From the NCBI GenBank assembly GCA_034422315.1, contig DAOUJT010000039.1, positions 1,488-65,487 of the forward strand: DNA of 64,000 bases. The letters are read 5' to 3'. The position numbers were made by a program, and so were the translations under genes. This document shows, piece after piece, positions 1 to 64,000 of this stretch (the stretch's first letter is position 1; each line of letters begins with the position of its first letter). The stretch comes from Chloroflexota bacterium. GTDB lineage: Bacteria > Chloroflexota > UBA11872. The notes under the pieces are model-generated. The model was not told the origin of the DNA and ran no database searches. It worked only from the letters and a program-made list of their open reading frames with translations.

Positions 1-29
1 CAACGCCGGCAGCGCGCGAGTCCGAGTAG

Positions 30-995
30 GTGAAACCGCCGTCAACGTCGAGTCAGGGTGGAGGCGTGATTGACATTGGCCCGCAGTACCAGGGCGACGA
101 CGACTTCACACGGCGCATGCGCTGGCATCAGAGTTGGTATCGCGCCCGCGTGTTGCGGGTCCCGCACGGCACTGGACCACGGGTAACGTCACGAACGCTA
201 TACGGCAACATGCTGAACGAACACGCGGCGTCGCGTGGGCTCAACTTCCTCACGCCCGAAATCTTCCAACTGGCCAGGCAGCGGGCTGCGGCCGGAACCG
301 GCGCGGTCGACGAGTTCCGCTTGATGCGCAACATGCTGTCCAGCCAGCCCATGGCGTTCAACCTCTTCGGAGAGTTGGCGCTCAACTACGACGCAGCGAC
401 CGAAATGGTCTGCGCTCTTTGGGGCGCGCACGTGAAACGCGTCACCGATGTGCAGTTTGAATGGGCGCCCCAGCCCGCCCGCGAGTACCTGGACGACCGC
501 ACGGCATTTGACGTCTTCATCGAATACGAAGGTGACGGAGGCCACGCTGGATTCATCGGCATCGAGGTCAAGCTGACCGAGCCGTTTTCTCAACGCAGTT
601 ACGACAGACTGACGTACCGTCGCTGGATGACCCCCGACAGTCCCTGGCGCGCCGACTCGGGCGAAGCTGTTGCCGACATTGAACACAACCAGCTATGGCG
701 CGACCACCTGCTCGCATGGTCGGTGCTTCAACACCGGTCACGCCGCTACGCGGCCGGCCACCTGTCGGTCGTGTTTCACCCGGAAGACCACCGCTGTCGC
801 GGCGTGATCGACCGCTACCGGACGCTCCTGCGCAGCCAAGCCACGTTCTCGGCTTTCAATCTCTCGCAGGTGATATCGGCCTGGCGACCGTTCGCCGGTG
901 AGTGGTTGCAAACGTTCGCCGAGCGCTACCTGGCGCTCGATACAAGCGACCCGCAGCTCAACGCAACCCGGCCCGCGACCTCACCTTCGCCTTGA
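30..995 (+). CDS. PD-(D/E)xK putative restriction endonuclease (PGN_0703-like family)
   Basis: Motifs NMLSSQPMAFNLFG, DDRTAFDVFIEY, FIGIEVKLTEPFS (D...ExK catalytic core) and NQLWRDHLLA. Start could be slightly downstream. Confidence 0.75.
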   Translation: MKPPSTSSQGGGVIDIGPQYQGDDDFTRRMRWHQSWYRARVLRVPHGTGPRVTSRTLYGNMLNEHAASRGLNFLTPEIFQLARQRAAAGTGAVDEFRLMRNMLSSQPMAFNLFGELALNYDAATEMVCALWGAHVKRVTDVQFEWAPQPAREYLDDRTAFDVFIEYEGDGGHAGFIGIEVKLTEPFSQRSYDRLTYRRWMTPDSPWRADSGEAVADIEHNQLWRDHLLAWSVLQHRSRRYAAGHLSVVFHPEDHRCRGVIDRYRTLLRSQATFSAFNLSQVISAWRPFAGEWLQTFAERYLALDTSDPQLNATRPATSPSP

Positions 996-1082
996 AACCA
1001 AAGGCCCGTTAGATCGGTCACGTTGGCCTCGTCATGCCTGCCAGCCCAGGCTCTCCTCCGCTTCCGAGGACTTTGAGGTTCA

Positions 1083-1523
1083 TCACACCGGAATCGTGGA
1101 GTCGGCCGAACGCTGGCTGGGCGCAACCAGCCGCTGGAGGCCCGCGTCCAGCGTCGCAAGCTGTCCGCCGTGCTGAATGGCGGCGGCCAACAACACGGCG
1201 TCGCTGATCTGTCGATACCCCTGCAGCCTGGATCCAATGGCACTGGGCAGGTCGACAACCGACCGGTCCGGCGGCCAGAACGTGTGCCGGCCCAGACGCC
1301 TCAGGTTGGCCAGGACATCGATGGCGTCCAGCGGGCCGACCGTATGCTCGACAACCGACGGATTGCAGGACACCCGTACGAAGCCCGCCTCCGTCAACGT
1401 GCATGTCGCCCAGCCGTCGTCGCGGTGTTTCTGGAACCATGCCCTGGCGGCCGCGTGATGGACATGGTTCGGCCAGGCCAGGGCGATCAGGACGTTAACG
1501 TCCAGCAGCGCGGTTACGGCCAC
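1083..1523 (-). CDS. vapC: PIN-domain VapC toxin (mycobacterial-type TA ribonuclease)
   Basis: LLDVNVLIAL, TEAGFVR, DAVLLAAA, LATLDAG acidic PIN residues; overlaps the upstream antitoxin. Confidence 0.92.
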   Translation of the reverse strand: MAVTALLDVNVLIALAWPNHVHHAAARAWFQKHRDDGWATCTLTEAGFVRVSCNPSVVEHTVGPLDAIDVLANLRRLGRHTFWPPDRSVVDLPSAIGSRLQGYRQISDAVLLAAAIQHGGQLATLDAGLQRLVAPSQRSADSTIPV

Positions 1524-1741
1524 TCGTCCAGCGACCGGGCTACGTCCTCACTGGTAATCGGGAGCGCGTCCGCCGGAACGTCGAATACGGTCCGGTCGCG
1601 GCTGCCTTCAGTCGCAGAGGAGGTCCTGAACCCGCGGCGGGCCAGTTCCGAGATGGCGCTCCCCAGGCTGCAGCCCCGCTGCCCGGCCAGCGCTCGCGCA
1701 ACGGCCAGCACGTCATCGTCAATCGTCACCGTCGTCCGCAT
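1514..1741 (-). CDS. vapB: VapB antitoxin, ribbon-helix-helix
   Basis: MRTTVTIDDDVL RHH N-terminus and ITSEDV C-terminus; 75 aa directly upstream of the PIN gene. Confidence 0.9.
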   Translation of the reverse strand: MRTTVTIDDDVLAVARALAGQRGCSLGSAISELARRGFRTSSATEGSRDRTVFDVPADALPITSEDVARSLDEWP

Positions 1742-1767
1742 CTCTGCATCATTACATCAAGACATCA
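1739..1767 (-). promoter_or_regulatory. Probable vapBC autoregulatory operator/promoter: (T/A)GATG x4 at 8-bp spacing
   Basis: Plus strand CATCA at 1747, 1755, 1763 and CATCT at 1739 (contains the start codon); no Shine-Dalgarno. Confidence 0.5.
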
Positions 1768-2193
1768 AACCACTGGATCGCGCGTCGTGAACCTCGTTAA
1801 TCAGACCCCATCCCCCGCGGCATTCCGTCGTCGTTCTCCCTCGCCCTCTGAAGACCCGTGCAAGACACCCCTCGTCTCCCCAAGCCCCGGCCGCCATCCC
1901 GGCGCCTGCCGAACGAGGCCGGGACCCGGCAGCAGCCAACAGCCCATCGCACCCAGCATTTCTGGTGAGCCTGTCAAACCACTCCCTCGTTTCTGTTCCC
2001 TCTCTCCCCTTCTTGGCTAGACTGAGAGCGAGCGATAGACCGCTCGGCGCAGCGATTGGGCGGCGGTGAACCGGGCGCCGGAGCGAATCGTCAATCGCGT
2101 GACGCAAGCCGCGGCGCACGCATCGCCTGGATCCCGGGCAGCAACGCGCCGGCCGCAGGCCAGGAGACTGGCCGGAAAGGACCGGGAAGCGCC

Positions 2194-2457
2194 ATGAACT
2201 TCAAAGCCAGGTACGCCAACGGCGTGCTCACCCCGCTCGAGCCGCTCGACCTGGACGAAGGCAAAGAAGTCATGGTGTCCATTGAAGACACCGAAACGCC
2301 CGTCCAGGACGCGCCGTCCTCCGGCAACGGCCTGGAGTCCATCGCGCAATTGTTCGAGAGACTCAGAAGCTCCGTTCCCCCAGACGCCTGGGACGACCTC
2401 CCCACCGACTTGGCTAAGAACAAGAAGCACTACCTCTACGGCCATCCCAAGGAATGA
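2194..2457 (+). CDS. DUF104/AF2212-like antitoxin
   Basis: MNFKARYANGVLTPLEPLDLDEGKEV N-terminus and DLAKNKKHYLYG C-terminal motif; ATG at 2194; ATGA overlap with the PIN gene. Confidence 0.85.
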   Translation: MNFKARYANGVLTPLEPLDLDEGKEVMVSIEDTETPVQDAPSSGNGLESIAQLFERLRSSVPPDAWDDLPTDLAKNKKHYLYGHPKE

Positions 2458-2885
2458 GCCCTCGTCGGCGAGTCTTCGCGGACGCGGGCTACTGGATCGC
2501 TCTCCTGTCCTCCGGTGACCAACTGCACGAACGGGCGGCGACGGTGGCTGCGGGTCTGGAATCTGCAGCAATCGTCACGACGCAGATGGTGTTGGCCGAA
2601 GCGCTCAACCACTTGGCGGGGCGAGGCGAGCGGGTTCGAAGCCTTGCCGTACAGATGGTCCGAGAACTGGAAGCCAGGTCCGATGTGCAAGTCATCTCCC
2701 AGACAGACACCCAGTTCAGCGCCGCCGTGGAGCGGTACGCCGCCCGAAGCGACCAGACATGGAGCCTCACCGACTGCGCCAGCTTCCTTGTCATGGAAGA
2801 TCGGAACATAACCGACGCGCTGGCCTTCGACCGAGACTTTGAGCAAGCCGGCTTCCGAGCCTTGCTGAGACATATCCGGGGATAA
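2454..2885 (+). CDS. vapC: PIN-domain VapC toxin
   Basis: VFADAGYWIAL, VLAEALN, WSLTDCASFLVM, AFDRDFEQAGF. Confidence 0.92.
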   Translation: MSPRRRVFADAGYWIALLSSGDQLHERAATVAAGLESAAIVTTQMVLAEALNHLAGRGERVRSLAVQMVRELEARSDVQVISQTDTQFSAAVERYAARSDQTWSLTDCASFLVMEDRNITDALAFDRDFEQAGFRALLRHIRG

Positions 2886-3028
2886 CCTCGACCCTCGCCA
2901 CGAATCAGAGCCACGGCCTCCCCAACCACCGCCCTCGCCGCACGCACCTCCCACCGCCAGCGCGTCGCTCGTTCCCCTCTACCCTTCGCTTCTACACCTC
3001 GTTCTCACTTCTCTCCCCCTTCCTCACT

Positions 3029-3163
3029 GGACACCTGCCCCGCCAAGGTGGACACATTTGGATGGAAACAGGACACATTGCCCTCGAAAGTGGACACATT
3101 CAGCCAAAAAGTGGACACATCCGGCGAAAAACTGGACACATCTGCCCAACGGAGTGGACACAT
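3029..3163 (+). repeat. Seven GGACAC(A/C)T cores at 21-bp period
   Basis: GGACAC at 3029, 3050, 3071, 3092, 3113, 3134, 3156; A-tracts precede the cores. Confidence 0.95.
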
Positions 3164-3250
3164 GCGGCGATGTGGCAACCACCCGCCGCCACGCCGCCCC
3201 TGTCACTCTGAGATCTCCCGCTGAATCTCCTCGCTTATCCATGAGCCCGC

Positions 3251-3279
3251 TGGCGGTCAGTACCCAATAGATGTACAAT
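3251..3279 (+). promoter_or_regulatory. Candidate sigma70 promoter of composite element copy A
   Basis: TACAAT at 3274-3279 with a weak -35 (TGGCGG) 17 bp upstream; same position in the element as copies B and C. Confidence 0.4.
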
Positions 3280-3641
3280 AGGGCGTATCGCCCTATCCCG
3301 GTCGGAATCCCGCGTGCCCGCGCTGCTCCTCTACCCGCTGCTTCTGTCGTCCCGTCCCTGGTCGGTCTGCGGCCGGGCCCTGCGTGTCTTCCTGCTGAAC
3401 CTCATCCCCTTCCTTCCCAGCCGATCCACCCACCGCCCGGCTCGCCTAGTGGTCCCGGGCAGTCCGGCAAACGACCTGGCCCATACCCGAAACCGGGCCG
3501 AAATCCAGTCGCCGCCCCTCGACGCCTCTCATCCCCCACGGCTCAACGCCCGCCGACACCATGGCGTTGCGCGCGCCGTGGGCTGTGTCCTGGGCGCCCC
3601 GTCCCCAAACTCGCGCCGATTCCCCCAAGAAATCCGCCAAA

Positions 3642-3694
3642 AACCCTCTCTCGCCAGCGCACCCCCTGTGGGGGTGCGCTGGCGAGAGAGGGTT
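3642..3694. repeat. Perfect 25-bp inverted repeat (hairpin family copy A); may also terminate the ABC operon
   Basis: AACCCTCTCTCGCCAGCGCACCCCC-TGT-GGGGGTGCGCTGGCGAGAGAGGGTT, immediately after the stop at 3701-3703. Confidence 0.95.
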
Positions 3695-3700
3695 CCCCCT

Positions 3701-5581
3701 TTAATCCCCCGTCCGCAACGCCGCCGCGTCGATGTCCTCGCCGCCGGTCGACAGCCCCAGGGTGTACAGGTTGTAGTACAGCCCGGCCTTCGCCAGCAGT
3801 TCCGCGTGCGTGCCGCGTTCCACGATGCGGCCCTGGTCCATCACCAGCACCTCCGTCGCGTTCCGAACCGTCGAGAGCCGGTGCGCGATCACGAAACTGG
3901 TGCGGCCTCGCATCATCGTCTCCATCGCGTCCTGGATAATCCCCTCGGTCTGCGTGTCCACCGAACTCGTCGCCTCGTCCAGCACCAGCACCCGCGGATC
4001 GGTCAGCAGCGCCCGCGCGAACGACACCAGCTGCCGCTGCCCCGTCGACAGCCCGCCGCCCCGTTCCTCGATCGGCGTGTCGTACCCGAACGGCAGGCTC
4101 TCCACGAACTCGTGCAACCGCACCGCCTTCGCCACCTCGATCACCTCGGCCCGCGTCGCATCCGCCCGTCCGTAGGCGATGTTGTCGTGAATGCTCCCGC
4201 TGAACAGAAACGGCTCCTGCAGCACCAACCCGATCTGGCGCCGCAGCGAAGCCTGGCTCACCCGGCGCACGTCGTGCCCGTCGATCCTCACCGATCCGGC
4301 GCTGGCGTCGTAAAACCGCAGCAGCAGGTTGATGATCGTGGTCTTGCCCGCGCCCGTGGCGCCCACCAGCGCAATCCGGTCGCCCGGCTTGGCCACGATC
4401 TCGGCCTCGTGCAGCACCGGCCGGCCCGCCTCGTAGGCAAAGCCCACCCGCTCGAACCGAACCTCGCCCCGCACTGGCGGCAACTCACGAGCGTCGGGCT
4501 GGTCGTGCATGGTTTCGTCGGTGTCCAGGATTTCGAACACCCGCTCGGCCGACGTCATCGCCGCCTGGATCGCCCCCCACCGCGTCGCCAACTCCTGCAC
4601 CGGACCGAAGAACCGCTCGATATACAGCACAAAGGCCGTCACCACCCCCAGCGTCACCGTGTCGGACCCGTCCAGCACGAACGATCCGCCCAACCACAAC
4701 ACCAGCCCGGTCGAGATCGCCGTGAATACCTCCACCGCCGGCTCGGCCGACGACGTAACCGTCATCGCTCGCATCTGCGATTGCGCTTGGGCGTGATTCA
4801 CCTCGTCGAAGCGCGCGGCATTCACGTCCTCGCGAGTGAAGGCCTGGATCACGCGCATTCCCAGGATCGATTCGGCCAGCACCCCGTTCAGCGTCGATGT
4901 CCGCGTCCGCATCATCCGGTAGGCGGCCTGCGCCACCCGAGCAAACACGACCCCGCTCAGCAGCATGAACGGAGCCACCGCCACCGCGATCAGCGTCAGT
5001 TCCCAGCTCAGCAGCGCCATCGCCACCAGGATTCCGATCAGGATCGCCATGTCGGCCACCAGCCCGATCGCCCCCTCGGTCACCGCCTCCCCGACCTGCT
5101 CCACGTCCGACGCCATCCGCCCGATCAGCCGCCCGGTGATCTGCCGGTCGTAAAACCCCAGCGGCAGGGCCTGGTACTTGCGGAACATCTCCATCCGCAT
5201 GGCCTGCAACATGCGCTGGCCGAGGTCCGCGTTGACCACCAGCTGAACCGCCGTGCCGCCGGCCTGGCCAAGGGTCACGCCCAGGAAGACCAGCGCAGCC
5301 ACCGTCAACACCCCGGCGTCGCCGGCTCGGATGCCGTCGTCGATCGCCAACCCGATCAACGCCGGCTGCGCCATCGTCGTCCCGGCAACGACCAGCACCG
5401 TCGCTATGGCAATCAGCAGTCGTCGTCGATCCCGCGCCAGGTATCCCAGCAGGCGCAGCAACACCCGCCGGTCGAAGCCTTCAAAACCGGACTCTTCCTG
5501 GACAAACGTCCCGCGCGCCTGGGACGTCCCCATCCCCATCCCGGACCCCATCCCGGACCCCATCCCCATTCCCATACTCAT
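3701..5581 (-). CDS. ABC exporter, fused TMD-NBD (MsbA/MdlB-like), subunit 2
   Basis: Walker A GATGAGKTT, signature LSTGQRQ, Walker B VLVLDEATSSVD; six TM segments; Met/Gly-rich N-terminus. Confidence 0.95.
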   Translation of the reverse strand: MSMGMGMGSGMGSGMGMGTSQARGTFVQEESGFEGFDRRVLLRLLGYLARDRRRLLIAIATVLVVAGTTMAQPALIGLAIDDGIRAGDAGVLTVAALVFLGVTLGQAGGTAVQLVVNADLGQRMLQAMRMEMFRKYQALPLGFYDRQITGRLIGRMASDVEQVGEAVTEGAIGLVADMAILIGILVAMALLSWELTLIAVAVAPFMLLSGVVFARVAQAAYRMMRTRTSTLNGVLAESILGMRVIQAFTREDVNAARFDEVNHAQAQSQMRAMTVTSSAEPAVEVFTAISTGLVLWLGGSFVLDGSDTVTLGVVTAFVLYIERFFGPVQELATRWGAIQAAMTSAERVFEILDTDETMHDQPDARELPPVRGEVRFERVGFAYEAGRPVLHEAEIVAKPGDRIALVGATGAGKTTIINLLLRFYDASAGSVRIDGHDVRRVSQASLRRQIGLVLQEPFLFSGSIHDNIAYGRADATRAEVIEVAKAVRLHEFVESLPFGYDTPIEERGGGLSTGQRQLVSFARALLTDPRVLVLDEATSSVDTQTEGIIQDAMETMMRGRTSFVIAHRLSTVRNATEVLVMDQGRIVERGTHAELLAKAGLYYNLYTLGLSTGGEDIDAAALRTGD

Positions 5582-7344
5582 GCGCCCGCCGCCTCGGCCG
5601 CCGCCAGGTCCGCCCGCGCCTCCTCGGCGTGCCGTACCTGGAGGTCATAGAGATCGCGGTAGAAGCCGGGTCTCGAGATCAACTCGGCATGTGTTCCCCG
5701 GTCGGCGATTCGCCCCTCGTCCACCACCAGGATTTCGTCCGCGTGTTCCACCGAACTGATGCGCTGCGACACGATGAACGTCGTCCGCCCACCCGCTCGC
5801 CGCCGCAGCGCCTCCTGGATCCGCCGCTCGGTTTCGGTATCCACGCTGCTGGTCGCGTCGTCCAGGATCAGGATCGCCGACTCCCGCAGCAGCGCCCGCG
5901 CGATCGTCAGCCGCTGCCGCTGCCCGCCCGACAGCCCCACGCCACGTTCCCCAATGACAGTCTCGAATCCCTCGGGCATCTCCAGGATGAAGTCATACGC
6001 CTGCGCATCCTTCGCCGCCGCGATCACCTGTTCCAGGTCCGCGTCCGGACTGCCGTACGCGATGTTGTTGCGAACGGTGTCGGAAAAAAGAAACGGATCC
6101 TGCGGCACGATCGACACCGCCGACCGCAGGCTCTGCAAGTCAAAGCTCCGCACGTCCTGGCCATCCACCCGCACGCTGCCGCCCGCCGCGTCGTAATAGC
6201 GCGGAATCAGGTTCAGCAGACTGGACTTCCCAGAACCGGTCGGCCCCACCACGCCGACCACGTCGCCGGTCCCGACCGTCGCGCTGACCCCGGACACAAT
6301 CGCCCGCCGGTTGAACACGATGTCCACACCGTCGTAGTCCACCCGCCCCCTGATGTTCGCCTGCCTGGCAGCGCCCGGCGGACTCTCGATTCCCACCGGC
6401 TCATCCAGCAACCCGAACACTCGATCAGCCGACACCGCTGTGCGCGCTATCTGCTGCACGATGAAGCCCAGCCGCCGCGAAGGCTGGATGAGCCGCGTGA
6501 AGTAGTAGTAGAACGCCAGCAGCGTGCCCACTGAAATCGCCCCATCGATGGCCAGCAGCCCGCCGGCCCAGATCACCACCAGCGAGCCAATGCCCGTCAG
6601 CAGCAGCATTAGCGGCATTGCCTTCGCTCGCAGCCGGATCGGCGCCAGCGCTCGTTGGCGCATCGCTTCGGACTCAACTCCGAACGCCTGGACCTCACGC
6701 TCTTCCGTCGCGAACGCCTTGACCACCCGAATGCCGTTCAGGTTCTCCGTCAGCACCCGCGTCAATTGCGCCTGCTGGCTCCGATACGCCCGCCACATCG
6801 GCCGCACCACGCGTCCGTAGACCACGGCCACGGCCACCATCAGCGCCAGGACCACAAGCGCCATTAGCGTCAGCTGCGCACTGGCAATCACCATTCCCGT
6901 CACGATCACGACGTATATGCCAACCGTCCGCACGGCCTCCATTACCCCGTAGCCGGTGAAGCCCTGCACGGTCCGCGTATCACTGATCGCCAGCGTGATC
7001 ACGTCGCCGCTGTCCACCCGGTCGTAGTAGGCGTACGGCAGGCGCTGCAGCTTGTCGTAGACCTCGTTCCGCAGCTGGCGACTGATTCCCGCCTGGTACC
7101 AGCGCTGACAGAACCTCGCCCCGAACAACGCGGCCCCGCGCAGCACGATCAGCCCCGCGGCCAGCGCCGAGAGCCCCACCAGGCGGGGGCGGTCGCCCGC
7201 CACGATGCCCTCATCAATTACCCGCGCCAGCACCTGCGGAACGACCAGGTCCATGGCCGCGGAAATCACCCAAACCAACACGCTGAGCAGCGCCAGCGGC
7301 CAGTACGAGCGGATATAGGCGAGCGTTCGCCAGATGGACCTTAT
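5578..7344 (-). CDS. ABC exporter, fused TMD-NBD (MdlA-like), subunit 1; start probably the non-canonical ATA at 7344
   Basis: GPTGSGKSS, LSGGQRQ, ILILDDATSSVD. The frame continues upstream of the called GTG (7281) through IRSIWRTLAYIRSYWPLALLS to an ATA overlapping the upstream TAA. Confidence 0.93.
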   Translation of the reverse strand: MRSIWRTLAYIRSYWPLALLSVLVWVISAAMDLVVPQVLARVIDEGIVAGDRPRLVGLSALAAGLIVLRGAALFGARFCQRWYQAGISRQLRNEVYDKLQRLPYAYYDRVDSGDVITLAISDTRTVQGFTGYGVMEAVRTVGIYVVIVTGMVIASAQLTLMALVVLALMVAVAVVYGRVVRPMWRAYRSQQAQLTRVLTENLNGIRVVKAFATEEREVQAFGVESEAMRQRALAPIRLRAKAMPLMLLLTGIGSLVVIWAGGLLAIDGAISVGTLLAFYYYFTRLIQPSRRLGFIVQQIARTAVSADRVFGLLDEPVGIESPPGAARQANIRGRVDYDGVDIVFNRRAIVSGVSATVGTGDVVGVVGPTGSGKSSLLNLIPRYYDAAGGSVRVDGQDVRSFDLQSLRSAVSIVPQDPFLFSDTVRNNIAYGSPDADLEQVIAAAKDAQAYDFILEMPEGFETVIGERGVGLSGGQRQRLTIARALLRESAILILDDATSSVDTETERRIQEALRRRAGGRTTFIVSQRISSVEHADEILVVDEGRIADRGTHAELISRPGFYRDLYDLQVRHAEEARADLAAAEAAGA

Positions 7345-8579
7345 GGCTGGCCCTCGTCCTTGGACGCCTTAGCTGTCACTTTCGCCGGACTCGCATCGTC
7401 TGCGGCCCCCGTGCTCGACGCTTCCGGCGCATCCTGCGAAGGCGACACGGGCACGTTGCTCGCAGCTGCTGCCATTGCCATGCGCGTCCTTCGTCGCTGC
7501 ATCACCAGGAATTCCCTGAGAAATCCTCGCAGCATCGTCCAGAGCAGAGCGCCGATCGGAATCCCGAAGAGCACGCCCCAAAACCCCGCCGCGATGCCCC
7601 CCAGGATCACGCTGGACAGCACCACGATCGGATTCACGCCAATAGCAGTTCCCATAATCCGCGGCTTCACCGCGTTCTCAATCGCAAGCGACGCCAGGGC
7701 CAGGGCTACCCCAACCCAGATCGCCAGGTCGAGCCGAACCGTAAACGCCATGATCGTCGGAATCGCAATGCCCACGATCATCCCGAAGAAGGGGATGAAC
7801 ATCAGGATGCCGGTACCGACCGCCACCAGCAGGCCGAACTCCAGCCCGGCGATCAGATATGCCACGAACACCGCGATTCCCCAGATAACCGACGCCAGGA
7901 ACTGACCGCCCAGCCACGCCCCAAATGTGTGCTCGCTGGCCCGTACGCCACGGTGCAGGCGCGCCGCCCAGTCCGCCGGCAGCGCGTCCGCCAGCCGGTC
8001 CACGCCTCGATCCCAGCCCAGGACCAGGTAGAACGAGATGATCAGCGTCACGATCGTGGCGGCTACGCCGCCTGCGATAGTTCCCGTCGTTGCTATGACG
8101 CCGGTAGCCAACTGCTGTCCTATCGATGCCAGGTTGTGGCTGACATCCTCAGTGACCGTGCCCACGATGTCGTCGGGTGCGCCCAGCCCGGAAAGCCAGG
8201 TTTGCAGGTTGCTCAGACCCTCTGGAATCCCGCGGGCCTGCACGGTCAGGCTCTCCGCCGCGTGCCCCACTTCCGTAAAGAATGGCGGCAGCACGAAAAA
8301 CAAGCTCGCGCCCGCGATGCCCAGCACCACCAGGTACACCAGCGCCGACGCGACCGGACGCGGGATCCGCAGCCGCTGTAGCAAGCGCACCGGGCCTAGC
8401 GTCGCCACCGTGACAATCCAGGCCACCAGCAGCATCACCACGAAGACACCGGCCTGGCTCAGCACGCCCCACAGGAATTGCAGCAGCCACGCGGCCGCCA
8501 CGGCGATGCCGAGATAGATCAGGATGAGAAGCGGGCGCTGCGTCTCGACGGGCGAGATTCCTCTATGGACCGCTCGCAA
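7341..8579 (-). CDS. AI-2E (PerM/UPF0118) family transporter
   Basis: Multi-TM protein with FIPFFG, ENAVKPRIMG and GGIAAGFWGVLFGIP motifs. Confidence 0.9.
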   Translation of the reverse strand: MRAVHRGISPVETQRPLLILIYLGIAVAAAWLLQFLWGVLSQAGVFVVMLLVAWIVTVATLGPVRLLQRLRIPRPVASALVYLVVLGIAGASLFFVLPPFFTEVGHAAESLTVQARGIPEGLSNLQTWLSGLGAPDDIVGTVTEDVSHNLASIGQQLATGVIATTGTIAGGVAATIVTLIISFYLVLGWDRGVDRLADALPADWAARLHRGVRASEHTFGAWLGGQFLASVIWGIAVFVAYLIAGLEFGLLVAVGTGILMFIPFFGMIVGIAIPTIMAFTVRLDLAIWVGVALALASLAIENAVKPRIMGTAIGVNPIVVLSSVILGGIAAGFWGVLFGIPIGALLWTMLRGFLREFLVMQRRRTRMAMAAAASNVPVSPSQDAPEASSTGAADDASPAKVTAKASKDEGQP

Positions 8580-8668
8580 CCGTCGATTCTATCCGCCCGG
8601 CGCCCAGTCGCCGCCTGCCTAGAATTGGCTGAAGCAGTTCACCCTGCGCCCCGTCGCATTCCTGCCCA

Positions 8669-10621
8669 ATGACCCGCCAAGCCGTCCGCTCCACTATCGA
8701 AGGCAAGCTGGCCCAGTTGCCCGACGCCCCCGGCGTCTACCTGATGCGCGCCGCCGACGATCGTGTGCTCTATGTCGGCAAGGCCCGCTCACTGCGCGGT
8801 CGCGTCCGCAGCTACTTCCGACGCGGCGACCACTCCTATAAGACCCGCTCCCTCGTTGCCCGCATCGCCGACTTCACCGTCATCGTCACCGACTCCGAAG
8901 TCGAAGCCCTGGTCCTTGAGAACAATCTGATCAAGGAACATCGCCCCCGCTTCAATGTCACGTACCGCGACGACAAGCAATTCCTCTACCTCAAGGTCAC
9001 CGTGCAAGAGACCTATCCCCGCATCGCCACCACGCGAATCATCGCGAAGGACGGCTCGCTGTACTTCGGCCCCTACACCAGCGCCAAGTCCCTGCGCCAG
9101 ACCCTCAAGCTCCTCAACCGGCTCTTTCCCTACCGCACGTGCAATATCAGCATGGCCAAGCCGATTCCACGCCCGTGCCTCAAGTACGACCTCGGCCTCT
9201 GCAACGCGCCCTGCACGCGCTACGTCACGGTGGATCAGTACCGCGAGGTCGTCGATGGCGCCGTCCGCTTCCTCCGGGGTGAGTACGAGCATGTCAAGGA
9301 AAGCCTCACGGAACAGATGTGGGCCGCCTCCGACGCTCAGGACTATGAGGAAGCCGCCATATTCCGCGACCGCATCACGGCCATGGAGAAGGTCGTGGCC
9401 GAGCAGAAGGTCTCAGATCCCGACGCCCGTGAACGCCAGGTTGACGTCATCGCCGCCGTCCGCCAGGACCGCGACGCCATGGCGACGGTCTTTCGCATCC
9501 GCGGCGGCAAGCTCATCGGCCACCACCACTACGAGCTGACCGTCACTGGCGAGGAAACCGAGGCCGAGATGCTCGACGACTTCGTTCGCGAGTATTACGA
9601 CCGCGCCGCCGAAGTCCCCCAGCTTGTCCTCGTCCCCCACGACCTCACCGACGTCGAGGTGCTCCAGGACTGGCTCAAGTCCCTGCGCGGCGCCAGCGTC
9701 GCGGTCCGCCGCCCCCAGCGCGGTCCCAAGCGCCGACTCGTCGAAATGGCCGCCCGCAACGCCGCCGAGACCTTGCACCTGGAGCGCACCACCTGGCTGA
9801 ACAGCGAACGCAAGCGCCGCCAGGCCCTCCTCGAAGTCGGCGTCGCGCTCGACCTGCCCCGCCTCCCCCGCCGCATCGAGTGCTACGACATCTCCCACAT
9901 CCAGGGTTCTCTCGCCGTTGGCTCCCTGGTGGTCTTCGAAGACGGCGTCGCCAAGAACGGCAAGTACCGCAGGTTCAAAGTTCGCAGCGGCGCGGGCAAC
10001 GACGACTTCGAGTCGCTGCGCGAAGTCCTCCGCCGCCGCCTTCGCCGCTACGCCGAAGAGACGGCGGTTTCGGCTGCCGCGGGTCAGGACCCCCGCGCGT
10101 TAGCCAGTGTGCCGATGGCCGGATTCAATCCGGACGACCAACTGCCGCAGGTTGCAGAACCCACCGCCGGTTCCGCCAAGGAGTGGGGCGTTACCCCCGA
10201 CCTCATGCTCATCGACGGCGGCAAAGGTCAGCTAAGCGCCGCGCTGGACGTCTTCGGGGAACTTGGACTTGATCCCGCGCGAATCCCGCTGGCTGCTATC
10301 GCGAAACGACGCGAAGAACTCTACGTGCCCGGTCGGACCGGACCAGTGCTGATGCCCGTGGATGGCCCCGGACTTCACCTAACGCAGCAGATTCGAGACG
10401 AAGCCCACCGCTTCGCCGTCAGCTTCCATATCAAGCTCCGCACCGCCCGCGGCCGCCGCTCGATCCTAGACGAGATCCCCGGCATCGGCCCCAAACGCAA
10501 GCGCAACCTGCTGCGCACGTTCGGTTCTCTGAAGCGTATTCGAGCTGCCTCGCTCGAGGACCTCAAGGCCGTCGATGGGATGACGATCTCGACCGCTAAA
10601 GCTCTAAAGGAAGCCCTTTAG
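8669..10621 (+). CDS. uvrC: Excinuclease ABC subunit C
   Basis: GIY-YIG PGVYLM/LYVGKARSL, CLKYDLGLCNAPC, RIECYDISH, LIDGGKGQL, HhH GIGPKR. Confidence 0.98.
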   Translation: MTRQAVRSTIEGKLAQLPDAPGVYLMRAADDRVLYVGKARSLRGRVRSYFRRGDHSYKTRSLVARIADFTVIVTDSEVEALVLENNLIKEHRPRFNVTYRDDKQFLYLKVTVQETYPRIATTRIIAKDGSLYFGPYTSAKSLRQTLKLLNRLFPYRTCNISMAKPIPRPCLKYDLGLCNAPCTRYVTVDQYREVVDGAVRFLRGEYEHVKESLTEQMWAASDAQDYEEAAIFRDRITAMEKVVAEQKVSDPDARERQVDVIAAVRQDRDAMATVFRIRGGKLIGHHHYELTVTGEETEAEMLDDFVREYYDRAAEVPQLVLVPHDLTDVEVLQDWLKSLRGASVAVRRPQRGPKRRLVEMAARNAAETLHLERTTWLNSERKRRQALLEVGVALDLPRLPRRIECYDISHIQGSLAVGSLVVFEDGVAKNGKYRRFKVRSGAGNDDFESLREVLRRRLRRYAEETAVSAAAGQDPRALASVPMAGFNPDDQLPQVAEPTAGSAKEWGVTPDLMLIDGGKGQLSAALDVFGELGLDPARIPLAAIAKRREELYVPGRTGPVLMPVDGPGLHLTQQIRDEAHRFAVSFHIKLRTARGRRSILDEIPGIGPKRKRNLLRTFGSLKRIRAASLEDLKAVDGMTISTAKALKEAL

Positions 10622-10644
10622 CGCATCGGCTGAACGCGGCCCGG

Positions 10645-10815
10645 CTACTCGCGCCCTGGTCGCTGTTCCCATAGCGGCAGAATCGCCAGCAGATCCAGGT
10701 CTTCAAACTGCGTGTCGGATGCCAGGTCGCTTATGGGATCGAGTAACCCACGAGCCCCTAGATCGCTGACCCGCGACTCTGCGGTGTCTAGCCGTTGCTG
10801 CTCGTCAGGCCCCAT
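10645..10815 (-). CDS. Small acidic hypothetical protein, 56 aa (below the ORF-track cutoff)
   Basis: GGGAGG Shine-Dalgarno 5 nt before ATG; MGPDEQQRLDTAESRVSDLGARGLLDPISDLASDTQFEDLDLLAILPLWEQRPGRE; 22 bp after the permease stop. Confidence 0.5.
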   Translation of the reverse strand: MGPDEQQRLDTAESRVSDLGARGLLDPISDLASDTQFEDLDLLAILPLWEQRPGRE

Positions 10816-10837
10816 GGGTGCCTCCCGTCAATCCCGC

Positions 10838-12142
10838 CTAGGCAAACGCCAAGTACCGCAACCATACCCAGATGGTGCCGATTATCAGCACCATCACGGT
10901 CACTGGAATGCCGTATTTCATGAACTGGACAAACCGAATGTGGTGACCCTCGCGCTCCGAAATACCGGCCAGGATCACGTTCGCCGACGCTCCGATGATC
11001 GTGGCGTTGCCTCCAAAGTCCGCCCCGATCGCCAGCGACCACCACAGGATGTTGTCGGGGTTTAGGCCTTCCGCCGTCAACCTCTGGACCACCGGCAACA
11101 TCGTCGCGGTATACGGAATGTTGTCCACCACGGCCGAGAGAACGGCGCTCAGCCACATGAGCAGAAGCGCCGTGGCGCCCACGTTGCCTTGCGTCAACTC
11201 GATGGTGAAATCAGCCACCGCATCCAGCACGCCCAACTCCACCAGCCCGCCCACCATCATGAACAGACCAACAAAGAAGAGCACACTGGCCCACTCGACC
11301 TCGTTGTAGACCTTGTGGACGTCCGGTCTCGTGATAATCATCAATAGCGCCGCGCCCGCAACGGCTACCGTCGCCGGCTCCCACCCCATTGCGCCGTGAA
11401 TCAGGAAACCGAATATCGTCAGCCCCAGCACGCCCAGCCCGATGTACATCCCGCGTCGGTCGGTGATGGCGTCGGCGGGATCCAACGTGGCCAGGGCGGC
11501 GGCTCGCTGAGGGTCCGCCACCACCTGCGATCTGAACATCCAACGCATCACAACTAGCAGGAACACCAGTGAAATCACGGCCGGCGGCGTCATGTGAGCC
11601 GCAAACACGGCGAAGTCAAGGTCGCCCGCGCTGGCTATCAGGATGTTCGGCGGGTCGCCGATCAGCGTGGCGGCGCCCCCGACGTTCGACGCCAGGATTT
11701 CGGCGATGAAAAACGGCACCGGGTTCAGTCCCAGACGCGATGCCACGAAAATGGTGATTGGCGCAATCAGGATCACCGTGGTCACGTTGTCGAGAAACGC
11801 CGACAGCACGGCCGTAATCAGCGATAGCGCCAGCATCAACTGCACACCATCGCCCTTGGTCCAGCGCGCCGCCAGGATCGCCAGCGCCTGAAACGCCCCG
11901 GTGTGCCGCACGATTCCCGCCAGCACCATCATTCCCACCAGCAGCAGGATCACGTTCAAGTCGATGTGCTCGAACGCGTGGTGCTGATCCAGGATTCCAA
12001 TCAGGATCATCAGCGTGCCGCCGCCCAGCGCCACCGCCGACTTCGGCACCTTGTCGCTTGCTATCAGCGCGTAGGCGACCACGAATATGACAACGCCGGC
12101 CACCACCAGACCGGTCCCTACAACCGCATCGCTCTCGTGCAT
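10838..12142 (-). CDS. ArsB/NhaD (SLC13/IT superfamily) permease
   Basis: SAFLDNVTT, GGAATLIGDPPN, SAVVDNIPY, GGNATIIGASAN. Confidence 0.92.
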   Translation of the reverse strand: MHESDAVVGTGLVVAGVVIFVVAYALIASDKVPKSAVALGGGTLMILIGILDQHHAFEHIDLNVILLLVGMMVLAGIVRHTGAFQALAILAARWTKGDGVQLMLALSLITAVLSAFLDNVTTVILIAPITIFVASRLGLNPVPFFIAEILASNVGGAATLIGDPPNILIASAGDLDFAVFAAHMTPPAVISLVFLLVVMRWMFRSQVVADPQRAAALATLDPADAITDRRGMYIGLGVLGLTIFGFLIHGAMGWEPATVAVAGAALLMIITRPDVHKVYNEVEWASVLFFVGLFMMVGGLVELGVLDAVADFTIELTQGNVGATALLLMWLSAVLSAVVDNIPYTATMLPVVQRLTAEGLNPDNILWWSLAIGADFGGNATIIGASANVILAGISEREGHHIRFVQFMKYGIPVTVMVLIIGTIWVWLRYLAFA

Positions 12143-12249
12143 GGGCTCAATTCACAGATGACCCGCCGACGCGGGAAATACCTGACACACGCTACGGCGG
12201 CGTCACGGGTTCGCGACTGACCGCCGTGTCGATATGTTACGGCACCGCC

Positions 12250-13038
12250 TCAATTGCGCGGCCGCGCGACATTGAGGTCTGATCCGGCTGCGTCGACCGC
12301 CTGGACCGCCGCTACCGCGACTGCGCGCAAGGTCCGCAGTGCCGTTCCCATGTCTTGCATGAATTGCACAATCGACGGAAGTTCCACGGGCCATCGCGCC
12401 AGCCCCAGGATGTCAGGCCACAAGCGCCCTCCCTGGGCGACCGCCAGCGCCGCCACGCTATGCGGAATGTCGCGCCCCACCGGGTCCAGCACCACGCGCA
12501 GGCCCGCCGCCGGTACCGTTGCCCGCCGTGCGCCGGTCAGCAGCGCGTGCGTTTCCATGTCGACCCCCACGAACCCGGCATCGCCCAGCCGACGTTTCTC
12601 CTCCGAACGCGCCAGCGTGTCCACCGCTGCGAGCGGGCCCACGCGAACCGACGTTCCAGCTGCCTGCAAGCTCTCGGCCAGAGCCTCGACCATGCCTGCG
12701 TTCGCACACGTCGGATTAGCAAAAAAGGGCCCGGCACCGCTCGCTACCAGCACGTCGCCGGCTGACTGGCCGGACTGAGTTCCGCCGGCGACGCCTACGA
12801 TCAAGAGCTTGCCGATCAGACCGGCTTCCAGCACGCGCTCCAGGGTGGCGGTAGACCGACGTGCGCCTTGCCCGGTCACGATCCCAACAGCTTCGACGTC
12901 GCCGAATCTGAATGTTCGTGCGCCGCCGACTTCGGGGACTGACAAGCCCGCATCAGCTTCGCCGACGAACGCACTCAGTTCGGACCTGGTCGGCGCCAGG
13001 ACACCCAGCACCGCCCTCTCGTTCTCAGTCGGTCGCAC
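12250..13038 (-). CDS. Nucleoside phosphorylase-fold protein (PNP_UDP_1; HpnG/MTA nucleosidase-like)
   Basis: GIVTGQG, LLIVGVAGG, GDVLVA, GVDMETHAL, GLRVVLDP. Confidence 0.8.
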   Translation of the reverse strand: MRPTENERAVLGVLAPTRSELSAFVGEADAGLSVPEVGGARTFRFGDVEAVGIVTGQGARRSTATLERVLEAGLIGKLLIVGVAGGTQSGQSAGDVLVASGAGPFFANPTCANAGMVEALAESLQAAGTSVRVGPLAAVDTLARSEEKRRLGDAGFVGVDMETHALLTGARRATVPAAGLRVVLDPVGRDIPHSVAALAVAQGGRLWPDILGLARWPVELPSIVQFMQDMGTALRTLRAVAVAAVQAVDAAGSDLNVARPRN

Positions 13039-13047
13039 TGAACCCGG

Positions 13048-13812
13048 TCAATCCGCCACGAAGAATGTGTGCCGCGCGGGCTGGGCGACGACGTCCTGGT
13101 AGTCCTCGACCCGGCCCACCTGTTCGCCGTCAACCAGGTAGGGCGTCGGGCCGCGAAGGACGAATTCGGCCCGGTCGAAGCGGTTGAATACCGTGTGCGC
13201 CAGCCGCAGCCAGCACATCGGGTCCGCCTCAGGTGAGTCGAGGTCGGCCCAGAGCATCGGGCCCGTATCCATCTGAAACAGATTGCGCTCCGGGTGGTAG
13301 TTGAACGTCTTCACGGGATATTCCAGCACCGCCCGGCGCGTACGCGTCTCGTTCTCGATTTCTGTCTGAATAACCACCGGGCTCAACGATTCCGCCGCCG
13401 CCACCAGCGCCGCGTTTTCGGCTGCGGGACGCGGATTCGGCAGCGGAGAAAGCGCGTAATCAAGTTCAAGATACCGCTCGTCGATCAGCACGGGCTGCGG
13501 CCTGGGATCCGGATCGGTCAGATCGCGGCTGAAGCGCAGCGCCCGGTCCTTGCGCTGCGCCCAGGCGAGCCGGTATTCGCCCCCCGGCTGCTGGATGCAG
13601 GTGTCGTCCCGATACATCCACTCCGTGCGGCACGGCGCGATCAGGTAAAACTCCTCGTCCGCGCCAGTGGCGGAGTCAATCACCCGAGCGCGCGCGTCCA
13701 ATTGGATGCGCACGCTGTTGCCATAGGGCATGTGTCCCGGCGTGCGGATGTCGGACGTGAGCGGCGCGGTGGTCCATCGCAGGTACGAGCGGCTGTAATC
13801 CAGAAGCTGCAT
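13048..13812 (-). CDS. Hypothetical protein
   Basis: 254-aa ORF with protein-like composition, 9 bp upstream of the phosphorylase gene on the same strand; no family recognised. Confidence 0.75.
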   Translation of the reverse strand: MQLLDYSRSYLRWTTAPLTSDIRTPGHMPYGNSVRIQLDARARVIDSATGADEEFYLIAPCRTEWMYRDDTCIQQPGGEYRLAWAQRKDRALRFSRDLTDPDPRPQPVLIDERYLELDYALSPLPNPRPAAENAALVAAAESLSPVVIQTEIENETRTRRAVLEYPVKTFNYHPERNLFQMDTGPMLWADLDSPEADPMCWLRLAHTVFNRFDRAEFVLRGPTPYLVDGEQVGRVEDYQDVVAQPARHTFFVAD

Positions 13813-13930
13813 AGCGTCTCAGGTGCATGCGACCGGCCATCCATTGTGCGCGCCACGAATCAGGCCTGCTTCAAGCGGATGGCGTCCGCGACAAGCAAGT
13901 CTGCCGTCTACGTTGCGCCGAGCGAAAATG

Positions 13931-14317
13931 CTATCCGGGCACTCGCGGCATGGCCTGCAGCGTCGCCCCTACGTCCACACTGCACGAGCCTCGACTGTAG
14001 GCGCCGTCAAAGTGCTCGCACTGCCAGCCGGCCTGCGCGGTTCCGGCGAGGTTGCATACCTCCATCAGGCCAGGAGCCCCGCTGCCAGGCGCGACTACGG
14101 GCATGCCCAAGTACTGCCCACCAAAGAAGTCACAACCGGCCTTCAACTCAGCAGCGTTCGGCACCCGGGACTGATACCGATTCTCCTCGTTCGCAAACTC
14201 CGCGTTCTCAATCTGAAATCGGATACCGATCACAATCAGCGCAACCAGCCCCACCACGACTACAACGCTGAAGATGCGCAGCCCATTGCGAATAATGAAA
14301 GGTTCTCGTTCAATCAT
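13931..14317 (-). CDS. Hypothetical single-pass membrane protein with a 4-Cys extracytoplasmic domain
   Basis: Hydrophobic IFSVVVVVGLVALIVIGI then a domain with four Cys; start uncertain (14317 or 14392). Confidence 0.55.
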   Translation of the reverse strand: MIEREPFIIRNGLRIFSVVVVVGLVALIVIGIRFQIENAEFANEENRYQSRVPNAAELKAGCDFFGGQYLGMPVVAPGSGAPGLMEVCNLAGTAQAGWQCEHFDGAYSRGSCSVDVGATLQAMPRVPG

Positions 14318-14407
14318 CCAAGAGTGCTCCGAACGCGTTGGTGGCGGTGGCCATTCTGTCCACCTTAGGCCATAGTCGCCAGTTGCTTCCAATAAATTGT
14401 CCGCCCG

Positions 14408-15028
14408 TCACGGCGCACGCTCCGGACCGCGGTCCAGGAACTCCCGGTAGAACCGCTCGATCCGTACGGCGTCAAACTCGTCGAACGGTTCCTGCCAGTT
14501 CCATGCGATCAGCATGAAGCGCGAGCCAAAGTCATTCTCGTACGGCGTGGCCAGCAGCTTCACTTCCCCGAACGCGCCGTCCGGCAGCGATGCATAGACC
14601 CGATTGATGTCGGCCCTGACCTGGTCGCAGTCGTCCGTGCAGGCATACAGCAGCACGATCGCGCCGTGCTCAAGGTTGTGGACCCAGTAGCCGGGGTTTA
14701 CGGGCTCATCAAACACGCCGTAGCGCGACCACACCGGATAGTGGTCGCCTGACGCTGGTGGATTCGTCCCATACTCAACCACGCTGCCTTCGGCCACGTG
14801 CTGTCGTCCTTCATTCTCGATTCGGATGCGTTCGGGAGCGTCTGCCTCCGGTCCACGACCCAGGGCAATCACCAGAACCGCCAGCGCCGCCACTACGCCT
14901 GCGCCAAGGACTGTCATCCCGGCCAGTCGCAGGCGCCGCATCATGCGCGCAGCACGCTGGCGCTCCTCCCGCGCGGCGCGGCGCCGCGCGCGTCGGGCCT
15001 CGGCGGCTGATGGTCGTGAAGCACTCAT
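14408..15028 (-). CDS. DUF3105 domain protein
   Basis: YGTNPPASGDHY, VHNLEHGAIVLLY, LIAWNW; basic N-terminus plus TM anchor; ATG at 15028. Confidence 0.9.
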   Translation of the reverse strand: MSASRPSAAEARRARRRAAREERQRAARMMRRLRLAGMTVLGAGVVAALAVLVIALGRGPEADAPERIRIENEGRQHVAEGSVVEYGTNPPASGDHYPVWSRYGVFDEPVNPGYWVHNLEHGAIVLLYACTDDCDQVRADINRVYASLPDGAFGEVKLLATPYENDFGSRFMLIAWNWQEPFDEFDAVRIERFYREFLDRGPERAP

Positions 15029-15110
15029 GGTCTTGGACTCAATATTGCCAAAGCCGCCACGCTGCCGGCCCATACGCCAGAATAGGTTGCCGCTCCACCC
15101 GGTACTTGCC

Positions 15111-16547
15111 ATGGCATCCACCTCTGTCGGACTCGTTGGCCTTGCGGTCATGGGCCGCAACCTCGCTCTCAACATTGAGCGCAACGGCTTTCCCATCACC
15201 GTATTCAACCGCACGGTTCAGCGCACCGATGAGTTTCTGGCTGGCGACGCCTGCGGTACATCTGTGCGGGGGGCGCGGACCTTGGAGGAATTCGTCGAAG
15301 CCCTAGACCGTCCGCGTCGGATCATCCTCATGGTGCAGGCCGGCCGCGGCGTTGACGCTGTCCTGGACCAGTTGCTTCCGCTGCTGGCGCCCGGCGACGT
15401 CGTCATGGATGGCGGCAACTCGCACTTCCACGACACCGCCCGACGCTTCGAGCGCGTCAGTGCCACCGACGTGATGTTTCTGGGGACCGGCATCAGCGGC
15501 GGCGAATCCGGCGCCCTGCTCGGACCGTCCATCATGCCGGGCGGCCCCTCGGCCGCCTATGAATCCATGCGCCCAGTCCTGGAGCGGATCGCCGCTACGA
15601 CCGACGACGGCCCATGCACCGCCTACTGCGGCGCCTCCAGCGCCGGACACTACGTCAAAATGGTCCATAACGGCATCGAATACGGCGATATGCAGTTGAT
15701 CGCCGAGGCCTACGCTGTCCTGAAGGCTGCCGGCCTAACCCCGCCCGAACTGGCCGACGTCTTCAGCGAGTGGAACGACGCCGAGCTCGAGTCTTTCCTC
15801 ATCCAGATCACCGCCGATGTCTTTCGCGTCCGCGACGCGCATGGCAGCGGATATGTGGTTGACCAGATCCTCGACGCCGCCGGTCAGAAGGGCACCGGAC
15901 GCTGGATGTCGCAAGACGCCCTGGAACTGGGCGTCCCCATCCCTACCATCGACGCCGCTGTCTGGTCCCGCAACATCTCAGCCCGCAAGGACGAGCGAGT
16001 CAGCGCCGCCGGCGAGCGCCGGGCACCGAGCCTTCAGCGCACCGCCGATCTGGTTCAGCAGGTTCGCCAGGCCCTCTATGCCGCCAAGATCTGCTCCTAC
16101 GCCCAGGGGATGGACTTGCTGCGTACCTCCTCGCAGGAGCGTGACTACGGCATCAACCTGTCGGAGATGGCTCGTATTTGGAAGGCCGGCTGCATCATTC
16201 GGGCTCGTCTGCTCGGGCTCATCCAGGGCGCCTTCCAAGACGACCCGAATCTGCCAAACTTGATGGTCGAGCCGTCCTTCGCCAGCCACCTTGCGGGCGC
16301 CCAGCCTGCCTGGCGCACCGTGGTCGGTGCAGCCAAGACCGCCGGCATTCCATGCCCCGCCCTCAGCGCCTCACTTGACTATTACGACGCCTACCACTCC
16401 GCCCGGCTGCCGGCCAATCTCATCCAGGCCCAGCGCGATTACTTCGGCGCCCACACCTACCAGCGAACCGACCGCGACGGTGTCTTTCACACCCGCTGGG
16501 AGTCTGGCGCGCAGAGTGGTAGCGCGACCAGCGAACCGGTGGACTGA
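15111..16547 (+). CDS. gnd: 6-phosphogluconate dehydrogenase, NADP-dependent decarboxylating
   Basis: GLVGLAVMGRNLALN, HYVKMVHNGIEYGDMQLIAE, QKGTGRW, NLIQAQRDYFGAHTY. Confidence 0.98.
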   Translation: MASTSVGLVGLAVMGRNLALNIERNGFPITVFNRTVQRTDEFLAGDACGTSVRGARTLEEFVEALDRPRRIILMVQAGRGVDAVLDQLLPLLAPGDVVMDGGNSHFHDTARRFERVSATDVMFLGTGISGGESGALLGPSIMPGGPSAAYESMRPVLERIAATTDDGPCTAYCGASSAGHYVKMVHNGIEYGDMQLIAEAYAVLKAAGLTPPELADVFSEWNDAELESFLIQITADVFRVRDAHGSGYVVDQILDAAGQKGTGRWMSQDALELGVPIPTIDAAVWSRNISARKDERVSAAGERRAPSLQRTADLVQQVRQALYAAKICSYAQGMDLLRTSSQERDYGINLSEMARIWKAGCIIRARLLGLIQGAFQDDPNLPNLMVEPSFASHLAGAQPAWRTVVGAAKTAGIPCPALSASLDYYDAYHSARLPANLIQAQRDYFGAHTYQRTDRDGVFHTRWESGAQSGSATSEPVD

Positions 16548-16560
16548 ACGGAGGGCTGGC

Positions 16561-17073
16561 CTATCGCCGCTGCGCGACATACCGCCGCAGTAGCGGCAAT
16601 ATCGCCTGCTGCTGAGCATTGTTTAGATAGAGCGACACGTCGCTTCGCTCCGAGGATCGCAGTTGCACCACGCCTCCGGCGCGCCGATACGCCTCAAAGC
16701 TGTCCCAGTTCCAGAACCGGCCCGTATGCAGGCCAACCCCGCGGTCCGTGAAGGTGTAGCTCACCGGAAACAGCAGCCAACCCGCCACCAGCAGCAAGGA
16801 AACCACGTCGGCGCCCTCGGTCGTCCATGTCCCCGGTAACAGCCGAATGCCTAGAAATATCCCCAAGATCAGCAGCAGATACCAGCGGTACAGCAGGATG
16901 CGAGCCCGAAACGACGTCCGCAGTTGCATCACCTCATGCCCCGGCAGTGGCCGCGCCCACGGATTGAGCGTCCCGCTCACCATCGCCCCATAAACCAGCG
17001 CAGCCAGCGCCACACTGGCATACCGAGTCAGGTCAGACGCCTCCACTGGTCGGTCCCCGGACAACTGTTGCAC
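16561..17073 (-). CDS. Hypothetical membrane protein (TM helices plus a PH-like tail)
   Basis: Three hydrophobic segments then YTFTDRGV...WNWDSF; fills the gap between gnd and the DJ-1 gene. Confidence 0.65.
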   Translation of the reverse strand: MQQLSGDRPVEASDLTRYASVALAALVYGAMVSGTLNPWARPLPGHEVMQLRTSFRARILLYRWYLLLILGIFLGIRLLPGTWTTEGADVVSLLLVAGWLLFPVSYTFTDRGVGLHTGRFWNWDSFEAYRRAGGVVQLRSSERSDVSLYLNNAQQQAILPLLRRYVAQRR

Positions 17074-17289
17074 CGCAACGATGCTAGCAGGGGATCTTCA
17101 CCGCGTGGCGTCGCCCTCGCAGCATGCAATTGGCGACCTTGGCAAGCGCGAAGACGACCCATGCAACGGCCGCGCCCGTTCACCGACCGCTGTCTGATCC
17201 CCAGGCGGAATCCGGCGCCGCAATTCAGGCATGCTATCGCCAGCGCTCCCCGATGCGGCGCGGTCTCACATGGAGCGGAGGCGGCTGAC

Positions 17290-17886
17290 ATGAACACGGA
17301 AGCGGATGGCGTGCTTATCATCGTGGGCGACGCCACCGAGACGGTGGACACGCTGTATCCAATCCTGCGGCTGCAGGAGGATGGCTTTCGCCCGGTGGTG
17401 GCTGGGCCCCAGAAGCGTCGGTACCAGATGGTCCTGCACGAAATTCCCCAGACTGGCTGGGAAATCACGCGCGAATACGAGGGCTACACCATTCAGGCGG
17501 ACGTGGCCTTCGCCGAGGTGCGGCCCGAAGCGTATGTGGGGATCTTCTTTTCAGGAGGACGTGCGCCCGAGTACATCCGCTACGACCCTGACCTGGTCCG
17601 CATCACGCGCTACTTCTTCGATCACGACAAGCCGGCGGCCTCCGTCTGCCACGGCGTGGAAATCCCTGCGTATGCGGGCGTAGTGCAGGGGCGCACGATG
17701 GCCTGTGTCCCGAAATGCAAGTTCGATCTGGAAGTCTGCGGCGGGATCTATGCCGAGGAGACCTGGGCGATCGACCGCAACCTCGTCTCGGGGCGAACCT
17801 GGCACGACCACGGGCGGTACATGAAGCACTGGATCGAGCTGCTGAAGGCCGAGCGCCAACGCATGCTAGGAACAGAGCGACCGTGA
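17290..17886 (+). CDS. DJ-1/PfpI family protein
   Basis: LIIVGDATE, FSGGRAPEY, nucleophile motif VCHG, LVSGRTW. Confidence 0.92.
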   Translation: MNTEADGVLIIVGDATETVDTLYPILRLQEDGFRPVVAGPQKRRYQMVLHEIPQTGWEITREYEGYTIQADVAFAEVRPEAYVGIFFSGGRAPEYIRYDPDLVRITRYFFDHDKPAASVCHGVEIPAYAGVVQGRTMACVPKCKFDLEVCGGIYAEETWAIDRNLVSGRTWHDHGRYMKHWIELLKAERQRMLGTERP

Positions 17887-18725
17887 GCCACATCAAGTTA
17901 GGCGCGGGAACCTACGCCTTTCGCGACGTGGATATGTACAAAGTCCTGCCGCGCGTGCGGCGGATCGGGTATGAGGCCATTGAGATCCTGGCCGGTGAAG
18001 GTTGGCCAACGGCGCCGGCGCGTTTGAACCGAGATGATCGGTCCAGGCTGTCGGATGCGATTCAGCAGCAGGGTTTCGACTCGCCGGCACTCATGGCCTT
18101 GCTGCCGCTGTGTGAGGAAGGCGGTGGGCAAGAGACCGTCGAGGCCGAGTTTCGCGCCGTCTGCCATTTAGCCCGCGATCTCTCGTTCTCGGATGCCCCG
18201 TCGGTTCTCAGCTCTCCCATTGGGCACCAGAGCCCGGCGTGGGAGAGCGGCCGGGCGCGCATTGCGGATCGCCTGGTTGCGCTGGCTGACATCGCGCGGG
18301 AGCACGGGGTCATCCTGGCTGCCGAGCCGCACGTCGGAAACCCGCTGGACAGCCCGGAAAAGGCCGTCTGGCTCATGGAGCAAACGAATCATCCCGCGCT
18401 GCGGCTCAACTTCGATATCAGCCACTTTCACGTGCAGGCGATGGATCTGCGCCACTGCATCGAGGCCTGCCTTCCGTATGCCGCGCACATTCACGTCAAG
18501 GACGGATACATCGATGCCGACGGGCAGGTTGTCTTTCAGCTTCCCGGCGAGGGAAGTCTGGACCTTGGTGAGTACTTCCGAATCCTGGCGGAGCACAACG
18601 CCACCGTTCCGGTCACCGCCGAGGTCAGCGCCATGATTTGGCGTCGGCCCGATTACGATCCCTGGGCGGCGGCTGAACAATCATTTGCCGCCCTCGATGC
18701 GCCACGGCGGGCCGCGAGAGGCTAG
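17883..18725 (+). CDS. Sugar phosphate isomerase/epimerase (xylose isomerase-like TIM barrel)
   Basis: AAEPHVG, NFDISHF, HIHVKD, TAEVS metal ligands; GTGA overlap. Confidence 0.9.
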   Translation: MSHIKLGAGTYAFRDVDMYKVLPRVRRIGYEAIEILAGEGWPTAPARLNRDDRSRLSDAIQQQGFDSPALMALLPLCEEGGGQETVEAEFRAVCHLARDLSFSDAPSVLSSPIGHQSPAWESGRARIADRLVALADIAREHGVILAAEPHVGNPLDSPEKAVWLMEQTNHPALRLNFDISHFHVQAMDLRHCIEACLPYAAHIHVKDGYIDADGQVVFQLPGEGSLDLGEYFRILAEHNATVPVTAEVSAMIWRRPDYDPWAAAEQSFAALDAPRRAARG

Positions 18726-18797
18726 CACGGACGCCTAGGCCCACGGGTCGTGGGTTCCGAAGCGCCAGAAATGGCCTTTCAGATCGCGGCATTGAGG

Positions 18798-19676
18798 TCA
18801 TTCCCAAGCATCCAGGCCCAGCAGTTTCCTACCCAGATCGGTCAGGACGGCGGGTGACTGGGTCCGATGTTCCGTGTCTCGAGGATCGCGCGGCCAGCCA
18901 GCCCCACCGTCCGGCGACCTGGCCGGCCGGCGCTCACACCACGACTCAATGCGCAATCGCCGCAGATCCTCGTCGTCTTCTTCCGCCGGTTGCATGGTGA
19001 TGTACTGGGCCAGGCGCGGCTTGTCCGACCTGTTGTGGCCGTTTCCGTGCGCCAGCATGCGGTCCCAGATGATCAGGTCGCCGGCTTTGCCGGCTATCGA
19101 CTTGACCTCAAGTCCAGCAAGGTCAGGGTTCCAGGGATCGCGGTCGGCGGGCTGCGTCTTCACCCAGGCGTCATAGGAGCGGTGGAAGCCTGGAACGCAC
19201 TGGAAGCCGCCTTGGTTCTCCGCCGTGTCAGTCAGATACAGCACCCCCTGCACCCCAAAGGGAATCTCCGGGCGTGACGTGTCGACGTCCCAGTGAATCA
19301 TGCCCGTGTGCCCCCACTCGGGCCGATCGGCTCGCACAGGAGGCTTCATGTTGACTCGATCGAGCGAGACCCACAGCCGCTCACTGCCGAGGATCTGCGT
19401 GAAGGCTTGATACACCCGTGGGTATTGCCGGTTATCCCACATGGCCTGGTGCTGATACATCGACACCATGCCCGCCTCGGAAATCGGAGTCTGCGGATCG
19501 TTACGGTCGTACGGGATCCACCTGTACCAGTCGTCCGGGCTGTCCGGGTCCATCTCCAGGAAACCCCAGATAACGTCGACCAGCGTCGCCAACTGCTGGT
19601 TCGGTACCGCATCGGACACCACCACGTACCCGTGTTCGTCCCAAAACGCCAGATCGCGTTCGCTTAACACCGACAT
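18798..19676 (-). CDS. Phytanoyl-CoA dioxygenase (PhyH) family 2OG/Fe(II) oxygenase
   Basis: WDEHGYVVV, HWDVD (HxD), GGFQCVPGFH, GDLIIWDRMLAHG. Confidence 0.92.
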   Translation of the reverse strand: MSVLSERDLAFWDEHGYVVVSDAVPNQQLATLVDVIWGFLEMDPDSPDDWYRWIPYDRNDPQTPISEAGMVSMYQHQAMWDNRQYPRVYQAFTQILGSERLWVSLDRVNMKPPVRADRPEWGHTGMIHWDVDTSRPEIPFGVQGVLYLTDTAENQGGFQCVPGFHRSYDAWVKTQPADRDPWNPDLAGLEVKSIAGKAGDLIIWDRMLAHGNGHNRSDKPRLAQYITMQPAEEDDEDLRRLRIESWCERRPARSPDGGAGWPRDPRDTEHRTQSPAVLTDLGRKLLGLDAWE

Positions 19677-19739
19677 TTCAATCCACCGCGTCGAAGGGGC
19701 CAGAGCACTTTAACGGCAGAAGCCCTGCGACCTCCCTGT

Positions 19740-19751
19740 CCTATACTCGCG
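19740..19751 (+). promoter_or_regulatory. Candidate -10 element upstream of yebC
   Basis: CCTATACTCGCG, an identical 12-mer to the one upstream of thyX (36469-36480), about 35 nt before the start. Confidence 0.45.
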
Positions 19752-19783
19752 AACCAGGTGAACCGCGCGATGACCCAACCCTG

Positions 19784-20536
19784 ATGGCCGGCCATTCCAA
19801 GTGGGCGCAGATCAAGCGTCAAAAGGCCGTGACCGACGCCAAGCGTGGCCAACTCTTCACCAAGCTGGGGCGCGATCTCACCATTGCCGCTCAGCAGGGC
19901 GGCCCCGATCCATACGGCAACTTCCGGCTTGAGCAGGCCATTGCCAAGGCCAAGGTCGCCAACATGCCCAAGCACAACATCGCGCGCGCCATCCAGCGCG
20001 GTGTCGGCGGTGGGTCTGACGGCGGTCAGCTCGAAGAGTTGCTCTACGAAGGCTACGCCGTGGACGGCGCCGGGCTGCTGATTGAAGTCGTCACCGACAA
20101 TCGCAATCGCTCGGTCGCCGAGGTTCGCAACGTGCTGAGCCGGCTAGGCGGCACGCTGGCCGCCAGCGGTGCCGTCGCCTGGCAGTTCGAGACGCGCGGA
20201 GCAATCGAAATCCGTCTCGACGGCCATGACCCCGAAGACCTCGAACTCACCGCGATCGACCTTGGCGCTATCGATGTCGAACACACCGACACATCGGTCT
20301 TCGTCTACACCGACGCAAGCGACTTGGCTCGGGTCAAGACCGAACTGGCCGCTGAAGGCGCCGAAGTCACCTCGGCCGAACTCACCAAGTCGCCGACCAC
20401 GCCGATGACGCTGGCGGATGATCGCGCCGCCCGGGTGCTGGCCATGATCGATTCCATCGAGGACCTGGACGACGTCCGCCGCGTCCACACCAACCTGGAA
20501 CTCAGCGATTCGCTTCTAGAGCGAATCGGTGCCTGA
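19784..20536 (+). CDS. yebC: YebC/PmpR family protein
   Basis: MAGHSKWAQIKRQK, YEGYA, TDNRNRS, DLDDVRRVHTN. Confidence 0.97.
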   Translation: MAGHSKWAQIKRQKAVTDAKRGQLFTKLGRDLTIAAQQGGPDPYGNFRLEQAIAKAKVANMPKHNIARAIQRGVGGGSDGGQLEELLYEGYAVDGAGLLIEVVTDNRNRSVAEVRNVLSRLGGTLAASGAVAWQFETRGAIEIRLDGHDPEDLELTAIDLGAIDVEHTDTSVFVYTDASDLARVKTELAAEGAEVTSAELTKSPTTPMTLADDRAARVLAMIDSIEDLDDVRRVHTNLELSDSLLERIGA

Positions 20537-20634
20537 GCCTGGCCGGTTGACCTCCCCCGTACCGCTACCAGACCAAAGCCGAGGACACTGATGCGGGGCG
20601 GCTCTGCGGCTGGCCCAACAAAAGGATCCTGCGT

Positions 20635-21135
20635 GTGCTGACGCTCGGCATTGACCCCGGCACAGCCCGCTTCGGCTTCGGTCTGGTGGAAGGCGACCGC
20701 AATACGCACCACGTAACCCACGGCTGTCTCACCACGCCTGCAGGCCAGCCGCTGGGCACGCGCCTCGCGCGAATTCGCGACGGATTACAGCGGCTCTTCG
20801 AACGGCATGCCATAACTGATGTCGCCATCGAGCGTCTCGGCTATGCCCGTCGCCTCACCTCCGCGGTCGACGTCTCGCACGCCATCGCCGTCGCCCACCT
20901 GGTGGCCGCGGATCACGGCGTGCCAGTCGAGGAGTACGCCCCGCCCGAGATCAAGCTCGCCGTCACCGGCTATGGCGGCGCCGACAAGGTCAGCGTGCAG
21001 GAAATGGTCCGCCGCTTCCTTGAATTGGAGCGCCCGCCCCGGCCGGACCACGCATCCGATGCCCTGGCGGTCGCCATCTGCCACATCAACTCCTACGAGA
21101 CCCGCGCATTGGAACGGGAGGTCAGCGCCCGGTGA
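20635..21135 (+). CDS. ruvC: Holliday junction endonuclease RuvC
   Basis: LGIDPG, VAIERL, VTGYGGADK, PDHASDALAVA. Confidence 0.96.
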   Translation: MLTLGIDPGTARFGFGLVEGDRNTHHVTHGCLTTPAGQPLGTRLARIRDGLQRLFERHAITDVAIERLGYARRLTSAVDVSHAIAVAHLVAADHGVPVEEYAPPEIKLAVTGYGGADKVSVQEMVRRFLELERPPRPDHASDALAVAICHINSYETRALEREVSAR

Positions 21136-21722
21136 TCGCAGAATTGCGCGGCGAGGTGATCGACCGGCGCGAGGACACTTTGGTTGTGCTTGCTGACGGC
21201 ACTGGCATCGGCCTCGAAGTCATGGTCCCGGATCGAGCTCTGGCTGATGGCGAGTCACACGTCCGTCTCTTTACCGCGCTCCACGTAGCCACCGACGGCC
21301 CGTCGCTCACCGGCTTTGAAACCCCTGAAGAACTGCGCGTCTTTAAAGCCCTCCTCAACGTCAACGGCGTCGGCCCCCGCATGGCTGTCCGCGTCCTCTC
21401 CACCCATCCCGCCAGCCGCATTTACGAGGCCCTCGACAAGGAAGATCCCAAGCCCTTCCAGGCCGTCTCCGGCATCGGTGCCCGAACCGCCAATCGCATC
21501 ATTCTTGAACTCCGAGGGAAGCTCGTCCCCGAAGACACGGCCCCAGCCCAAGCGGACGATGACGAAAACACCCGCGAAGTCCTCGAAGCCCTCCTTGGCC
21601 TCGGCTATACCCGAACCGAAGCCACCGTCGCCCTCAACCAGACCGTCGGCGAACCCATGTCCGTCGAAGCCCGCATCGCCGCCGCCCTGCGTGACCTCGG
21701 CTCCCGAGGCCAGCCGGCATGA
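21132..21722 (+). CDS. ruvA: Holliday junction DNA-binding protein RuvA
   Basis: [38 protein letters not shown]. Confidence 0.96.
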
Positions 21723-22753
21723 CCGAACGCGTCGTGGCCGTTGAGTCCGCCGCGGGCGATCAACGGCTTGATCGCGCCCTCCGCCCCCGCGACCTCTCGG
21801 ACCACGAATTCATCGGTCAGGAAAGCGTCAAGCGCGCCCTGCGCCTCATGATCCAGGCCGCCAGGCAGCGCGAAGAACCTGTGGATCACATCCTCCTCGG
21901 CGGCCCGCCCGGCCTCGGCAAAACCACCCTCGCCCACATTGTCGCCAACGAGATGGGCGGACGCCTCCGCGTCACCTCCGGCCCCGCCCTCGAACGCCCC
22001 GGCGACCTCGCCTCCACCCTCAGCAGTCTCGACGCCGCCGAAGTCCTTTTCATCGACGAAATCCACCGCCTCGGCAAGACCGTTGAAGAGATTCTCTACC
22101 CAGCCATGGAAGACTTCGCTCTCGACATCGTCGTAGGCGCCGGCAAGGCCAGTGCCCGAACCTACCGGCTCGCCCTCCCCCACTTCACCGTCATCGGCGC
22201 CACCACCAGCACCGGCTCACTCACTTCCGCCCTCCGCGACCGCTTCGGATCGGTCCACCGCCTCGAGTTCTACAGTCCCCAGGAATGCGCCCGCATCGTC
22301 CTGCGCTCCGCCGACATCCTCGGTGTCGACATCACCGATGCCGGGGCGCTTGCCATCGCCCGACGCTCCCGCGGCACGGCCCGCGTCTGCAACCGCCTGC
22401 TACGTCGCGTCCGTGACTTCGCCCAGGTCGAAGCCGACGGCATCATCACCGACACCGTCGCCGCCCACGCCCTAGCCGAACTCGATGTCGACCATCAGGG
22501 CCTCGACGCTATGGACCGCCGCATCCTCACCACGCTTATGGACGCCTACGGCGGCGGCCCGGCCGGCCTTCAAGCCCTAGCCGCCACCCTCGCCGAAGAC
22601 GTGCCCACTCTCGAGTCCTACTACGAACCCTTCCTCCTTCAGGCCGGCTTCATCGCCCGCACCCCTCGCGGGCGTGTCGTTACGCGCCTCGCCTACGAAC
22701 ACCTCAACCGCGAGCCCCCGCGCACCGCGCCCGAACAGGCCGCGCTGCTCTAA
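21719..22753 (+). CDS. ruvB: Holliday junction helicase RuvB
   Basis: [37 protein letters not shown]. Confidence 0.98.
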
Positions 22754-22754
22754 C

Positions 22755-23051
22755 GTGGAGCCCGAAGCCCAATGCACCCAACAGCTCCACGCAACGATCC
22801 GGGGCCGCGTGCAAGGCGTTGGCTTCCGCTTCTTCGTCGCCCGCGTGGGCCGACAACACGGCCTGCTCGGCCATGTACGCAACCTTCCCGACCGGCGTCG
22901 CGTCGAGGTAATCGCCCAGGGGCCACGTCCGGCGCTGGACGCCCTCGTTCGGGAGTTGCAGGCTGGACCGCCCCTCGCCATCGTCGAATCGGTTACTGTG
23001 GCGTGGGCAGCGCCCGCCGGCGACCTGCCGGCGTTCGCGATTCGCGCATGA
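22755..23051 (+). CDS. acyP: Acylphosphatase
   Basis: GRVQGVGFRF, GHVRNLPD, VEVIAQG; GTG right after the ruvB stop. Confidence 0.93.
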   Translation: MEPEAQCTQQLHATIRGRVQGVGFRFFVARVGRQHGLLGHVRNLPDRRRVEVIAQGPRPALDALVRELQAGPPLAIVESVTVAWAAPAGDLPAFAIRA

Positions 23052-23058
23052 GGGTCAG

Positions 23059-24303
23059 GTGATGCAACGCCTCCCGGGCTCCCGTACTCACACGCTTGGG
23101 GACGTAACCCCCACGCGTGAGCGCCACCGCGGTATGCAGGCGCTTGCCTGGCTCTCGTTACTCGTCGCGCTCGGTCTTCTCGTCACGGCCACCCTCTACA
23201 TCCCCAGCGCCGTCGGCGCCGTGTTTGGCGGCGTCAGCGAATCGCGCCCAACCTCGGCAACGGTTCTGGAAGGCACCGTCCTGGTCCAGCCACCCGCCAC
23301 CGCCACCTGGCAGGTACTCGCTACCCGGGCCGATCTCGCCGAAGGCACGCGTCTCCGGACCGACGACCGATCACGAGCCTTCTTGCGCACCCGCGAAGGC
23401 TCCACCGTGCTCCTCTATAACGACACCGAGCTTGCCGTGCAGCGCATGCGCTTCGGCCGCTTCAACCCGACCCTTCAGGACAGCGTCCTGCGGCTTTTCA
23501 GCGGCCGGGCGCAAATCGGCGTTGCGCAACACCCTGCGGCGCCTGAACGCCGCATCACCGTCCTCGCCGCCGAGGGTCGTCTCGACCTCCGCGAAGGCAC
23601 ATACCGGGTCGAGATGGAAGCGGATGGCGCCGTGCATCTCAGCGTGCGGCAGGGCACCGCCTTGGTCTGGCTCGGCAGTCGCGTCATGGAAGCGCCAGCC
23701 GGTCGGCGCGTCGTGCTGCAACCCGACGGAAGCATCCTGGGCCCCCTCCCGCTCGAGCGCGATCTTCTCCGCGATCCCCTGCTCGACCATCTGACTGACG
23801 GAACCGCCTGGACCGCATTTGTCGTCACCGAGGCGGGAACCTCTGGCACCGTGACCCCCAAGTCAACCGCTGTCTGGTTCGAACGCCAAACCTCCGACGG
23901 AAGCATCGATCGCCACGGTGAAAGTGGCATCGTTCAGGACCTGGATCGCGACGTTCGAGATTATGTCAACCTGAGCCTGCGTGCCGACGTGCGCACCGAT
24001 CGTCAGACCCTCTCCGGCGGCGGTACCGCCGGCACCGAATATCCCCTCATGCTGCGCCTCACCTACCTCGACGCCGAAGGTCGTGAGCAAATCTGGGCCA
24101 CCGGCTTCTACCACCAAAACGATGCCGGCCTCAGCGTCAAGCTCGGACGTCAGATCCCTCCCGGCGAATGGATCACCTTTGACCACCCCACCCTGCTGCA
24201 GGAAATCCGCCCCGCTCCCGTTCGCCTGCGCAGGCTTGAAGTCCTCGGCAGCGGCTGGGAATACCGCTCCGCCGTCCGCCGCGTGGAGTTGACCGGCTAT
24301 TAG
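23059..24303 (+). CDS. Membrane-anchored FecR-domain protein with a C-terminal beta-sandwich domain
   Basis: TM helix, then VLEGTVLV/LRTDDRSRAFL/GSTVLL FecR-like pattern. Confidence 0.7.
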   Translation: MMQRLPGSRTHTLGDVTPTRERHRGMQALAWLSLLVALGLLVTATLYIPSAVGAVFGGVSESRPTSATVLEGTVLVQPPATATWQVLATRADLAEGTRLRTDDRSRAFLRTREGSTVLLYNDTELAVQRMRFGRFNPTLQDSVLRLFSGRAQIGVAQHPAAPERRITVLAAEGRLDLREGTYRVEMEADGAVHLSVRQGTALVWLGSRVMEAPAGRRVVLQPDGSILGPLPLERDLLRDPLLDHLTDGTAWTAFVVTEAGTSGTVTPKSTAVWFERQTSDGSIDRHGESGIVQDLDRDVRDYVNLSLRADVRTDRQTLSGGGTAGTEYPLMLRLTYLDAEGREQIWATGFYHQNDAGLSVKLGRQIPPGEWITFDHPTLLQEIRPAPVRLRRLEVLGSGWEYRSAVRRVELTGY

Positions 24304-24682
24304 CCCGGCCAAACTCCGCCTCACCGCCGGCGTTGACGCCATAGAAATCGCCCGCATTCAGGCCGCCCTCGACCGCTTCGGCGAGCGCTTCATCCGCCGC
24401 CTCTACACCGAGCGCGAGCAGCAGTATTGTCGCGGCCGCGTCGAAGAACTCGCCGCCCGCTTCGCCGGCAAGGAAGCCATCTCCAAGGCCCTCGGCACCG
24501 GCATGCGCGGCGTCCTCTGGCGCGAGCTTGAAATCCTGAATGACCGCCGCGGCAAACCCACCGTCAACCTCCACGGTGCCGCCGCCGTTCGTGCCCGCGA
24601 GCTCGGCCTGACCAACTTCGAAATCAGCCTCACCCACAGCCGCGAACTTGCCATAGCCTTCGTCGTCGCCACCGCGGACTGA
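24299..24682 (+). CDS. acpS: Holo-ACP synthase (missing from the ORF track; no ATG/GTG/TTG start, probable ATT)
   Basis: Manual translation gives GVDAIEIARI, LAARFAGKEAISKALGTG, NDRRGKP, ISLTHS. In-frame TGA at 24290; ATT at 24299 with GGAG 10 nt upstream. Confidence 0.92.
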   Translation: MSPAKLRLTAGVDAIEIARIQAALDRFGERFIRRLYTEREQQYCRGRVEELAARFAGKEAISKALGTGMRGVLWRELEILNDRRGKPTVNLHGAAAVRARELGLTNFEISLTHSRELAIAFVVATAD

Positions 24683-24687
24683 CCATC

Positions 24688-26292
24688 GTGAGCGGAGCAC
24701 ACAACGCGGGACCCGGCCCAGCCGTCAACCGCATCGTCACGGTGGCGGAAATGCGAGCCCTCGAGACCCAGGCGCCTCCCGGTGTCAACCTCATGCAGAA
24801 CGCCGGCCACGCAATCACCGCCGCCATCCTGCGGACTTCAGGTTCGCTCGGCGCCCGTTCCGTCGTCGTGCTGGTCGGTCCGGGCGACAATGGCGGAGAT
24901 GCGCTCATCGCCGCCGCACGTCTCGCTGCGGCTGGCGCGCGTGTAACCGCCTGGGCCTCCCGCCAGCGCCCTGACGATGCGTTGGTGACGGCCGCAACCG
25001 CTCGCGGCGTTCGCTGGCGCGTCTGGACCGGCGAGCCGCGTCCGCTCGCCGATGACGTGCGTCAGGCATCCTGCCTCGTGGACGGCCTCCTGGGCATTGG
25101 CAGCGGCCCGCCCTTGCGCGGCCCCATAGCCGACATCCTGGCTGCTCTGCCTGCCGAAACCGGGCAGATGCGCTTTGCCGTCGACATTCCCAGCGGTATC
25201 GACGCGGACACCGGCGCCGTTGACCAGAGGGCGTTTCGAGCCGACATCACGCTGTCCACCGGTCCCGTGAAGATTGGCGCGCTCCTCCACCCCGCTGTTG
25301 AATTCGCCGGCCGCCAGATCGCGCTCGACATCGGGCTCCCCGCCCAGGCGTGTGCGCCGCTTCGAACCTCGCGCCTCGGCGCCCGCACGGGGAGCCGTCT
25401 GCTGCCCGTGCGTCCGCTGGATGGCCATAAGGGCACCTTTGGCCGCCTGGCCATCGTGGCTGGCTCGTCGCGCTACCGAGGTGCGGCCGCGCTCGCCACC
25501 GTTGCCGCGTTACGCGCCGGCGCCGGCCTGGTCACGCTTGCGTCGGTCGAACCCGCCTGCGCCGCCACTGCCGCCCGGGCGCCGGCCGCAACGTTCGTGC
25601 CGCTCCCGAGCACACCGTCGGGCCAGGTGCAGGCCGCTCCCGCCGCCGTGGCGGCGTCGCTGTCTCAACCCAACGCACTCTTGCTCGGTCCTGGTCTGGG
25701 CCGTAGTGATTCGGGCGATGCGCTCGTCCATGGCCTGCTAGACGAGCTTTCACAGACCCCAACCGTCATCGATGCCGACGGCCTCAACGCACTGGCCGAC
25801 CGCGACGATCTCCTGGAAAAGCTCGGCCCCCGCTGCGTCCTCACCCCGCACCCCGGCGAACTCGCGCGGCTCCTGCGCCTGACTGCGCCGCCCGAAGGTC
25901 GTGAACGGCTTGCGGCCGCCCAAGACCTGGCTGCTCATACCCGGGCCATTATCGTCTCGAAGGGCTCACCAACGTTCGTCTGCGCCGATGACCGGGTGCG
26001 GATTCTCGCCCGTCCCAATCCCGCCCTGGCCGCCGCAGGCTCCGGCGATGTCCTGGCTGGCGCCACGGCCTCATTGCTGGCCCAGGGACTTCCAGCCGCG
26101 GACGCAGCCGCCCTGGGCGTCTGGGTCCATAGCCGCGCGGCTCGAATCGCCGGCGGCCGTGACGATCGTGGCGTGCCCATGGAGCAAGTTGCGACCGCCG
26201 TCGGAGCGGCCGTCAACCTGAGGCACGGGAGATCACGACGCGGCCTGTGGCGAAGGCGCCGCCGGTACCGACGTCAATCGGGCGCGCCGTAG
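24688..26292 (+). CDS. nnr: Bifunctional NAD(P)H-hydrate epimerase/dehydratase
   Basis: GPGDNGGD, DIPSG, HKGTFG, GPGLG, DADGLN, LTPHPGE, GSGDVLAG. Confidence 0.95.
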   Translation: MSGAHNAGPGPAVNRIVTVAEMRALETQAPPGVNLMQNAGHAITAAILRTSGSLGARSVVVLVGPGDNGGDALIAAARLAAAGARVTAWASRQRPDDALVTAATARGVRWRVWTGEPRPLADDVRQASCLVDGLLGIGSGPPLRGPIADILAALPAETGQMRFAVDIPSGIDADTGAVDQRAFRADITLSTGPVKIGALLHPAVEFAGRQIALDIGLPAQACAPLRTSRLGARTGSRLLPVRPLDGHKGTFGRLAIVAGSSRYRGAAALATVAALRAGAGLVTLASVEPACAATAARAPAATFVPLPSTPSGQVQAAPAAVAASLSQPNALLLGPGLGRSDSGDALVHGLLDELSQTPTVIDADGLNALADRDDLLEKLGPRCVLTPHPGELARLLRLTAPPEGRERLAAAQDLAAHTRAIIVSKGSPTFVCADDRVRILARPNPALAAAGSGDVLAGATASLLAQGLPAADAAALGVWVHSRAARIAGGRDDRGVPMEQVATAVGAAVNLRHGRSRRGLWRRRRRYRRQSGAP

Positions 26293-26759
26293 CTTTCCCA
26301 CAGCTCGGTCACCAGCGACTCCGCCGTCTCGTGCTCAAATCCCCGCCGAACCAGGAACGCGCCTAGTCGCTGCCTGAACTCGGAAAACGCGCGACCATGT
26401 AGCTTGCGCGCCTGCCGCTCAGCCAGCGGCCGCGCAACCTCAAGCTCGTCGCCGTATCCCGCCTCTATAGCGCTTGCGGCCACTTCCGCGCTAACACCTT
26501 TTGCCTGCAATTCCTCCGCCACCAGCCGCCGCCCGCGAGCTCGGCGTTCGGTCCGAGCGCGGATCACCGCCGCCGCGAACTCCGCATCGTTTACGTAGCC
26601 CAACTCCCGCAGCCGCTCCAACACGCCTTCGGCATCCTCGGCGTCCACGCCTCGCGTATCCAAGCGGCGACGCACCTCGGCTTCCGATCGCGAGCGCGAC
26701 GCCAGAAATCGCAGGGCAATAGTCATTGGGTCGGCGCGCCGGCCGCGACGTGCCGCCAT
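26274..26759 (-). CDS. recX: Regulatory protein RecX
   Basis: ALRFLASRSRSEAEVRRRL, GYVNDAEFA, ELQAKGV, FLVRRGF; start 26759 or 26726. Confidence 0.92.
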   Translation of the reverse strand: MAARRGRRADPMTIALRFLASRSRSEAEVRRRLDTRGVDAEDAEGVLERLRELGYVNDAEFAAAVIRARTERRARGRRLVAEELQAKGVSAEVAASAIEAGYGDELEVARPLAERQARKLHGRAFSEFRQRLGAFLVRRGFEHETAESLVTELWESYGAPD

Positions 26760-26772
26760 GGCAGATGTTGGC

Positions 26773-27441
26773 CTAGTCCCTGCTCTGGTCGCTCGAGCCG
26801 CGGCTGCCAATCAGTTCCGGCCAGGGGGCCAGGCGTCGCTCCGTACCGGCGAACAACCGCTGCAAATTGTCCAGGTGCTGTGACGTCAGGAACACCACGA
26901 AGATAGCCACCAACGTCACGTGAAAGCCGGTCACGCCAAGTCCCAGCGCATAGAACACGATCGCGCCCACCAGGAACCCCAGGGCCCCCACGAGCGAGCC
27001 CAGCGAGACGTAGCGGCCGATCGCAACGGTGGCCAACCCCACGGGAAAGCCGACCAGGGCCGCTAGCGGCGCCAGCGCGATAACTGCCCCGGCGCTGGTG
27101 GCTACCCCGCGGCCGCCGCGCAGACCAATGAAGACCGACCAGTTGTGACCGACCGCCGTCAGCACGGCCACGATCAGCGGGACCAGTTGCAGGTCTCCAA
27201 CCAGGATCCGCGCGACCAGCGTGGGTACGAATCCCTTCAACATGTCGCCCACGAACACAATCACTGCCGCGCCGCGACCGACCGTTCGATACACATTGGT
27301 CGCGCCCGAGCGCCGGCTCCCGTGCTCAAAGATGTTCAGCCCAAAGCCGACACGGCACACCAACCAGCCCATCGGCACCGCGCCCAAGAGGTACGCGCCG
27401 ACCACCAGGCACACAACCTGCACGGCTTCTACGGTCGTCAC
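26773..27441 (-). CDS. plsY: Glycerol-3-phosphate acyltransferase PlsY
   Basis: AYLLGAVP, GSRRSGATNVYR, GHNWSVF, GGRGVAT, HLDNLQRL. Confidence 0.95.
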   Translation of the reverse strand: MTTVEAVQVVCLVVGAYLLGAVPMGWLVCRVGFGLNIFEHGSRRSGATNVYRTVGRGAAVIVFVGDMLKGFVPTLVARILVGDLQLVPLIVAVLTAVGHNWSVFIGLRGGRGVATSAGAVIALAPLAALVGFPVGLATVAIGRYVSLGSLVGALGFLVGAIVFYALGLGVTGFHVTLVAIFVVFLTSQHLDNLQRLFAGTERRLAPWPELIGSRGSSDQSRD

Positions 27442-27519
27442 CGGGAGCGCCCCACAACCCGACGAGTTTGCGCCAGCTTCGGCCCGTCCCACGCCTCTGT
27501 CAAACCAGAGACTCGCCTA

Positions 27520-28875
27520 TCAGGACGACCGCAAACTCAAGCGCATGGGCGTCCCGTCGAATCCAAACTCCTGCCGCAGGCCATTCTCCAGGTAGCGGAC
27601 GTAGCTCCGATGCACGTGTTCGGGATTCGAGAAGAACAACGCAAACTCCGGCGGCGCGGTCCCGGTTTGCGTCGCGTACTTGAATCGCGCGGCTCGACCT
27701 CGTCGCGAAGGCAAATCCCGGCGACCCACCCATGCCCGCAGGAAGGCATTCAGGCACGAGGTCGGGATGCGCTGCTGCCGAGTCCGATGAATCTCCAGCG
27801 CCATCGGCAGCACATGATCCAGGTTTCGGCCGGTCTTGGCCGAGATTCGCGCCAGCGGGCTTTGCGGCAGGAAGTGGAAGATGCGCCCAAGGTGGTGCTC
27901 CACCCGCGCCACTTCTTCCTTGCCTCGAATCAGATCCCATTTGTTCGCCGCTACCGTCACGCCCTTGCCCGCATCCAGTACGAAGCCCGCCACATGCGCA
28001 TCCTGCTGAGTCGGTCCTTCGTACGCATCGATAACCACGACCCCCACATCGGCGTGCTGCATCGAGCGCATCGCCCGCAGCACACTGTGCTGCTCGATGC
28101 CGCGCTCGATGTGACCACGACGCCGGATGCCGGCCGTGTCCACCAGCCAGACTTCGTGGCCTTCCCATTCCACCAGCGTGTCCACGCTGTCGCGCGTCGT
28201 CCCGGGCGCGTCGTGCACCAATGCCCGCGCCTCGCCAAGCAGCGCATTCAGCAAGGACGACTTGCCCACGTTCGGCCGCCCCACAATGGCAAGGCGGGGC
28301 CGCGTATCCGCCACGGCCCGATAGTCGTCGGCCGGCAGGCGCTCGGTTACCGCATCCAGTAAATCGCCGGTGGCCGTTCCGTGCATGGCCGAGATAGCCA
28401 TCGGATCGCCCAACCCCAGCGCGTAGAACTCGGGAACGCTGTCTCGATGCTGTGGGGCGTCCACCTTGTTCACCACGAGCAGGTAGGGGATTCCCGCCCG
28501 CAGCACTTCACGCGCCACCGCCAGGTCCAGCTCAGTTGGCCCTGTCGTCGCGTCCGTGACGATGAGCGCCAGGTCGGCCTCGGCTGCCGCCAGCCGCGCC
28601 TGCGCCTCCGCGTGCGCCGCCACGGGCGCCGGGTCGCGCCAGGCGATTCCAGCCGTATCCACGATCGCCAGGCCGCGTCCCCGCCACTCGATTTCTCCGT
28701 AAATCCGATCCCGCGTCGTCCCCGGTTCGTCGGCCACCACCGCCACCCGCGAGCCCATCAGGCGATTGAACAACGTGGACTTGCCGACATTCGGACGGCC
28801 CACGATGGCAACCAGAGCCGCGCCGCCGGCCACCGCCGTGACTGTGCTCGAACCGCCGCGGCCTCCGTCAGCCAT
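27520..28875 (-). CDS. der: Ribosome biogenesis GTPase Der (EngA)
   Basis: Two GRPNVGKS / DTAG / NKxD G-domains and a KH-like C-terminus. Confidence 0.97.
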   Translation of the reverse strand: MADGGRGGSSTVTAVAGGAALVAIVGRPNVGKSTLFNRLMGSRVAVVADEPGTTRDRIYGEIEWRGRGLAIVDTAGIAWRDPAPVAAHAEAQARLAAAEADLALIVTDATTGPTELDLAVAREVLRAGIPYLLVVNKVDAPQHRDSVPEFYALGLGDPMAISAMHGTATGDLLDAVTERLPADDYRAVADTRPRLAIVGRPNVGKSSLLNALLGEARALVHDAPGTTRDSVDTLVEWEGHEVWLVDTAGIRRRGHIERGIEQHSVLRAMRSMQHADVGVVVIDAYEGPTQQDAHVAGFVLDAGKGVTVAANKWDLIRGKEEVARVEHHLGRIFHFLPQSPLARISAKTGRNLDHVLPMALEIHRTRQQRIPTSCLNAFLRAWVGRRDLPSRRGRAARFKYATQTGTAPPEFALFFSNPEHVHRSYVRYLENGLRQEFGFDGTPMRLSLRSS

Positions 28876-29539
28876 ACGGACCCCGATAGCTCGGCGGCAG
28901 ATTCGCGGCAATTGCCTGCATGATGGCGTTGCCCGCCGCCTGCAACTCGTCCTCGGGAATACGTCCCGGCCGACGTCCCAGGTCCAGCGGTTCGCCAACC
29001 CTGAGGTTCACCGGCATTCGGCCCTTCGTGAGCCGCCGCCGCCAGGAGAACGCTTCGGTGCCCCAGATCGACACCGGAACCACTGGTGTGCCCAGCTTCA
29101 TGGCCGCGTACGCCGCCCCCGGTTGCGGCCGGCGCAACTTTGCATCCCGGCTGCGCGTGCCCTCCGGATACATCATCATGGCTTTGCCGCTGCGCAGGAT
29201 GCGCAGCATCTGCCGCACCGCCGGAAGATCCATCCCATCGCGGTTTACCGGCAGCACGCCCCACGCGCGGCACAGCCACCCTACCGTCGACGATTCCACC
29301 ACTTCCCGCTTCGCCATGAAGGTCAGGTAGCGCCGCACGTACGAGCCCGTCAGGATCGGGTCGAACTGCGTGAAGTGGTTCGACGCCACGATGATGGCGC
29401 CCTCCTCGGGTACCCGCTCAACCCCCTCCACGCGCACCCGAAACAGGAACGGAAACACCACAAAGCGGCCCAGCAGTTGCCAGAAGGCGTAGATCGTCCT
29501 GATGATCCACGGCGGTTCCCAGCTTGAGTCCCGGCGCAT
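28868..29539 (-). CDS. plsC: 1-acyl-sn-glycerol-3-phosphate acyltransferase
   Basis: NHFTQFD (HX4D), FMAKRE, YPEGTRS. Confidence 0.93.
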   Translation of the reverse strand: MRRDSSWEPPWIIRTIYAFWQLLGRFVVFPFLFRVRVEGVERVPEEGAIIVASNHFTQFDPILTGSYVRRYLTFMAKREVVESSTVGWLCRAWGVLPVNRDGMDLPAVRQMLRILRSGKAMMMYPEGTRSRDAKLRRPQPGAAYAAMKLGTPVVPVSIWGTEAFSWRRRLTKGRMPVNLRVGEPLDLGRRPGRIPEDELQAAGNAIMQAIAANLPPSYRGPYG

Positions 29540-29540
29540 T

Positions 29541-30233
29541 TCAGTGACGGCCGTCCAGGCCGCGCTCGCGCAGGAGCGTCTCGATCTGCGTCACGACCTC
29601 CGCCGGGCTGCTGTCCGCGGAATCAATCCACACCGCGTCGGCGGCTGCCGTCAGCGGCGCGTCCGCACGCGTACTGTCGATCCGGTCCCGCGTTTCCAGT
29701 AGATCTCGCACGCTCGCAAGGTCGATATTCTCCCCGTCCGCCCGCCGCTGCTCCCACTTGCGGAGGGCGCGAGTTTCCAGCGGCGCGTCCAGGTACACCT
29801 TCAACTCGGCCTCCGGCCAAACAACCGTGCCAATGTCGCGCCCCAGGGCAACCACGGCGCCTTGCCCAATCACCAGGCGCTGCTCGCCCAGCAACCGAGC
29901 GCGGACTTCCGGCAGCCGCGATACTTCCGAGACAACGGCCTCCACCCTCGCGCTGTACACGCCCTCGGTCACGTCTTCGCCCTCGGACAGCACCCGCGTG
30001 CGATAGGCGCCGTCGGCCTCCGGACGGAATGCCAGGTTCAGATTCGCAATCGCCGCCAGCACCTCGTTGGCGTCTTCCGGGTCTGCGCCCGCTCGCAGCG
30101 CCGCCAGCGCCGCCGCGCGGTAGAACAGCCCGCTATCCACGCACACATACCCGCATCGCTCGGCCAGTAACTGTCCGACGGTGCTTTTCCCCGACCCCAC
30201 GGGTCCATCGATCGTGATGACCGGCGCTGACAT
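29541..30233 (-). CDS. cmk: Cytidylate kinase
   Basis: ITIDGPVGSGKST, DSGLFYRA, GRDIGT, RDRIDSTR. Confidence 0.96.
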   Translation of the reverse strand: MSAPVITIDGPVGSGKSTVGQLLAERCGYVCVDSGLFYRAAALAALRAGADPEDANEVLAAIANLNLAFRPEADGAYRTRVLSEGEDVTEGVYSARVEAVVSEVSRLPEVRARLLGEQRLVIGQGAVVALGRDIGTVVWPEAELKVYLDAPLETRALRKWEQRRADGENIDLASVRDLLETRDRIDSTRADAPLTAAADAVWIDSADSSPAEVVTQIETLLRERGLDGRH

Positions 30234-30280
30234 CAGGCGCACCAAACCCACAGACACCTTCGGGGACGGTCGCCCAGTAT

Positions 30281-30480
30281 AAAAAAAAGCCCACACCCCG
30301 CCCTCGCCGCTCGCATTCGCCGGGGGCCAGGTTCAGACCGATCAGCGGCGCTCGTGGCAGCGTTCGCCCTGAGCGCATCCCGTCACCGGGAAATCCGGTC
30401 AGTCGCCAGCTCAACCTTGCGATCCCAAGACCCCGGGCTCGCAGTCCTCTTGCGGCACGCCGCAGTCGGTCGTGGGTCAC
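30281..30480 (-). ncRNA. Rod-shaped ncRNA of about 190 nt, probably 6S (SsrS)-like, ending in a U8 tract
   Basis: Six nested complementary segments found by eye (CCCAC/GTGGG, GCCGC/GCGGC, GCCCGGGGTC/GGCCCCCGGC, GATC/GATC, TGGCG/CGCTGCCA, ACCGG-ATTTC-CCGGT). CTGAACC lies at a position similar to CUUGAACC of E. coli 6S. Confidence 0.55.
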
Positions 30481-30588
30481 CCTGATTTGCGAGGGGCGCG
30501 CAGCGGCAGCGCAACCGGCCGTCGTGGGGATCGGATAGGCCTGAGAATGGGTGGACGGGGGCAGAAATCGGTGGGGGGTGAAGGGGGG

Positions 30589-30644
30589 AGCGCTCTCTCG
30601 CCAGCCCGAACCCCTATGGGGGGTTCGGGCTGGCGAGAGAGCGC
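30589..30644. repeat. Perfect 26-bp inverted repeat (hairpin family copy B)
   Basis: AGCGCTCTCTCGCCAGCCCGAACCCC-TATG-GGGGTTCGGGCTGGCGAGAGAGCGCT; flanks GGGTGAAGGGGGG and GGCGGATTTTT. Confidence 0.95.
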
Positions 30645-30875
30645 TTAGGCGGATTTTTTGGCGGGGCTGCGACGAAGGTTGGGGCTGCGAGGGGACGGCA
30701 GGACGGCCCCAGCGACGCTGGGGGCGCGGACGTGGCGAGGGGGTGGGGCGGAGGCGTCTCGATCGGCCTCTACGCAAGGCGAAGAACGAGCGGGGACGCT
30801 CGGTGACGGAAGGGGCGAGCAGGCGGAGGAGGCGGGCGAGCATGGAGGTTTCGGGGGATGGGATAGAGTGCTTCC

Positions 30876-30904
30876 ATTGTATACGAGATGATTACAAAAG
30901 GCAA
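30876..30904 (-). promoter_or_regulatory. sigma70-type promoter in composite element copy B
   Basis: TTGCCT-17 bp-TACAAT on the minus strand. Confidence 0.65.
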
Positions 30905-31019
30905 GGATGATAGGGGTGGGAAGAAAGGGAAAGGGCAGAGGAGTGAGAAAGGAGCCGGAGAAGAAAGGGAGCGTGGAGGGAGAGGTTCGGAAGAGGCGGG
31001 GGCGGGCGGAACCTGGGAT

Positions 31020-31112
31020 GTGTTCACCCGGTCGGGGCAAGGTGTCCAGTTTCGGGGCCAATGTGTCCCGTTTTTTGCCGAATGTGTCCACTTTGGTGGG
31101 GCATGTGTCCAG
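31020..31112 (-). repeat. Five GGACACAT-type cores at 21-22 bp period (same family as 3029-3163, inverted)
   Basis: Plus-strand GTGTTC/GTGTCC at 31020, 31042, 31063, 31084, 31105. Confidence 0.93.
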
Positions 31113-31204
31113 TTTCTTAGCGGCGAGCGCGCCCTCGGTTCGGGGGTGTCGGTACGGGACGGTGGGGCCGGGGACCGGGCACGGAAGGAAGTCGAGATCC
31201 CCTC

Positions 31205-31347
31205 CTTCGGCAAGCTCAGGACAGGCCACTTCGACAAGCTCAGGACAGGCCACTTCGACAAGCTCAGGACAGGCCGCTTCGACAAGCTCAGGACAGGCCG
31301 CTTCGACAAGCTCAGGACAGGCCGCTTCGACAGGCTCAGGGCAGGCT
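31205..31347. repeat. Six tandem 24-bp REP-like units CTTCGACAAGCTCAGGACAGGCC(A/G)
   Basis: Direct inspection; units start at 31205, 31229, 31253, 31277, 31301, 31325. Confidence 0.95.
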
Positions 31348-31415
31348 CTCGGCGGCTCTCGGGATGCCAGAGCGGGCGTGCGGGGCGGGGGGGAGGCGCC
31401 GCCGGGGAAGGCGGG

Positions 31416-31487
31416 TGCTGGCAATGATGTCAATGACAGCAGTGCAATCAGCGCATGCGTTGCTGGCACTGCAAGCAATGCAGGCAG
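31416..31487. repeat. Eight 9-bp units TGCnnGCAn (internally palindromic)
   Basis: tgctggcaa tgatgtcaa tgacagcag tgcaatcag cgcatgcgt tgctggcac tgcaagcaa tgcaggcag. Confidence 0.8.
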
Positions 31488-31559
31488 GGATGTGGTTCGA
31501 CTCGGGTCCTCTCCTTCGGCAGAGACCTTTGCGTAACTCAAGGTTGGTTGCGCGGAAGA

Positions 31560-31610
31560 CCCCTCACCCGCCGCCGAAGACGGCGCCGGCCTCTCCCCTC
31601 GGAGAGGCAA
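31560..31610. repeat. REP-like CCCTCACCC...CCTCTCCC...GGAGAGG element
   Basis: ccctcacccgccgccgaagacggcgccggcctctcccctcggagaggc. Confidence 0.5.
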
Positions 31611-31649
31611 GAGGCTGCGGCTCCGAGGAAGAAGGGTTATGCAAAGGTC

Positions 31650-31721
31650 TCTCGGCAGGCTCAGGACAGGCCGCTTCGACAGGCTCAGGACAGGCCACTT
31701 GGACAAGCTCGGGACAGGCTC
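31650..31721. repeat. Three further tandem 24-bp REP-like units
   Basis: Same consensus as 31205-31347, more degenerate. Confidence 0.9.
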
Positions 31722-32078
31722 TCCGCGGACGCCGAGAAGACGGGCAGCCAGGGGCGTTGGGTGTCGGGGGCGCGGCTCGTCGTTGGAGGGTTGGGGCGTA
31801 TGACCGGCGTTCGCAGGTTCCAGGCTGCGTGCAGCCCAGGCGACCGGGCGGGCCACAGGAGGGGCCGGTTTGACTGAACGCCGGAGGGCCGCGGATGACA
31901 TCGGGCGCGTGGTCGAGGCACGCAGTGACCACGGTGATCGACGTCGCGACGCGGCGGAAGGATCGTCGCAACTCAACGTGACCCACTACCCCGCGTCGTT
32001 CCCGATTGCGAACCTCGGCTCCAAGTGCAAGCATGGACGTATCGAACTGGTCCATGGGCGGTAGGGAGACCACTTGCA

Positions 32079-32447
32079 ATGGCTACTGACGCCGCCCCGC
32101 TCACCCGAGACGACCTGCGCGACGAACTACAACGCGCACTGACCCACTACGCGACGAAGGCCGATCTGGCCGAGTTGCGCGACGAACTGCGTAGCGCGAT
32201 GGCGCACTACGCGACCAAAGCCGACCTGGCTGAACTGCGAGATGAACTCCGCGTTGAATTCAATCGCACGTTGACCCACTACGCGACCAAGGCTGCCGTC
32301 GCTGACCTGCGAGCCGACGTCCAGGCGACGCGTGCCGAGTTCAAGGCCGACCTCCACAGCCAGACCCGCTGGATGGTCATCGCCGTTCTGGGATCGGTCA
32401 GCGCCGCCGCCACCGTCACCGGACTGATCGTCCGATTCTTCAGCTAG
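32079..32447 (+). CDS. CCDC90/DUF1640-like coiled-coil protein with HYATKADL repeats and a C-terminal TM anchor
   Basis: GGGAG SD; three HYATKA units (20 and 24 aa apart); TRWMVIAVLG... anchor. Confidence 0.8.
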   Translation: MATDAAPLTRDDLRDELQRALTHYATKADLAELRDELRSAMAHYATKADLAELRDELRVEFNRTLTHYATKAAVADLRADVQATRAEFKADLHSQTRWMVIAVLGSVSAAATVTGLIVRFFS

Positions 32448-32571
32448 ACGCCCGGCGGCAAGCGGCAACCGACGCAGGCTAGGTTGAAGACGCCCTGCAA
32501 ACCTGTCCGTCCGCAGACAACCCTGAAGCGACGAGCAATCATCCAGGCGTCGAATTGGTATCCGGACGGGA

Positions 32572-32799
32572 TTGGAGTTGCTTACCCTGACAGTTGACGC
32601 CGCCCGCTCACCCACGACGACCTACGCGCCGAACTGCAGCGCGTTGACGCACTATGCGACCAGAGCCGCCGTGGCCGACCTGCGCGCCAACGTTCACGCC
32701 CTGGAAGCACGCCTGATCAGATGGATACTCGGCTTGATGCTCAGCGCGACCGGCTTGGCCGTTGCAATCACGGTCGCCGTTGATCGCCTGTCGACCTAG
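32572..32799 (+). CDS. Short paralogue of 32079-32447 with two compensating frameshifts (possible pseudogene)
   Basis: DNA aligns to the first copy with a 1-bp and a 2-bp deletion, scrambling 13 codons; HYAT and the TM anchor are retained. Confidence 0.6.
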   Translation: MELLTLTVDAARSPTTTYAPNCSALTHYATRAAVADLRANVHALEARLIRWILGLMLSATGLAVAITVAVDRLST

Positions 32800-32890
32800 C
32801 CACCCCGACAGCCCACCGGCTTCGCTTGACTTTGACCGTGGCCTTCGTCGCCTACACTCAAGGCGTGTCCCGTTACTTAACTCACCACCC

Positions 32891-34519
32891 TTGACTTCCG
32901 TAACCGTCGCTGACGCCGTCGCCACCTTCCTGAGAGAGCAAGGCGTCCGCCGTGCCTATGGCGTCACCGGCGGCGAAATGCTTCCCGTGCTCGACGCCCT
33001 CCAGCGCCACGGAATCGAATTCACCCTGACCCATCACGAGGCGGCCGCCGCCTACATGGCCGACACCGAGGGCCAGCTCACCGGCCGCCCCGGAGTCTGC
33101 ATCGGCACCCTTGGGCCCGGCGCCGCCAACCTGTTCGCGGGCCTCGCCCAGGCCACCCTGGAACGTTCCCCGGTCCTTGGCATTTCGGCCGACGTAACGC
33201 CCGAGGAAGCCGCCGGTCAGCGGCACCAAGTCTTCAACATTCCCGGAGCCATGGCGCCGGCGGTCAAGTACAGCGCGCGCGTCAGCCCGCAGAATGTGGG
33301 CGCCGTGCTCCCCGCCGCCTGGTCGGCAGCCGCCAACGGCATGCCGGGTGCGGCGCACCTGTCGGTGCCGAGCTCAGTCGCCACGCTCCCAGCCGCAACA
33401 CGGCCAGACGTAGCGACCAATGCCGTTGCGGAGTCGACAGGCGTGCCGCTTGAGCTTGGCGAGGTCGAGCAGCGGCTGGCGCAAGCGACGCAACCCGTGG
33501 CGGTACTTGGCCTGGAAGCCCGAACATCCGCCGTTGCGAGGCGCTTCGCTCAGTTGGCGATCGGTTCCGACATTCCCGTCGTCACCCAGGTCAAGGCACG
33601 CGGCTGGTTCCCCGGCGACCATCGCCTCCACGCCGGCACCCTGGCTTCCTACGGCTCTCGCGGCGTGTTCGAGCTGATTCAATCCGCCGACCTGGTGCTG
33701 GGCGTCGGCATGGACGGCGTGGACCTCATCTGGCCGTGGGACGGACCCGCCGGCTTCAACCTCACCGCCTACGACCTCCGGGACGGCTCGCTGCCGCATA
33801 CCCCCATCGTTGGTGACGTGGCGGCCATGCTGGAGCACCTGGCTGCCGTCGACCGTCCCCCGAATCGCGTAAGCGGGGCTGACCGCGCGTCGCAAGCCCG
33901 CGGCGCCGCTCGAGCGGACCTTCGGGCCGGTTCCGCCGGTACCGATCACCCGGCTGACGCCCCATCCGACGGCATTGAGGTCGACCCGCTCTTTCAGGCC
34001 ATCCGAGCCGTAGCCCCCGCCGACACAGCCCTGATATCCGATGTCGGTATGCACAAGCTCTATCTCGCCCAGTATTGGGACGCGCCGGCGCCTGACACCT
34101 ATTTCGTGGCCAATGGGCTGTCGGGCATGGGCTGGGCGCTCCCCAGCGCCCTGGGTCTGAAACTCACGTGCCCCGATCCTCCCGTCTTGGCCGTTACCGG
34201 CGACGGCGGCGCGCTCATGTTCGCTGGCGAGCTCGGCACCCTGGCCCGTCTACGGCCGGCTGGCCTCGTCTACCTGGTGCTCGTTGACGCCTCGCTCGCG
34301 CTCATCCGCCTCAAGGCTGAACAGATCGAACACGACCCGATGCCCAACGACTTCGCCCCGCCCGACTTCGTCGCGCTGGCCCGCAGCTTCGGCCTCCAGG
34401 CCGAACGCGTTGATTCCCCGGCCATCGCGGCTACAGTCGTACGTGAGGGCCTATCGGCCTCGGAGCCGCTCGTTATCGAGGCGCCCATCGACTACGGCGC
34501 CTACCAGCGCATGACCTGA
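32891..34519 (+). CDS. Thiamine pyrophosphate-binding enzyme (acetolactate synthase-like)
   Basis: YGVTGG, HHEAAAAYMA catalytic Glu, GPGAAN, GMGWALP, TGDGG; TTG start inferred. Confidence 0.92.
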   Translation: MTSVTVADAVATFLREQGVRRAYGVTGGEMLPVLDALQRHGIEFTLTHHEAAAAYMADTEGQLTGRPGVCIGTLGPGAANLFAGLAQATLERSPVLGISADVTPEEAAGQRHQVFNIPGAMAPAVKYSARVSPQNVGAVLPAAWSAAANGMPGAAHLSVPSSVATLPAATRPDVATNAVAESTGVPLELGEVEQRLAQATQPVAVLGLEARTSAVARRFAQLAIGSDIPVVTQVKARGWFPGDHRLHAGTLASYGSRGVFELIQSADLVLGVGMDGVDLIWPWDGPAGFNLTAYDLRDGSLPHTPIVGDVAAMLEHLAAVDRPPNRVSGADRASQARGAARADLRAGSAGTDHPADAPSDGIEVDPLFQAIRAVAPADTALISDVGMHKLYLAQYWDAPAPDTYFVANGLSGMGWALPSALGLKLTCPDPPVLAVTGDGGALMFAGELGTLARLRPAGLVYLVLVDASLALIRLKAEQIEHDPMPNDFAPPDFVALARSFGLQAERVDSPAIAATVVREGLSASEPLVIEAPIDYGAYQRMT

Positions 34520-34548
34520 CCACGCAGCCGCATGCATCAAAAAAACTC

Positions 34549-36450
34549 GTGAGCGCCGGCCGCCAACGTCTCCGTTGCTGGCGCGGACCCCTTCGCCTGC
34601 TGACCTGCGCTGTGGCGCTGGCGCTCGCCGTGGCGCCGCCTGCCGCGTCCCTTGCCGATGTACTGCCGCTCCAGACCGGCCAGACCATTCGCATCGAAGG
34701 CCAGGGCTGGGGACACGGCGTCGGCATGTCCCAGTGGGGCGCCCGCGGACGCGCCGAGGCCGGGCAGACCGCCGACCAGATTGTTCGCGCCTACTACACC
34801 GGCATCGACATCACCGATTCTCCAACCGATCAGACCCCTATCCGCGTACTGATCGACCGCAACTATCGGCCAGCAGCGATCGACGGTTCCGCAGCCTCCT
34901 CCAACGGACTCTCAGGCGACATTGTCGGGATCGGCGGCCAGTGGGCCATTTCGGGTATCACCAACCCGCTGCCGCCCGGCGCCCGTCTGCGATTGCTCGA
35001 CCACCCGGGCATCCACCGAATCACCGTTCGCCTGATCGACGCCGCGGGCGGGCACATGCGTGACTTCGACCTCCCGGGCCAGATCGAGGTCGTTCCTCTC
35101 GAACCCCATTCCCGCCTGCTGGTGCACTACAAGTACACCACCGAAGCCGAGGGCTTGCCCGGCCAGTACTACGACGTCTACCGCGGGTCCGTACGCGTCT
35201 ATCAGGACGCCGAAGGCCTGGTGGACACCGTCAACGTGGTAACGCTCGAGGACTACCTGCTTGGCGTCGTGCCGGCCGAAATGCCGTACCACTGGCCCGC
35301 CGAGGCCCTCAAGGCCCAGGCCATGGCCGCCCGCACCTACGCGCTGATCAGCCTCGATCCGGGTAACCCGATCCTGGACGTCGTGGATACGACCCAGGAC
35401 CAGGTCTATCTCGGCGTCAACCACGAGAAGCCGGAAACCACCGCCGCCGTTCAGGCCACCGCGCGCCGCGTATTGACCCATGCCGGCCAGCCCATCATTG
35501 CGTACTTCTTTAGCGCGGCAAACGGACGGACCGAGGCCAACGAGCACGTGTTCGGCGGTCAACCGGTTCCGTACCTGCGCTCCGTCGTCGACGTTGATCC
35601 CACCGGCCGGCCCTGGGACGCCGATTCCCCGCTAAGCACCTGGTCCACCCCCGAATTCTCCGCCGGACTCTTGCAGGGCCTCTACCACGAGTCGATTGGC
35701 ACGCTTGAGTCGCTGGACTTCAGTAACCGCTCGCCAACCGGCCGCCTGATCATCGTCGGTCTCAACGGCCAGCGCGGTCGGCAAACCATCAGCGCCTGGG
35801 ACTTCGCACTGCGCTTCAATCAGCGCACCCCACGGGAAGCCGGGCTGATCTACAGCACGCGCTTCGCCGTCGTGCGCAACTACCCGCTGATTGAACGCGT
35901 CCCGCCCCTCAACCTGCCGGACGGGCAGTCCATCTATTTCGACGAGACCGGGCACAACGTGCGCCATGGCTTCCTCAAGTACTTCAACGCCCGCGGCGGT
36001 GTGGCCGCATTTGGTCTCCCGCTCACCGAGGAGGTCGTCCAGAACGGTCGCACCGTCCAATACTTCGAGCGAGCCCGCTTCGAATACCACCCCGAACTGG
36101 CCGGCACGCCCTACGAGACCCAACTCGGGCTGCTCAACGACGCCCTCACCGCCCCGCGCCGCCCATTTGCCGGCGACACCCCCTTCCCCACCGTGCCCGA
36201 CCACCGCTACTTCCCCGAAACCGGGCACAGCGTGCACTTCGGCTTCCTGCGGTTCTGGGAAACCCAGGGTGGCCTCGAGCGCTTCGGCTATCCCATTTCC
36301 CAAGAGGTCGTCGAGCACGGACGCACCGTCCAGCACTTCCAGCGTGTCCGGCTGGAATGGATACCCGACGCTCCGCCCGGCCAGCAGGTCCAGATAGCCA
36401 AAGTCGGCAGCGAATACATGCGCGCCTTCGGCCTCGCCCCGCCGATCTAG
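34549..36450 (+). CDS. SpoIID/LytB-domain exported peptidoglycan hydrolase with C-terminal YF(P/D)ETGH repeats
   Basis: Signal peptide; [40 protein letters not shown]; two ETGH/FGxPxxE/QxFER repeat blocks. Confidence 0.9.
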
Positions 36451-36468
36451 GGCTGAACGTCCGCCGCC

Positions 36469-36480
36469 CCTATACTCGCG
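36469..36480 (+). promoter_or_regulatory. Candidate -10 element upstream of thyX
   Basis: CCTATACTCGCG, identical to 19740-19751. Confidence 0.45.
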
Positions 36481-36508
36481 CCGCCCGCGCGTACTTCTGG
36501 ACGGCCTG

Positions 36509-37462
36509 ATGCCGCTGAGCTCTCACGAACAGCAGGAAATCGAGGACCTGCGAGCCGTCCAGACCTCCACTCGCCGCCTGACCGTCCCAGACCTCGAATC
36601 AATCCTCTACCAGGCCCTGCCTGTTCTTGATCACGGCTTCGTGCGCGTGATCGACTACATGGGCAGCGACAGCGCGGTTGTCCAGGCTGCCCGCGTCTCC
36701 TACGGCGCGGGTACCAAACGTGCCCGCCAGGACGCCGGGCTCATTCGCTACCTCATGCGCCACGCCCACAGCACGCCCTTTGAAATGTGCGAGATCAAGT
36801 ACCACGTCAAGCTCCCCATCTTCGTCGCCCGCCAGTGGATCCGGCATCGCACTGCCAGCGTCAACGAGTACTCCGCTCGCTACTCCATCCTCGACAACGA
36901 GTTCTACATCCCGGAGCCGGAACACCTGGCTGCCCAGTCCACCAGCAACCGACAGGGCCGTGGCGACGTCGTGTCCGGCGACGAGGCGGCCCGCGTATTC
37001 GATCTGCTGCGAACCGACGCCGAGCAGGCCTACGCGCACTACGAGGAGATGCTCAACGAAGACGTCCAGGGAAACGTGCTCGATGAGACTCGGCAGGGGC
37101 TGGCCCGTGAACTGGCCCGAATGAACCTGTCCCTCAGCTTCTACACCCAGTGGTACTGGAAAGTGAATCTGCACAACCTGCTGCACTTCCTCTGGCTGCG
37201 CAGCGACGCCCATGCCCAGTACGAAATCCGCGCCTATGCCACCGTCATGCTCGACACCGTCCGCCGCTGGGCGCCCCTTACCTACGCCGCCTTCATGGAC
37301 TACCGCGTCGGCGGCGCCAACCTATCCGCCAGGGGCCTTGAAGTCGTCCGCCGCCGCCTCCGCGGCGAATCCGTCACCCGCCGCGACGTGGGCATGTCCC
37401 CTGCCGAATGGCGCGAACTCGAGGCCCTGCTCGAGGCGGAGGAGCCTCCCCCAACCAGCTAG
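36509..37462 (+). CDS. thyX: FAD-dependent thymidylate synthase
   Basis: [30 protein letters not shown] (RHRX7S), HAQYEIR. Confidence 0.97.
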
Positions 37463-37499
37463 GTGCGCCCAGCCATGCGGCTCGCCGACCGCCTTCTGC

Positions 37500-38618
37500 C
37501 TACTCGTTGAACGACGGAAAGTAGTCTGGAATCGTCTCGGCGTCGTACCCGGCCGCCGGGTACTCGTACTCGTTCCCCTCGTAGTTCCGCACCACGATCT
37601 TGTCGTCCGTGAGTTCCACGATTCGCGACGGCGAAACCGGAATCTTCCCGCCGCCGCCCGGCGCGTCGATGATGTACTGCGGCACGCCAAACCCGGTTGT
37701 GTGCCCTTGCAGGGCCTCCATGATCTCCAGGCCCTTCTGCACCGAGGTCCGGAAGTGGTCGGTGCCCTTCACCAGGTCGGCCTGGTAGATGTAGTACGGC
37801 TTCACCCGCGCCTTCAGCAACTCGTGCATCAACTGTTTCATCGTCTCGGGATCGTCGTTCACGCCTCGCAGCAGCACCGTCTGGCAGCCAACCGGAATGC
37901 CGTGATCCACCAGGCGTCCGCAGGCCTCACGAGCCTCGGGCGTGAGCTCACGCGGATGGTTGAAGTGCGTGTTCAGGTAGAACGGCTGGTACCGCGCCAG
38001 CATTTCGCACAGCTCGTTGGTGATTCGGGCCGGGTTGACGCACGGAATCTTGGTCCCCATGCGGATCAAGTCGACATGCGGAATTTCGTAGAGGTTCGAG
38101 ATGATCCACTCCAGCGCGTTGTCGGTCAGTGTCAGCGGATCGCCGCCGCTCAGCAGCACGTCCCGGATCTCGGGATGCGCTCGGATGTAGTCAAACACCG
38201 CTTCCAATTCGTCCGGCGGCGGGACCGGATTCTTGCCCACCTTTCGCTTGCGTGTGCAGAACCGGCAGTACATGGCGCAGGTGTGCGTGACGACAAAGAG
38301 CACCCGGTCCGGGTACCGGTGGGTGAGATGCTTCACCGGCATGTCGTCTTCTTCGTCCAGCGGATCGTCTTCCAGGAATTCGGAGTCCTCGAACTCCACG
38401 GCATCCGGCATCTGCTGGATGTAGATGGGATCGCTGGCGTCCATCTCCTCGATCAGACTCAGGTAGTACGGCGTCGTGAAGAACGGGTACTCCTTCGCCA
38501 CGGCCTCCAGCCGCTCGTACTGCTCTTCGGTCAGGCCGGGAATCGACCGTACGTCGCGCACGCCCTGCGCAAGCTGTTCCTGCCATTCGGCGCGTGGACG
38601 GCGGACCTTTGGCGGCAT
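37500..38618 (-). CDS. KamA-family radical SAM aminomutase
   Basis: HRYPDRVL, CAMYCRFC, LLSGGDPL, THFNHPRE, QTVLLRGVND, DAPGGGGKIP. Confidence 0.95.
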   Translation of the reverse strand: MPPKVRRPRAEWQEQLAQGVRDVRSIPGLTEEQYERLEAVAKEYPFFTTPYYLSLIEEMDASDPIYIQQMPDAVEFEDSEFLEDDPLDEEDDMPVKHLTHRYPDRVLFVVTHTCAMYCRFCTRKRKVGKNPVPPPDELEAVFDYIRAHPEIRDVLLSGGDPLTLTDNALEWIISNLYEIPHVDLIRMGTKIPCVNPARITNELCEMLARYQPFYLNTHFNHPRELTPEAREACGRLVDHGIPVGCQTVLLRGVNDDPETMKQLMHELLKARVKPYYIYQADLVKGTDHFRTSVQKGLEIMEALQGHTTGFGVPQYIIDAPGGGGKIPVSPSRIVELTDDKIVVRNYEGNEYEYPAAGYDAETIPDYFPSFNE

Positions 38619-38881
38619 TGGTTGCTGTAACCCTCCGAAACACGCCCGCCCGTCTCGGCGAGACGCCATATCTAGCCGCCCCAAGCCTACGAAATACCGC
38701 GCGCCCCGTCGGCTCGCCGAGGGTTTTCGCTGAAAAACCGGCATAAACTTGGCCGCGCGTAGCCGCGATGCTACGTTTGGAAGAGCAGTTGGGCCCGGCC
38801 AGGAGCCCAACGCGAACCACTCATCGACCCGCCAGGATTGTGTTTCTTGGCGACCATCGCCGGGAGACACATAGCCTGCGA

Positions 38882-39655
<774 letters not shown>

Positions 39656-39657
39656 CC

Positions 39658-41064
39658 ATGGCAGTCAAGGACATCGAACAAGTCGGGCTCGACACCTATA
39701 AGTTCGGGTTTCACGACGACATCCAGCCCGTCTACACCTCACCCAAGGGCCTGAGCGAGGACGTCGTCCGGGAAATCTCGCGCCAGAAGGACGAGCCGGC
39801 CTGGATGCTGGAATTCCGGCTGGAGGCGCTGCGCCAGTTTGAGCAGAAGGCAATGCCGACGTGGGGCGCCGACCTCTCGCGCATCGACTTTGACGACATC
39901 CACTACTACATCCGCCCGCAGGACCGGCAGGCCCGCTCGTGGGACGACGTGCCGGAGGACATCAAGTCCACCTTCGACAAGCTGGGGATCCCCGAGGCCG
40001 AGCGAAAGTTCCTGGCCGGCGTCGGCGCCCAGTACGACTCCGAAGTCGTCTACCACAGCATCCGCGACGACCTGGAAGAGCAGGGCGTGATCTTCCTGGA
40101 CATGGACTCCGGCCTGCGCGAGCACGAGGACATCGTGCGCGACTACTTTGGCACGGTGATTCCCAACGGCGACAACAAGTTCGCGGCGCTGAACAGCGCG
40201 GTCTGGAGCGGCGGCAGCTTCGTCTACGTGCCCGAAGGCGTGCGCGTGGAGATTCCGCTGCAGGCCTACTTCCGCATCAACGCCGAAAACATGGGCCAGT
40301 TCGAGCGCACGCTCATCATCGTCGAGCCGGGCGCTTACGTGCACTACGTTGAGGGCTGCACCGCCCCGGTCTACGCCACCGACTCGCTGCATTCCGCCGT
40401 CGTCGAGATCATCGTCAAGGAAGGCGGGCGCTGCCGCTACACCACCATTCAGAACTGGTCGACCGATGTCTTCAACCTGGTCACCAAGCGCGCCGTCGCG
40501 TACCGCGACGCCACCATGGAGTGGGTGGACGGCAACCTGGGCAGCAAGGTCACGATGAAGTACCCGGCCGTCTACCTGATGGAACCCGGTGCGCACGGCG
40601 AGGTGCTGTCCATCGCCTTCGCCGGCGAAGATCAGCATCAGGACGCCGGAGCCAAGATGGTGCACGCCGCTCCCGACACCTCGTCCCTCATCACCTCCAA
40701 GTCGATCAGCCGCAAGGGCGGTCGCACCGCCTACCGCGGCTATGTGCAGGTGATGCCCGAGGCCGAGCGCTGCCGCTCCAACGTGGAATGTGACGCCCTT
40801 CTGATCGATGACCGCTCACGCTCCGACACGTATCCCTACATGGACATCGAGGAAAGCGACGTCGCCATTCAGCACGAGGCCACCGTCAGCAAGGTCAGCG
40901 ATCAGCAGCTGTTCTATCTGATGAGCCGCGGACTGACCCAGGAACAGGCCATGGCGATGGTCGTCAGCGGGTTTATCGAGCCAATCGTCAAGGAGTTGCC
41001 GATGGAATACGCGGTTGAGATGAACCGCCTCATCGAACTCCAGATGGAAGGCTCGATCGGCTAG
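39658..41064 (+). CDS. sufB: Fe-S cluster assembly protein SufB
   Basis: [39 protein letters not shown]. Confidence 0.98.
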
Positions 41065-41138
41065 CGTTACTGACCAAACCTTGCCGACACACCCAAGCAC
41101 GGGCCGTCCCGACGGCTGATACCGTCTCGCGTACGTCA

Positions 41139-42431
41139 ATGACAAGCACAACCCACGACCTGATTGCCGACCTGTCAAACTCGCGCGGCGAGCCTGGCTG
41201 GCTGCGCGAACGACGCGCCGCCGCCTGGCACGTCTACGAGTCGACCCCCGTCCCAACCTGGAGCGACGAGGAGTGGCGGCGCACGGACACGAGTTGGGTC
41301 GACTGGGCCGGCGCGGTCCCGGCCACGAATGGGGTCGAACCGGCCAAGCTTGCCCTGCCTGTCGAAGTCCCAGGCGCCAGCGTGTTGCTACGACAGCGCG
41401 GAAGCATGGTCGAGGTGCTGTACACCTCGCCGGAAGCCCAAGACGCGGGCGTAACTGTCGTCAGCCTGGCGGCGGCGGCGGACACGGACGGCGCCGCGGT
41501 AGCTGACCGTCTGGGCACAGAACTTGCGCCACCGTCAGCCGGGAAATTGCAGGCGATGAATGCCGCGCTGTGGAGCGGCGGAGCGTTCGTGCGCGTTCCG
41601 GATGGGGCCGAGTTGACCGCGCCGATCGTGATCGTGATTGACGCCGCCGACCAACCGATCTTTCCGCGCACGCTGGTTTCCACGGGCGCCGGATCGTCGG
41701 CTGACGTGCTGGAGTGGTGGCGTTCGAGTCAGGCGGCAACACCAGGCTTTGCGAATGGCTGTGTGGAACTGTTCGTCGGGGCCGGCTCGAAGCTCAGCTA
41801 CACGCACGTGCAGGCCTGGGGCAGTCACGCGGGCAGCTTTCTCACGCAGTACGCAAGCGTCGCGCGCGACGCCGAACTGGCGACAACCAACGTGACGCTC
41901 GGGGGACGCTTCCACAAGGGAGCCATAGCCGCCACGTTGACCGGTCCGGGCGCCAACGTGCGGTTGAACGGCGTGGCCTACCTGGACGGATCGCAATTCG
42001 CGGACCATCACACGCTCCAGGACCACCGAACCACGGATGCGGCCAGCGACCTGCTATACGTGAACGTTCTCGACGGCTCGGCGCGGTCGGTTTACGCCGG
42101 AACCATCATGGTTCAACCGCACGCGCAACGATCCAACGCCTATCAGCAAAACCGGAACCTGATGCTGCAACGTGGTCCCCGCGCCGACTCGATACCCAGG
42201 CTCGAGATCATGGCGGACGACGTTCGCTGTACCCACGGCTCCACCACGTCCACCATCGACCCGATGCACCTCTACTACCTCGGATCGCGCGGCCTCGGCA
42301 TTGAGCAGGCTCGCTCCCTCATCGTGGACGGAACCTTCGAACCGGTGCTGGACCGGATTCCGGACCCGACCGTCCGGTCTGCCGTGCGGACCGCTGTCCG
42401 GGCGAAGTTGCACGGAACCGCCGCGGCCTGA
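41139..42431 (+). CDS. sufD: Fe-S cluster assembly protein SufD
   Basis: EEWRRTD, AYQQNRNL, ADSIPRLEIMADDVRCTHG, YYLGSRG. Confidence 0.93.
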   Translation: MTSTTHDLIADLSNSRGEPGWLRERRAAAWHVYESTPVPTWSDEEWRRTDTSWVDWAGAVPATNGVEPAKLALPVEVPGASVLLRQRGSMVEVLYTSPEAQDAGVTVVSLAAAADTDGAAVADRLGTELAPPSAGKLQAMNAALWSGGAFVRVPDGAELTAPIVIVIDAADQPIFPRTLVSTGAGSSADVLEWWRSSQAATPGFANGCVELFVGAGSKLSYTHVQAWGSHAGSFLTQYASVARDAELATTNVTLGGRFHKGAIAATLTGPGANVRLNGVAYLDGSQFADHHTLQDHRTTDAASDLLYVNVLDGSARSVYAGTIMVQPHAQRSNAYQQNRNLMLQRGPRADSIPRLEIMADDVRCTHGSTTSTIDPMHLYYLGSRGLGIEQARSLIVDGTFEPVLDRIPDPTVRSAVRTAVRAKLHGTAAA

Positions 42432-42751
42432 TGGGCGGTTACGTCGACGTGGCAGCCGCCGAGGACATTCCGCCCGGCGCCGCGCGTCAAGTGCTGGTGG
42501 GTGAGCGACGGATCGGCGTGTACAACGTGAGCGGCGATCTCTACGCGATGGACGACTTGTGCAGTCACGACCAGGCCTGGCTGTCGGAAGGCGACTTTGA
42601 CCCTGAGCGCCGTTCGGTTCGTTGCCCGCGGCACACGTCGACATTCGACTTGACCAGCGGACGTCCGCGGACGCTGCCCGCCATTCGGCCGGTCGCGACC
42701 TACGACGCGAAGTTTGAGGCTGGGCGCGTGCTGATTCTTATCGATACTTAG
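42431..42751 (+). CDS. Rieske-type [2Fe-2S] ferredoxin
   Basis: DDLCSH ... CPRH ... FDLTSG. Confidence 0.93.
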   Translation: MGGYVDVAAAEDIPPGAARQVLVGERRIGVYNVSGDLYAMDDLCSHDQAWLSEGDFDPERRSVRCPRHTSTFDLTSGRPRTLPAIRPVATYDAKFEAGRVLILIDT

Positions 42752-42756
42752 GGCAC

Positions 42757-44007
42757 ATGACTGTCCCGACTTCCGCTGCCGCTGGACTGGACGCCGCTGC
42801 AATCCGGGCGGACTTTCCGGTCTTGGCCGAACGAGTACACGAGCGACCGCTCGTCTATCTGGACAACGCCGCCACGTCGCAGAAGCCGCGAGCCGTCATC
42901 GACGCCCTCCAGACCTATTACGAGACCTATAACGCCAACATTCACCGCGGCCTGCACGCGCTCAGCGAACGAGCCACGGCCGAATACGAGGACGCGCGGG
43001 CGCGCGTGGCGCGCTTTATCAACGCCGCGCATCCCCACGAAGTGATCTTCACGCGCGGAACCACCGAAGCGATCAACCTGGTGGCCCGCGGCTGGGGCGA
43101 TGAGAACGTCGGCGAGGACGACGAGATCCTGCTGACCGAGATGGAACATCACAGCAATCTCGTCCCCTGGCAGATGCTGGCAAAGCGACGCGGCGCCTCG
43201 CTGCGGTACATCCCGATGGACGTCGAGGGCCGCATTGACCTGGAGGCCTACGCACGAATGTTCGGGCCGCGCACTCGTCTGGTCGCGGTCACGCACATGT
43301 CCAACGTGCTCGGCACCATTACGCCCGCCGCCGAGCTCATTCAGATCGCCCACCAGCACGATGTGCCGGTACTGCTGGACGCCGCGCAATCGATTCCGCA
43401 CCTTCCGGTCGACGTGCAGGCGCTGGACGCGGACTTCGTGGCGTTTTCAGGCCACAAGATGCTGGGCCCGACCGGAATCGGCGTCCTCTACGGTCGGGAA
43501 GCGCTGCTGGACGCCATGGAGCCGCTCTTCGGCGGCGGCAGCATGATCCGCGTCGTGGAGTTGCACCAGTCAAGTTGGACTACGGTTCCGGAGAAGTTGG
43601 AGGGCGGCACGCCAAACATCGCCGGCGCGATTGGCCTCGGCGCGGCCGTTGACTACTTGCAGACCGTCGGCATGCCGGCGGTGACGGCCCACGAGCATGA
43701 GCTGACCGAGTACGCGCTGAGCCTCCTGAGCGATCTCGATGGTGTGCGCCTCTTCGGCCCGAGGGACGCAACGGATCGCGGCGGCGTGATCTCGTTCTAT
43801 GTTGGCGATGTGCATCCGCATGACGTCGGCACATTGCTTGACGCCGAAGGCATTGCCGTTCGGGCGGGACACCACTGCGCTCAGCCCTTGATGCGCAAGC
43901 TGGGAGTCGCGGCAACCGCGCGGGCCAGCCTGTACCTCTACAACACCGCCGCTGAAGTAGATTGTCTGGCCGATGGCATCGCCCGCGCGAAGGCGTTCTT
44001 TGGATGA
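42757..44007 (+). CDS. sufS: Cysteine desulfurase SufS
   Basis: YLDNAATSQKP, SGHKMLGPTG, RAGHHCAQP. Confidence 0.97.
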   Translation: MTVPTSAAAGLDAAAIRADFPVLAERVHERPLVYLDNAATSQKPRAVIDALQTYYETYNANIHRGLHALSERATAEYEDARARVARFINAAHPHEVIFTRGTTEAINLVARGWGDENVGEDDEILLTEMEHHSNLVPWQMLAKRRGASLRYIPMDVEGRIDLEAYARMFGPRTRLVAVTHMSNVLGTITPAAELIQIAHQHDVPVLLDAAQSIPHLPVDVQALDADFVAFSGHKMLGPTGIGVLYGREALLDAMEPLFGGGSMIRVVELHQSSWTTVPEKLEGGTPNIAGAIGLGAAVDYLQTVGMPAVTAHEHELTEYALSLLSDLDGVRLFGPRDATDRGGVISFYVGDVHPHDVGTLLDAEGIAVRAGHHCAQPLMRKLGVAATARASLYLYNTAAEVDCLADGIARAKAFFG

Positions 44008-44474
44008 CGCTTGAGGACCTCTATCGCGAGGTCATCATGGATCACTACCGGCGGCCGCGGAACCGGGGCGCGCTCGCCGAAGCCAATGTCGTCATGGAAG
44101 GCGTCAACCCGCTCTGCGGCGACGAAATCAAGCTCTGGCTGAGCATCGATGACGCCGGGGTGATTACCGGCGCGTCGTTTGACGGTCATGGCTGCTCGAT
44201 CAGCCTGTCGTCCGCGTCGATCATGACGGAAGCGATAGTCGGCAAGCCGCTCGCTGACGCCCATGCCGTGATTGGCGGCTTCCGCGGCATGATGCTGGAG
44301 GGCGAAACTCCTGACGAAATGCTGCTTGGCGACGGCGTTGCCCTGGAGGGCGTTCGCAAGTTCCCGGTACGCATCAAGTGTGCCGTGCTGAGTTGGAACA
44401 CCCTGAGACTTGGCCTGGACGAGCACGCCGCCGCCGGCGGCCAACGCGTGGAGTTGCAACACAGCGAAACGTAG
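44004..44474 (+). CDS. sufU: SUF system NifU-family scaffold/sulfur-transfer protein SufU
   Basis: LYREVIMDHY, NPLCGD, GCSIS, RIKCA. Confidence 0.95.
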   Translation: MTLEDLYREVIMDHYRRPRNRGALAEANVVMEGVNPLCGDEIKLWLSIDDAGVITGASFDGHGCSISLSSASIMTEAIVGKPLADAHAVIGGFRGMMLEGETPDEMLLGDGVALEGVRKFPVRIKCAVLSWNTLRLGLDEHAAAGGQRVELQHSET

Positions 44475-44712
44475 GCCGGCCTGGCCAATGTGCGACTGGC
44501 CGTGGCGGTCCAAGGTGGGCGCGTGGCTTCGCGTCCGCGATTCACAACCCGGCGCGACTCCGTGTCGCCGTGCCCAGGGTCACAGCCGCACCCCGCGGCC
44601 GACCTCGAGAGCCCGGCGGCCCGATTAGACTCTCGGCATTGCCGCGCCCCGGAGCGACCGTCGAACGTTGCCGCCGCTGATCGGTTCGCTCCTTCGTCCG
44701 CGCCTTCACGCC

Positions 44713-45909
44713 ATGCGGACGAACCCCGACTTGCTGGCGCTGTGGTTTGCCTACGCCCTGATGCTCTTTTCCATGGCGGCCATGGGGCCGGTACTGGGGG
44801 AGGTCAAGGACGAATTCAATCTCACCCCCGCGACCACGGCGCTGCTGGTGGCGGTGCAGGGCATGGGACGCGGGGGATTCATGCTGGTGCTGGCGCCCCT
44901 GGCCGACCGCATGTCGCCCCGCCTTCTGCTGCCGCTGGGCTTGCTGATCACCGGCCTGGCCTCCATTGTCACGGCCGCGGCGCCGAGCGAGTGGATCTTT
45001 GGTGTGGGCATCGTGGCCAGTGCCGCCGGAAGTGGGCTGGTCGGCCCGGGCGGTCAGGTCCACCTGGCGCGCCGCGGCCAGGGCGAAGAGCGGCGCCGCA
45101 ACATAGCCCGGGTCATGTCCGGCGGCATGTTCGGCGCCTTTGTGGCGCCTATCGCCGCCGGCGGCGCCGCCAGTCTCCTGGGCTGGCGCGCGGCGTTTGT
45201 GCTGGTAGCCGTCCTCTCGATCGCCATCGCCGCCGCCGTCGCGTCCGTCAGGTCGCTCGAGTCCAGGCCGCGCCCGCTGCCTGCGCCCGACGGACCGGCC
45301 AGGCCGCGATCCAGGCGGCCGGCGCTCGGCGTTGGCCGGGTCGTGCTGGAGGTCTCGGTTCTGGCTGTCCTGCTCTGGGGATGGAACAACACCACTCGCG
45401 GCTTCGTACTCCCCTTCTACGGCAGCGAAGCCCTGAAGCTGGATCCTGGCGGCATTGGCATTCTGATGGGGTTGGCGCTCGGCGGGCGGGCCGCCCTCAC
45501 CTACGTCAGCGGCGCCTTCATCAATCGGGTCGGCCTCTCGTCGTCGCTGCTGATCGCCACGATCATCGGGGCGGGCGGCACCCTGGTGATGTACGCCCCC
45601 GCCGGACTTCCGGTGTTCGTGGGGCTGGTGGTCGCCTATACCTTGACCGGAATCAGCTCGCCGATCGTCATCATGATGCTCAGCGAGCGAGCGCCGCCGC
45701 AGCGCCTGGGCCAGGCGATGGGCGTGACCCAGTTCCTCGTGGACGGCGTTGGGCTGGGATTAACTCCGCTCATTGGGCTGATCGTGGACGCCGCTGGATT
45801 CGGCGTCGTGGGCGCGTTGCTGGCCGCCATTTCCCTTGCCGCCGGCGCCTGGGGCGTCTGGATCATGCGGCTCGGCGAGAACGAGGCTTCGCGCACTCCA
45901 CAGGGCTAA
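44713..45909 (+). CDS. MFS transporter
   Basis: About 12 hydrophobic segments, LADRMSPR and INRVGL motif-A loops; ATG at 44713 preferred. Confidence 0.88.
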   Translation: MRTNPDLLALWFAYALMLFSMAAMGPVLGEVKDEFNLTPATTALLVAVQGMGRGGFMLVLAPLADRMSPRLLLPLGLLITGLASIVTAAAPSEWIFGVGIVASAAGSGLVGPGGQVHLARRGQGEERRRNIARVMSGGMFGAFVAPIAAGGAASLLGWRAAFVLVAVLSIAIAAAVASVRSLESRPRPLPAPDGPARPRSRRPALGVGRVVLEVSVLAVLLWGWNNTTRGFVLPFYGSEALKLDPGGIGILMGLALGGRAALTYVSGAFINRVGLSSSLLIATIIGAGGTLVMYAPAGLPVFVGLVVAYTLTGISSPIVIMMLSERAPPQRLGQAMGVTQFLVDGVGLGLTPLIGLIVDAAGFGVVGALLAAISLAAGAWGVWIMRLGENEASRTPQG

Positions 45910-45921
45910 GCCTCTCCGAGG

Positions 45922-46704
45922 CTAGTCCTCCACGAACTCGATCCGCTGCCGCAATTCGGGAATGTCGATGTCCAGTTCGCCTTCCGCCAGCTCCAGGCGC
46001 CCGTCCTCCATCAACCATGACTCGTCGGCGAACTGGCTCAGCGCCGGATCATGGGTGGCCATGATGACCGTCAGCCCCTCCGTATCCACGATGCGACGGA
46101 ACAGCAACATGATCTCCAGTCCCGTAATGCTGTCGAGTTCGCCTGTTGGCTCGTCCGCAATCAGCACGGCCGGACGGTTCGCAATGGAGCGGGCGATCGA
46201 GACGCGCTGCTGTTCACCACCGCTGAGTTCGAATGGCCGATGGCCAGCACGGTCGCCCAGACCCACCATTTCCAGCACTTCCATGGTTCGGGACGCTCGC
46301 TCGCCTGCCGAGCGGCCCGCAATGCGCATGGTGAGTTCGACGTTTTCGAATGCCGACAGCACCGGCAACAACGCGAACGACTGAAAGACGAACCCAAAGT
46401 TGTGGCGACGGATCTTCGTGAGTTGGGACTCACGCAAGCGACTCACCTGGCGGCCCCGGAAGTAAATCTCGCCTTCGTCGGGCTTGTCGAGCGAGCCCAA
46501 CTGGTTGAGCAACGTCGTCTTACCTGAACCGGATCGTCCGCGGACCGTGATCAAGCGGCCTTCGTGAGCCACGCACGACACATGGTCAACAGCCCGGATC
46601 TCCTCCGCGCCAACCCGAAAGACGCGGGAAATGTCCCGCGCTTCGATAATGGCTTCCCGCTCCCGGGTGTCGGCTGGCGGCCGCGCACCGATGACTTCAG
46701 TCAT
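45922..46704 (-). CDS. ABC ATP-binding protein (LolD/MacB-type)
   Basis: GRSGSGKTT, LSGGEQQR, IADEPTGELD. Confidence 0.95.
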   Translation of the reverse strand: MTEVIGARPPADTREREAIIEARDISRVFRVGAEEIRAVDHVSCVAHEGRLITVRGRSGSGKTTLLNQLGSLDKPDEGEIYFRGRQVSRLRESQLTKIRRHNFGFVFQSFALLPVLSAFENVELTMRIAGRSAGERASRTMEVLEMVGLGDRAGHRPFELSGGEQQRVSIARSIANRPAVLIADEPTGELDSITGLEIMLLFRRIVDTEGLTVIMATHDPALSQFADESWLMEDGRLELAEGELDIDIPELRQRIEFVED

Positions 46705-47845
46705 CGCGCGCGTCTCCGCCCGAGGGCGGCGCAAAGGGCCGATGTTCGTCGGGGACGTCCTGCGGGCGCTTCCGCCTGGAAGGCTCCTGTGCCGGGCGCG
46801 AAGGCTTGGGCGGCACGGGAGTTGGCCGGCGTCGGGCGGGAACTACCGTTTGGGCAAGTTCCACGCGCGCGGGAACCACCGACTGGTCGGCCGGCGGTTC
46901 CTCGGCGTCGGCGTCCGGCGATGCCGCCCGCGACGCGGCAACGGTAGAGATGCCCGACGTGCCGGGTCGAATCACGATGCGGTCGCCTTCAACGTCAACA
47001 ACCGCGCGTCCACGGATGCTCAGTTGGTCCAGCATTTCCTGCGGCACCTGTAAGCGGCCGGTGTCGTCCACGATCACGAACTCGTCGTGCGTGTGGTCGT
47101 CGCCGTCTTCATGAATGCTCACGCGCCGAACAGTCTCCGTGCTGGTGCGGCCGTCGCGAATCGCAACCACCCGGTCAACCTGACGAGCGATATTGCGGTC
47201 ATGGCTGACGATGATGATGGTCAGTCCGCGTTCCCTATTGAGATAGCGCAGGATGTCGTAAATCTGCCCAGCCGTCTGCGTGTCAACCTCGCCGGTCGGC
47301 TCATCGGCCAGCAACAGGTCGGGATCGTTGGCCAGCGAGATTGCGATCGCCACGCGCTGCTGCTGTCCGCCGGAGAGCTGGCTCAGCCGGTGATGCATGC
47401 GGTCCTCGAGCCCGACCGCCCGGAGCAGCGAGCGGGACCGGTCGGAAGCCTTGCGCATGTTCCCGAAGAGCATCGGCAACCGCACGTTCTCGAATGCCGT
47501 CAGGTACGGCACGAGGTTGCGGGAACTCTGCTGCCAGACGAATCCGACGTGATGACGCTTGTAGTCGACGAGGTCGGACTCGGATGCCTGCAGGATGTCG
47601 AGGTCGCCCACCCGGCACTGTCCGGCTGTGGGACGGTCCAGACCGCCGAGCACATTCAGCAGGCTTGACTTCCCGGAACCACTGTTGCCGATGATCGCCA
47701 TCATCTCGCCGCGCTGGACTTCCAGGTCCAGGCCCTGCAACGCGACGACCTCCAGATCCTCGGTCTTATAGATCTTCACCAGGTTGTCGCACACGATGTA
47801 GGGCCGTGCCCCATTGGTGCGGTCGGGAGCCTGCGCGGCGCTCAT
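46697..47845 (-). CDS. ABC ATP-binding protein with a C-terminal AbrB-like domain and a Pro-rich tail
   Basis: [27 protein letters not shown]; DDTGRLQVP AbrB-like segment. Confidence 0.93.
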
Positions 47846-50682
47846 CCCTGTTCCTCGCCAAACTTCACGGCCTCGTTAATCCGAATCTTGGACAGCAACC
47901 AGGCGCTGACGGGGAACGCGACGGCCACCACGGCGCCGAACAGGATATAAATCTTCAGCACGTCGGCCCAAGCCGTGATGATTACGAATGGTGGCGTGTC
48001 GCCAAACTGGTCCACGCTTAGCTGCAGGAACGGGATGAACAGGTTGCCGGTAAGCACCCCCAGCGCCGTGCCCAGCACGACGCCCAGCAGGATCAGGAAC
48101 CCGTTCTCAAACGCGTAGATGCCCACGAGCTGCCGAACCGAAAGGCCCATGGCCCGCAGGATGCCCAACTGCTGCATGCGCCGCCTGAACGACATGTACG
48201 AGTACATCAGGAAGCCCATGATGGTAAGCACCGCGGCAATCAGGAAACCGATGGACAGGATCCCGAAGATGCCCACACGGGTTGCGTCATCGCGCGCGGC
48301 GGCGATCTCAGCGCGGGCATCCCGGGCGTCAAGCGGCTTGAAGCGCTTGAGCAGCAGCGTTTGGCGCAGTTCCAGGGCATGGACGTCCGGGTCCGTGTGT
48401 GCCAGCACCGTCCACGGTGTTTGCCCGAGGCTGCGCTCCACGTAGTCCAGGTTCACGATCACGAACGGCCCATCTTCCGGATAGTGGGTGGGAAACAAGT
48501 CGGTCCACCCCGCAATGAAGAACTCAAGCGTTTGGGGCGTACCAAAGTCAATGCGCAGCGGGTCGCCAAGACTCAGGTTCAACTCGCCTTGAAACTTCTC
48601 GCGCGAGGCAATCAGCGCCTGCTCGTCTAACGCCAACTGATTCATCAGACTGTTGAGCGGCCAGGGGCTGAAGTCGTCGCGCCACCAAACGGTCTCCGCA
48701 AAATCGATCGGATCAACGCCGTATGTCTTTACCCCCACTCGCAGTGCTTCGCCGGGGCGCCGGAAGCCCGTGTCCTCGTTTTCCCAGAGCCGCGCCACAC
48801 TCAGAATCTGGGGGACCTCCAGGTGTCGCTCCACCGGCAGGAACGACCATTCCTGCGTTTCCTCGTCGTAGTCGCCAATCTCCAGAAAGTCCGCCTGCGA
48901 CCCGACGGAGTAATAGACCCGGTCATCGAAGTTGCGGTCCATCGTGGCGGCCATCGAGGCACTGAACGACCCGATGGCCAGGGTGAGCACCAGCAGGAAT
49001 ATGAGGCGCGTGAATTGCCGAGGCTCACGGGCGATTTGGCGCAGGCCCAGGTGCATCGACACGCCAAGGAATCGGTTACCGAGCAGCGCCAGGCCGGCGA
49101 CCATCAATGGGAAAAAGCGCAGGAACAGCAAGGTGATGGCGAACATGAACATGATGGGAATAATCACCAGCAGCGGATCGGAGAACAGGTCGCCGCCCTC
49201 GCCAACCGTCACCAGTTGATCGCGCTGACGCAGGGTGAAATAGCCGTACGCCGCGCCTATGACCACGATAACGTCAACGAAGTAGCGCTGAAACCACGGC
49301 CGGTCAGTGCTTCGTGAGACTTCTTGCTTGTACGTGACAATGCTGTGGCGGGCGGCCCCGATGGCCGGCAACAAGGTAGCCACGATGGCCAGCGCGGCCG
49401 CGGCGCCGGACCAGACGAAGTGTTGGGTCGTGATATCGATAGGCAGCGGATCTCGGTTGGTGAACACCAGGAACGTGAACGTCTTGCCGATCACCTGGGC
49501 CAGGAGCGAGCCAAGGAACGGGCCGGCGGCCGTAGCAATCCCTCCAATCAGGAGGCCCTCGAGCACATAGATCCCTATGATCTGTAACGTGCCGATACCT
49601 CGACTTTTCAGAATCGCAATTTCATTGCGTTGCCGATCAACCACCATTCCCGCGGTAAGAATGATGTAGTAAAGCGTGAGGGCGACGATTGGGGCGCTGA
49701 GGATCAGCAGCAGCAGGGTCAGGAAAAAGAGCTTCTGCTCGAAGTCAAAGAAGATCGGCTCCGGCGAATTCTCCAGCCGCGTGCCCTCCCAGACGGCGTT
49801 TGCGTTGATCCGGATGACCACCAGGCCGCCGGTGATACGCCGGTAGTTGGTGGCCCGAATGGCGTCGATATCGAAGTCGGCGTACCACGTAGCTTCGCTG
49901 AAGGCCGCTGGTGAGTAGTCGAGCAGGTCGCCGAGGTACGCCCGGCGCTCGATGTAAATCCCGCCCTCGTCGTACGCCGCCCGGACCGGATAGGGCCAGT
50001 AGTTGCTTTCGGGATCCTTGGGCAGCACCCGTGCCACGATCTGAATGGCGACCGGAGCGGGATCGCCGGTGGCAGGATCTGGAAACTGCATACCGACCAC
50101 GTCGCCAACCAGCAACCCCAGCTTGTCCAGCGCATTGCTGGTCAGGGCGCCTTCAAACAGGGGCATCCTGGCGCCGGCCGGACCGATGAACATGCCGGTC
50201 TCGGCAGTCGGCCGGCGGCCTTCCGTGATGATGACGTTGTCGAATAGCTCGTTGATCGAATACAGAAACGCGAAGCCGAATCGTCGCGGCGGCGCCGAGA
50301 GATCGCCGTCCTCCGGAGGCGAAAGGTCAAGCATGGCCCGCCGTCCGGTCGATAGATAGCTGATCAGCTGCGTGGTTGGAAGCCCCACGGCTTCGGGGAT
50401 CAGCGAGCGAAAGAACTGGTCGTAGGCCAGGTAATCCCCGGCGCTGGTCGGGGCCGTGGCATCTGTTTCCTTGTGCCGGATAAAGATGCTGGATGACGGC
50501 TGAGCCTGGGGAATCGGCTTGCGCAGCTCACGCTGCAGCAGCAGACCGCTGATGCCCTCCGCGTAGAGAGGAACAGACGTAGCCAGCGTCACGGTCACGA
50601 GGAGCCCGATCGCCGTGGAACTTATGAGCGCCCGATTGCTGAACAGGCGCTTCGCCACGAAGCGAATGATGGCTAGCGGCAC
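47842..50682 (-). CDS. FtsX/MacB-like ABC permease, duplicated architecture
   Basis: Two FtsX modules (RQRNEIAILKSRG; RRMQQLGILRAMG), each preceded by a large extracytoplasmic domain. Confidence 0.92.
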   Translation of the reverse strand: MPLAIIRFVAKRLFSNRALISSTAIGLLVTVTLATSVPLYAEGISGLLLQRELRKPIPQAQPSSSIFIRHKETDATAPTSAGDYLAYDQFFRSLIPEAVGLPTTQLISYLSTGRRAMLDLSPPEDGDLSAPPRRFGFAFLYSINELFDNVIITEGRRPTAETGMFIGPAGARMPLFEGALTSNALDKLGLLVGDVVGMQFPDPATGDPAPVAIQIVARVLPKDPESNYWPYPVRAAYDEGGIYIERRAYLGDLLDYSPAAFSEATWYADFDIDAIRATNYRRITGGLVVIRINANAVWEGTRLENSPEPIFFDFEQKLFFLTLLLLILSAPIVALTLYYIILTAGMVVDRQRNEIAILKSRGIGTLQIIGIYVLEGLLIGGIATAAGPFLGSLLAQVIGKTFTFLVFTNRDPLPIDITTQHFVWSGAAAALAIVATLLPAIGAARHSIVTYKQEVSRSTDRPWFQRYFVDVIVVIGAAYGYFTLRQRDQLVTVGEGGDLFSDPLLVIIPIMFMFAITLLFLRFFPLMVAGLALLGNRFLGVSMHLGLRQIAREPRQFTRLIFLLVLTLAIGSFSASMAATMDRNFDDRVYYSVGSQADFLEIGDYDEETQEWSFLPVERHLEVPQILSVARLWENEDTGFRRPGEALRVGVKTYGVDPIDFAETVWWRDDFSPWPLNSLMNQLALDEQALIASREKFQGELNLSLGDPLRIDFGTPQTLEFFIAGWTDLFPTHYPEDGPFVIVNLDYVERSLGQTPWTVLAHTDPDVHALELRQTLLLKRFKPLDARDARAEIAAARDDATRVGIFGILSIGFLIAAVLTIMGFLMYSYMSFRRRMQQLGILRAMGLSVRQLVGIYAFENGFLILLGVVLGTALGVLTGNLFIPFLQLSVDQFGDTPPFVIITAWADVLKIYILFGAVVAVAFPVSAWLLSKIRINEAVKFGEEQG

Positions 50683-50724
50683 TGGACTCGCTCGGAAACG
50701 CTCGGCATGCCCCGCAGCGCTTGC

Positions 50725-53208
50725 CTAGGGCGCGGCGAAGATCATCTGGCCCTCTTCAAGCCCGGAGAGGACTTCGACCTCGCTGTCGCTCCGAATGCCG
50801 GTCACGACCGGCAGACTGCGCCGCTGCTCATTGACCACGGTTTCCACAAACGTGCGCTCATTCAGGTCGCGCAGGGAGGTGACGGGAACCTTCAGGACAT
50901 CATCCTTGACCTGCAAAGTGATGTTGACCCGAGCCAGCATGCCCATGCGCACCTCCTGACCTTCAAAGTCCACCTCAACCAGCGCATCGGGGATTCGCAC
51001 GGTCTGCCCCGTCTGGGTGACGATGGTGCGCGGAATGGCGCTGACATTGCCACCGAATTTCACGCCGGGAAACGCGTCCAACGCAACCTCGGCCGGCTGC
51101 CCAACCGACATCTTGGACTGGTCTTGTTCGGCAATCCTGACTTCAATGATCAGATCCGACGGATCAGCGATCCCGATCACCTCATTGAACGCCCTGGCCT
51201 GAGAACCCGCCCGTCCTCGCGTGAACGTAATCACTCCATCGAACGGCGCGCGGATCACGTTGTCCTCGGACTGTGTGAGCAGGGCTTCCAGAGCAATCCG
51301 GCTGCGCTCCACTTCGTTCTCCAGGATTTGGAGTTCAAAGTCGGTTGCCGACTCGCCCCGCTCGAACCGATCAAAGTTCTCAACCGTGGCATCAAATTCC
51401 AGCCGCGCGGCCTCTTCGTTGTTCAGCGCAACGCGCAACGTGGCCTGCGAGGGAGCACCCGTGACTTCCTGAAAGCGGGCCTCGGCCACTCGTAAATCCG
51501 CTAGGGCCGCTTCCAGCGCGGCCTCGGCGTCGGGCAGCGCCGTCAGACTGGTAGTCCGGACCTCGTCGGCGTGGCGCGCCAGGGCTTCGGCTTCCGTCTG
51601 GCCGCGCAAATACTGATCGATCGTGGCCGACGCCGCCTGCACGCGGGCTCGCGCAGCGGCCAGAGAGCTGTTCTGGTCAATCTGGATCGCGTTGGATATT
51701 CGAGCGATGGCTTGCTGGATGGTTCCGCTGCCGACGAGAGAGTCAAGGCTAATCTCCGCCTCCCGCAGCCTGTGGTTGGCCAGCTGGACATTGGCTGTTG
51801 CCGTCGCCACGTTGACTCGGTGTTCAGCTAGAGCCTTCTGCACCAGCTGCTCGGCCTCTTCCTCCTCGGTGCCGTCGTCCAGCAGCTCGGCGAGCTCGGT
51901 TTCAAGCAGGTCCAGCGCCGCCAGCGCGTTGTCGTAGCTTGCCTGGGCTGTTGCAATCTCCGCCGGCGTCGCCGGCATGATGGCCTCGTTGTACGCCCGC
52001 TGCGCGGCCCGAAAATCAAGCTCGGCGCGCTGCTTGGCCTGAGCGGACGCACGCGAACTCTGGTTCATGATCTCATCCCGCGTCAGCCTCGCCTTCTCCA
52101 AATCTTGCTCGGCAGCCTCCACGACGTGTGGAAACGGCTGAAACGTCACTTCGTGTAGCGTCTCGGCGAGTCTCGACACTTCGGCGCGTTTGGCAACGAT
52201 GGCGGCCCGCTTGGCAACGATGGCGGCCCGCTCCCGGCTACTGTCATCGCGTGTCTGGGCGCGCATGGTCGCGGCAACGGTTTCCAGTGCATTCTGCGCA
52301 TTCACCAGATCCTGATCAGCGCGCACGACCGCGGACCGGGCCCCGGTAACGGCGGCAATGGCTGCGTCCACCTGGGCGCGGGCCGTGTCTTCCGGAGAGG
52401 CTCCGGTGGATACTGTCCCGGCCTCGAGAGCCCGCAGGTTTTCGGTCGCCACGGTCAGATCGGCCTGGAGCCCGTCCAGTGTGGCTTGTGCCTGCGCCTG
52501 CGCCTGCGCCTCCGAAACAACTCTGGCCGCCTCGGCCTTCACTTCGGCCAGTCGGCCTTCGGCATTCGTCACGGCCCGCTGCGCACGGACCACCGCGGCC
52601 TCGGCCTCGGTAAGGCTCAGGTCCACCTCGCCCCGATCTTCTCGGGCTGCTAAGTCTATGTTCAGCGCCTCCACCTGCTCGGCCGTGGCGCGCCGCAGCA
52701 GCTGGTCGAACGCTTTCCGTTGGTTCTCCAGCGCCAGCTCCGCGTTGGCGACCGCACGCTGAGCCGCCGCCCGTTCATCCCGTGCGCGAGTCCGCGCGGC
52801 ATCCAGTCGCAACTCCGCGTTCTGCAGCGCCTCCTGCGAGCTTTCGATGTCCGATTCAAGGCGACCAGTCTCCAATTCGGCCAGGATGTCGTTCTGCTTC
52901 ACCACGTCACCCTGGGCCACGTACATGGTCTTGACTCGACCGTCAGCCTTGAACGCCAGCTCGGTGCGGTCGAGCGCCTCAACGCGGGCCGTCGTTCGAA
53001 TGGCCTCGATGAGTTGGCCCCGTGTCACCGGCACCATGGGCCGCTGTCGCACCGACTCCGTCCGCGTGATTAGCGTCGGCGTCGGTTCCACGGTCTGAAT
53101 AAACGCCTCGCAAGCAGCCAGCACGGTTCCGGCCAGAGCCAGGGCCATCAGGCCCGCAAACCGCAAGCCGATCCGTCGAAGCGTGAGAGTGCGTCGCAAC
53201 AAGGCCAT
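50725..53208 (-). CDS. Efflux periplasmic adaptor (MFP) lipoprotein with a very long coiled coil
   Basis: Lipobox LAAC; LAFKADGRV/VAQGDVVKQNDILAEL and IRAPFDGVI lipoyl halves separated by roughly 570 aa of Ala/Glu/Gln/Arg heptads; VVTGIRSDSEVEVLSGLEEG end. Confidence 0.9.
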   Translation of the reverse strand: MALLRRTLTLRRIGLRFAGLMALALAGTVLAACEAFIQTVEPTPTLITRTESVRQRPMVPVTRGQLIEAIRTTARVEALDRTELAFKADGRVKTMYVAQGDVVKQNDILAELETGRLESDIESSQEALQNAELRLDAARTRARDERAAAQRAVANAELALENQRKAFDQLLRRATAEQVEALNIDLAAREDRGEVDLSLTEAEAAVVRAQRAVTNAEGRLAEVKAEAARVVSEAQAQAQAQATLDGLQADLTVATENLRALEAGTVSTGASPEDTARAQVDAAIAAVTGARSAVVRADQDLVNAQNALETVAATMRAQTRDDSSRERAAIVAKRAAIVAKRAEVSRLAETLHEVTFQPFPHVVEAAEQDLEKARLTRDEIMNQSSRASAQAKQRAELDFRAAQRAYNEAIMPATPAEIATAQASYDNALAALDLLETELAELLDDGTEEEEAEQLVQKALAEHRVNVATATANVQLANHRLREAEISLDSLVGSGTIQQAIARISNAIQIDQNSSLAAARARVQAASATIDQYLRGQTEAEALARHADEVRTTSLTALPDAEAALEAALADLRVAEARFQEVTGAPSQATLRVALNNEEAARLEFDATVENFDRFERGESATDFELQILENEVERSRIALEALLTQSEDNVIRAPFDGVITFTRGRAGSQARAFNEVIGIADPSDLIIEVRIAEQDQSKMSVGQPAEVALDAFPGVKFGGNVSAIPRTIVTQTGQTVRIPDALVEVDFEGQEVRMGMLARVNITLQVKDDVLKVPVTSLRDLNERTFVETVVNEQRRSLPVVTGIRSDSEVEVLSGLEEGQMIFAAP
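52190..52231. repeat. Exact 21-bp tandem duplication (one heptad, AAIVAKR x2) inside the adaptor
   Basis: TTGGCAACGATGGCGGCCCGC at 52190 and 52211. Confidence 0.95.
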
Positions 53209-53426
53209 GGGCTTTCAGGTTGTGGTGGCGGGATGAGTTCCCGCGCGCGGTTCAATTGGCGCGAGTTGAAACCATTGTTTCACATGCGCTGCCGCCAGTC
53301 CGGTGAGAATCTTGACAGAAGCCAGAAACTGAAGGGTGCCGCGAGCCTCGGATTGAGGCTGATCCAGCCTGCGCCTTCGCACTGGTAAACTCTCCCAGTT
53401 CCGGGCCCCAAGAACAATCGGACCGT

Positions 53427-54869
53427 TTGACGCCCCTGAGCACAACGGCAGATCCGACGGCAAAGGACGAGCGAGCGGCCGCCCGGCTCATTGGCAGGGC
53501 CACGCCGCTTGGTAGGACTGAGCCGGCGGATGCCGCCAGCACGCCGTGGCGGATTGCCCCCAGCCCCTTCCGGCTTTCTCCGTCCGCCGTGGATCAACTG
53601 GAGCAGTTGGGCAACGATCTGCTCGCCTTCTATGTGGCGGCCAACCGGCTCTATACCAGCGCCGTGCGCGGCCGCGCGCCCGCCTGGGTGCTGACATGCC
53701 TCGAACAAGGCAAACCCGAACGCGTGCGCGAACTGGGACGGTTGCGCCGCTACCGTTCCGCGCTCCCCATCATGATCCGGCCGGACCTCATGGCGCTGGA
53801 CGGCGGGGGATTCATGGCCACCGAACTGGATGCTGTCCCCGGGGGCTTCGGCGTCCTCGGCGCCATCAGCCGCGCCTACCAGGATCTGGGATTCACGCTG
53901 GTCGGCGGGAACGATGGCATGGTGCAGGGCTTGGCGGCGGCCCTTCGCGGCGCGGCCAGCGTTGACGACCCGTCGGTCGCCCTGGTGGTCGCCGACGAGT
54001 CCGAGGACTACCGGCCCGAGATGGACTGGGCCGCCACGGCCCTTCGAGAAGCCGGCGTGCCGACGCGGCAAATCCATCCGCGCGACTTGCGGCTCCAGGA
54101 CGAAGCGCTTGAGATGCGCAACTGCGAGGGTTGGGAGCCCATCAACCTCGTCTACCGGTTCCTTGAACTTCACGACTTGCCCAACATTCCCAAGATCGAT
54201 CTGGTCATATACGCCATGAAGCACCGGCTGGCAACGGTAACGGCCCCGTTCAAGAGCTACCTGGAAGAAAAGCTGCTCTTTTACCTCTTCCATCACCCCG
54301 AGTTGGACGAGTTCTGGCGTGGCGCGTTGGGCAAAGACACGCAGGCGCGACTACAGCGCATGCTGCCGCCGACCTGGTTGCTCGATCCCCAACCCATCCC
54401 GCCCACCGCGGCCGTGGACCCACCGCTGATGGCCGGCAAGCGCCGGATTCGGCACTGGGACGACCTGCGCGGGCTATCGCAGCGCGAGCGGCGGCTGGTG
54501 CTTAAGCCCTCTGGCTTTTCGGAACTGGCCTGGGGCAGCCGCGGCGTAACGATCGGGCATGACGTGAACCAGGATGTTTGGAACCAGGCCGTGGACAACG
54601 CCCTGGCGAGCTTCGAGACGACGCCCTACATCCTCCAGCAGTTTCACCAGAGTCGCCGGGTTCGAGTGAGCTACTACGACGTCGAGTTCGACGCGGTCCG
54701 TCCGATGACCGGGCGTGCACGCCTGTCGCCGTATTACATGGTCGTGGATGGCAAGACTCGGCTCTGTGGGGTGTTGGTAACGGTCGTGCCGGCCGCCAAC
54801 AAGGTGATCCACGGCACCTCGGAGTCCGTGATGATGCCGGCCATGGTCAGCGACGACGCCGAGATCTAG
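53427..54869 (+). CDS. Glutathionylspermidine-synthase-like / circularly permuted ATP-grasp ligase
   Basis: IMIRPDL, ATELDAVPGG, VYRFLEL, YLEEK, VLKPSG, GSRGV, YILQQF, ARLSPYY. Confidence 0.7.
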   Translation: MTPLSTTADPTAKDERAAARLIGRATPLGRTEPADAASTPWRIAPSPFRLSPSAVDQLEQLGNDLLAFYVAANRLYTSAVRGRAPAWVLTCLEQGKPERVRELGRLRRYRSALPIMIRPDLMALDGGGFMATELDAVPGGFGVLGAISRAYQDLGFTLVGGNDGMVQGLAAALRGAASVDDPSVALVVADESEDYRPEMDWAATALREAGVPTRQIHPRDLRLQDEALEMRNCEGWEPINLVYRFLELHDLPNIPKIDLVIYAMKHRLATVTAPFKSYLEEKLLFYLFHHPELDEFWRGALGKDTQARLQRMLPPTWLLDPQPIPPTAAVDPPLMAGKRRIRHWDDLRGLSQRERRLVLKPSGFSELAWGSRGVTIGHDVNQDVWNQAVDNALASFETTPYILQQFHQSRRVRVSYYDVEFDAVRPMTGRARLSPYYMVVDGKTRLCGVLVTVVPAANKVIHGTSESVMMPAMVSDDAEI

Positions 54870-55555
54870 TTCTCCGCGTCGAAATCCTTCTGCAAGGCGA
54901 CCCAGGACTCGATTCGAGTTTCGACAAGCGCCTGTGCGGCCTCGGGGCCTTGGGTGCACAGCAGGTCATACAAACCTTCGGCACGCAGGCCCCGCCACAA
55001 GCGCTCGCGTTCGACGAACGTATCCACTCGCTCGCGAACCATCCGCCGCCAGACAAGATAGTGCGCCAGGTGGTCCTCGATCTCCGGTCCGTAGCGCCGC
55101 GCCAGGTCGTCCTTGAGCGCGCCCGTGAAGCCGGGACTGGCGCCGCCGCTGTTGACGGCGATGGAGATCGATCCGTGTTTCACGTAGGCCGACGCGAAGA
55201 AGTCGCAGTGCGCCGGGTCGTCCACCACGTTCACCAGCAGCCCACGATCGCGGGCGTCGGACTCGATGGCGTAGTCCACCGACCGGTCGCCAGTCGCGAT
55301 AATTGCGACCCGATGCCCGTCGAGATCCGAGGGTGCGTACGGGCGGCGTCGGAGCCGAATCTCGCCCGCGTCGCGCATGTCCTGCAGCCGACTGTCGAAC
55401 GGGTCGACAAAGTCCGGCGGGGCGATGACCGTGGTCGGCACGCCGAAGTCCAGCAGCAGGCAGGATTTGAAGTAGGCAGGCTCGCCCGCGCCTACCACCA
55501 CTGCGGACTGGCCCTGAAGATTCAAGGCGACCGGCAGGTAGGTGCGGCCGCTCAT
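54866..55555 (-). CDS. Precorrin-2 dehydrogenase/sirohydrochlorin ferrochelatase (CysG N-terminal/SirC-like)
   Basis: LPVALNL, VVVGAG, AIIAT, VNVVDDPAHCDF, SIAVNSGGASP. Confidence 0.92.
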   Translation of the reverse strand: MSGRTYLPVALNLQGQSAVVVGAGEPAYFKSCLLLDFGVPTTVIAPPDFVDPFDSRLQDMRDAGEIRLRRRPYAPSDLDGHRVAIIATGDRSVDYAIESDARDRGLLVNVVDDPAHCDFFASAYVKHGSISIAVNSGGASPGFTGALKDDLARRYGPEIEDHLAHYLVWRRMVRERVDTFVERERLWRGLRAEGLYDLLCTQGPEAAQALVETRIESWVALQKDFDAEN

Positions 55556-55658
55556 GTTCGTGGCAGAGGTCGACTCGGAGGACACAGCGGTCCCAGTTTG
55601 GTGCACCTGGCTCTGAGGCGCATGATAGGCGGGACGGTTGCAGGTCGGAGGCATTGCC

Positions 55659-56705
55659 ATGGCCGCTGTTTCTCAGATGACTTGCGTGCGGTGCCTGGGC
55701 GACTTGCGGGTAGAGGTAGGCAGCGCCGAAGTTGTCGAGCCGGGACCGGGCGAGATGCGCGTTCGGACCATGATGTCAGCCATTTGCGGCAGCGACCTGC
55801 ACCACTACCGCACACCCGCGGCCGTGCGCGACGCGAACGGCTTTAGTCGATGGGCGCTGGGTCACGAAAACACGGGGATCGTGGACGCGGTGGGTCCAGG
55901 CGTCGGCTACCCCGCCGTCGGTGATCGGGTGGTGGTGTACGGCATCGTGGGCTGCGGCCACTGCGTGCATTGCCGCAGGGGTGAGGACGTGTTCTGCAGC
56001 AAGGCCGAGCACTTCAGCCGCCACCGCCACGGCACCAACGCCGCGTACCTGCTGGCGCCGGTGCGAAACGCCCTGCCCCTGCCTGACGACTTCGACTGGG
56101 AAATGGGCGCCCTGCTCTCGTGCAATGTGGGCACAGCCTACGGGGCACTGCGCAAGACCGACGCTTCCGGCGACCGGCCGCTGGCCGTGTTCGGGCTGGG
56201 CCCTGTAGGGCTGGCTTGCGTGATGCTGGGCCGGGCACTCGGGGCCATGGTCATCGGGGTCGATCCCGTTGCCGAACGCCGGGCGATGGCGCTGGAGTGC
56301 GGAGCGGAAGTCGCGCTGGACAGTTCCGATGACAATCTCATCGGGCGCATAGTCGAGGCTGCCGGTGGCGAAGGGGTGGCCGCATCGATCGACACCAGCG
56401 GTCACCCAGCCGCGCGCGCCGCGGCCGTGGACGCGCTGAGGATCCAGGGAACGTACGTGGAAGTGGGCGTTGGGCACGACCCGACGATCAAGCCCAGCCA
56501 GCAGATCATCTTCGGGGAGGTGACTCTGCGCGGGTCCTGGCTCTACAAGCAGCACGAATGGGAAGGGCTGTTGGACTTCGTGCGCCGTCGGCAGATCCCG
56601 ATCAAGTCGTTGATCACGCACCGGTTCCGGCCTGAAGACGCGGTGGAGGCCTTTGAACTGGCCGATGGGGCCACCGCGGGAAAGATCCTGTTCGACTGGA
56701 GCTAA
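55659..56705 (+). CDS. Zinc-binding (MDR) dehydrogenase
   Basis: ICGSDLH, LGHE, CGHCVHCRRGEDVFC, FGLGPVG. Confidence 0.94.
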   Translation: MAAVSQMTCVRCLGDLRVEVGSAEVVEPGPGEMRVRTMMSAICGSDLHHYRTPAAVRDANGFSRWALGHENTGIVDAVGPGVGYPAVGDRVVVYGIVGCGHCVHCRRGEDVFCSKAEHFSRHRHGTNAAYLLAPVRNALPLPDDFDWEMGALLSCNVGTAYGALRKTDASGDRPLAVFGLGPVGLACVMLGRALGAMVIGVDPVAERRAMALECGAEVALDSSDDNLIGRIVEAAGGEGVAASIDTSGHPAARAAAVDALRIQGTYVEVGVGHDPTIKPSQQIIFGEVTLRGSWLYKQHEWEGLLDFVRRRQIPIKSLITHRFRPEDAVEAFELADGATAGKILFDWS

Positions 56706-56732
56706 TGAAGAGCCGTTGCGATTGGCGGTGAC

Positions 56733-57380
56733 GTGACGGACGACGGCAAGACGAGGCTGGGGGAGCGGTTTCTCAGCCGGCGGGGCGAAGTGCTGGGCGA
56801 CCTGGGGTTTGAGGACGACCCAGGGCGGCCGGAGTGGCGGGCGGACGGTGGACTGACGTTCTGGCATTACGCGCGGCGGAATCGGCTGGGGTTGATCCTG
56901 GGGACGGCGGGCGGGTTGTGGGCGAGGAAGCGGGCGTTTTTCAGCACGGAGCTGACGCCGGAGTTCGAGGGGCTGTACACGGTTGAGGGGTTCCTGGATC
57001 CGAAGCCGCACTGGCTGGACGACTCGCCGTACTTCGGCGGGGAAGGCGGGCGTCGGTGGCGGGGATGGATTGGCGCGGTGTTGCTGCGGGTGGACCTGCC
57101 AGCGGGGTTCCGGGGCGTTTGGGTGGCGGACTGGGGGCACCCGCTGGACGTGATGGCTGTGCAACGCGGGGAGCCGGCGCCGCTGGGGCTGGGGTACGAC
57201 TGCCGGACGGGGCATGAGGCGAACCGGGGGTATGCACACAGCCTGGTGCCGATCGAGGGTTACCGGGGCGGGCACCTGGCGCCGGTGGTGACGGTGATGC
57301 GGCCGGGGCCGGGGATTGCGATTCCGCGGGCCTGCGTGTCGGTGGCGGAGGTGCAGCCGCGGATGCGGCGGACGGGCTGA
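56733..57380 (+). CDS. Hypothetical protein
   Basis: 215-aa ORF with regular GC3 bias following the dehydrogenase; no family recognised. Confidence 0.65.
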   Translation: MTDDGKTRLGERFLSRRGEVLGDLGFEDDPGRPEWRADGGLTFWHYARRNRLGLILGTAGGLWARKRAFFSTELTPEFEGLYTVEGFLDPKPHWLDDSPYFGGEGGRRWRGWIGAVLLRVDLPAGFRGVWVADWGHPLDVMAVQRGEPAPLGLGYDCRTGHEANRGYAHSLVPIEGYRGGHLAPVVTVMRPGPGIAIPRACVSVAEVQPRMRRTG

Positions 57381-57401
57381 ACCGGGGGTCTCGCGCGCAA
57401 T

Positions 57402-57425
57402 AAGAGTTTTTTCCAAAAAACTCTT
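57402..57425. other. AT-rich perfect 11-bp inverted repeat (terminator- or operator-like)
   Basis: AAGAGTTTTTT-CC-AAAAAACTCTT, 21 bp after the stop at 57380. Confidence 0.6.
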
Positions 57426-57644
57426 GAGGCAAATCGGGGGGCATTTTGGCGGGGTGGGGGAGGAAGGGTGGAGGGGAGAGGGAAGAGAAGTGAGAGCGGA
57501 TAGGCACGGGGCTGGGGACGGGGTGCGGATCGGGTGGGTGAGGTCTTGGTGGGACGCTGGACGGCGCGGTGAGCCGAGGTCGGAGTTTGGACGGGGTTGA
57601 GGGCGGGCGCCTGGCGGCGGAATTTGGGTGGGGGTGAAGGGGGG

Positions 57645-57697
57645 AACTGTCGCTGGCCAGCCGGCCCCCAGAGGGGGCCGGCTGGCCAGCGACAGTT
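57645..57697. repeat. Perfect 25-bp inverted repeat (hairpin family copy C)
   Basis: AACTGTCGCTGGCCAGCCGGCCCCC-AGA-GGGGGCCGGCTGGCCAGCGACAGTT; flanks GGGTGAAGGGGGG and GGCGGATTTTT. Confidence 0.95.
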
Positions 57698-57916
57698 TGG
57701 GCGGATTTTTCGGGCGGCAGGGGAAGGCGAGGCGTGAGTGAGGCAAGAAGGGGAGAGGGCAGAGGGCAGAGGAGTGAGAGCGGAAGGGGGTGGGTAGCGA
57801 CGGGTCTCCACGCAAGATGCGGAGCAAGCGGGGGCGGGGGGTGCGGGGGGTGAGCCGTTGGAGGAGGCGGGTGAGCATGGAGGGTTCGGGGGATGGATGT
57901 GGAATCGGGCGCCTCT

Positions 57917-57945
57917 AGTGTACACTGGGTGGTTACGAAGGGCAA
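57917..57945 (-). promoter_or_regulatory. sigma70-type promoter in composite element copy C
   Basis: TTGCCC-17 bp-TACACT on the minus strand, homologous to 30876-30904. Confidence 0.6.
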
Positions 57946-57986
57946 GGGTGGGAGGAGCGATGGGGGTGCGTGTTGCAGCCGGGGTG

Positions 57987-58019
57987 GTGGTTCCCTTCGA
58001 CAGGCTCAGGGCAGGCTCT
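57987..58019. repeat. Single REP-like unit; 33 bp identical to 60849-60881
   Basis: GTGGTTCCCTTCGACAGGCTCAGGGCAGGCTCT. Confidence 0.93.
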
Positions 58020-58085
58020 CCGGGGACGCCGGGATGGGATCGGGCTGCTGGGGTCGGAGGGTGAGCCGGGGCCGGTGATGGCGGG

Positions 58086-58157
58086 TGCTGGCATTGATGT
58101 CATTGCCAGCAGTGCAATCAGTGCATGCGGTGCCGGCATTGCCGGAAACGCTGGGAG
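58086..58157. repeat. 9-bp TGCnnGCAn microrepeat block homologous to 31416-31487
   Basis: 58081-58129 matches 31411-31459 at 45 of 49 positions. Confidence 0.88.
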
Positions 58158-58447
58158 GGATGGCGAGTCGGCGACGCCGGGATGACAGGGAGATCGTGGC
58201 GCTGAGGGCGGGGGGTGAGGGCAGCATGTGGGCGCGGGGCTGAATGGGGTGGGGTGTATGCACAGGGGAGCCTGTAGCGCCATGGCCAGCCATCGCGCGA
58301 TGCGCCAACGAGCCGCCAGTTCCCTTGAAGTCCGCACGTCACATGAGCACAGGCCGCCGGGTGCGCGTAGACTCGCCTTAGGGTGCCCACCGTGAGAATC
58401 TCACTCGTGCCGGCTCCAGCGCCCCGCCGGTACCAGGGCGAGTCCCG

Positions 58448-59923
58448 ATGCTAAAGCGTCTAGAGATTGGTAACTTCAAGTCTTGGGACGGTCAGCATCC
58501 CATCGACTTTGGCCGCATCACAGGGCTTTTTGGCCCAAACAGTTCGGGCAAGAGTAGCATCATACACCTGCTGCTTCTCCTAAAGCAGACAGTCGAATCC
58601 ACAGATCCTGCATCCGTATTGGACTTCGGAAGTGAGACCAAAGGGTACTTCGACTTTGGGGGCTTTGAAGATGTAATCACGAATCATGATTCACAGAAGA
58701 GTCTATCCTTCAACCTGCACTGGATACCAATTACTACTGACGCTCAACGTGCAATGTCAACTATACAAGAGATAGTTCTCTCGGGCGTTATATCTGCTTC
58801 ACCAGCAGAAACCCGCAAGGAAATTTCAGTCGATTACTTGAAATACACAATAGAGTGCATGCTTGATGCTGACGAGTACAACGAGGCCGAAGATTGCCAC
58901 GGAATTACATTTGGTGGAATACCTGCCCTCATATCTGTACAAACGTTGCTCAAATCAAGCGGATCATATGAGCTGCAATTGGAAGTCGATGGCTTCTTTG
59001 AAGACTTTTCGGCTTTTGACGATGGATCGACTCCAATTGGCTTTTATAGGTTCCATCCATCTGATCTGGATGTCCTGACGCAGGGACTATATCTTCGCGA
59101 CGAAGAGGAGATTGAAGGCACGGGCAAGAACTTAGTGACAACCGTCTCTGAGTATGACATAGAAAGAGTGATACAAAGAGCTGAAAACCACACGATCCGC
59201 TTGCTTGAACGCGTAATATATCTTGGTCCACTGCGCAATTACCCGAAGCGTGATTATAGATGGACTGGCGCAGCTCCGGCGACTGTTGGGCATCGAGGAG
59301 AACAGACCATTCAGGTTCTTCTTTCGGATAAAACGGCAACAGTCGTGGGAGTCTCGACCTGGATGCGAAAGCTCGGACTCGCCGACTCGTTGTCACTCAA
59401 GCAAGTCGACTCGGACGGTCGAATATGGGAACCGATTGTTGAGCAGCGGGGCGAGGGGCCAAAGGTGAACATAGCTGACGTAGGATTCGGCGTATCACAG
59501 ATTATGCCGGTCATTGTTGCTCTCCTGTCAGCACCTCCGGGAGCGCTAGTTATTTTGGAGCATCCCGACATCCACCTCCATCCAAGAGCGCAAAGCGAAC
59601 TTGCAGACTTGCTCGTCGAAGTTGTTAGTACGAGTGATATCCAAGTCCTTGTGGAGAGTCACAGCGAGCATTTGTTGGCGCGGATTCAGCGGAGGATATC
59701 GGAGTCTTCCAGGGGAGAGGGTAGTCTGAGCCCTGAGGATGTGCGGTTGTATTTCTGCGAGCAGGAGAAGGGAAGGTCGAAGCTGACGCCGCTGGAGATG
59801 CAGCCGTCGGGGGTTATAACGAACTGGCCTCGTGACTTCTTTGGAGACATGTTGGCCGAGCGAATGGCGTTGAGTGGGTTCTATCCGAAATCTGAAGACC
59901 ACACACAGACTGCTGACGGCTGA
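58448..59923 (+). CDS. ABC-type ATPase (AAA_15/AAA_21-like) with a DUF3696-like C-terminus
   Basis: IGNFKS, Walker A GPNSSGKS, DVGFGVSQ signature, LEHPDIHLHP Walker B/D-loop, ESHSEH, NWPRDFFG; GC clearly below the flanks. Confidence 0.9.
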   Translation: MLKRLEIGNFKSWDGQHPIDFGRITGLFGPNSSGKSSIIHLLLLLKQTVESTDPASVLDFGSETKGYFDFGGFEDVITNHDSQKSLSFNLHWIPITTDAQRAMSTIQEIVLSGVISASPAETRKEISVDYLKYTIECMLDADEYNEAEDCHGITFGGIPALISVQTLLKSSGSYELQLEVDGFFEDFSAFDDGSTPIGFYRFHPSDLDVLTQGLYLRDEEEIEGTGKNLVTTVSEYDIERVIQRAENHTIRLLERVIYLGPLRNYPKRDYRWTGAAPATVGHRGEQTIQVLLSDKTATVVGVSTWMRKLGLADSLSLKQVDSDGRIWEPIVEQRGEGPKVNIADVGFGVSQIMPVIVALLSAPPGALVILEHPDIHLHPRAQSELADLLVEVVSTSDIQVLVESHSEHLLARIQRRISESSRGEGSLSPEDVRLYFCEQEKGRSKLTPLEMQPSGVITNWPRDFFGDMLAERMALSGFYPKSEDHTQTADG

Positions 59924-59931
59924 AAACACAG

Positions 59932-60432
59932 TTGTCGACCACCGAATCGCCGACTTGGATCATTGATACAAATGTTTGGATTGTGGCTCAACCGGGGAGT
60001 CATGCCGATACGGATTGCCATACGAACTGCTTGCAGTTTGTAGACAGATTAGACAACAGCAAGGAACGCATTGCCGTCGATGACGGCTATCTCATTTTTA
60101 GCGAGTACTTTCGGCTGCTATCTCAGCAACTCGCACCTCACGATGCTCTCATCAGGCTAATGGCGCAAGGCAGGGTAGTGGAAATGCACGTCAAGGTTGA
60201 TGACGAAGGCGTCGTCCTTCCTGATGAGCTTGCGGGTATCGTCCATGATCGAGATGACCGCAAGTTTGTGGCGGTCTCCCTGGCTTGCTCGCCGCCTGCG
60301 CCGATAGTGAATGCGACAGACTCGGATTGGGTGGATTGGGAGGAATGTCTACGAGATCACGGTGTAGAGGTTATTCAGTTGTGCCCGGAGGTCGTGCACG
60401 CGCCACGGGACTCCGCGGAGCGTCGCGCGTAG
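59932..60432 (+). CDS. PIN-like nuclease-fold protein
   Basis: WIIDTNV, FSEYF, DRDDRKFVAV, NATDSDW give four spaced acidic positions; 8 bp after the ATPase. Confidence 0.75.
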   Translation: MSTTESPTWIIDTNVWIVAQPGSHADTDCHTNCLQFVDRLDNSKERIAVDDGYLIFSEYFRLLSQQLAPHDALIRLMAQGRVVEMHVKVDDEGVVLPDELAGIVHDRDDRKFVAVSLACSPPAPIVNATDSDWVDWEECLRDHGVEVIQLCPEVVHAPRDSAERRA

Positions 60433-60447
60433 GTTGTTTGCTATCGG

Positions 60448-60688
60448 CTAGTTGGTCTCGCTCGGTTCGGCAATGAGGAGAGCGAGATAGGTGAGGGAGC
60501 GGAACATGGGATCGCCGTGATTCTGCTCCGGGGGATCGCGGTAGATCGCGAGGAATCTCGTCGGCGGTCAGGCCGAAGTGCCGCTTCGCGTCGCGGTCCA
60601 AAGCCTGCCGGATTTCTTCCGGCGTGACCTGGATGTGTTCGTATTCAACGGGCAGCCATTCGGGCCGCGTTTCGACGGTGGTTGTCAT
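60448..60688 (-). pseudogene. Small antitoxin-like gene (about 79 aa) with a 1-nt insertion
   Basis: MTTTVETRPEW...HFGLTADE; removing one A (gag-A-ttc) continues FLAIYRDPPEQNHGDPMFRSLTYLALLIAEPSETN to TAG; span 241 nt. Confidence 0.6.
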
Positions 60689-60848
60689 TGGGGATGCGTT
60701 GCGGTGCTCGAGGTCGGCGTAGTGCGGGGGAGGGAATGGTGGGCCGGGGGAGCTGATCGGACGGGGTGAGGCGGTGGGCCGGGATTGACCATGGCGCTGG
60801 GTCCCGGCCGAGGACGCCGGGATGGCGGAGGGGGGTGCTGGGGCTTGT

Positions 60849-60949
60849 GTGGTTCCCTTCGACAGGCTCAGGGCAGGCTCTACGGGCCTCCGATGGACTC
60901 CGGGGGGGCTCACCACGAACGGGGTGGGTGAGGCTCACCACGAACGGGG
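60849..60949. repeat. REP-like cluster: a 33-bp CTTCGACAGGCTCAG unit plus two GGCTCACCACGAACGGGG copies
   Basis: 60849-60881; 60907-60924 and 60932-60949 (25-bp period). Confidence 0.9.
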
Positions 60950-60961
60950 GTGGAGGCTGGT

Positions 60962-62701
60962 TTAGGGGACGGGTTGGTATTGGAGGAGGGCTGAGCGGCC
61001 TACGACATCGAGGATTCGAACCAGTGTTTCCCGGCCGTCGGCGTCGGTGAGGCGGAGACCTTCGCCAGGGGCGAAGTGGACGGGCTGGGGTTGGCCCTGG
61101 TTGATCGCGATGTTGTTGGCGTAGAGATAAGTTCGGTCGCTGGCATCGCGTTTCGGATTCAGGCGGCCTTTGAGGGTGGGAAGGTGACCGACCGCCTCGG
61201 GGAAGATGACGCTGCCGCCTTGCGACATCGTCTGAAGGTCGAGCGTCAGCGCGCCCCGGCTGGGCGTCCATTGGCGTTCGAGGTGCGCCGCGTGTCCGGG
61301 GGCGGCGGCGAATACGGTCATGGGGAGGTGGGACGTGTATAGCTCGACCGACGCCTCGCCATCGCTATTGGTGGTGGAGCGTTTCCAGGTCTTGTTTGGA
61401 AACAACGCAAGGACATCGGCGCCAGGCAAGGGCTGACCGGCCGATCGAACGGTGATGACCGCACTGGCGGGGCTGTGTTCGTGGGTGGCGGCGGGGATGG
61501 TGAGGCGGACCTCGGAGTCGTCGATGACCCGGTACTCGGGCAGCTGCCCGCAGAGTTCCCAGGTCTCGCGACGAATGATGGGCACACCGTCGCCGCGGCG
61601 TTCCATAAAGTACCGCCGCTCCTCCGAGCCCTGAATGCCCCCAACCGGCAAACGCGCCAAAACAGAAGTCAACGCTTCGTTGCGTGTGACCTGGCGCGTT
61701 TCCATGCTCTCCACGGTGAGGTTGTTGGGCAGCGAGCCGGGCGACTGGATTTCCAGGCGGTCAGCGAACATCGAGAGCCGAATCTTGCTGCCGCGCATCG
61801 AGTAGTCGCGATGCACCACGGCGTTGACGAGGGCTTCGAACAAGGCCCGGTGGCTGTATTGGGGAAGGTCTACGCGCCCCGGATCCTTGCGGGCGGCGAC
61901 CTGCATATTGCGCAGGGCGAAGGCGACGGCCTGGGCGATCTGCCGGTTCAACGGGCCGCTAATTTCCTGCGCGTCGATCTGGCCGGAGGCACGGTCGTTA
62001 CCCCGATACCGGGTGGCGGTGATACCGGCGTTTGGCAGCCACCGCTGGGGATCCGGCGCGCATAGCAAGACGCCGGCGACGGTGGCGCGCGGGATGCCAG
62101 TCTCATCGTTTGCGAGAAGAGCCAATCTGCCGAGCGCCACCTCGGGTTCGGCGGCGCCTTCGGCGCTCAATAGTGGTTTCCAAAGGGACTCGTCCAGGGT
62201 GTTGATTCCGGTGTCCGGAACCGTCTGTTCATCAAAGGACCGGTACCGGGCTTGCGCGCGACGTTGCGCCAAGCGCAGCCACTCATCGCCGATCATCCTT
62301 CGCTTGGAGCCTCCGACGCGGATGTACCGCTGGCCGGATCGCTCGTGCGGGGAATCGCCGGCGGGAACGTCGACGATCAGTAACCGCTTGCCGCCGGGGA
62401 GTTGCATGTGCTGCGTGCGGATACGTACGGGCGGCTCGATGGCGTCGGAGCTGACTTCCACGACGTATCGATCCAACGCGCTGAGTTGCTCACGCGTCAT
62501 GTCCTGCACTTCGCCGTCATCGGTGACGCCGCAAAGCAGGACGCCGCCGTCAGCGTTGGCGAATGCCACGATCTCGTCCGCCAGATCCCCGCGTTCAGGA
62601 CTTCTGGGTTGGTCTCCGGCGAACTGAACCTGCTTGAATTCCCAGGCGCTGTCCTTGCCCAGTTGCAGCCGGCGGGTGATTTCTTGGTTGCTGTGGGTCA
62701 T
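60962..62701 (-). CDS. Schlafen/AlbA_2 + HATPase_c_4 (RecG-C-like) protein with a beta-rich C-terminal extension
   Basis: WEFK, DEIVAFANADGGVLLCGVTDDG (AlbA_2); EALVNAVVHRDY, SPGSL, RNEAL, MERRGDG (HATPase); no terminal HTH. Confidence 0.88.
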   Translation of the reverse strand: MTHSNQEITRRLQLGKDSAWEFKQVQFAGDQPRSPERGDLADEIVAFANADGGVLLCGVTDDGEVQDMTREQLSALDRYVVEVSSDAIEPPVRIRTQHMQLPGGKRLLIVDVPAGDSPHERSGQRYIRVGGSKRRMIGDEWLRLAQRRAQARYRSFDEQTVPDTGINTLDESLWKPLLSAEGAAEPEVALGRLALLANDETGIPRATVAGVLLCAPDPQRWLPNAGITATRYRGNDRASGQIDAQEISGPLNRQIAQAVAFALRNMQVAARKDPGRVDLPQYSHRALFEALVNAVVHRDYSMRGSKIRLSMFADRLEIQSPGSLPNNLTVESMETRQVTRNEALTSVLARLPVGGIQGSEERRYFMERRGDGVPIIRRETWELCGQLPEYRVIDDSEVRLTIPAATHEHSPASAVITVRSAGQPLPGADVLALFPNKTWKRSTTNSDGEASVELYTSHLPMTVFAAAPGHAAHLERQWTPSRGALTLDLQTMSQGGSVIFPEAVGHLPTLKGRLNPKRDASDRTYLYANNIAINQGQPQPVHFAPGEGLRLTDADGRETLVRILDVVGRSALLQYQPVP

Positions 62702-62810
62702 CTGCGGATTGCCGTTCCCCCGCCGCCATCCTATCCGCCGTGCGCTGGCCAGCCGGCGGGATGGCGGAGGGGTTGGGTGCTTCGCGTATCGGTTGGGAGT
62801 GGTTGGGCGT

Positions 62811-63230
62811 TTAGGTTGACGACGCCGGAGAAATGAAGGGGTTGAGGGTGGGGACGTGGAGGGGGTGGAAGTCGCGGGTGTTGGGGGTGACGACGGTGAG
62901 GCGGTGGACGGTGGCGACGGCGGCGATGAGGGCGTCCTGCATGAGGGTGTCGGACTGGCGGTGCATGAGCCTGGCGCAGATCCGAAAGGCGGGGGCGTCC
63001 ACGGCCAGTACGTCGTAGCTCAATTGCACTCGGTCGAGCCAGGCTTCCAGTTGCTCGGCCCTGGCGGGGTCCTGCTCACGGGTGTTCTCGATGCCGGCCT
63101 GGATCTCGCCGACGGTGACGGCAGACAGGTACAGCTGATCGGCCGGCACCGCCTGAATCCAGTCAAGGACGGCCGGGCTAGGACGCGGGCGACGCAGTTC
63201 GGAGACGACGTTCGTGTCGAGCAGGTACAC
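62811..63230 (-). CDS. vapC: PIN-domain VapC toxin
   Basis: YLLDTNVVSEL, VTVGEI, DALIAAVA, VTPNTRDF. Confidence 0.93.
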   Translation of the reverse strand: MYLLDTNVVSELRRPRPSPAVLDWIQAVPADQLYLSAVTVGEIQAGIENTREQDPARAEQLEAWLDRVQLSYDVLAVDAPAFRICARLMHRQSDTLMQDALIAAVATVHRLTVVTPNTRDFHPLHVPTLNPFISPASST

Positions 63231-63231
63231 G

Positions 63232-63492
63232 CTAGTCGAACTGTGGGGCGGCGCGGCGGGGGAGTTGGCGGCGCGGCGGGGTGAGGGTTTCGGTGCGCGG
63301 TTCGGGGGCGAGCAGCAGTTCCTTGAGGTTGGGGCGGGTGAGGCGCTCGAGGCGGCGCCAGTGCTCAATGGGGATGAGGACGGCGGTTTCGACGCCGCGC
63401 CTGGTGACGATCTGCGGTCCTTCGGCGAGGCTGGTGGCCAGCAGTTCGCTGAAACGCGCCTTGGCTTCCTGTACCTGCCACACGTTGTCCAT
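63232..63492 (-). CDS. Phd/YefM family antitoxin
   Basis: WQVQEAKARFSELL, PQIVTRRG, AVLIPIEHW. Confidence 0.94.
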   Translation of the reverse strand: MDNVWQVQEAKARFSELLATSLAEGPQIVTRRGVETAVLIPIEHWRRLERLTRPNLKELLLAPEPRTETLTPPRRQLPRRAAPQFD

Positions 63493-63518
63493 GCGCTCCT
63501 CCGAGCTGGATTCTGGAC

Positions 63519-63540
63519 TGACTAGACGGAAGACTAGTCT
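63519..63540. promoter_or_regulatory. Probable Phd/YefM operator: perfect palindrome AGACTAGTCT plus a degenerate copy 12 bp away
   Basis: GACTAG at 63520 and 63532, about 30-48 bp upstream of the antitoxin start. Confidence 0.55.
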
Positions 63541-63638
63541 ATCCGAGTTTGTCCACTCCCGAATGCCGGCGGGCAGCGGTGGCGCGGTAGAATGGGGACA
63601 GGTCGTTTCTCCTGGGGCGCAGGGACTTAACCACCGGA

Positions 63639-64000
63639 TTGGCCAGGCCTTCGTTTACGCATTTCGACGCGGATGGGTCCGCGCGGATGGTGGACGTGTC
63701 GGCTAAGTCGGAGACGGACCGAACCGCGGTGGCGCGGGGTCGAGTAGTAATGCAGCCGGCGACGCTGGCGATGATTCGCGAGCAGATGGCCGGCGAGGCC
63801 TCAGACCTGCCGAAGGGCGACGTGCTGGGGGTGGCGCGGCTGGCCGGATTGATGGCGGCCAAACGGACGTCGGACCTGATTCCGTTGTGTCACCCGCTGC
63901 CGCTGAGCGCGGTGGACGTGGGGCTGAGGCCGGAGGGCGAGGAGTCGCTGGCGATCGAGGCCACGGTGCGGACGGTGGGCCGGACGGGGGTTGAGATGGA
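63639..64000 (+). CDS. moaC: Cyclic pyranopterin monophosphate synthase MoaC (truncated by the window end; missing from the ORF track)
   Basis: Manual translation gives [49 protein letters not shown]. Confidence 0.96.

Follow-up and report, generated by a model that had tools for sequence, protein, structure and literature searches.

The window discussed herein (the entire 64,000-nucleotide stretch of Chloroflexota DNA that was analyzed) contains two rows of short direct repeats, and these raise the question of where such repeats come from and what protein might read them. The first-pass annotation described a seven-unit array and an inverted five-unit array, phased at 21 bp with one spacing of 22. 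Both arrays are present as described, and in both the 22-bp spacing is the last step.

3028 to 3163, + strand: array 1, seven 21-bp units with the core TGGACACAT, one AGGACACAT and one TGGACACCT; the final step is 22 bp
31018 to 31111, - strand: array 2, five units carrying TGGACACAT (twice), GGGACACAT, TGGACACCT and a terminal TGAACACAT

By direct reading and motif search, the cores of array 1 start on the + strand at positions 3028, 3049, 3070, 3091, 3112, 3133, and 3155, which corresponds to five spacings of 21 bp followed by one of 22. Those of array 2 lie on the - strand at 31103, 31082, 31061, 31040, and 31018 (spacings of 21, 21, 21, and 22), and Tandem Repeats Finder (TRF) likewise assigns a period of 21 to both arrays. 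The raw number of cores is unremarkable, as TGGACACAT with at most one mismatch occurs 15 times in the window versus 9 expected. Rather, it is the clustering and phasing of the cores that depart from chance. A search pattern of three phased cores produces hundreds of matches across 18 genomes of the genus, whereas the reversed-pattern control produces none in 61 genomes.

The same architecture recurs well beyond the window. The genome from which it derives (3.30 Mb in 217 contigs, 65.7% G+C) contains at least 16 arrays with three or more GGACAC cores, and the genome-wide scan for a 21-bp period that the annotation had suggested found every one of these 16 to be phased on the same grid. Arrays of the TGAACAC type (variant TGAACACAT), such as that at C6:520-640, are additional to this number. 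When 123 non-redundant arrays from this genome and from related loci are pooled, 441 of 456 internal spacings (97%) are exactly 21 bp, and the phasing is therefore preserved in copies other than the two first noticed. Uninterrupted runs most commonly comprise six units (54 arrays), followed by five (30) and four (22), and 100 of the 123 arrays end with a step of 22 or 23 bp. Tandem pairs of arrays separated by 190-340 bp occur at many loci, the first typically of the TGGACACAT type and the second of the TGAACACAT type.

Phased A-tracts had also been proposed, and they prove to be real: in internal units, the AAA at positions -5 to -3 carries 1.4-1.7 bits of information, and the AT that follows the core carries 1.7-1.9 bits. 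The linkers, however, are not freely variable as had been supposed. Across the pooled arrays, the entire 21-bp internal unit follows the consensus CC-AAAA(C/G)TG(G/A)ACACAT(T/C)GGCCC, in which a core of 9-10 nt is flanked by semi-conserved linkers of about 11-12 nt. The terminal unit (cgACagAGTGAACACATCC) lacks the A-tract.

Among the 24 genomes of the genus, 18 carry arrays, and none was found in the 37 genomes from sister genera, families, and orders in this comparison of the 60 nearest genomes. A separate scan of one genome per species detected arrays in many uncultured Chloroflexota, several of which have closed chromosomes, and the order of array, promoter, and hairpin is kept in nearly all of the array-bearing Chloroflexota found in this way. 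Outside the phylum, TGGACACAT arrays with a 21-bp period occur in Aquaticitalea and Solirubrobacterales (L042, L053). Judging by MAG isolate names alone, the host genus is apparently associated with sponges.

As this order indicates, an array does not stand by itself but forms the left end of a cassette of approximately 0.6-0.9 kb that consists, in order, of a CT-rich lead, one or more arrays, a sigma70-like promoter, an SD sequence with a start codon, a C-rich body, and a 3′ hairpin. Every array in this genome is followed by a spacer of 80-400 bp, which often contains other repeat modules. The promoter-like sequence reads TTGCC-N17-(G)TGTACA(A/C)T, and some 25-35 nt past it there is a GGAG, GGAA, or AGGA, with ATG or GTG 6-9 nt further on; the SD sequence and start codon are conserved about 35 nt after the -10 element. 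The body (150-460 nt) is 40-57% C with G as low as 9%, and in the 3′ module a perfect hairpin of about 40-47 nt is preceded by AAAATCCGCC-AAA and followed by TCCCCCCTTCACCCCC. The parts present in the window are as follows.

3004 to 3027, + strand: CT-rich lead CTCACTTCTCTCCCCCTTCCTCAC at the start of cassette copy 1, immediately before the first array unit
3250 to 3279, + strand: promoter-like box of copy 1, ATGTACAAT, with the -10 sequence TACAAT at 3274-3279 and a poor -35
3304 to 3316, + strand: SD-like GGAA with GTG (3314) 6-7 nt on; the C-rich frame has no stop before the hairpin
3629 to 3709, + strand: 3′ module of copy 1, comprising GAAATCCGCCAAAAACC, a 20-pair hairpin (3645-3691) and TTCCCCCTTTAATCCCC
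30876 to 30904, - strand: promoter-like site of copy 2, TTGCCT-17 nt-TACAAT, with 9/12 matches by the promoter scanner and 0 in shuffled sequences
30574 to 30657, - strand: 3′ module of copy 2, comprising AAAATCCGCC, a long hairpin and TCCCCCCTTCACCCCC
57630 to 57945, - strand: third cassette, which has no array; promoter TTGCCC-N17-TACACT (57917-57945) and 3′ module (57630-57709)

The CT-rich lead of copy 1 also precedes the arrays on contigs C122, C205, and C211. The consensus promoter scanner makes no call at the promoter-like box of copy 1, and the paralogues of this box read TTGCC-N17-TACA(A/C)T. The distance between array and promoter, originally put at about 115-140 bp, is 111 bp in copy 1 (from the core end at 3163 to the -10 hexamer at 3274-3279) and 137 bp in copy 2 (from the core at 31018 to the hexamer at 30876-30881), in good agreement with that estimate. 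Because cassettes without an array exist, such as the third one in the window, the portion that runs from promoter to hairpin can stand without an array.

The neighbors of the two window arrays are genes for a PIN toxin, an ABC exporter, and cmk. Read on the - strand, the hairpin of copy 1 resembles an intrinsic terminator that would serve the convergent ABC exporter gene, and about 360 nt separate the 3′ module of copy 2 from the cmk gene downstream, which has the same direction. Searches for Rfam families and tRNAs gave no hits in the window. A protein-coding role for the cassette body was also considered. However, the frame set by the start codon is random with respect to the 3′ module (21:17:14 for the three registers) and most frames lack a stop, and thus the body is not an ordinary gene. 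Likewise, no full-length parent protein beginning with MLARLLRLL or MPARLPRL was found. Of practical concern, the cassettes disrupt assemblies, and gene callers convert them into spurious proline- and arginine-rich ORFs.

Cassettes are dispersed at about 20-30 per genome in one Chloroflexota genus, mostly just 5′ of co-directional host genes. The hairpin module has the same range as the array, save for one match in a genome of another family. Because the two share this range, the array, promoter, and hairpin are best regarded as parts of one element family confined to the genus. At least one copy appears to be young. The cassette upstream of cmk (copy 2) is found only in this genome and its sister among the 19 genomes with enough upstream sequence, and both of these carry the fusion gene described below. 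The left junction is sharp and falls precisely at the CT-rich lead and first unit when filled and empty alleles are compared, and at the right junction a replacement is evident, with 670 bp in the filled site taking the place of 185 bp in the empty one. Comparison of the filled and empty sites reveals no direct repeat or target-site duplication. From this pattern of presence and absence, the cmk-upstream cassette appears to be a recent gain.

The origin of the repeat unit is apparent from a comparison of its core with the ends of insertion sequences residing in the same genome, as the first-pass annotation had recommended. Letter for letter, the core GTGGACACAT (or GTGAACACAT) matches the inner inverted repeat of an IS481-family element found there, the part of the end that the N-terminal domain of the transposase would read. 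One intact IS481 copy is present in this genome (contig C106). Its inverted repeats of about 50 bp include CGGAGACATGGTGGACACATT, and both of them contain the 10-mer GTGGACACAT; the copy from a sister genus (L122) has GTGAACACATT in its inverted repeat and carries the A variant of the 10-mer. In general, the inverted repeats of these elements contain two copies of GGAGACA-N3-TGGACAC, and the inner copy is GGTGGACACATT in the C106 element and AGTGAACACATT in the sister-genus element, which correspond to the two core variants found in arrays. The transposases themselves are encoded by multi-copy ORFs of 380-440 aa that have the N-terminus RAEFVALARQPGANRRALCRRFGIAPxTGYKWL followed by a WGxRKL region.

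The anatomy of the arrays can be understood from this source. The last array unit would keep the native IS481 context GGAGACA-N3-TGGACAC with its spacing of about 23 nt, and this retention would explain both the 22-23-bp final step and the absence of an A-tract from the terminal unit. The internal units would then be amplified derivatives in which GGAGACATGG was exchanged for an A-tract linker, and in front of the fusion gene described below the repeat would have been expanded to six phased copies.

The first-pass annotation had proposed, beside a decoy or an enhancer-like site, a transposase-binding array with its sites on the same face of the helix, and had likened the phasing to that of IS21 and Tn7-like ends and the unit to IS3/IS21-type cores. 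The proposal of a transposase-binding array holds in substance, as the core is the inner repeat of a resident IS and the cognate helix-turn-helix (HTH) domain is encoded in the same genome. The family, however, is IS481 rather than IS21 or Tn7 (the HTH matches IS481, IS3, and IS630 models), and the arrays are not located at transposon ends. Indeed, no inverted partner array, no transposase gene between two ends, and no target duplication was found at arrays or cassettes. The outer terminus of the inverted repeat (TGT...AGACCGG) is also absent; the window arrays follow a CT-rich lead, and the other end of the cassette is a hairpin. An IS481 end has two repeats about 23 nt apart that adjoin a cleaved TGT terminus, with a matching inverted end, whereas an array comprises five to seven units spaced by 21 bp, with A-tract linkers and no outer inverted repeat. 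Without an inverted second end, outer repeat, or target duplication, ordinary IS481 transposition of the cassette is unlikely, and for the same reasons we rejected the possibility that the cassette is an IS481 MITE.

A candidate reader of the arrays emerged from three loci at which, in place of the short cassette, a 483-aa gene starts about 50 nt past a six-unit array and has a hairpin module after it. This arrangement was not part of the annotation and adds to its reading. The N-terminus of the encoded protein (P0001) is an HTH domain (HTH_23/HTH_Tnp_1) for which NCBIfam gives matches to the N-terminal part of IS481, IS3, and IS630 transposases, and it is 65-82% identical to IS481 transposase N-termini. 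The remainder is a terminase large subunit (TerL; PHROG_2, E 5e-21), with a match to the TerL ATPase of Thermus phage P74-26 (PDB 4znj, E 1.5e-9). In the genome from which the window derives, the fusion gene is located at C6:679-2127, with six TGAACACAT units before it (C6:520-640) and a hairpin after it (C6:2279-2316). The array at fused genes is positioned about 50 nt 5′ of the ATG, and the cassette promoter is lacking. All invariant ATPase and nuclease motifs are kept, with no internal stop codons in nine genomes, and on these grounds the fusion looks active. PADLOC returned no match that would place it in a defense system.

Relatives of the fused protein suggest how it arose. TerL genes of lineage A, which comprises the fusions, occur in nine genomes of the genus. 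Those of lineage B are about 82% identical to the fusion from residue 51 onward and are preceded by a small ORF resembling the terminase small subunit (TerS), and those of lineage C, which are found family-wide, are about 63-66% identical and also have a TerS-like ORF. The complete arrangement, with an array upstream and a hairpin downstream, is observed for the fused genes at C6, L025, L069, L111, L118, L119, and L120. At L052 the array is present and the locus ends before the hairpin, and L121 is degenerate with no hairpin match. Neither array nor hairpin was found at the non-fused genes of lineages B or C (Fisher p 9e-5, with kinship ignored). In the fused lineage the TerS-like ORF is missing, and in every fused gene examined the array occupies its place. 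In alignment A3, the left end of IS481 runs parallel to the fusions from the last two array units through the 5′-UTR and the ATG into the HTH codons. This colinearity indicates that an IS481 left end probably replaced the terS gene, with the two reading frames joined just past the recognition helix.

The surroundings of these genes are not those of a prophage, as the neighbors of both fused and non-fused TerL genes are restriction-modification, defense, and metabolic genes. Lineages A and B share an enolase-family gene as downstream neighbor, and every genome of these two lineages has a single homologue of an HK97-type major head protein 5-14 kb downstream of TerL; in lineage B, a weakly portal-like gene is located directly upstream. 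The head genes detected (portal-like, phrog_156, E 2e-4; MCP-like, phrog_544, E 1.6e-12) are dispersed among metabolic genes, and by this gene content the TerL locus appears to be a degenerate, dispersed remnant of a head-gene set. It is also not the parent of a MITE from which the cassettes derive: the fused gene lacks the cassette promoter, its N-terminus is unrelated, and the array and hairpin alone are common to the two.

Outside the genus with TerL lineages A and B, neither arrays nor hairpin modules were found among the genomes compared, apart from the one stray hairpin match in another family. Within this one genus, and with kinship ignored, fusion-bearing genomes have more arrays (a median of 26 versus 5 triple hits, p 0.004) and more cassettes (a median of 19 versus 3, p 0.03).

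We read the anatomy and phasing of the arrays, the identity of their core with the IS481 inner repeat, the capture of the matching HTH, the array at fused genes, and this co-distribution as the marks of platforms on which IS481-type HTH domains would load cooperatively and on the same face of the DNA. The apparently recent gain of the cmk-upstream cassette and the slow change of cores between orthologous arrays (below) are further points in its favor. Given what can be deduced from sequence, we assign this reading a probability of roughly 0.6. Each unit would bind one IS481-type HTH, and the two-turn spacing together with the A-tracts would align five or six proteins along one face of bent DNA. 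This genome encodes two candidate readers, the fusion (C6) and the intact transposase (C106). Cooperative binding to the units would anchor either the ATPase-nuclease or the transposase 5′ of the cassette promoter, and the outcome could be promoter control, DNA cutting or translocation at that place, or both, or perhaps mobility of the cassette.

Some observations limit how closely the arrays and the fusion can be tied. The existence of cassettes without arrays, and the absence of an inverted second end and of a target duplication, also weigh against the HTH-loading reading. Lineage B genomes have about 10 arrays each without the fusion. No homologue of the HTH was detected in G006 (a closed genome; E 1e-3), G015, or G023, all of which bear arrays, and in G016 and G018, left ends of IS481 that have been truncated account for the short HTH ORFs. 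We therefore discarded the idea that the fusion is a requirement for arrays. Because arrays persist without it, the fusion is not needed for their upkeep, and there may be another reader. Two accounts would fit, a recent loss of the HTH from some lineages or a further factor that also reads the arrays. We also considered whether the HTH and the core type (G or A at position 3) vary together. The APAT variant of the HTH accompanies an A-type core in five of five cases, but L118 has the same HTH as L025 and the other core. This covariation is loose, suggestive at best, and we do not count it as evidence.

It is tempting to speculate further about the terminase itself, although we consider the following unlikely. 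A domesticated terminase might have lost its small subunit, captured the IS481 HTH, and come to use the dispersed arrays as chromosomal loading sites, with its ring assembled on five or six same-face sites. Such an enzyme could begin cleavage or translocation on behalf of a residual portal and capsid module, in the manner of a gene transfer agent (GTA) with chromosomal pac sites. Another option is that the enzyme cuts and mobilizes the cassettes of array, promoter, and hairpin themselves, which would then constitute a terminase-driven mobile element.

The main alternative to loading by an IS481-type HTH, though one that we regard as improbable, is that the arrays are cis-regulatory upstream elements that work through a host factor or through intrinsic curvature and resemble IS481 ends by ancestry only. 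Under this explanation, the phased A-tracts and cores form a bent region that activates or represses the cassette promoter. The placement of the arrays fits such a role, as they lie 76-300 bp from the -10 element, always upstream of the promoter and in a single orientation, and 18 of the 23 cassettes in this genome have a co-directional gene within a few hundred bases downstream (p = 0.01). Those genes encode a sulfatase, a peptide-binding protein, Cmk, MoeA, HisG, a Clp ATPase, and a sulfite reductase, among others, and they are functionally unrelated, which speaks against both a regulon and this explanation more generally.

Conservation bears on the same question. Orthologous arrays of G006 and G016 can be compared, neither of which has the fusion and the first of which lacks any detectable HTH homologue. 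Between them, change amounts to 5.9% in cores, 11% in linkers, 19% at A-tract positions, and 24.9% in flanks (p 4e-16 for the core plus AT versus flanks). This pattern points to constraint on arrays also in genomes that lack the fusion, as would be expected if a host factor were involved. However, of all parts of the unit, the A-tract positions have changed most, and thus curvature alone is not what is kept. In addition, no candidate host factor was found, and the array at fused TerL genes is situated directly before the ATG with no cassette promoter on which to act.

A still less probable explanation is that the arrays are functionless parts of a selfish, mosaic intergenic repeat of the BOX or BIME kind, generated by slippage and maintained by recent spread and gene conversion. 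The intergenic regions in question are indeed mosaics of CT-rich leads, 24-bp GAGCCTGTCCTGAGCCTGTCGAAG repeats, REP-like palindromes, and hairpins. Orthologous arrays can differ in unit number (seven versus five), cassettes are gained and lost, and at one locus all four G-type cores have switched to A between sister genomes, which is suggestive of conversion. Yet neighboring units vary in their linkers while their cores are intact, and because orthologous arrays keep their own linkers between species, the similarity among units is not the result of homogenization. The core-specific conservation described above, the stereotyped form of the array (with its six-unit mode, 97% exact spacing, and distinct terminal unit), and its constant pairing with the fused HTH gene would likewise be unexpected of junk.

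There is very little to recommend the remaining proposals, in which the arrays are iterons of an integrated plasmid or phage (suggested by the 21-22-bp period and five to seven units), a CRISPR-like array, or the remnant of a coding repeat of seven amino acids (21 bp being seven codons): more than 16 copies are dispersed over the chromosome next to housekeeping genes, and their surroundings lack a rep gene, DnaA boxes, and an AT-rich unwinding region; the variable parts of 12 nt are, as the first-pass annotation correctly stated, too short for spacers, since CRISPR repeats of 23-50 nt have spacers of similar length; and the arrays are intergenic, the unit information profile of the 123 arrays shows no three-base periodicity, and a reading frame would be lost at the last step of 22-23 bp and wherever a step of 20 or 22 bp occasionally occurs.

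Arrays read by IS481-type HTH domains would resemble several known systems. The 22-bp TnsB sites of Tn7, the MuA sites of Mu, and the terminal repeats of IS21 are rows of direct transposase-binding sites at one end of an element, and the arrays similarly have several direct sites of about 21-22 bp in a row. The ends of Tn7, Mu, and IS21, however, form inverted pairs around transposition genes and are accompanied by target duplications, neither of which is seen here. No inverted second array was found in any cassette, and the cognate domain is an IS481-type HTH and not of the TnsB, MuA, or IstA families.

The R sites of lambda cosB, the SPP1 pacL and pacR sites with their phased A-tracts, and the hexamer rows of P1 pac are read by the small terminase subunit. 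As in those systems, the arrays at fused TerL genes are phased repeat rows, probably with bent DNA, directly upstream of TerL at the terS position. This placement is found at C6, L025, L069, L111, and L118-L120, and not for the two window arrays. The arrays differ from pac and cos sites in that the reader domain is a transposase HTH rather than a TerS fold, the sites number about 20-70 and are dispersed over the chromosome, and only a degenerate head-gene set was found. Cleavage or packaging at the arrays would be hypothetical. Thus, the arrays have features of both multi-site transposase ends and cosB or pacL/pacR sites and are a member of neither class.

Plasmid iterons (R6K gamma ori, P1 oriR/incA, and F ori2/incC) comprise five to seven repeats with a period of 21-22 bp. 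The arrays are similar in the number of direct repeats, in period, and presumably in cooperative binding on the same face, but they have no Rep gene or origin features and are present in many chromosomal copies. Like pneumococcal BOX and enterobacterial BIME elements, the cassettes are modular, multi-copy, and intergenic, with variable tandem sub-units, hairpins, and a location near genes. The arrays and cassettes fit this descriptive class, which is compatible with the HTH-loading reading. To our knowledge, BOX and BIME modules do not derive from a transposase site whose cognate domain is encoded in the same genome.

Perhaps the closest parallel in concept is to be found in eukaryotic transposase capture. 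SETMAR is a fusion of a host protein with a transposase for which dispersed sites derived from terminal inverted repeats (TIRs) of Hsmar1 and MADE1 exist (PMC2847698; bioRxiv 10.1101/2020.05.07.082677). In both cases, a transposase DNA-binding domain is joined to an unrelated enzyme and transposon-end sites are scattered through the genome. The present case differs in that it is bacterial, the partner is a terminase ATPase-nuclease, and the sites are multimerized in phased rows rather than present as single TIRs.

In the full-text literature, we found no published description of the array, the cassette, or the fusion. Rows of transposase sites at transposon ends and phased repeats at phage packaging sites are both known, and here the two are joined. 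What appears to be new is the assignment of the source site to the inner inverted repeat of IS481 and the capture of the cognate HTH by a stand-alone terminase in place of TerS. The proposed explanation of the 22-23-bp terminal step also seems to be new, as does the apparent constraint on arrays where the fusion is absent. Multiplication of an IS-end site has produced a helically phased array, which is carried with a portable promoter before many unrelated housekeeping genes. If the binding proposed here is true, then these Chloroflexota would offer a bacterial counterpart of SETMAR-type transposase capture and a compact system for studying the joint origin of a DNA-recognition specificity and its genome-wide sites. 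Furthermore, if the terminase acts at the arrays, this would represent a new way to address a DNA motor or nuclease to defined chromosomal loci.

The orthologous cassettes upstream of cmk were compared between this genome (array 2, window 31018-31111, minus strand) and its sister genome G021 (L128:762-874). In our genome, the first four cores of this row of 21-bp-phased units carry G (TGGACAC or GGGACAC) and only the terminal unit reads TGAACAC, whereas all six cores of the G021 array are TGAACAC, even though the linkers of the two arrays are similar. Judged from these sequences, the core type has switched in concert within the array.

Two runs of a 24-bp repeat and a small ORF lie beside this array:
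Window 31205-31346: 5.9 tandem copies of CTTCGACAAGCTCAGGACAGGCCG, just upstream of array 2
Window 31652-31719: 2.8 tandem copies of CTTCGACAAGCTCAGGACAGGCCG, upstream of array 2
Window 32111-32248: 2.3 tandem copies of a 60-bp repeat, within the small ORF at 32025-32447
The unit family of the 24-bp repeat also occurs in other cassettes, in the form GAGCCTGTCCTGAGCCTGTCGAAG, between array and promoter. The small ORF and cassette copy 2 are divergently oriented; the 60-bp repeat in the ORF codes for repeated LTHYATKADLAELRDEL, and the ORF product has a membrane helix at the C-terminal end.

Arrays with a 21-bp period were also found outside Chloroflexota:
L042:134-560 and L005:7587-7900: 21-bp arrays in an Aquaticitalea MAG (Bacteroidota, 39% G+C)
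L053:~4660-4760, minus orientation: four to five units of CTGGACACAT with a 21-bp period in a Solirubrobacterales (actinobacterial) MAG
In the Aquaticitalea unit, agreement with the inner end of the inverted repeat of the Chloroflexota IS481 (GTGGACACATTGGGGAG) extends past the 9 nt that were searched for. Its arrays comprise 14-20 near-identical units (GTGTGGACACATTGGGAGTTT) with an aminotransferase gene downstream; the Solirubrobacterales units precede a nucleotidyltransferase-like gene.

Terminase large subunit (TerL) genes and head-gene remnants occupy the following sites:
C40:15960-17580 (own genome) and L112:9690-11311: lineage C pair of a TerS-like small ORF and a non-fused TerL
C6:679-16300 (own genome) and G012:C1:3146000-3159000 (L125, L113, L126): syntenic, dispersed head-gene remnant
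C6:2353-2571 (own genome) and L069:2119-3049: 5′-truncated remnants of a second TerL gene
The lineage C pair is kept in all genomes of the family, and it stands without array, hairpin or phage neighbors. In front of it lies TTGTCAAACGGACnCC-TTAGTGTACACT, a sequence that has the palindromic GTGTACAC box in common with the promoters of the cassettes. The head-gene remnant, present across the genus, runs from a TerS-like ORF or array through TerL and several metabolic genes to a single homologue of the HK97-type major head protein (phrog_544 match, E 1.6e-12); in lineage B genomes, a portal-like gene lies directly upstream. The truncated remnants directly follow the fused TerL element's hairpin, and several genomes carry short orphan TerL 3′ ends at other sites.

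The CT-rich module of the cassette is interrupted in two different genomes:
L040:~3700-4600, minus strand: IS110-family transposase gene
L027:~1250-2000: IS110-family transposase gene
Both genes (MATARDVGVGIDVAKAQLDV...) have a structured 5′ region, and the insertion point (...CTTCTCTCCCCTT|GTATGTTCC) is identical. The module seems to be a preferred target of IS110.

Reading frames open at a conserved Shine-Dalgarno sequence with ATG or GTG:
Window 30841-30574, minus strand: cassette frames
Window 3314-3629, plus strand: cassette frame
These frames and those of paralogues are extremely C-rich (starting, for example, MLARLLRLL... or MPARLPRLRPLA...), and most lack stop codons as far as the hairpin and past it. 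If translated, they would amount to non-stop messages, and gene callers will report spurious Pro/Arg/Ser-rich ORFs at cassettes.

Follow-up and report, generated by a model that had tools for sequence, protein, structure and literature searches.

Three intergenic regions in a 64,000-nucleotide stretch of Chloroflexota DNA (the window) are best read as each holding one copy of an undescribed non-coding cassette of about 0.5 kb, in which an array of direct repeats (iterons), a promoter, and a long perfect hairpin follow one another in fixed order (Table 1). The cassette family is dispersed across a clade of uncultured high-GC Chloroflexota, and its iterons have the sequence of the inner repeat at the left end of an IS481-family insertion sequence (IS) from the same clade. 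The explanation that we favor, and to which we attach about even confidence, is that these are dispersed, IS481-derived, and self-contained non-coding transcription cassettes, with a promoter that is probably under the control of an IS481-type HTH protein.

TABLE 1 Coordinates of cassette components and of accompanying repeats in the window
Feature	Position	Strand	Description
Copy A iteron array	3029..3163	+	7 units, each AAAAsTGrACACAT + 7 nt; period 21 bp, last unit 22 bp
Copy A -10	3271..3279	+	ATGTACAAT; no good -35
Copy A predicted transcribed stretch	3286..3629	+	5' leader GGAATCCCGCGTGCC, then C-rich variable part
Copy A 3' module	3630..3712	+	AAATCCGCC, 25-bp perfect hairpin, C-rich flank
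Copy A hairpin	arms 3642-3666/3670-3694	+	Perfect, 25 bp
Copy B 3' module	30570..30661	-	AAATCCGCC at 30648-30656, 26-bp hairpin at 30589-30645, flank TCCCCCCTTCACCCCCC
Copy B hairpin	arms 30589-30614/30620-30645	-	Perfect, 26 bp
Copy B predicted transcribed stretch	30662..30869	-	Leader 30825-30861, ATG at 30843; remainder C-rich, non-coding
Copy B promoter	30876..30904	-	TTGCCTTTTGTAATCATCTCGTATACAAT; TTGCCT-17-TACAAT
Copy B iteron array	31018..31116	-	5 units; final spacing 22 bp
24-bp tandem repeat	31205..31346	.	CTTCGACAAGCTCAGGACAGGCCG; 5.9 copies, in copy B region; separate repeat family
B/C upstream block	31325..31492 (B), 57995-58162 (C)	-	77-79% identical; holds TGCTGGCA-type palindromes
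Copy C 3' module	57625..57713	-	AAATCCGCC at 57700-57708, hairpin at 57645-57697, flank TCCCCCCTTCACCCCC
Copy C hairpin	arms 57645-57669/57673-57697	-	Perfect, 25 bp
Copy C predicted transcribed stretch	57714..57910	-	Leader 57860-57896; 56% C
Copy C promoter	57917..57945	-	TTGCCCTTCGTAACCACCCAGTGTACACT; TTGCCC..TACACT; -10 inside 10-bp palindrome AGTGTACACT

The initial annotation had proposed a multicopy, modular, promoter-bearing element in these regions, and the unit of array, promoter, and hairpin-ended stretch is upheld in order and orientation in 22 loci beyond the window (20 named Chloroflexota MAGs and 2 metagenome contigs). Scanning genomes with a flank-plus-stem pattern, which itself imposed the invariance of AAATCCGCC, GCCAGC, and GCTGGC, returned 19 long-hairpin matches, all in Chloroflexota MAGs, amid about 100 chance matches. 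Three additional copies were found at L129, L131, and L134, the gain from metagenome scans being limited to L129, L131, and a partial copy at L130. Most cassettes measure 0.45 to 0.7 kb, the longest reaching about 1.1 kb (L040). The module order was recovered in related Chloroflexota: of the 22 hairpins whose upstream sequence is long enough for a judgment, 19 are preceded by a promoter in the same orientation, and 14 of the 25 hairpins have an array upstream, in identical orientation in all 14. Since 11 of the 25 cassettes have no array, this component is not obligatory. Non-orthologous copies have a conserved promoter, leader, and flanked hairpin, but their middle stretch is not conserved and is unique to each copy. 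Copies A, B, and C differ from one another at 8 or more stem positions, and near-identical copies, terminal inverted repeats, and target duplications were not seen for the cassette.

All six features of the initial annotation are present at or near where they had been placed, and all exceed chance expectation. No Rfam family matches the cassette at the gathering score; at an E value of ≤5, the three hairpins match only generic hairpin models (P35, mir-TAR, and mir-4436), far below threshold. A phage or plasmid origin was rejected: pattern scans of IMG/VR gave nothing but unrelated coding repeats and chance matches, and blastn against PLSDB and INPHARED returned nothing. Searches of the literature, whether for the motif or for the whole element, were equally unproductive.

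The arrays reported at a 21-bp period in copies A and B are confirmed, with 10 exact matches to GGACACAT in the window against 1.6 expected, 9 of which fall within the two arrays. Across the family, an array comprises five to eight iterons of AAAAsTGrACACAT plus 7 nt at a strict 21-bp period, the A-tracts remaining in helical phase along the array and the last unit being offset to 22 to 23 bp. Iterons all point in one direction, with no reversed unit among 25 cassettes. A terminus resembling an IS right end (GGyCTGGACA) comes just after the array in L005 and L074 only, and L074 also has a left terminus like GTCCAGAC. No further iteron arrays occur in 1.2 Mb of retrieved DNA, where the remaining matches are unrelated viral coding repeats. 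Readings of the iteron and promoter as DnaA boxes, PhoB or GlnR boxes, or sigma-54 sites, in their generally known forms, were dropped; the conserved bases and the spacing do not fit them.

There is also a transposon link that was not visible to the initial annotation: IS481-family left ends in this clade carry the iteron repeat. The left ends in L133, L141, and L142 read TGTGyAGACC-GGGGACATCA-TGrACAC..-GGrGACATrG-TGrACACAT, followed by 47 nt and an ATG, and their inner repeats, TGrACACAT, equal the iteron core. The last two units are spaced 23 bp apart in arrays and IS left ends alike. In L056 and L134, an array of five to seven units runs straight into the same 47-nt leader and the first ~40 transposase codons, with 63 to 66% identity in protein and a mean identity of 80% in DNA. 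Consistent with the initial claim that the window lacks a transposase, tblastn with an IS481 transposase query found no match there, showing neither an IS481 copy nor an HTH gene. Terminal inverted repeats matching the IS481 ends were not encountered in the 25 cassettes. A query with the IS481 N-terminal domain for a stand-alone HTH regulator returned only short fragments, and those inspected, in L141 and L142, are frameshifted IS copies. An HTH-terminase was considered as a universal iteron binder and rejected; its HTH is the first ~40 IS481 transposase codons fused to TerL in one lineage, and cassette-bearing genomes such as OZ240251.1 have a TerL without the HTH.

The promoter is of the sigma-70 type (CTTGCCCTTCGTAATCA-n4-GTGTACAmT), and within the window, promoters of this type are confined to the three copies. 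The predicted TTGCC and TACA(A/C)T boxes are both present in B and C, and the weaker copy A has the -10 alone, for which its L057 ortholog has GGTGTACAAT. Across the family, the -10 sits within a palindrome, GTGTACAC, that differs by a single base from the iteron core GTGrACAC (agreement at 7 of 8 positions), a likeness that is only suggestive because many positions were inspected.

Downstream of the promoter is a short conserved leader, consisting of a purine patch, 6 to 8 nt, and an ATG or GTG, for which the reported identity between B and C (35 of 37 positions) is confirmed. The stretch that follows is C-rich and G-poor (48% C and 22% G), varies from 100 to 600 nt in length, and keeps no reading frame. 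Its initial description as C/T-rich is partly borne out: the promoter strand is 57, 62, and 66% C+T in A, B, and C, compared with 51% for the window, but the bias is really one of C-richness (40 to 49% C). The structured transcript that had been envisaged was not found, there being no structure beyond the terminal hairpin in the C-rich, G-poor, and length-variable predicted RNA. In copy A, the variable part holds ~160 to 170 nt that are missing from the L057 ortholog. A role as an anti-Shine-Dalgarno sponge was rejected, as the transcribed parts show no enrichment of CCUCC (36 observed versus 47 expected).

The hairpins lie 220 to 360 nt downstream of the sigma-70-like promoter, and no long perfect hairpins other than those of copies A, B, and C exist in the window; a covariance model recovers exactly the same three. 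At the 3' end of the family, a duplicated AATCCGCC motif precedes the 25-bp perfect GC-rich hairpin, which is followed by the flank TCCCCCCTTCACCCCC. Stems have perfect arms of 23 to 28 bp, with AAAAy before them and TCCCCCC after them, and predicted folding energies of -58 to -61 kcal/mol. The covariation sought with a covariance model is present in the stem: double compensatory changes occur at 13 of the 25 stem pairs, with a single G-U pair and almost no mismatches, and the palindromes are gap-free, at 54 to 56 bp, in 5 of 22 copies. This near-pure Watson-Crick covariation points to a constraint acting on DNA or on both strands, as opposed to that on a classical structured ncRNA. The hairpin is bordered by a U-tract on the opposite strand and has none on the promoter strand, which leaves termination on the latter uncertain. 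A candidate origin of the hairpin arm in the 5' end of the transposase gene was discarded, since the 13- to 15-nt likeness seen with copy A loses significance when the consensus arm or a second IS copy is used.

The promoter adjoins unrelated genes, including those for sulfite reductase, an aminotransferase, ValRS, MoeA, aldehyde dehydrogenase, and cmk; these neighbors are ordinary metabolic genes. An interval of 7 nt separates the end of copy A from the stop codon in a convergent ABC-transporter gene (3701-5581, - strand), and the 3' module of copy B lies ~300 nt upstream of the -10 of cmk itself (~30276-30281). The empty sites that had been sought exist: copy B is missing at the orthologous cmk site in four relatives, where the spacer between the TPP-enzyme gene and cmk measures 134 to 229 bp (L137, L138, and L140) or 1,390 bp (L139), as opposed to ~2.47 kb in the window. 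Target duplications were not seen; the filled site is a 2.2-kb composite of several insertions, which obscures its junctions. Copy A and its L057 ortholog are 68 to 82% identical over the cassette, and because neutral third codon positions in the adjacent gene are 79% identical, this pair bears no mark of purifying selection. Homology between the two stops exactly at the first iteron.

Two of the modules initially assigned to the element are passengers in the same spacers. CTTCGACAGGCTCAG, with 9 matches in the window against 0.14 expected, is a separate, widespread short repeat that varies in position, even falling inside the transcribed part elsewhere. It makes up the 24-bp tandem repeat of the copy B region (31205-31346) and also occurs outside the three regions (31652-31719 and 60857). 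The palindromic block is common to B and C only. Further copies of the 24-bp repeat family are found at 31652-31719, 57995-58009, and 60857-60871. These spacers host several independent families: the 24-bp tandem repeat, a whalefall-1-like MITE, an AT-rich palindrome, and GAGCCTGTCGAAC units.

A rival reading is a selfish non-autonomous element that is mobilized in trans by an IS481-family transposase, with the array as the end that the transposase binds and with a promoter and RNA that are baggage with no host function. Such an element would account for iterons that match the inner repeats of the IS481 left end, the presence or absence of the cassette at the cmk site according to the relative, the end of A/L057 homology at the first iteron, the IS-like termini in L005 and L074, and the approximately neutral conservation between close relatives. 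We consider this unlikely, although the likeliest of the rivals: there is no inverted second end, the units being unidirectional in all 25 cassettes; target-site duplications and near-identical copies are not seen; 11 cassettes lack the array; and conservation of the promoter, leader, and flanked hairpin in non-orthologous copies is unexpected of pure junk. Very little weight attaches to a chance clustering of unrelated repeat classes (REP-like hairpins, tandem repeats, and promoter-like words) in long spacers. These spacers do contain several independent repeat families, and two of the six initial modules turned out to be passengers, but the linkage counts largely refute this reading. The arrangement is kept in all 14 arrays and in 19 of 22 promoters, in many genomes and between unrelated flanks, and neither the promoter nor the array recurs elsewhere in the window or in ~110 kb of DNA from relatives, which contains a single hairpin copy.

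The predicted RNA might instead be a cis-acting 5' regulatory leader of the downstream gene, combining a promoter with a Rho-dependent or hairpin attenuator. Its C-rich, G-poor composition is like that of a rut site, it begins with a Shine-Dalgarno (SD)-like patch and a start codon, and in 12 of 19 cases, the gene that follows runs in the same direction and starts within ~60 to 300 nt of the hairpin. However, the next gene is convergent in the other 7, copies A and C among them; downstream functions are unrelated; the gap between promoter and hairpin shrinks to only ~100 nt in L106; and cmk, which follows copy B, retains its own conserved promoter and is expressed in relatives without the cassette. 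We judge this reading improbable. Still less probable is that the functional unit is DNA, in the form of an origin-, partition-, or pac-like nucleoprotein site tied to the terminase module of the clade, even though the five to eight direct repeats, spaced at two helical turns and carrying phased A-tracts, recall an iteron origin and the hairpin behaves as a DNA palindrome, with Watson-Crick changes only and five gap-free copies. In L056 and L134, a terminase large-subunit gene has an array directly upstream and a hairpin directly downstream, and L132 has a terminase operon with the same palindromic -10. Yet a remnant of an IS481 left end, fused to TerL, accounts for the array beside that gene, most TerL loci (L132, L133, L135, and L136) have neither array nor hairpin, no cassette is linked to a rep or par gene, and phage, plasmid, and viral-contig collections yield nothing similar. 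A small Leu/Arg/Pro-rich protein made from the conserved ATG or GTG is the least credible reading and was dropped. In nearly all copies, the SD-like patch stands 6 to 8 nt before an ATG or GTG, itself at a fixed distance (28 to 44 nt) from the -10, and the N termini encoded by B, C, and L040 are alike (MLARLLRLL, MLTRLLQRL, and MLIPLVRRL), but the start codon-to-hairpin frame splits 9/4/6 over the three frames, and the orthologs L005 and L074 are frameshifted relative to each other. In addition, substitutions between orthologs, by inspection, are not concentrated at third codon positions, stop codons are inconsistent, with open reading frames traversing the hairpin for 60 to >230 codons, Pfam gave no match, and the Leu/Arg/Pro bias follows from the C/T-rich composition.

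Several known repeat families resemble the cassette in part. Like enterobacterial BIMEs and pneumococcal BOX elements, it is intergenic and multicopy, with foldable palindromes and short modules in fixed order, one of which varies in number, and BIMEs and BOX can affect both transcription and the ends of RNAs. Unlike them, it has a full promoter, five to eight phased 21-bp IS-end iterons, a single 25-bp perfect hairpin, and a length-variable middle unique to each copy, and it has no sequence in common with either. REP sequences and REPINs, which RAYT transposases mobilize, are likewise GC-rich extragenic palindromes near gene ends with co-evolving arms, but the cassette stems are much longer and perfect, lack the GTAG/CGTC tag, and are linked to a promoter; the cassette copies seen are few and diverged, not a near-identical cloud, and no RAYT was encountered. 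Compared with bidirectional intrinsic terminators, the antisense strand has the GC hairpin with an A-tract on one side that gives a U-tract, but the sense strand has no U-tract. The layout of a promoter, a short non-coding stretch (the predicted RNA), and a hairpin resembles that of an sRNA gene; because the RNA body is unconserved between copies, a shared seed of the kind found in families of sRNA paralogs is not apparent. The layout also departs from that of type III toxin-antitoxin systems (ToxIN-like), in that the array is upstream of the promoter and no conserved gene follows the hairpin.

Putative mobile promoters are homologous promoter segments that precede unrelated genes within and between genomes (PMC3575422). 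The cassette promoter similarly adjoins non-homologous genes, but it brings its own upstream array and downstream hairpin, and about one-third of cassettes face a convergent gene, indicating that the cassette behaves as a closed unit and not as a donated promoter. With IS481 elements and MITEs, it shares the left-end inner repeat, presence/absence polymorphism, and, in two arrays, continuity with the transposase leader and first codons; it differs in lacking a transposase and terminal TGT..ACA inverted repeats, in showing no target duplication, and in having its binding site multimerized as five to eight direct copies at one end only. In iteron plasmids, the same protein (RepE of F, pi of R6K, or RepA of pPS10) binds direct repeats and an inverted repeat that overlaps a promoter. 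The cassettes parallel this organization, their 14 arrays of five to eight units at 21 bp falling within the 3 to 8 phased direct repeats of 17 to 22 bp typical of iteron origins, and a related inverted repeat overlaps the promoter; by analogy, binding might be similar. In contrast to such origins, the cassettes occur in many chromosomal copies and have no adjacent rep gene, AT-rich unwinding element, or DnaA boxes; a C-rich, frameless stretch follows the promoter instead.

Returning to the IS481-derived transcription cassette, the array would serve as a multimerized landing pad for the N-terminal HTH of an IS481-type protein, either the transposase itself or a derivative. Binding of the HTH on one face of bent DNA, together with occupancy of the -10 palindrome, could control the promoter by the same logic as the iteron and operator of iteron plasmids. 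The promoter would drive an unstructured, C-rich RNA, which, owing to its C-rich, G-poor composition, is predicted to be a strong Rho-loading (rut-like) substrate, and the hairpin would form its 3' end. For transcription arriving from the opposite direction, the hairpin and U-tract would constitute a canonical terminator, such that the cassette is insulated. Copies may have spread through past mobility or recombination, having been seeded from IS ends. A bolder proposal, which we hold to be rather doubtful, is that the cassettes make up a transposon-built cis-regulatory network, wherein the IS481 HTH, or a derivative of it, reads its own multiplied ends and switches C-rich ncRNAs with palindromic insulators; in that case, they would either serve the host as a means to sense or titrate transposase or form an IS-encoded regulon. 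In a remoter variant of the network proposal, the arrays would be recognition sites for the orphan portal-terminase module of the clade.

The rewiring of transposon ends into regulatory units is familiar from eukaryotes but has seldom been documented in bacteria, and if the cassettes are transcribed and controlled as we propose, they would represent a clear bacterial case in which a transposon end has been multiplied and wired to a promoter. The arrays define a testable DNA motif for the IS481-type HTH domain, and the perfect palindromes of 50 to 56 bp, whose arms co-evolve without G-U intermediates, bear on the maintenance of long palindromes in bacteria. Even if the cassettes are selfish debris, they would constitute a new type of non-autonomous element with a single transposon-like end, and they provide an annotation marker for the intergenic regions, unusual in their length, of this uncultured Chloroflexota clade.

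Read along the promoter strand, the regions holding copies A, B and C are 40 to 49% C, and repeat searches recover a perfect hairpin in each, with arms of 25-26 bp and centers of 3-5 nt. Nothing in the rest of the 64 kb comes near these three in quality, and the covariance model that was built later matches exactly the same three within the window, as the initial annotation had it. The 21-bp array reported there for A and B is likewise evident: GGACACAT occurs 10 times in the window versus 1.6 expected, and 9 of the 10 occurrences lie within two arrays of 21-bp period. The 37-bp leader of B and C also held (35 of 37 positions identical), and the promoter stands in B and C, with the -10 alone present in A. 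Neither Rfam nor ARAGORN detects a known RNA in the window. The finding is real.

Locations of cassette parts, neighboring repeats and associated genes (window positions unless a fetched locus is named)
Feature	Location	Strand	Remarks
Iteron array A	3029-3163	+	21-bp period
Iteron array B	31018-31116	-	21-bp period
Promoter B	30904-30876	-	sigma-70-like, common to B and C
Promoter C	57945-57917	-	sigma-70-like, common to B and C
Hairpin A	3642-3694		perfect
Hairpin B	30589-30645		perfect
Hairpin C	57645-57697		perfect
24-bp unit CTTCGACAAGCTCAGGACAGGCCG	31205-31346, 31652-31719, 57995-58009, 60857-60871		tandem, up to 5.9 copies
MITE-like element	31521-31653		terminal inverted repeats GAGACCTTTGCATAAC / GTTACGCAAAGGTCTC; core GGGAGAGG..GGTGAGGGG
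AT-rich perfect palindrome AAGAGTTTTTTGGAAAAAACTCTT	57402-57425		conserved flank CCCCGCCAAAA
AAA_21/AAA_15/DUF3696 ATPase	58448-59923	+	low-GC stretch by copy C
Schlafen AlbA_2 + HATPase_c_4 protein	60962-62701	-	low-GC stretch by copy C
Fused terminase large subunit	L056 3488-4936; L134 6001-7455		preceded by IS leader and iteron array
Portal-like gene, small gene and TerL block	L133 5879-9302; L135 3582-7323; L136 3787-7302; L132 7787-9311

A pattern of hairpin flank plus stem (AAATCCGCC..GCCAGC..GCTGGC), scanned over 185,579 species genomes, gave at least 119 matching stretches. Among the matches listed, 19 are long hairpins, all in Chloroflexota MAGs, and the arms are perfect and 23-28 bp long in 18 of them, whereas the stem is bulged in one (locus L057); the other listed matches are chance occurrences whose stems do not exceed 9 bp. 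Two metagenome contigs and a protein-guided locus add three further copies. AAATCCGCC, GCCAGC and GCTGGC are invariant because the search pattern imposes them; conserved features independent of the pattern are the 3' flank TCCCCCCTTCACCCCC, the CTCTC of the stem, the A-tracts and a second AATCCGCC copy upstream. A promoter with the consensus CTTGCCCTTCGTAATCA-n4-GTGTACAmT lies 100-700 nt upstream of the hairpin, its orientation kept, in 19 of 22 loci whose sequence reaches far enough, and an iteron array of constant orientation lies beyond it in 14 of 25 copies. The 1.2 Mb of fetched DNA holds no other array of the iteron family (the only other matches to the array search are unrelated coding repeats of 7 residues, from two viral contigs), and within the window this promoter type is confined to A, B and C. 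Such specificity and co-occurrence in constant orientation argue that the modules are linked, as first proposed, and are not a chance pile-up.

Iterons consist of AAAAsTGrACACAT and then 7 GC-rich bases that vary, and are spaced at exactly 21 bp, with the last unit at 22-23 bp and without the A-tract, and the first frequently reading ACACCT. The -10 lies within GTGTACAC, often AGTGTACACT, a perfect palindrome one base different from the iteron core GTGrACAC. Some 28-44 nt past the -10 stands a purine patch (GGAG, GGAA or GAAA) and, 6-8 nt later, an ATG or GTG. Counted from this start codon, the conserved 3' module falls in frame 0 in 9 copies, frame 1 in 4 and frame 2 in 6; frame also differs between the orthologs L005 and L074, and A and its ortholog in L057 differ by an indel of ~160-170 nt. 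Because frame is kept neither among copies nor among orthologs, translation of the stretch into a conserved product is ruled out. The predicted transcribed part is 48% C and 22% G, a C-rich, G-poor makeup typical of a Rho-loading site; CCUCC is not enriched in the predicted transcribed parts.

In an RNAalifold alignment of 22 hairpins, 13 of the 25 predicted pairs have both sides changed with pairing kept, compensatory changes of the kind that the initial annotation anticipated. Mismatches are nearly nil, and a single G-U cell occurs across the alignment. The center is 3 nt in 11 of the 22 copies, and 5 of 22 are gap-free palindromes of 54-56 bp centered on TTAA or CTAG. L025 has one G-U on the sense strand, and the one C-A mismatch on the sense strand of L129 would be a G-U if read antisense, so neither strand is favored. 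On the antisense strand, the A-rich 5' flank reads as a U-tract after the hairpin and so completes a terminator; no U-tract follows the hairpin on the sense strand. The pattern can be read as constraint on both strands, from a two-way terminator/insulator or a protein-read DNA palindrome, or as the copying of one arm onto the other by a DNA-level process.

The source of the iterons is suggested by L056 and L134, in which a 5-7-unit array lies immediately upstream, and the hairpin immediately downstream, of a terminase large-subunit (TerL) gene with an extra N-terminal HTH. This HTH corresponds to the first ~40 residues of an IS481-family transposase (63-66% identity to the L133 copy). The IS copies in L133, L141 and L142, intact or frameshifted, have left ends of TGTGyAGACC-GGGGACATCA-TGrACAC..-GGrGACATrG-TGrACACAT, then 47 nt and ATG. 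In the L056 and L134 arrays, the final two iterons align with the pair of TGrACAC units in the IS end, the spacing of 23 bp included, and the 47-nt leader and gene start are homologous (mean identity, 80%). These TerL genes are fusions that an IS end created, and the alignment of array ends, leader and gene start argues that the arrays are multimerized IS481 left-end putative binding sites; that an IS481-type HTH would bind them is a reasonable inference. True IS right ends lie upstream of the promoters in L088 and L049, and a degenerate right-end terminus follows the array in L005 and L074.

Most terminase loci of the clade have a conserved portal-small-TerL-enolase block and neither array nor hairpin, so the terminase link is secondary. 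The small gene encodes 79-96 aa, an enolase-superfamily gene is often next, no capsid or tail genes lie near the block, and many Chloroflexota genomes share TerL at 60-90% identity; the block resembles an orphan packaging module. At L132 7680-7740, AGTGTACACT serves as the -10 of two divergent promoter-like sites, one towards the small-gene/TerL operon and the other towards a C-rich ORF-like stretch (MSARVFRLL..) ending at the AT-rich palindrome (7090-7134).

The site orthologous to that of copy B was fetched from four relatives through Cmk homologs (64-88% identity), and array, promoter and hairpin are missing there in all four, the empty sites sought at the outset. The divergent TPP-enzyme/cmk spacer spans ~2.47 kb in the window and 134-229 bp in the relatives, except in OZ240251.1 (1390 bp, with two small coiled-coil genes inside). 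Homology with the relatives ends at ~30303, shortly before the TATACT box of cmk itself. The empty sites and this endpoint indicate that copy B is probably a lineage-specific insertion; that it is the cmk promoter is ruled out, since cmk has its own TATACT and the relatives lack the cassette. The 251-aa cmk ORF (30233-30296 region) probably has its start called too early: the start used in the relatives is the ATG matching 30233, and the longer ORF takes in the conserved TATACT -10 (~30276-30281). Window positions 32079-32447 (+) and ~32521-32795 encode small coiled-coil proteins that end in a hydrophobic tail and are built of 60-72-nt internal repeats (..THYATKADLAELRDEL..); they are homologous to the two in OZ240251.1 and have weak coiled-coil matches alone in Pfam.

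Copy A and L057, whose ABC transporters are 97% identical in protein, lose homology precisely at the first iteron. Their cassettes are 68-82% identical versus 79% at third codon positions, showing no extra conservation, so the case for constraint rests on the module pattern seen across non-orthologous copies.

Genes in the window were accepted by codon-position GC and Pfam. A convergent ABC-transporter gene has its stop codon 7 nt from the end of hairpin A, cmk lies downstream of B, and ahead of C is a convergent gene pair and behind it a low-GC, defense-like stretch (58448-62701; 52-56% GC at 58-60 kb) that looks like an acquired defense island. Toxin-antitoxin-like genes just upstream of A (1083-1547 [-], 2194-2457 [+], 2454-2885 [+]) include a PIN-domain protein and an AF2212-like antitoxin gene overlapping by ATGA a 143-aa gene, whose product has no Pfam match; this block is missing upstream of the orthologous array in L057. 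Of the next genes downstream, 12 are co-directional with the cassette and 7 are convergent, and the functions of neighboring genes are unrelated.

Other repeats share these spacers. The palindromic block and the CTTCGACAGGCTCAG unit, initially counted as cassette modules, are not: the former is confined to B and C, and the latter is part of a separate 24-bp tandem repeat of varying position, within B, with more copies at 31652-31719 and 60857. Many of the fetched loci carry related GAGCCTGTCGAA(C/G) units at differing positions, and the 24-bp unit looks like a widespread, cassette-independent REP-like short repeat. The MITE-like element and the AT-rich palindrome are further independent families. 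The former scores 27.9 bits against whalefall-1, below the gathering score of 37; at least nine other Chloroflexota loci share its 3' half, and an element of this kind carries the L133 IS481 copy in its loop, where 5 bp (CCCAG) are apparently duplicated. The palindrome stands, in a 65% GC genome, just past the stop codon of gene 56709-57380, and its block recurs, before or after the GC hairpin, in L007, L022, L025 and L132.

In order, the parts are an array of iterons, a promoter whose -10 is palindromic and operator-like, a predicted C-rich RNA and an end formed by a palindrome, and from this arrangement we infer a transcriptional and regulatory logic. The cassette falls within the known mosaic intergenic elements, mobile promoters and IS derivatives, with a new class not established; the description that fits it best is a non-coding transcription cassette that is self-contained, dispersed and derived from IS481, and whose transcription is predicted.
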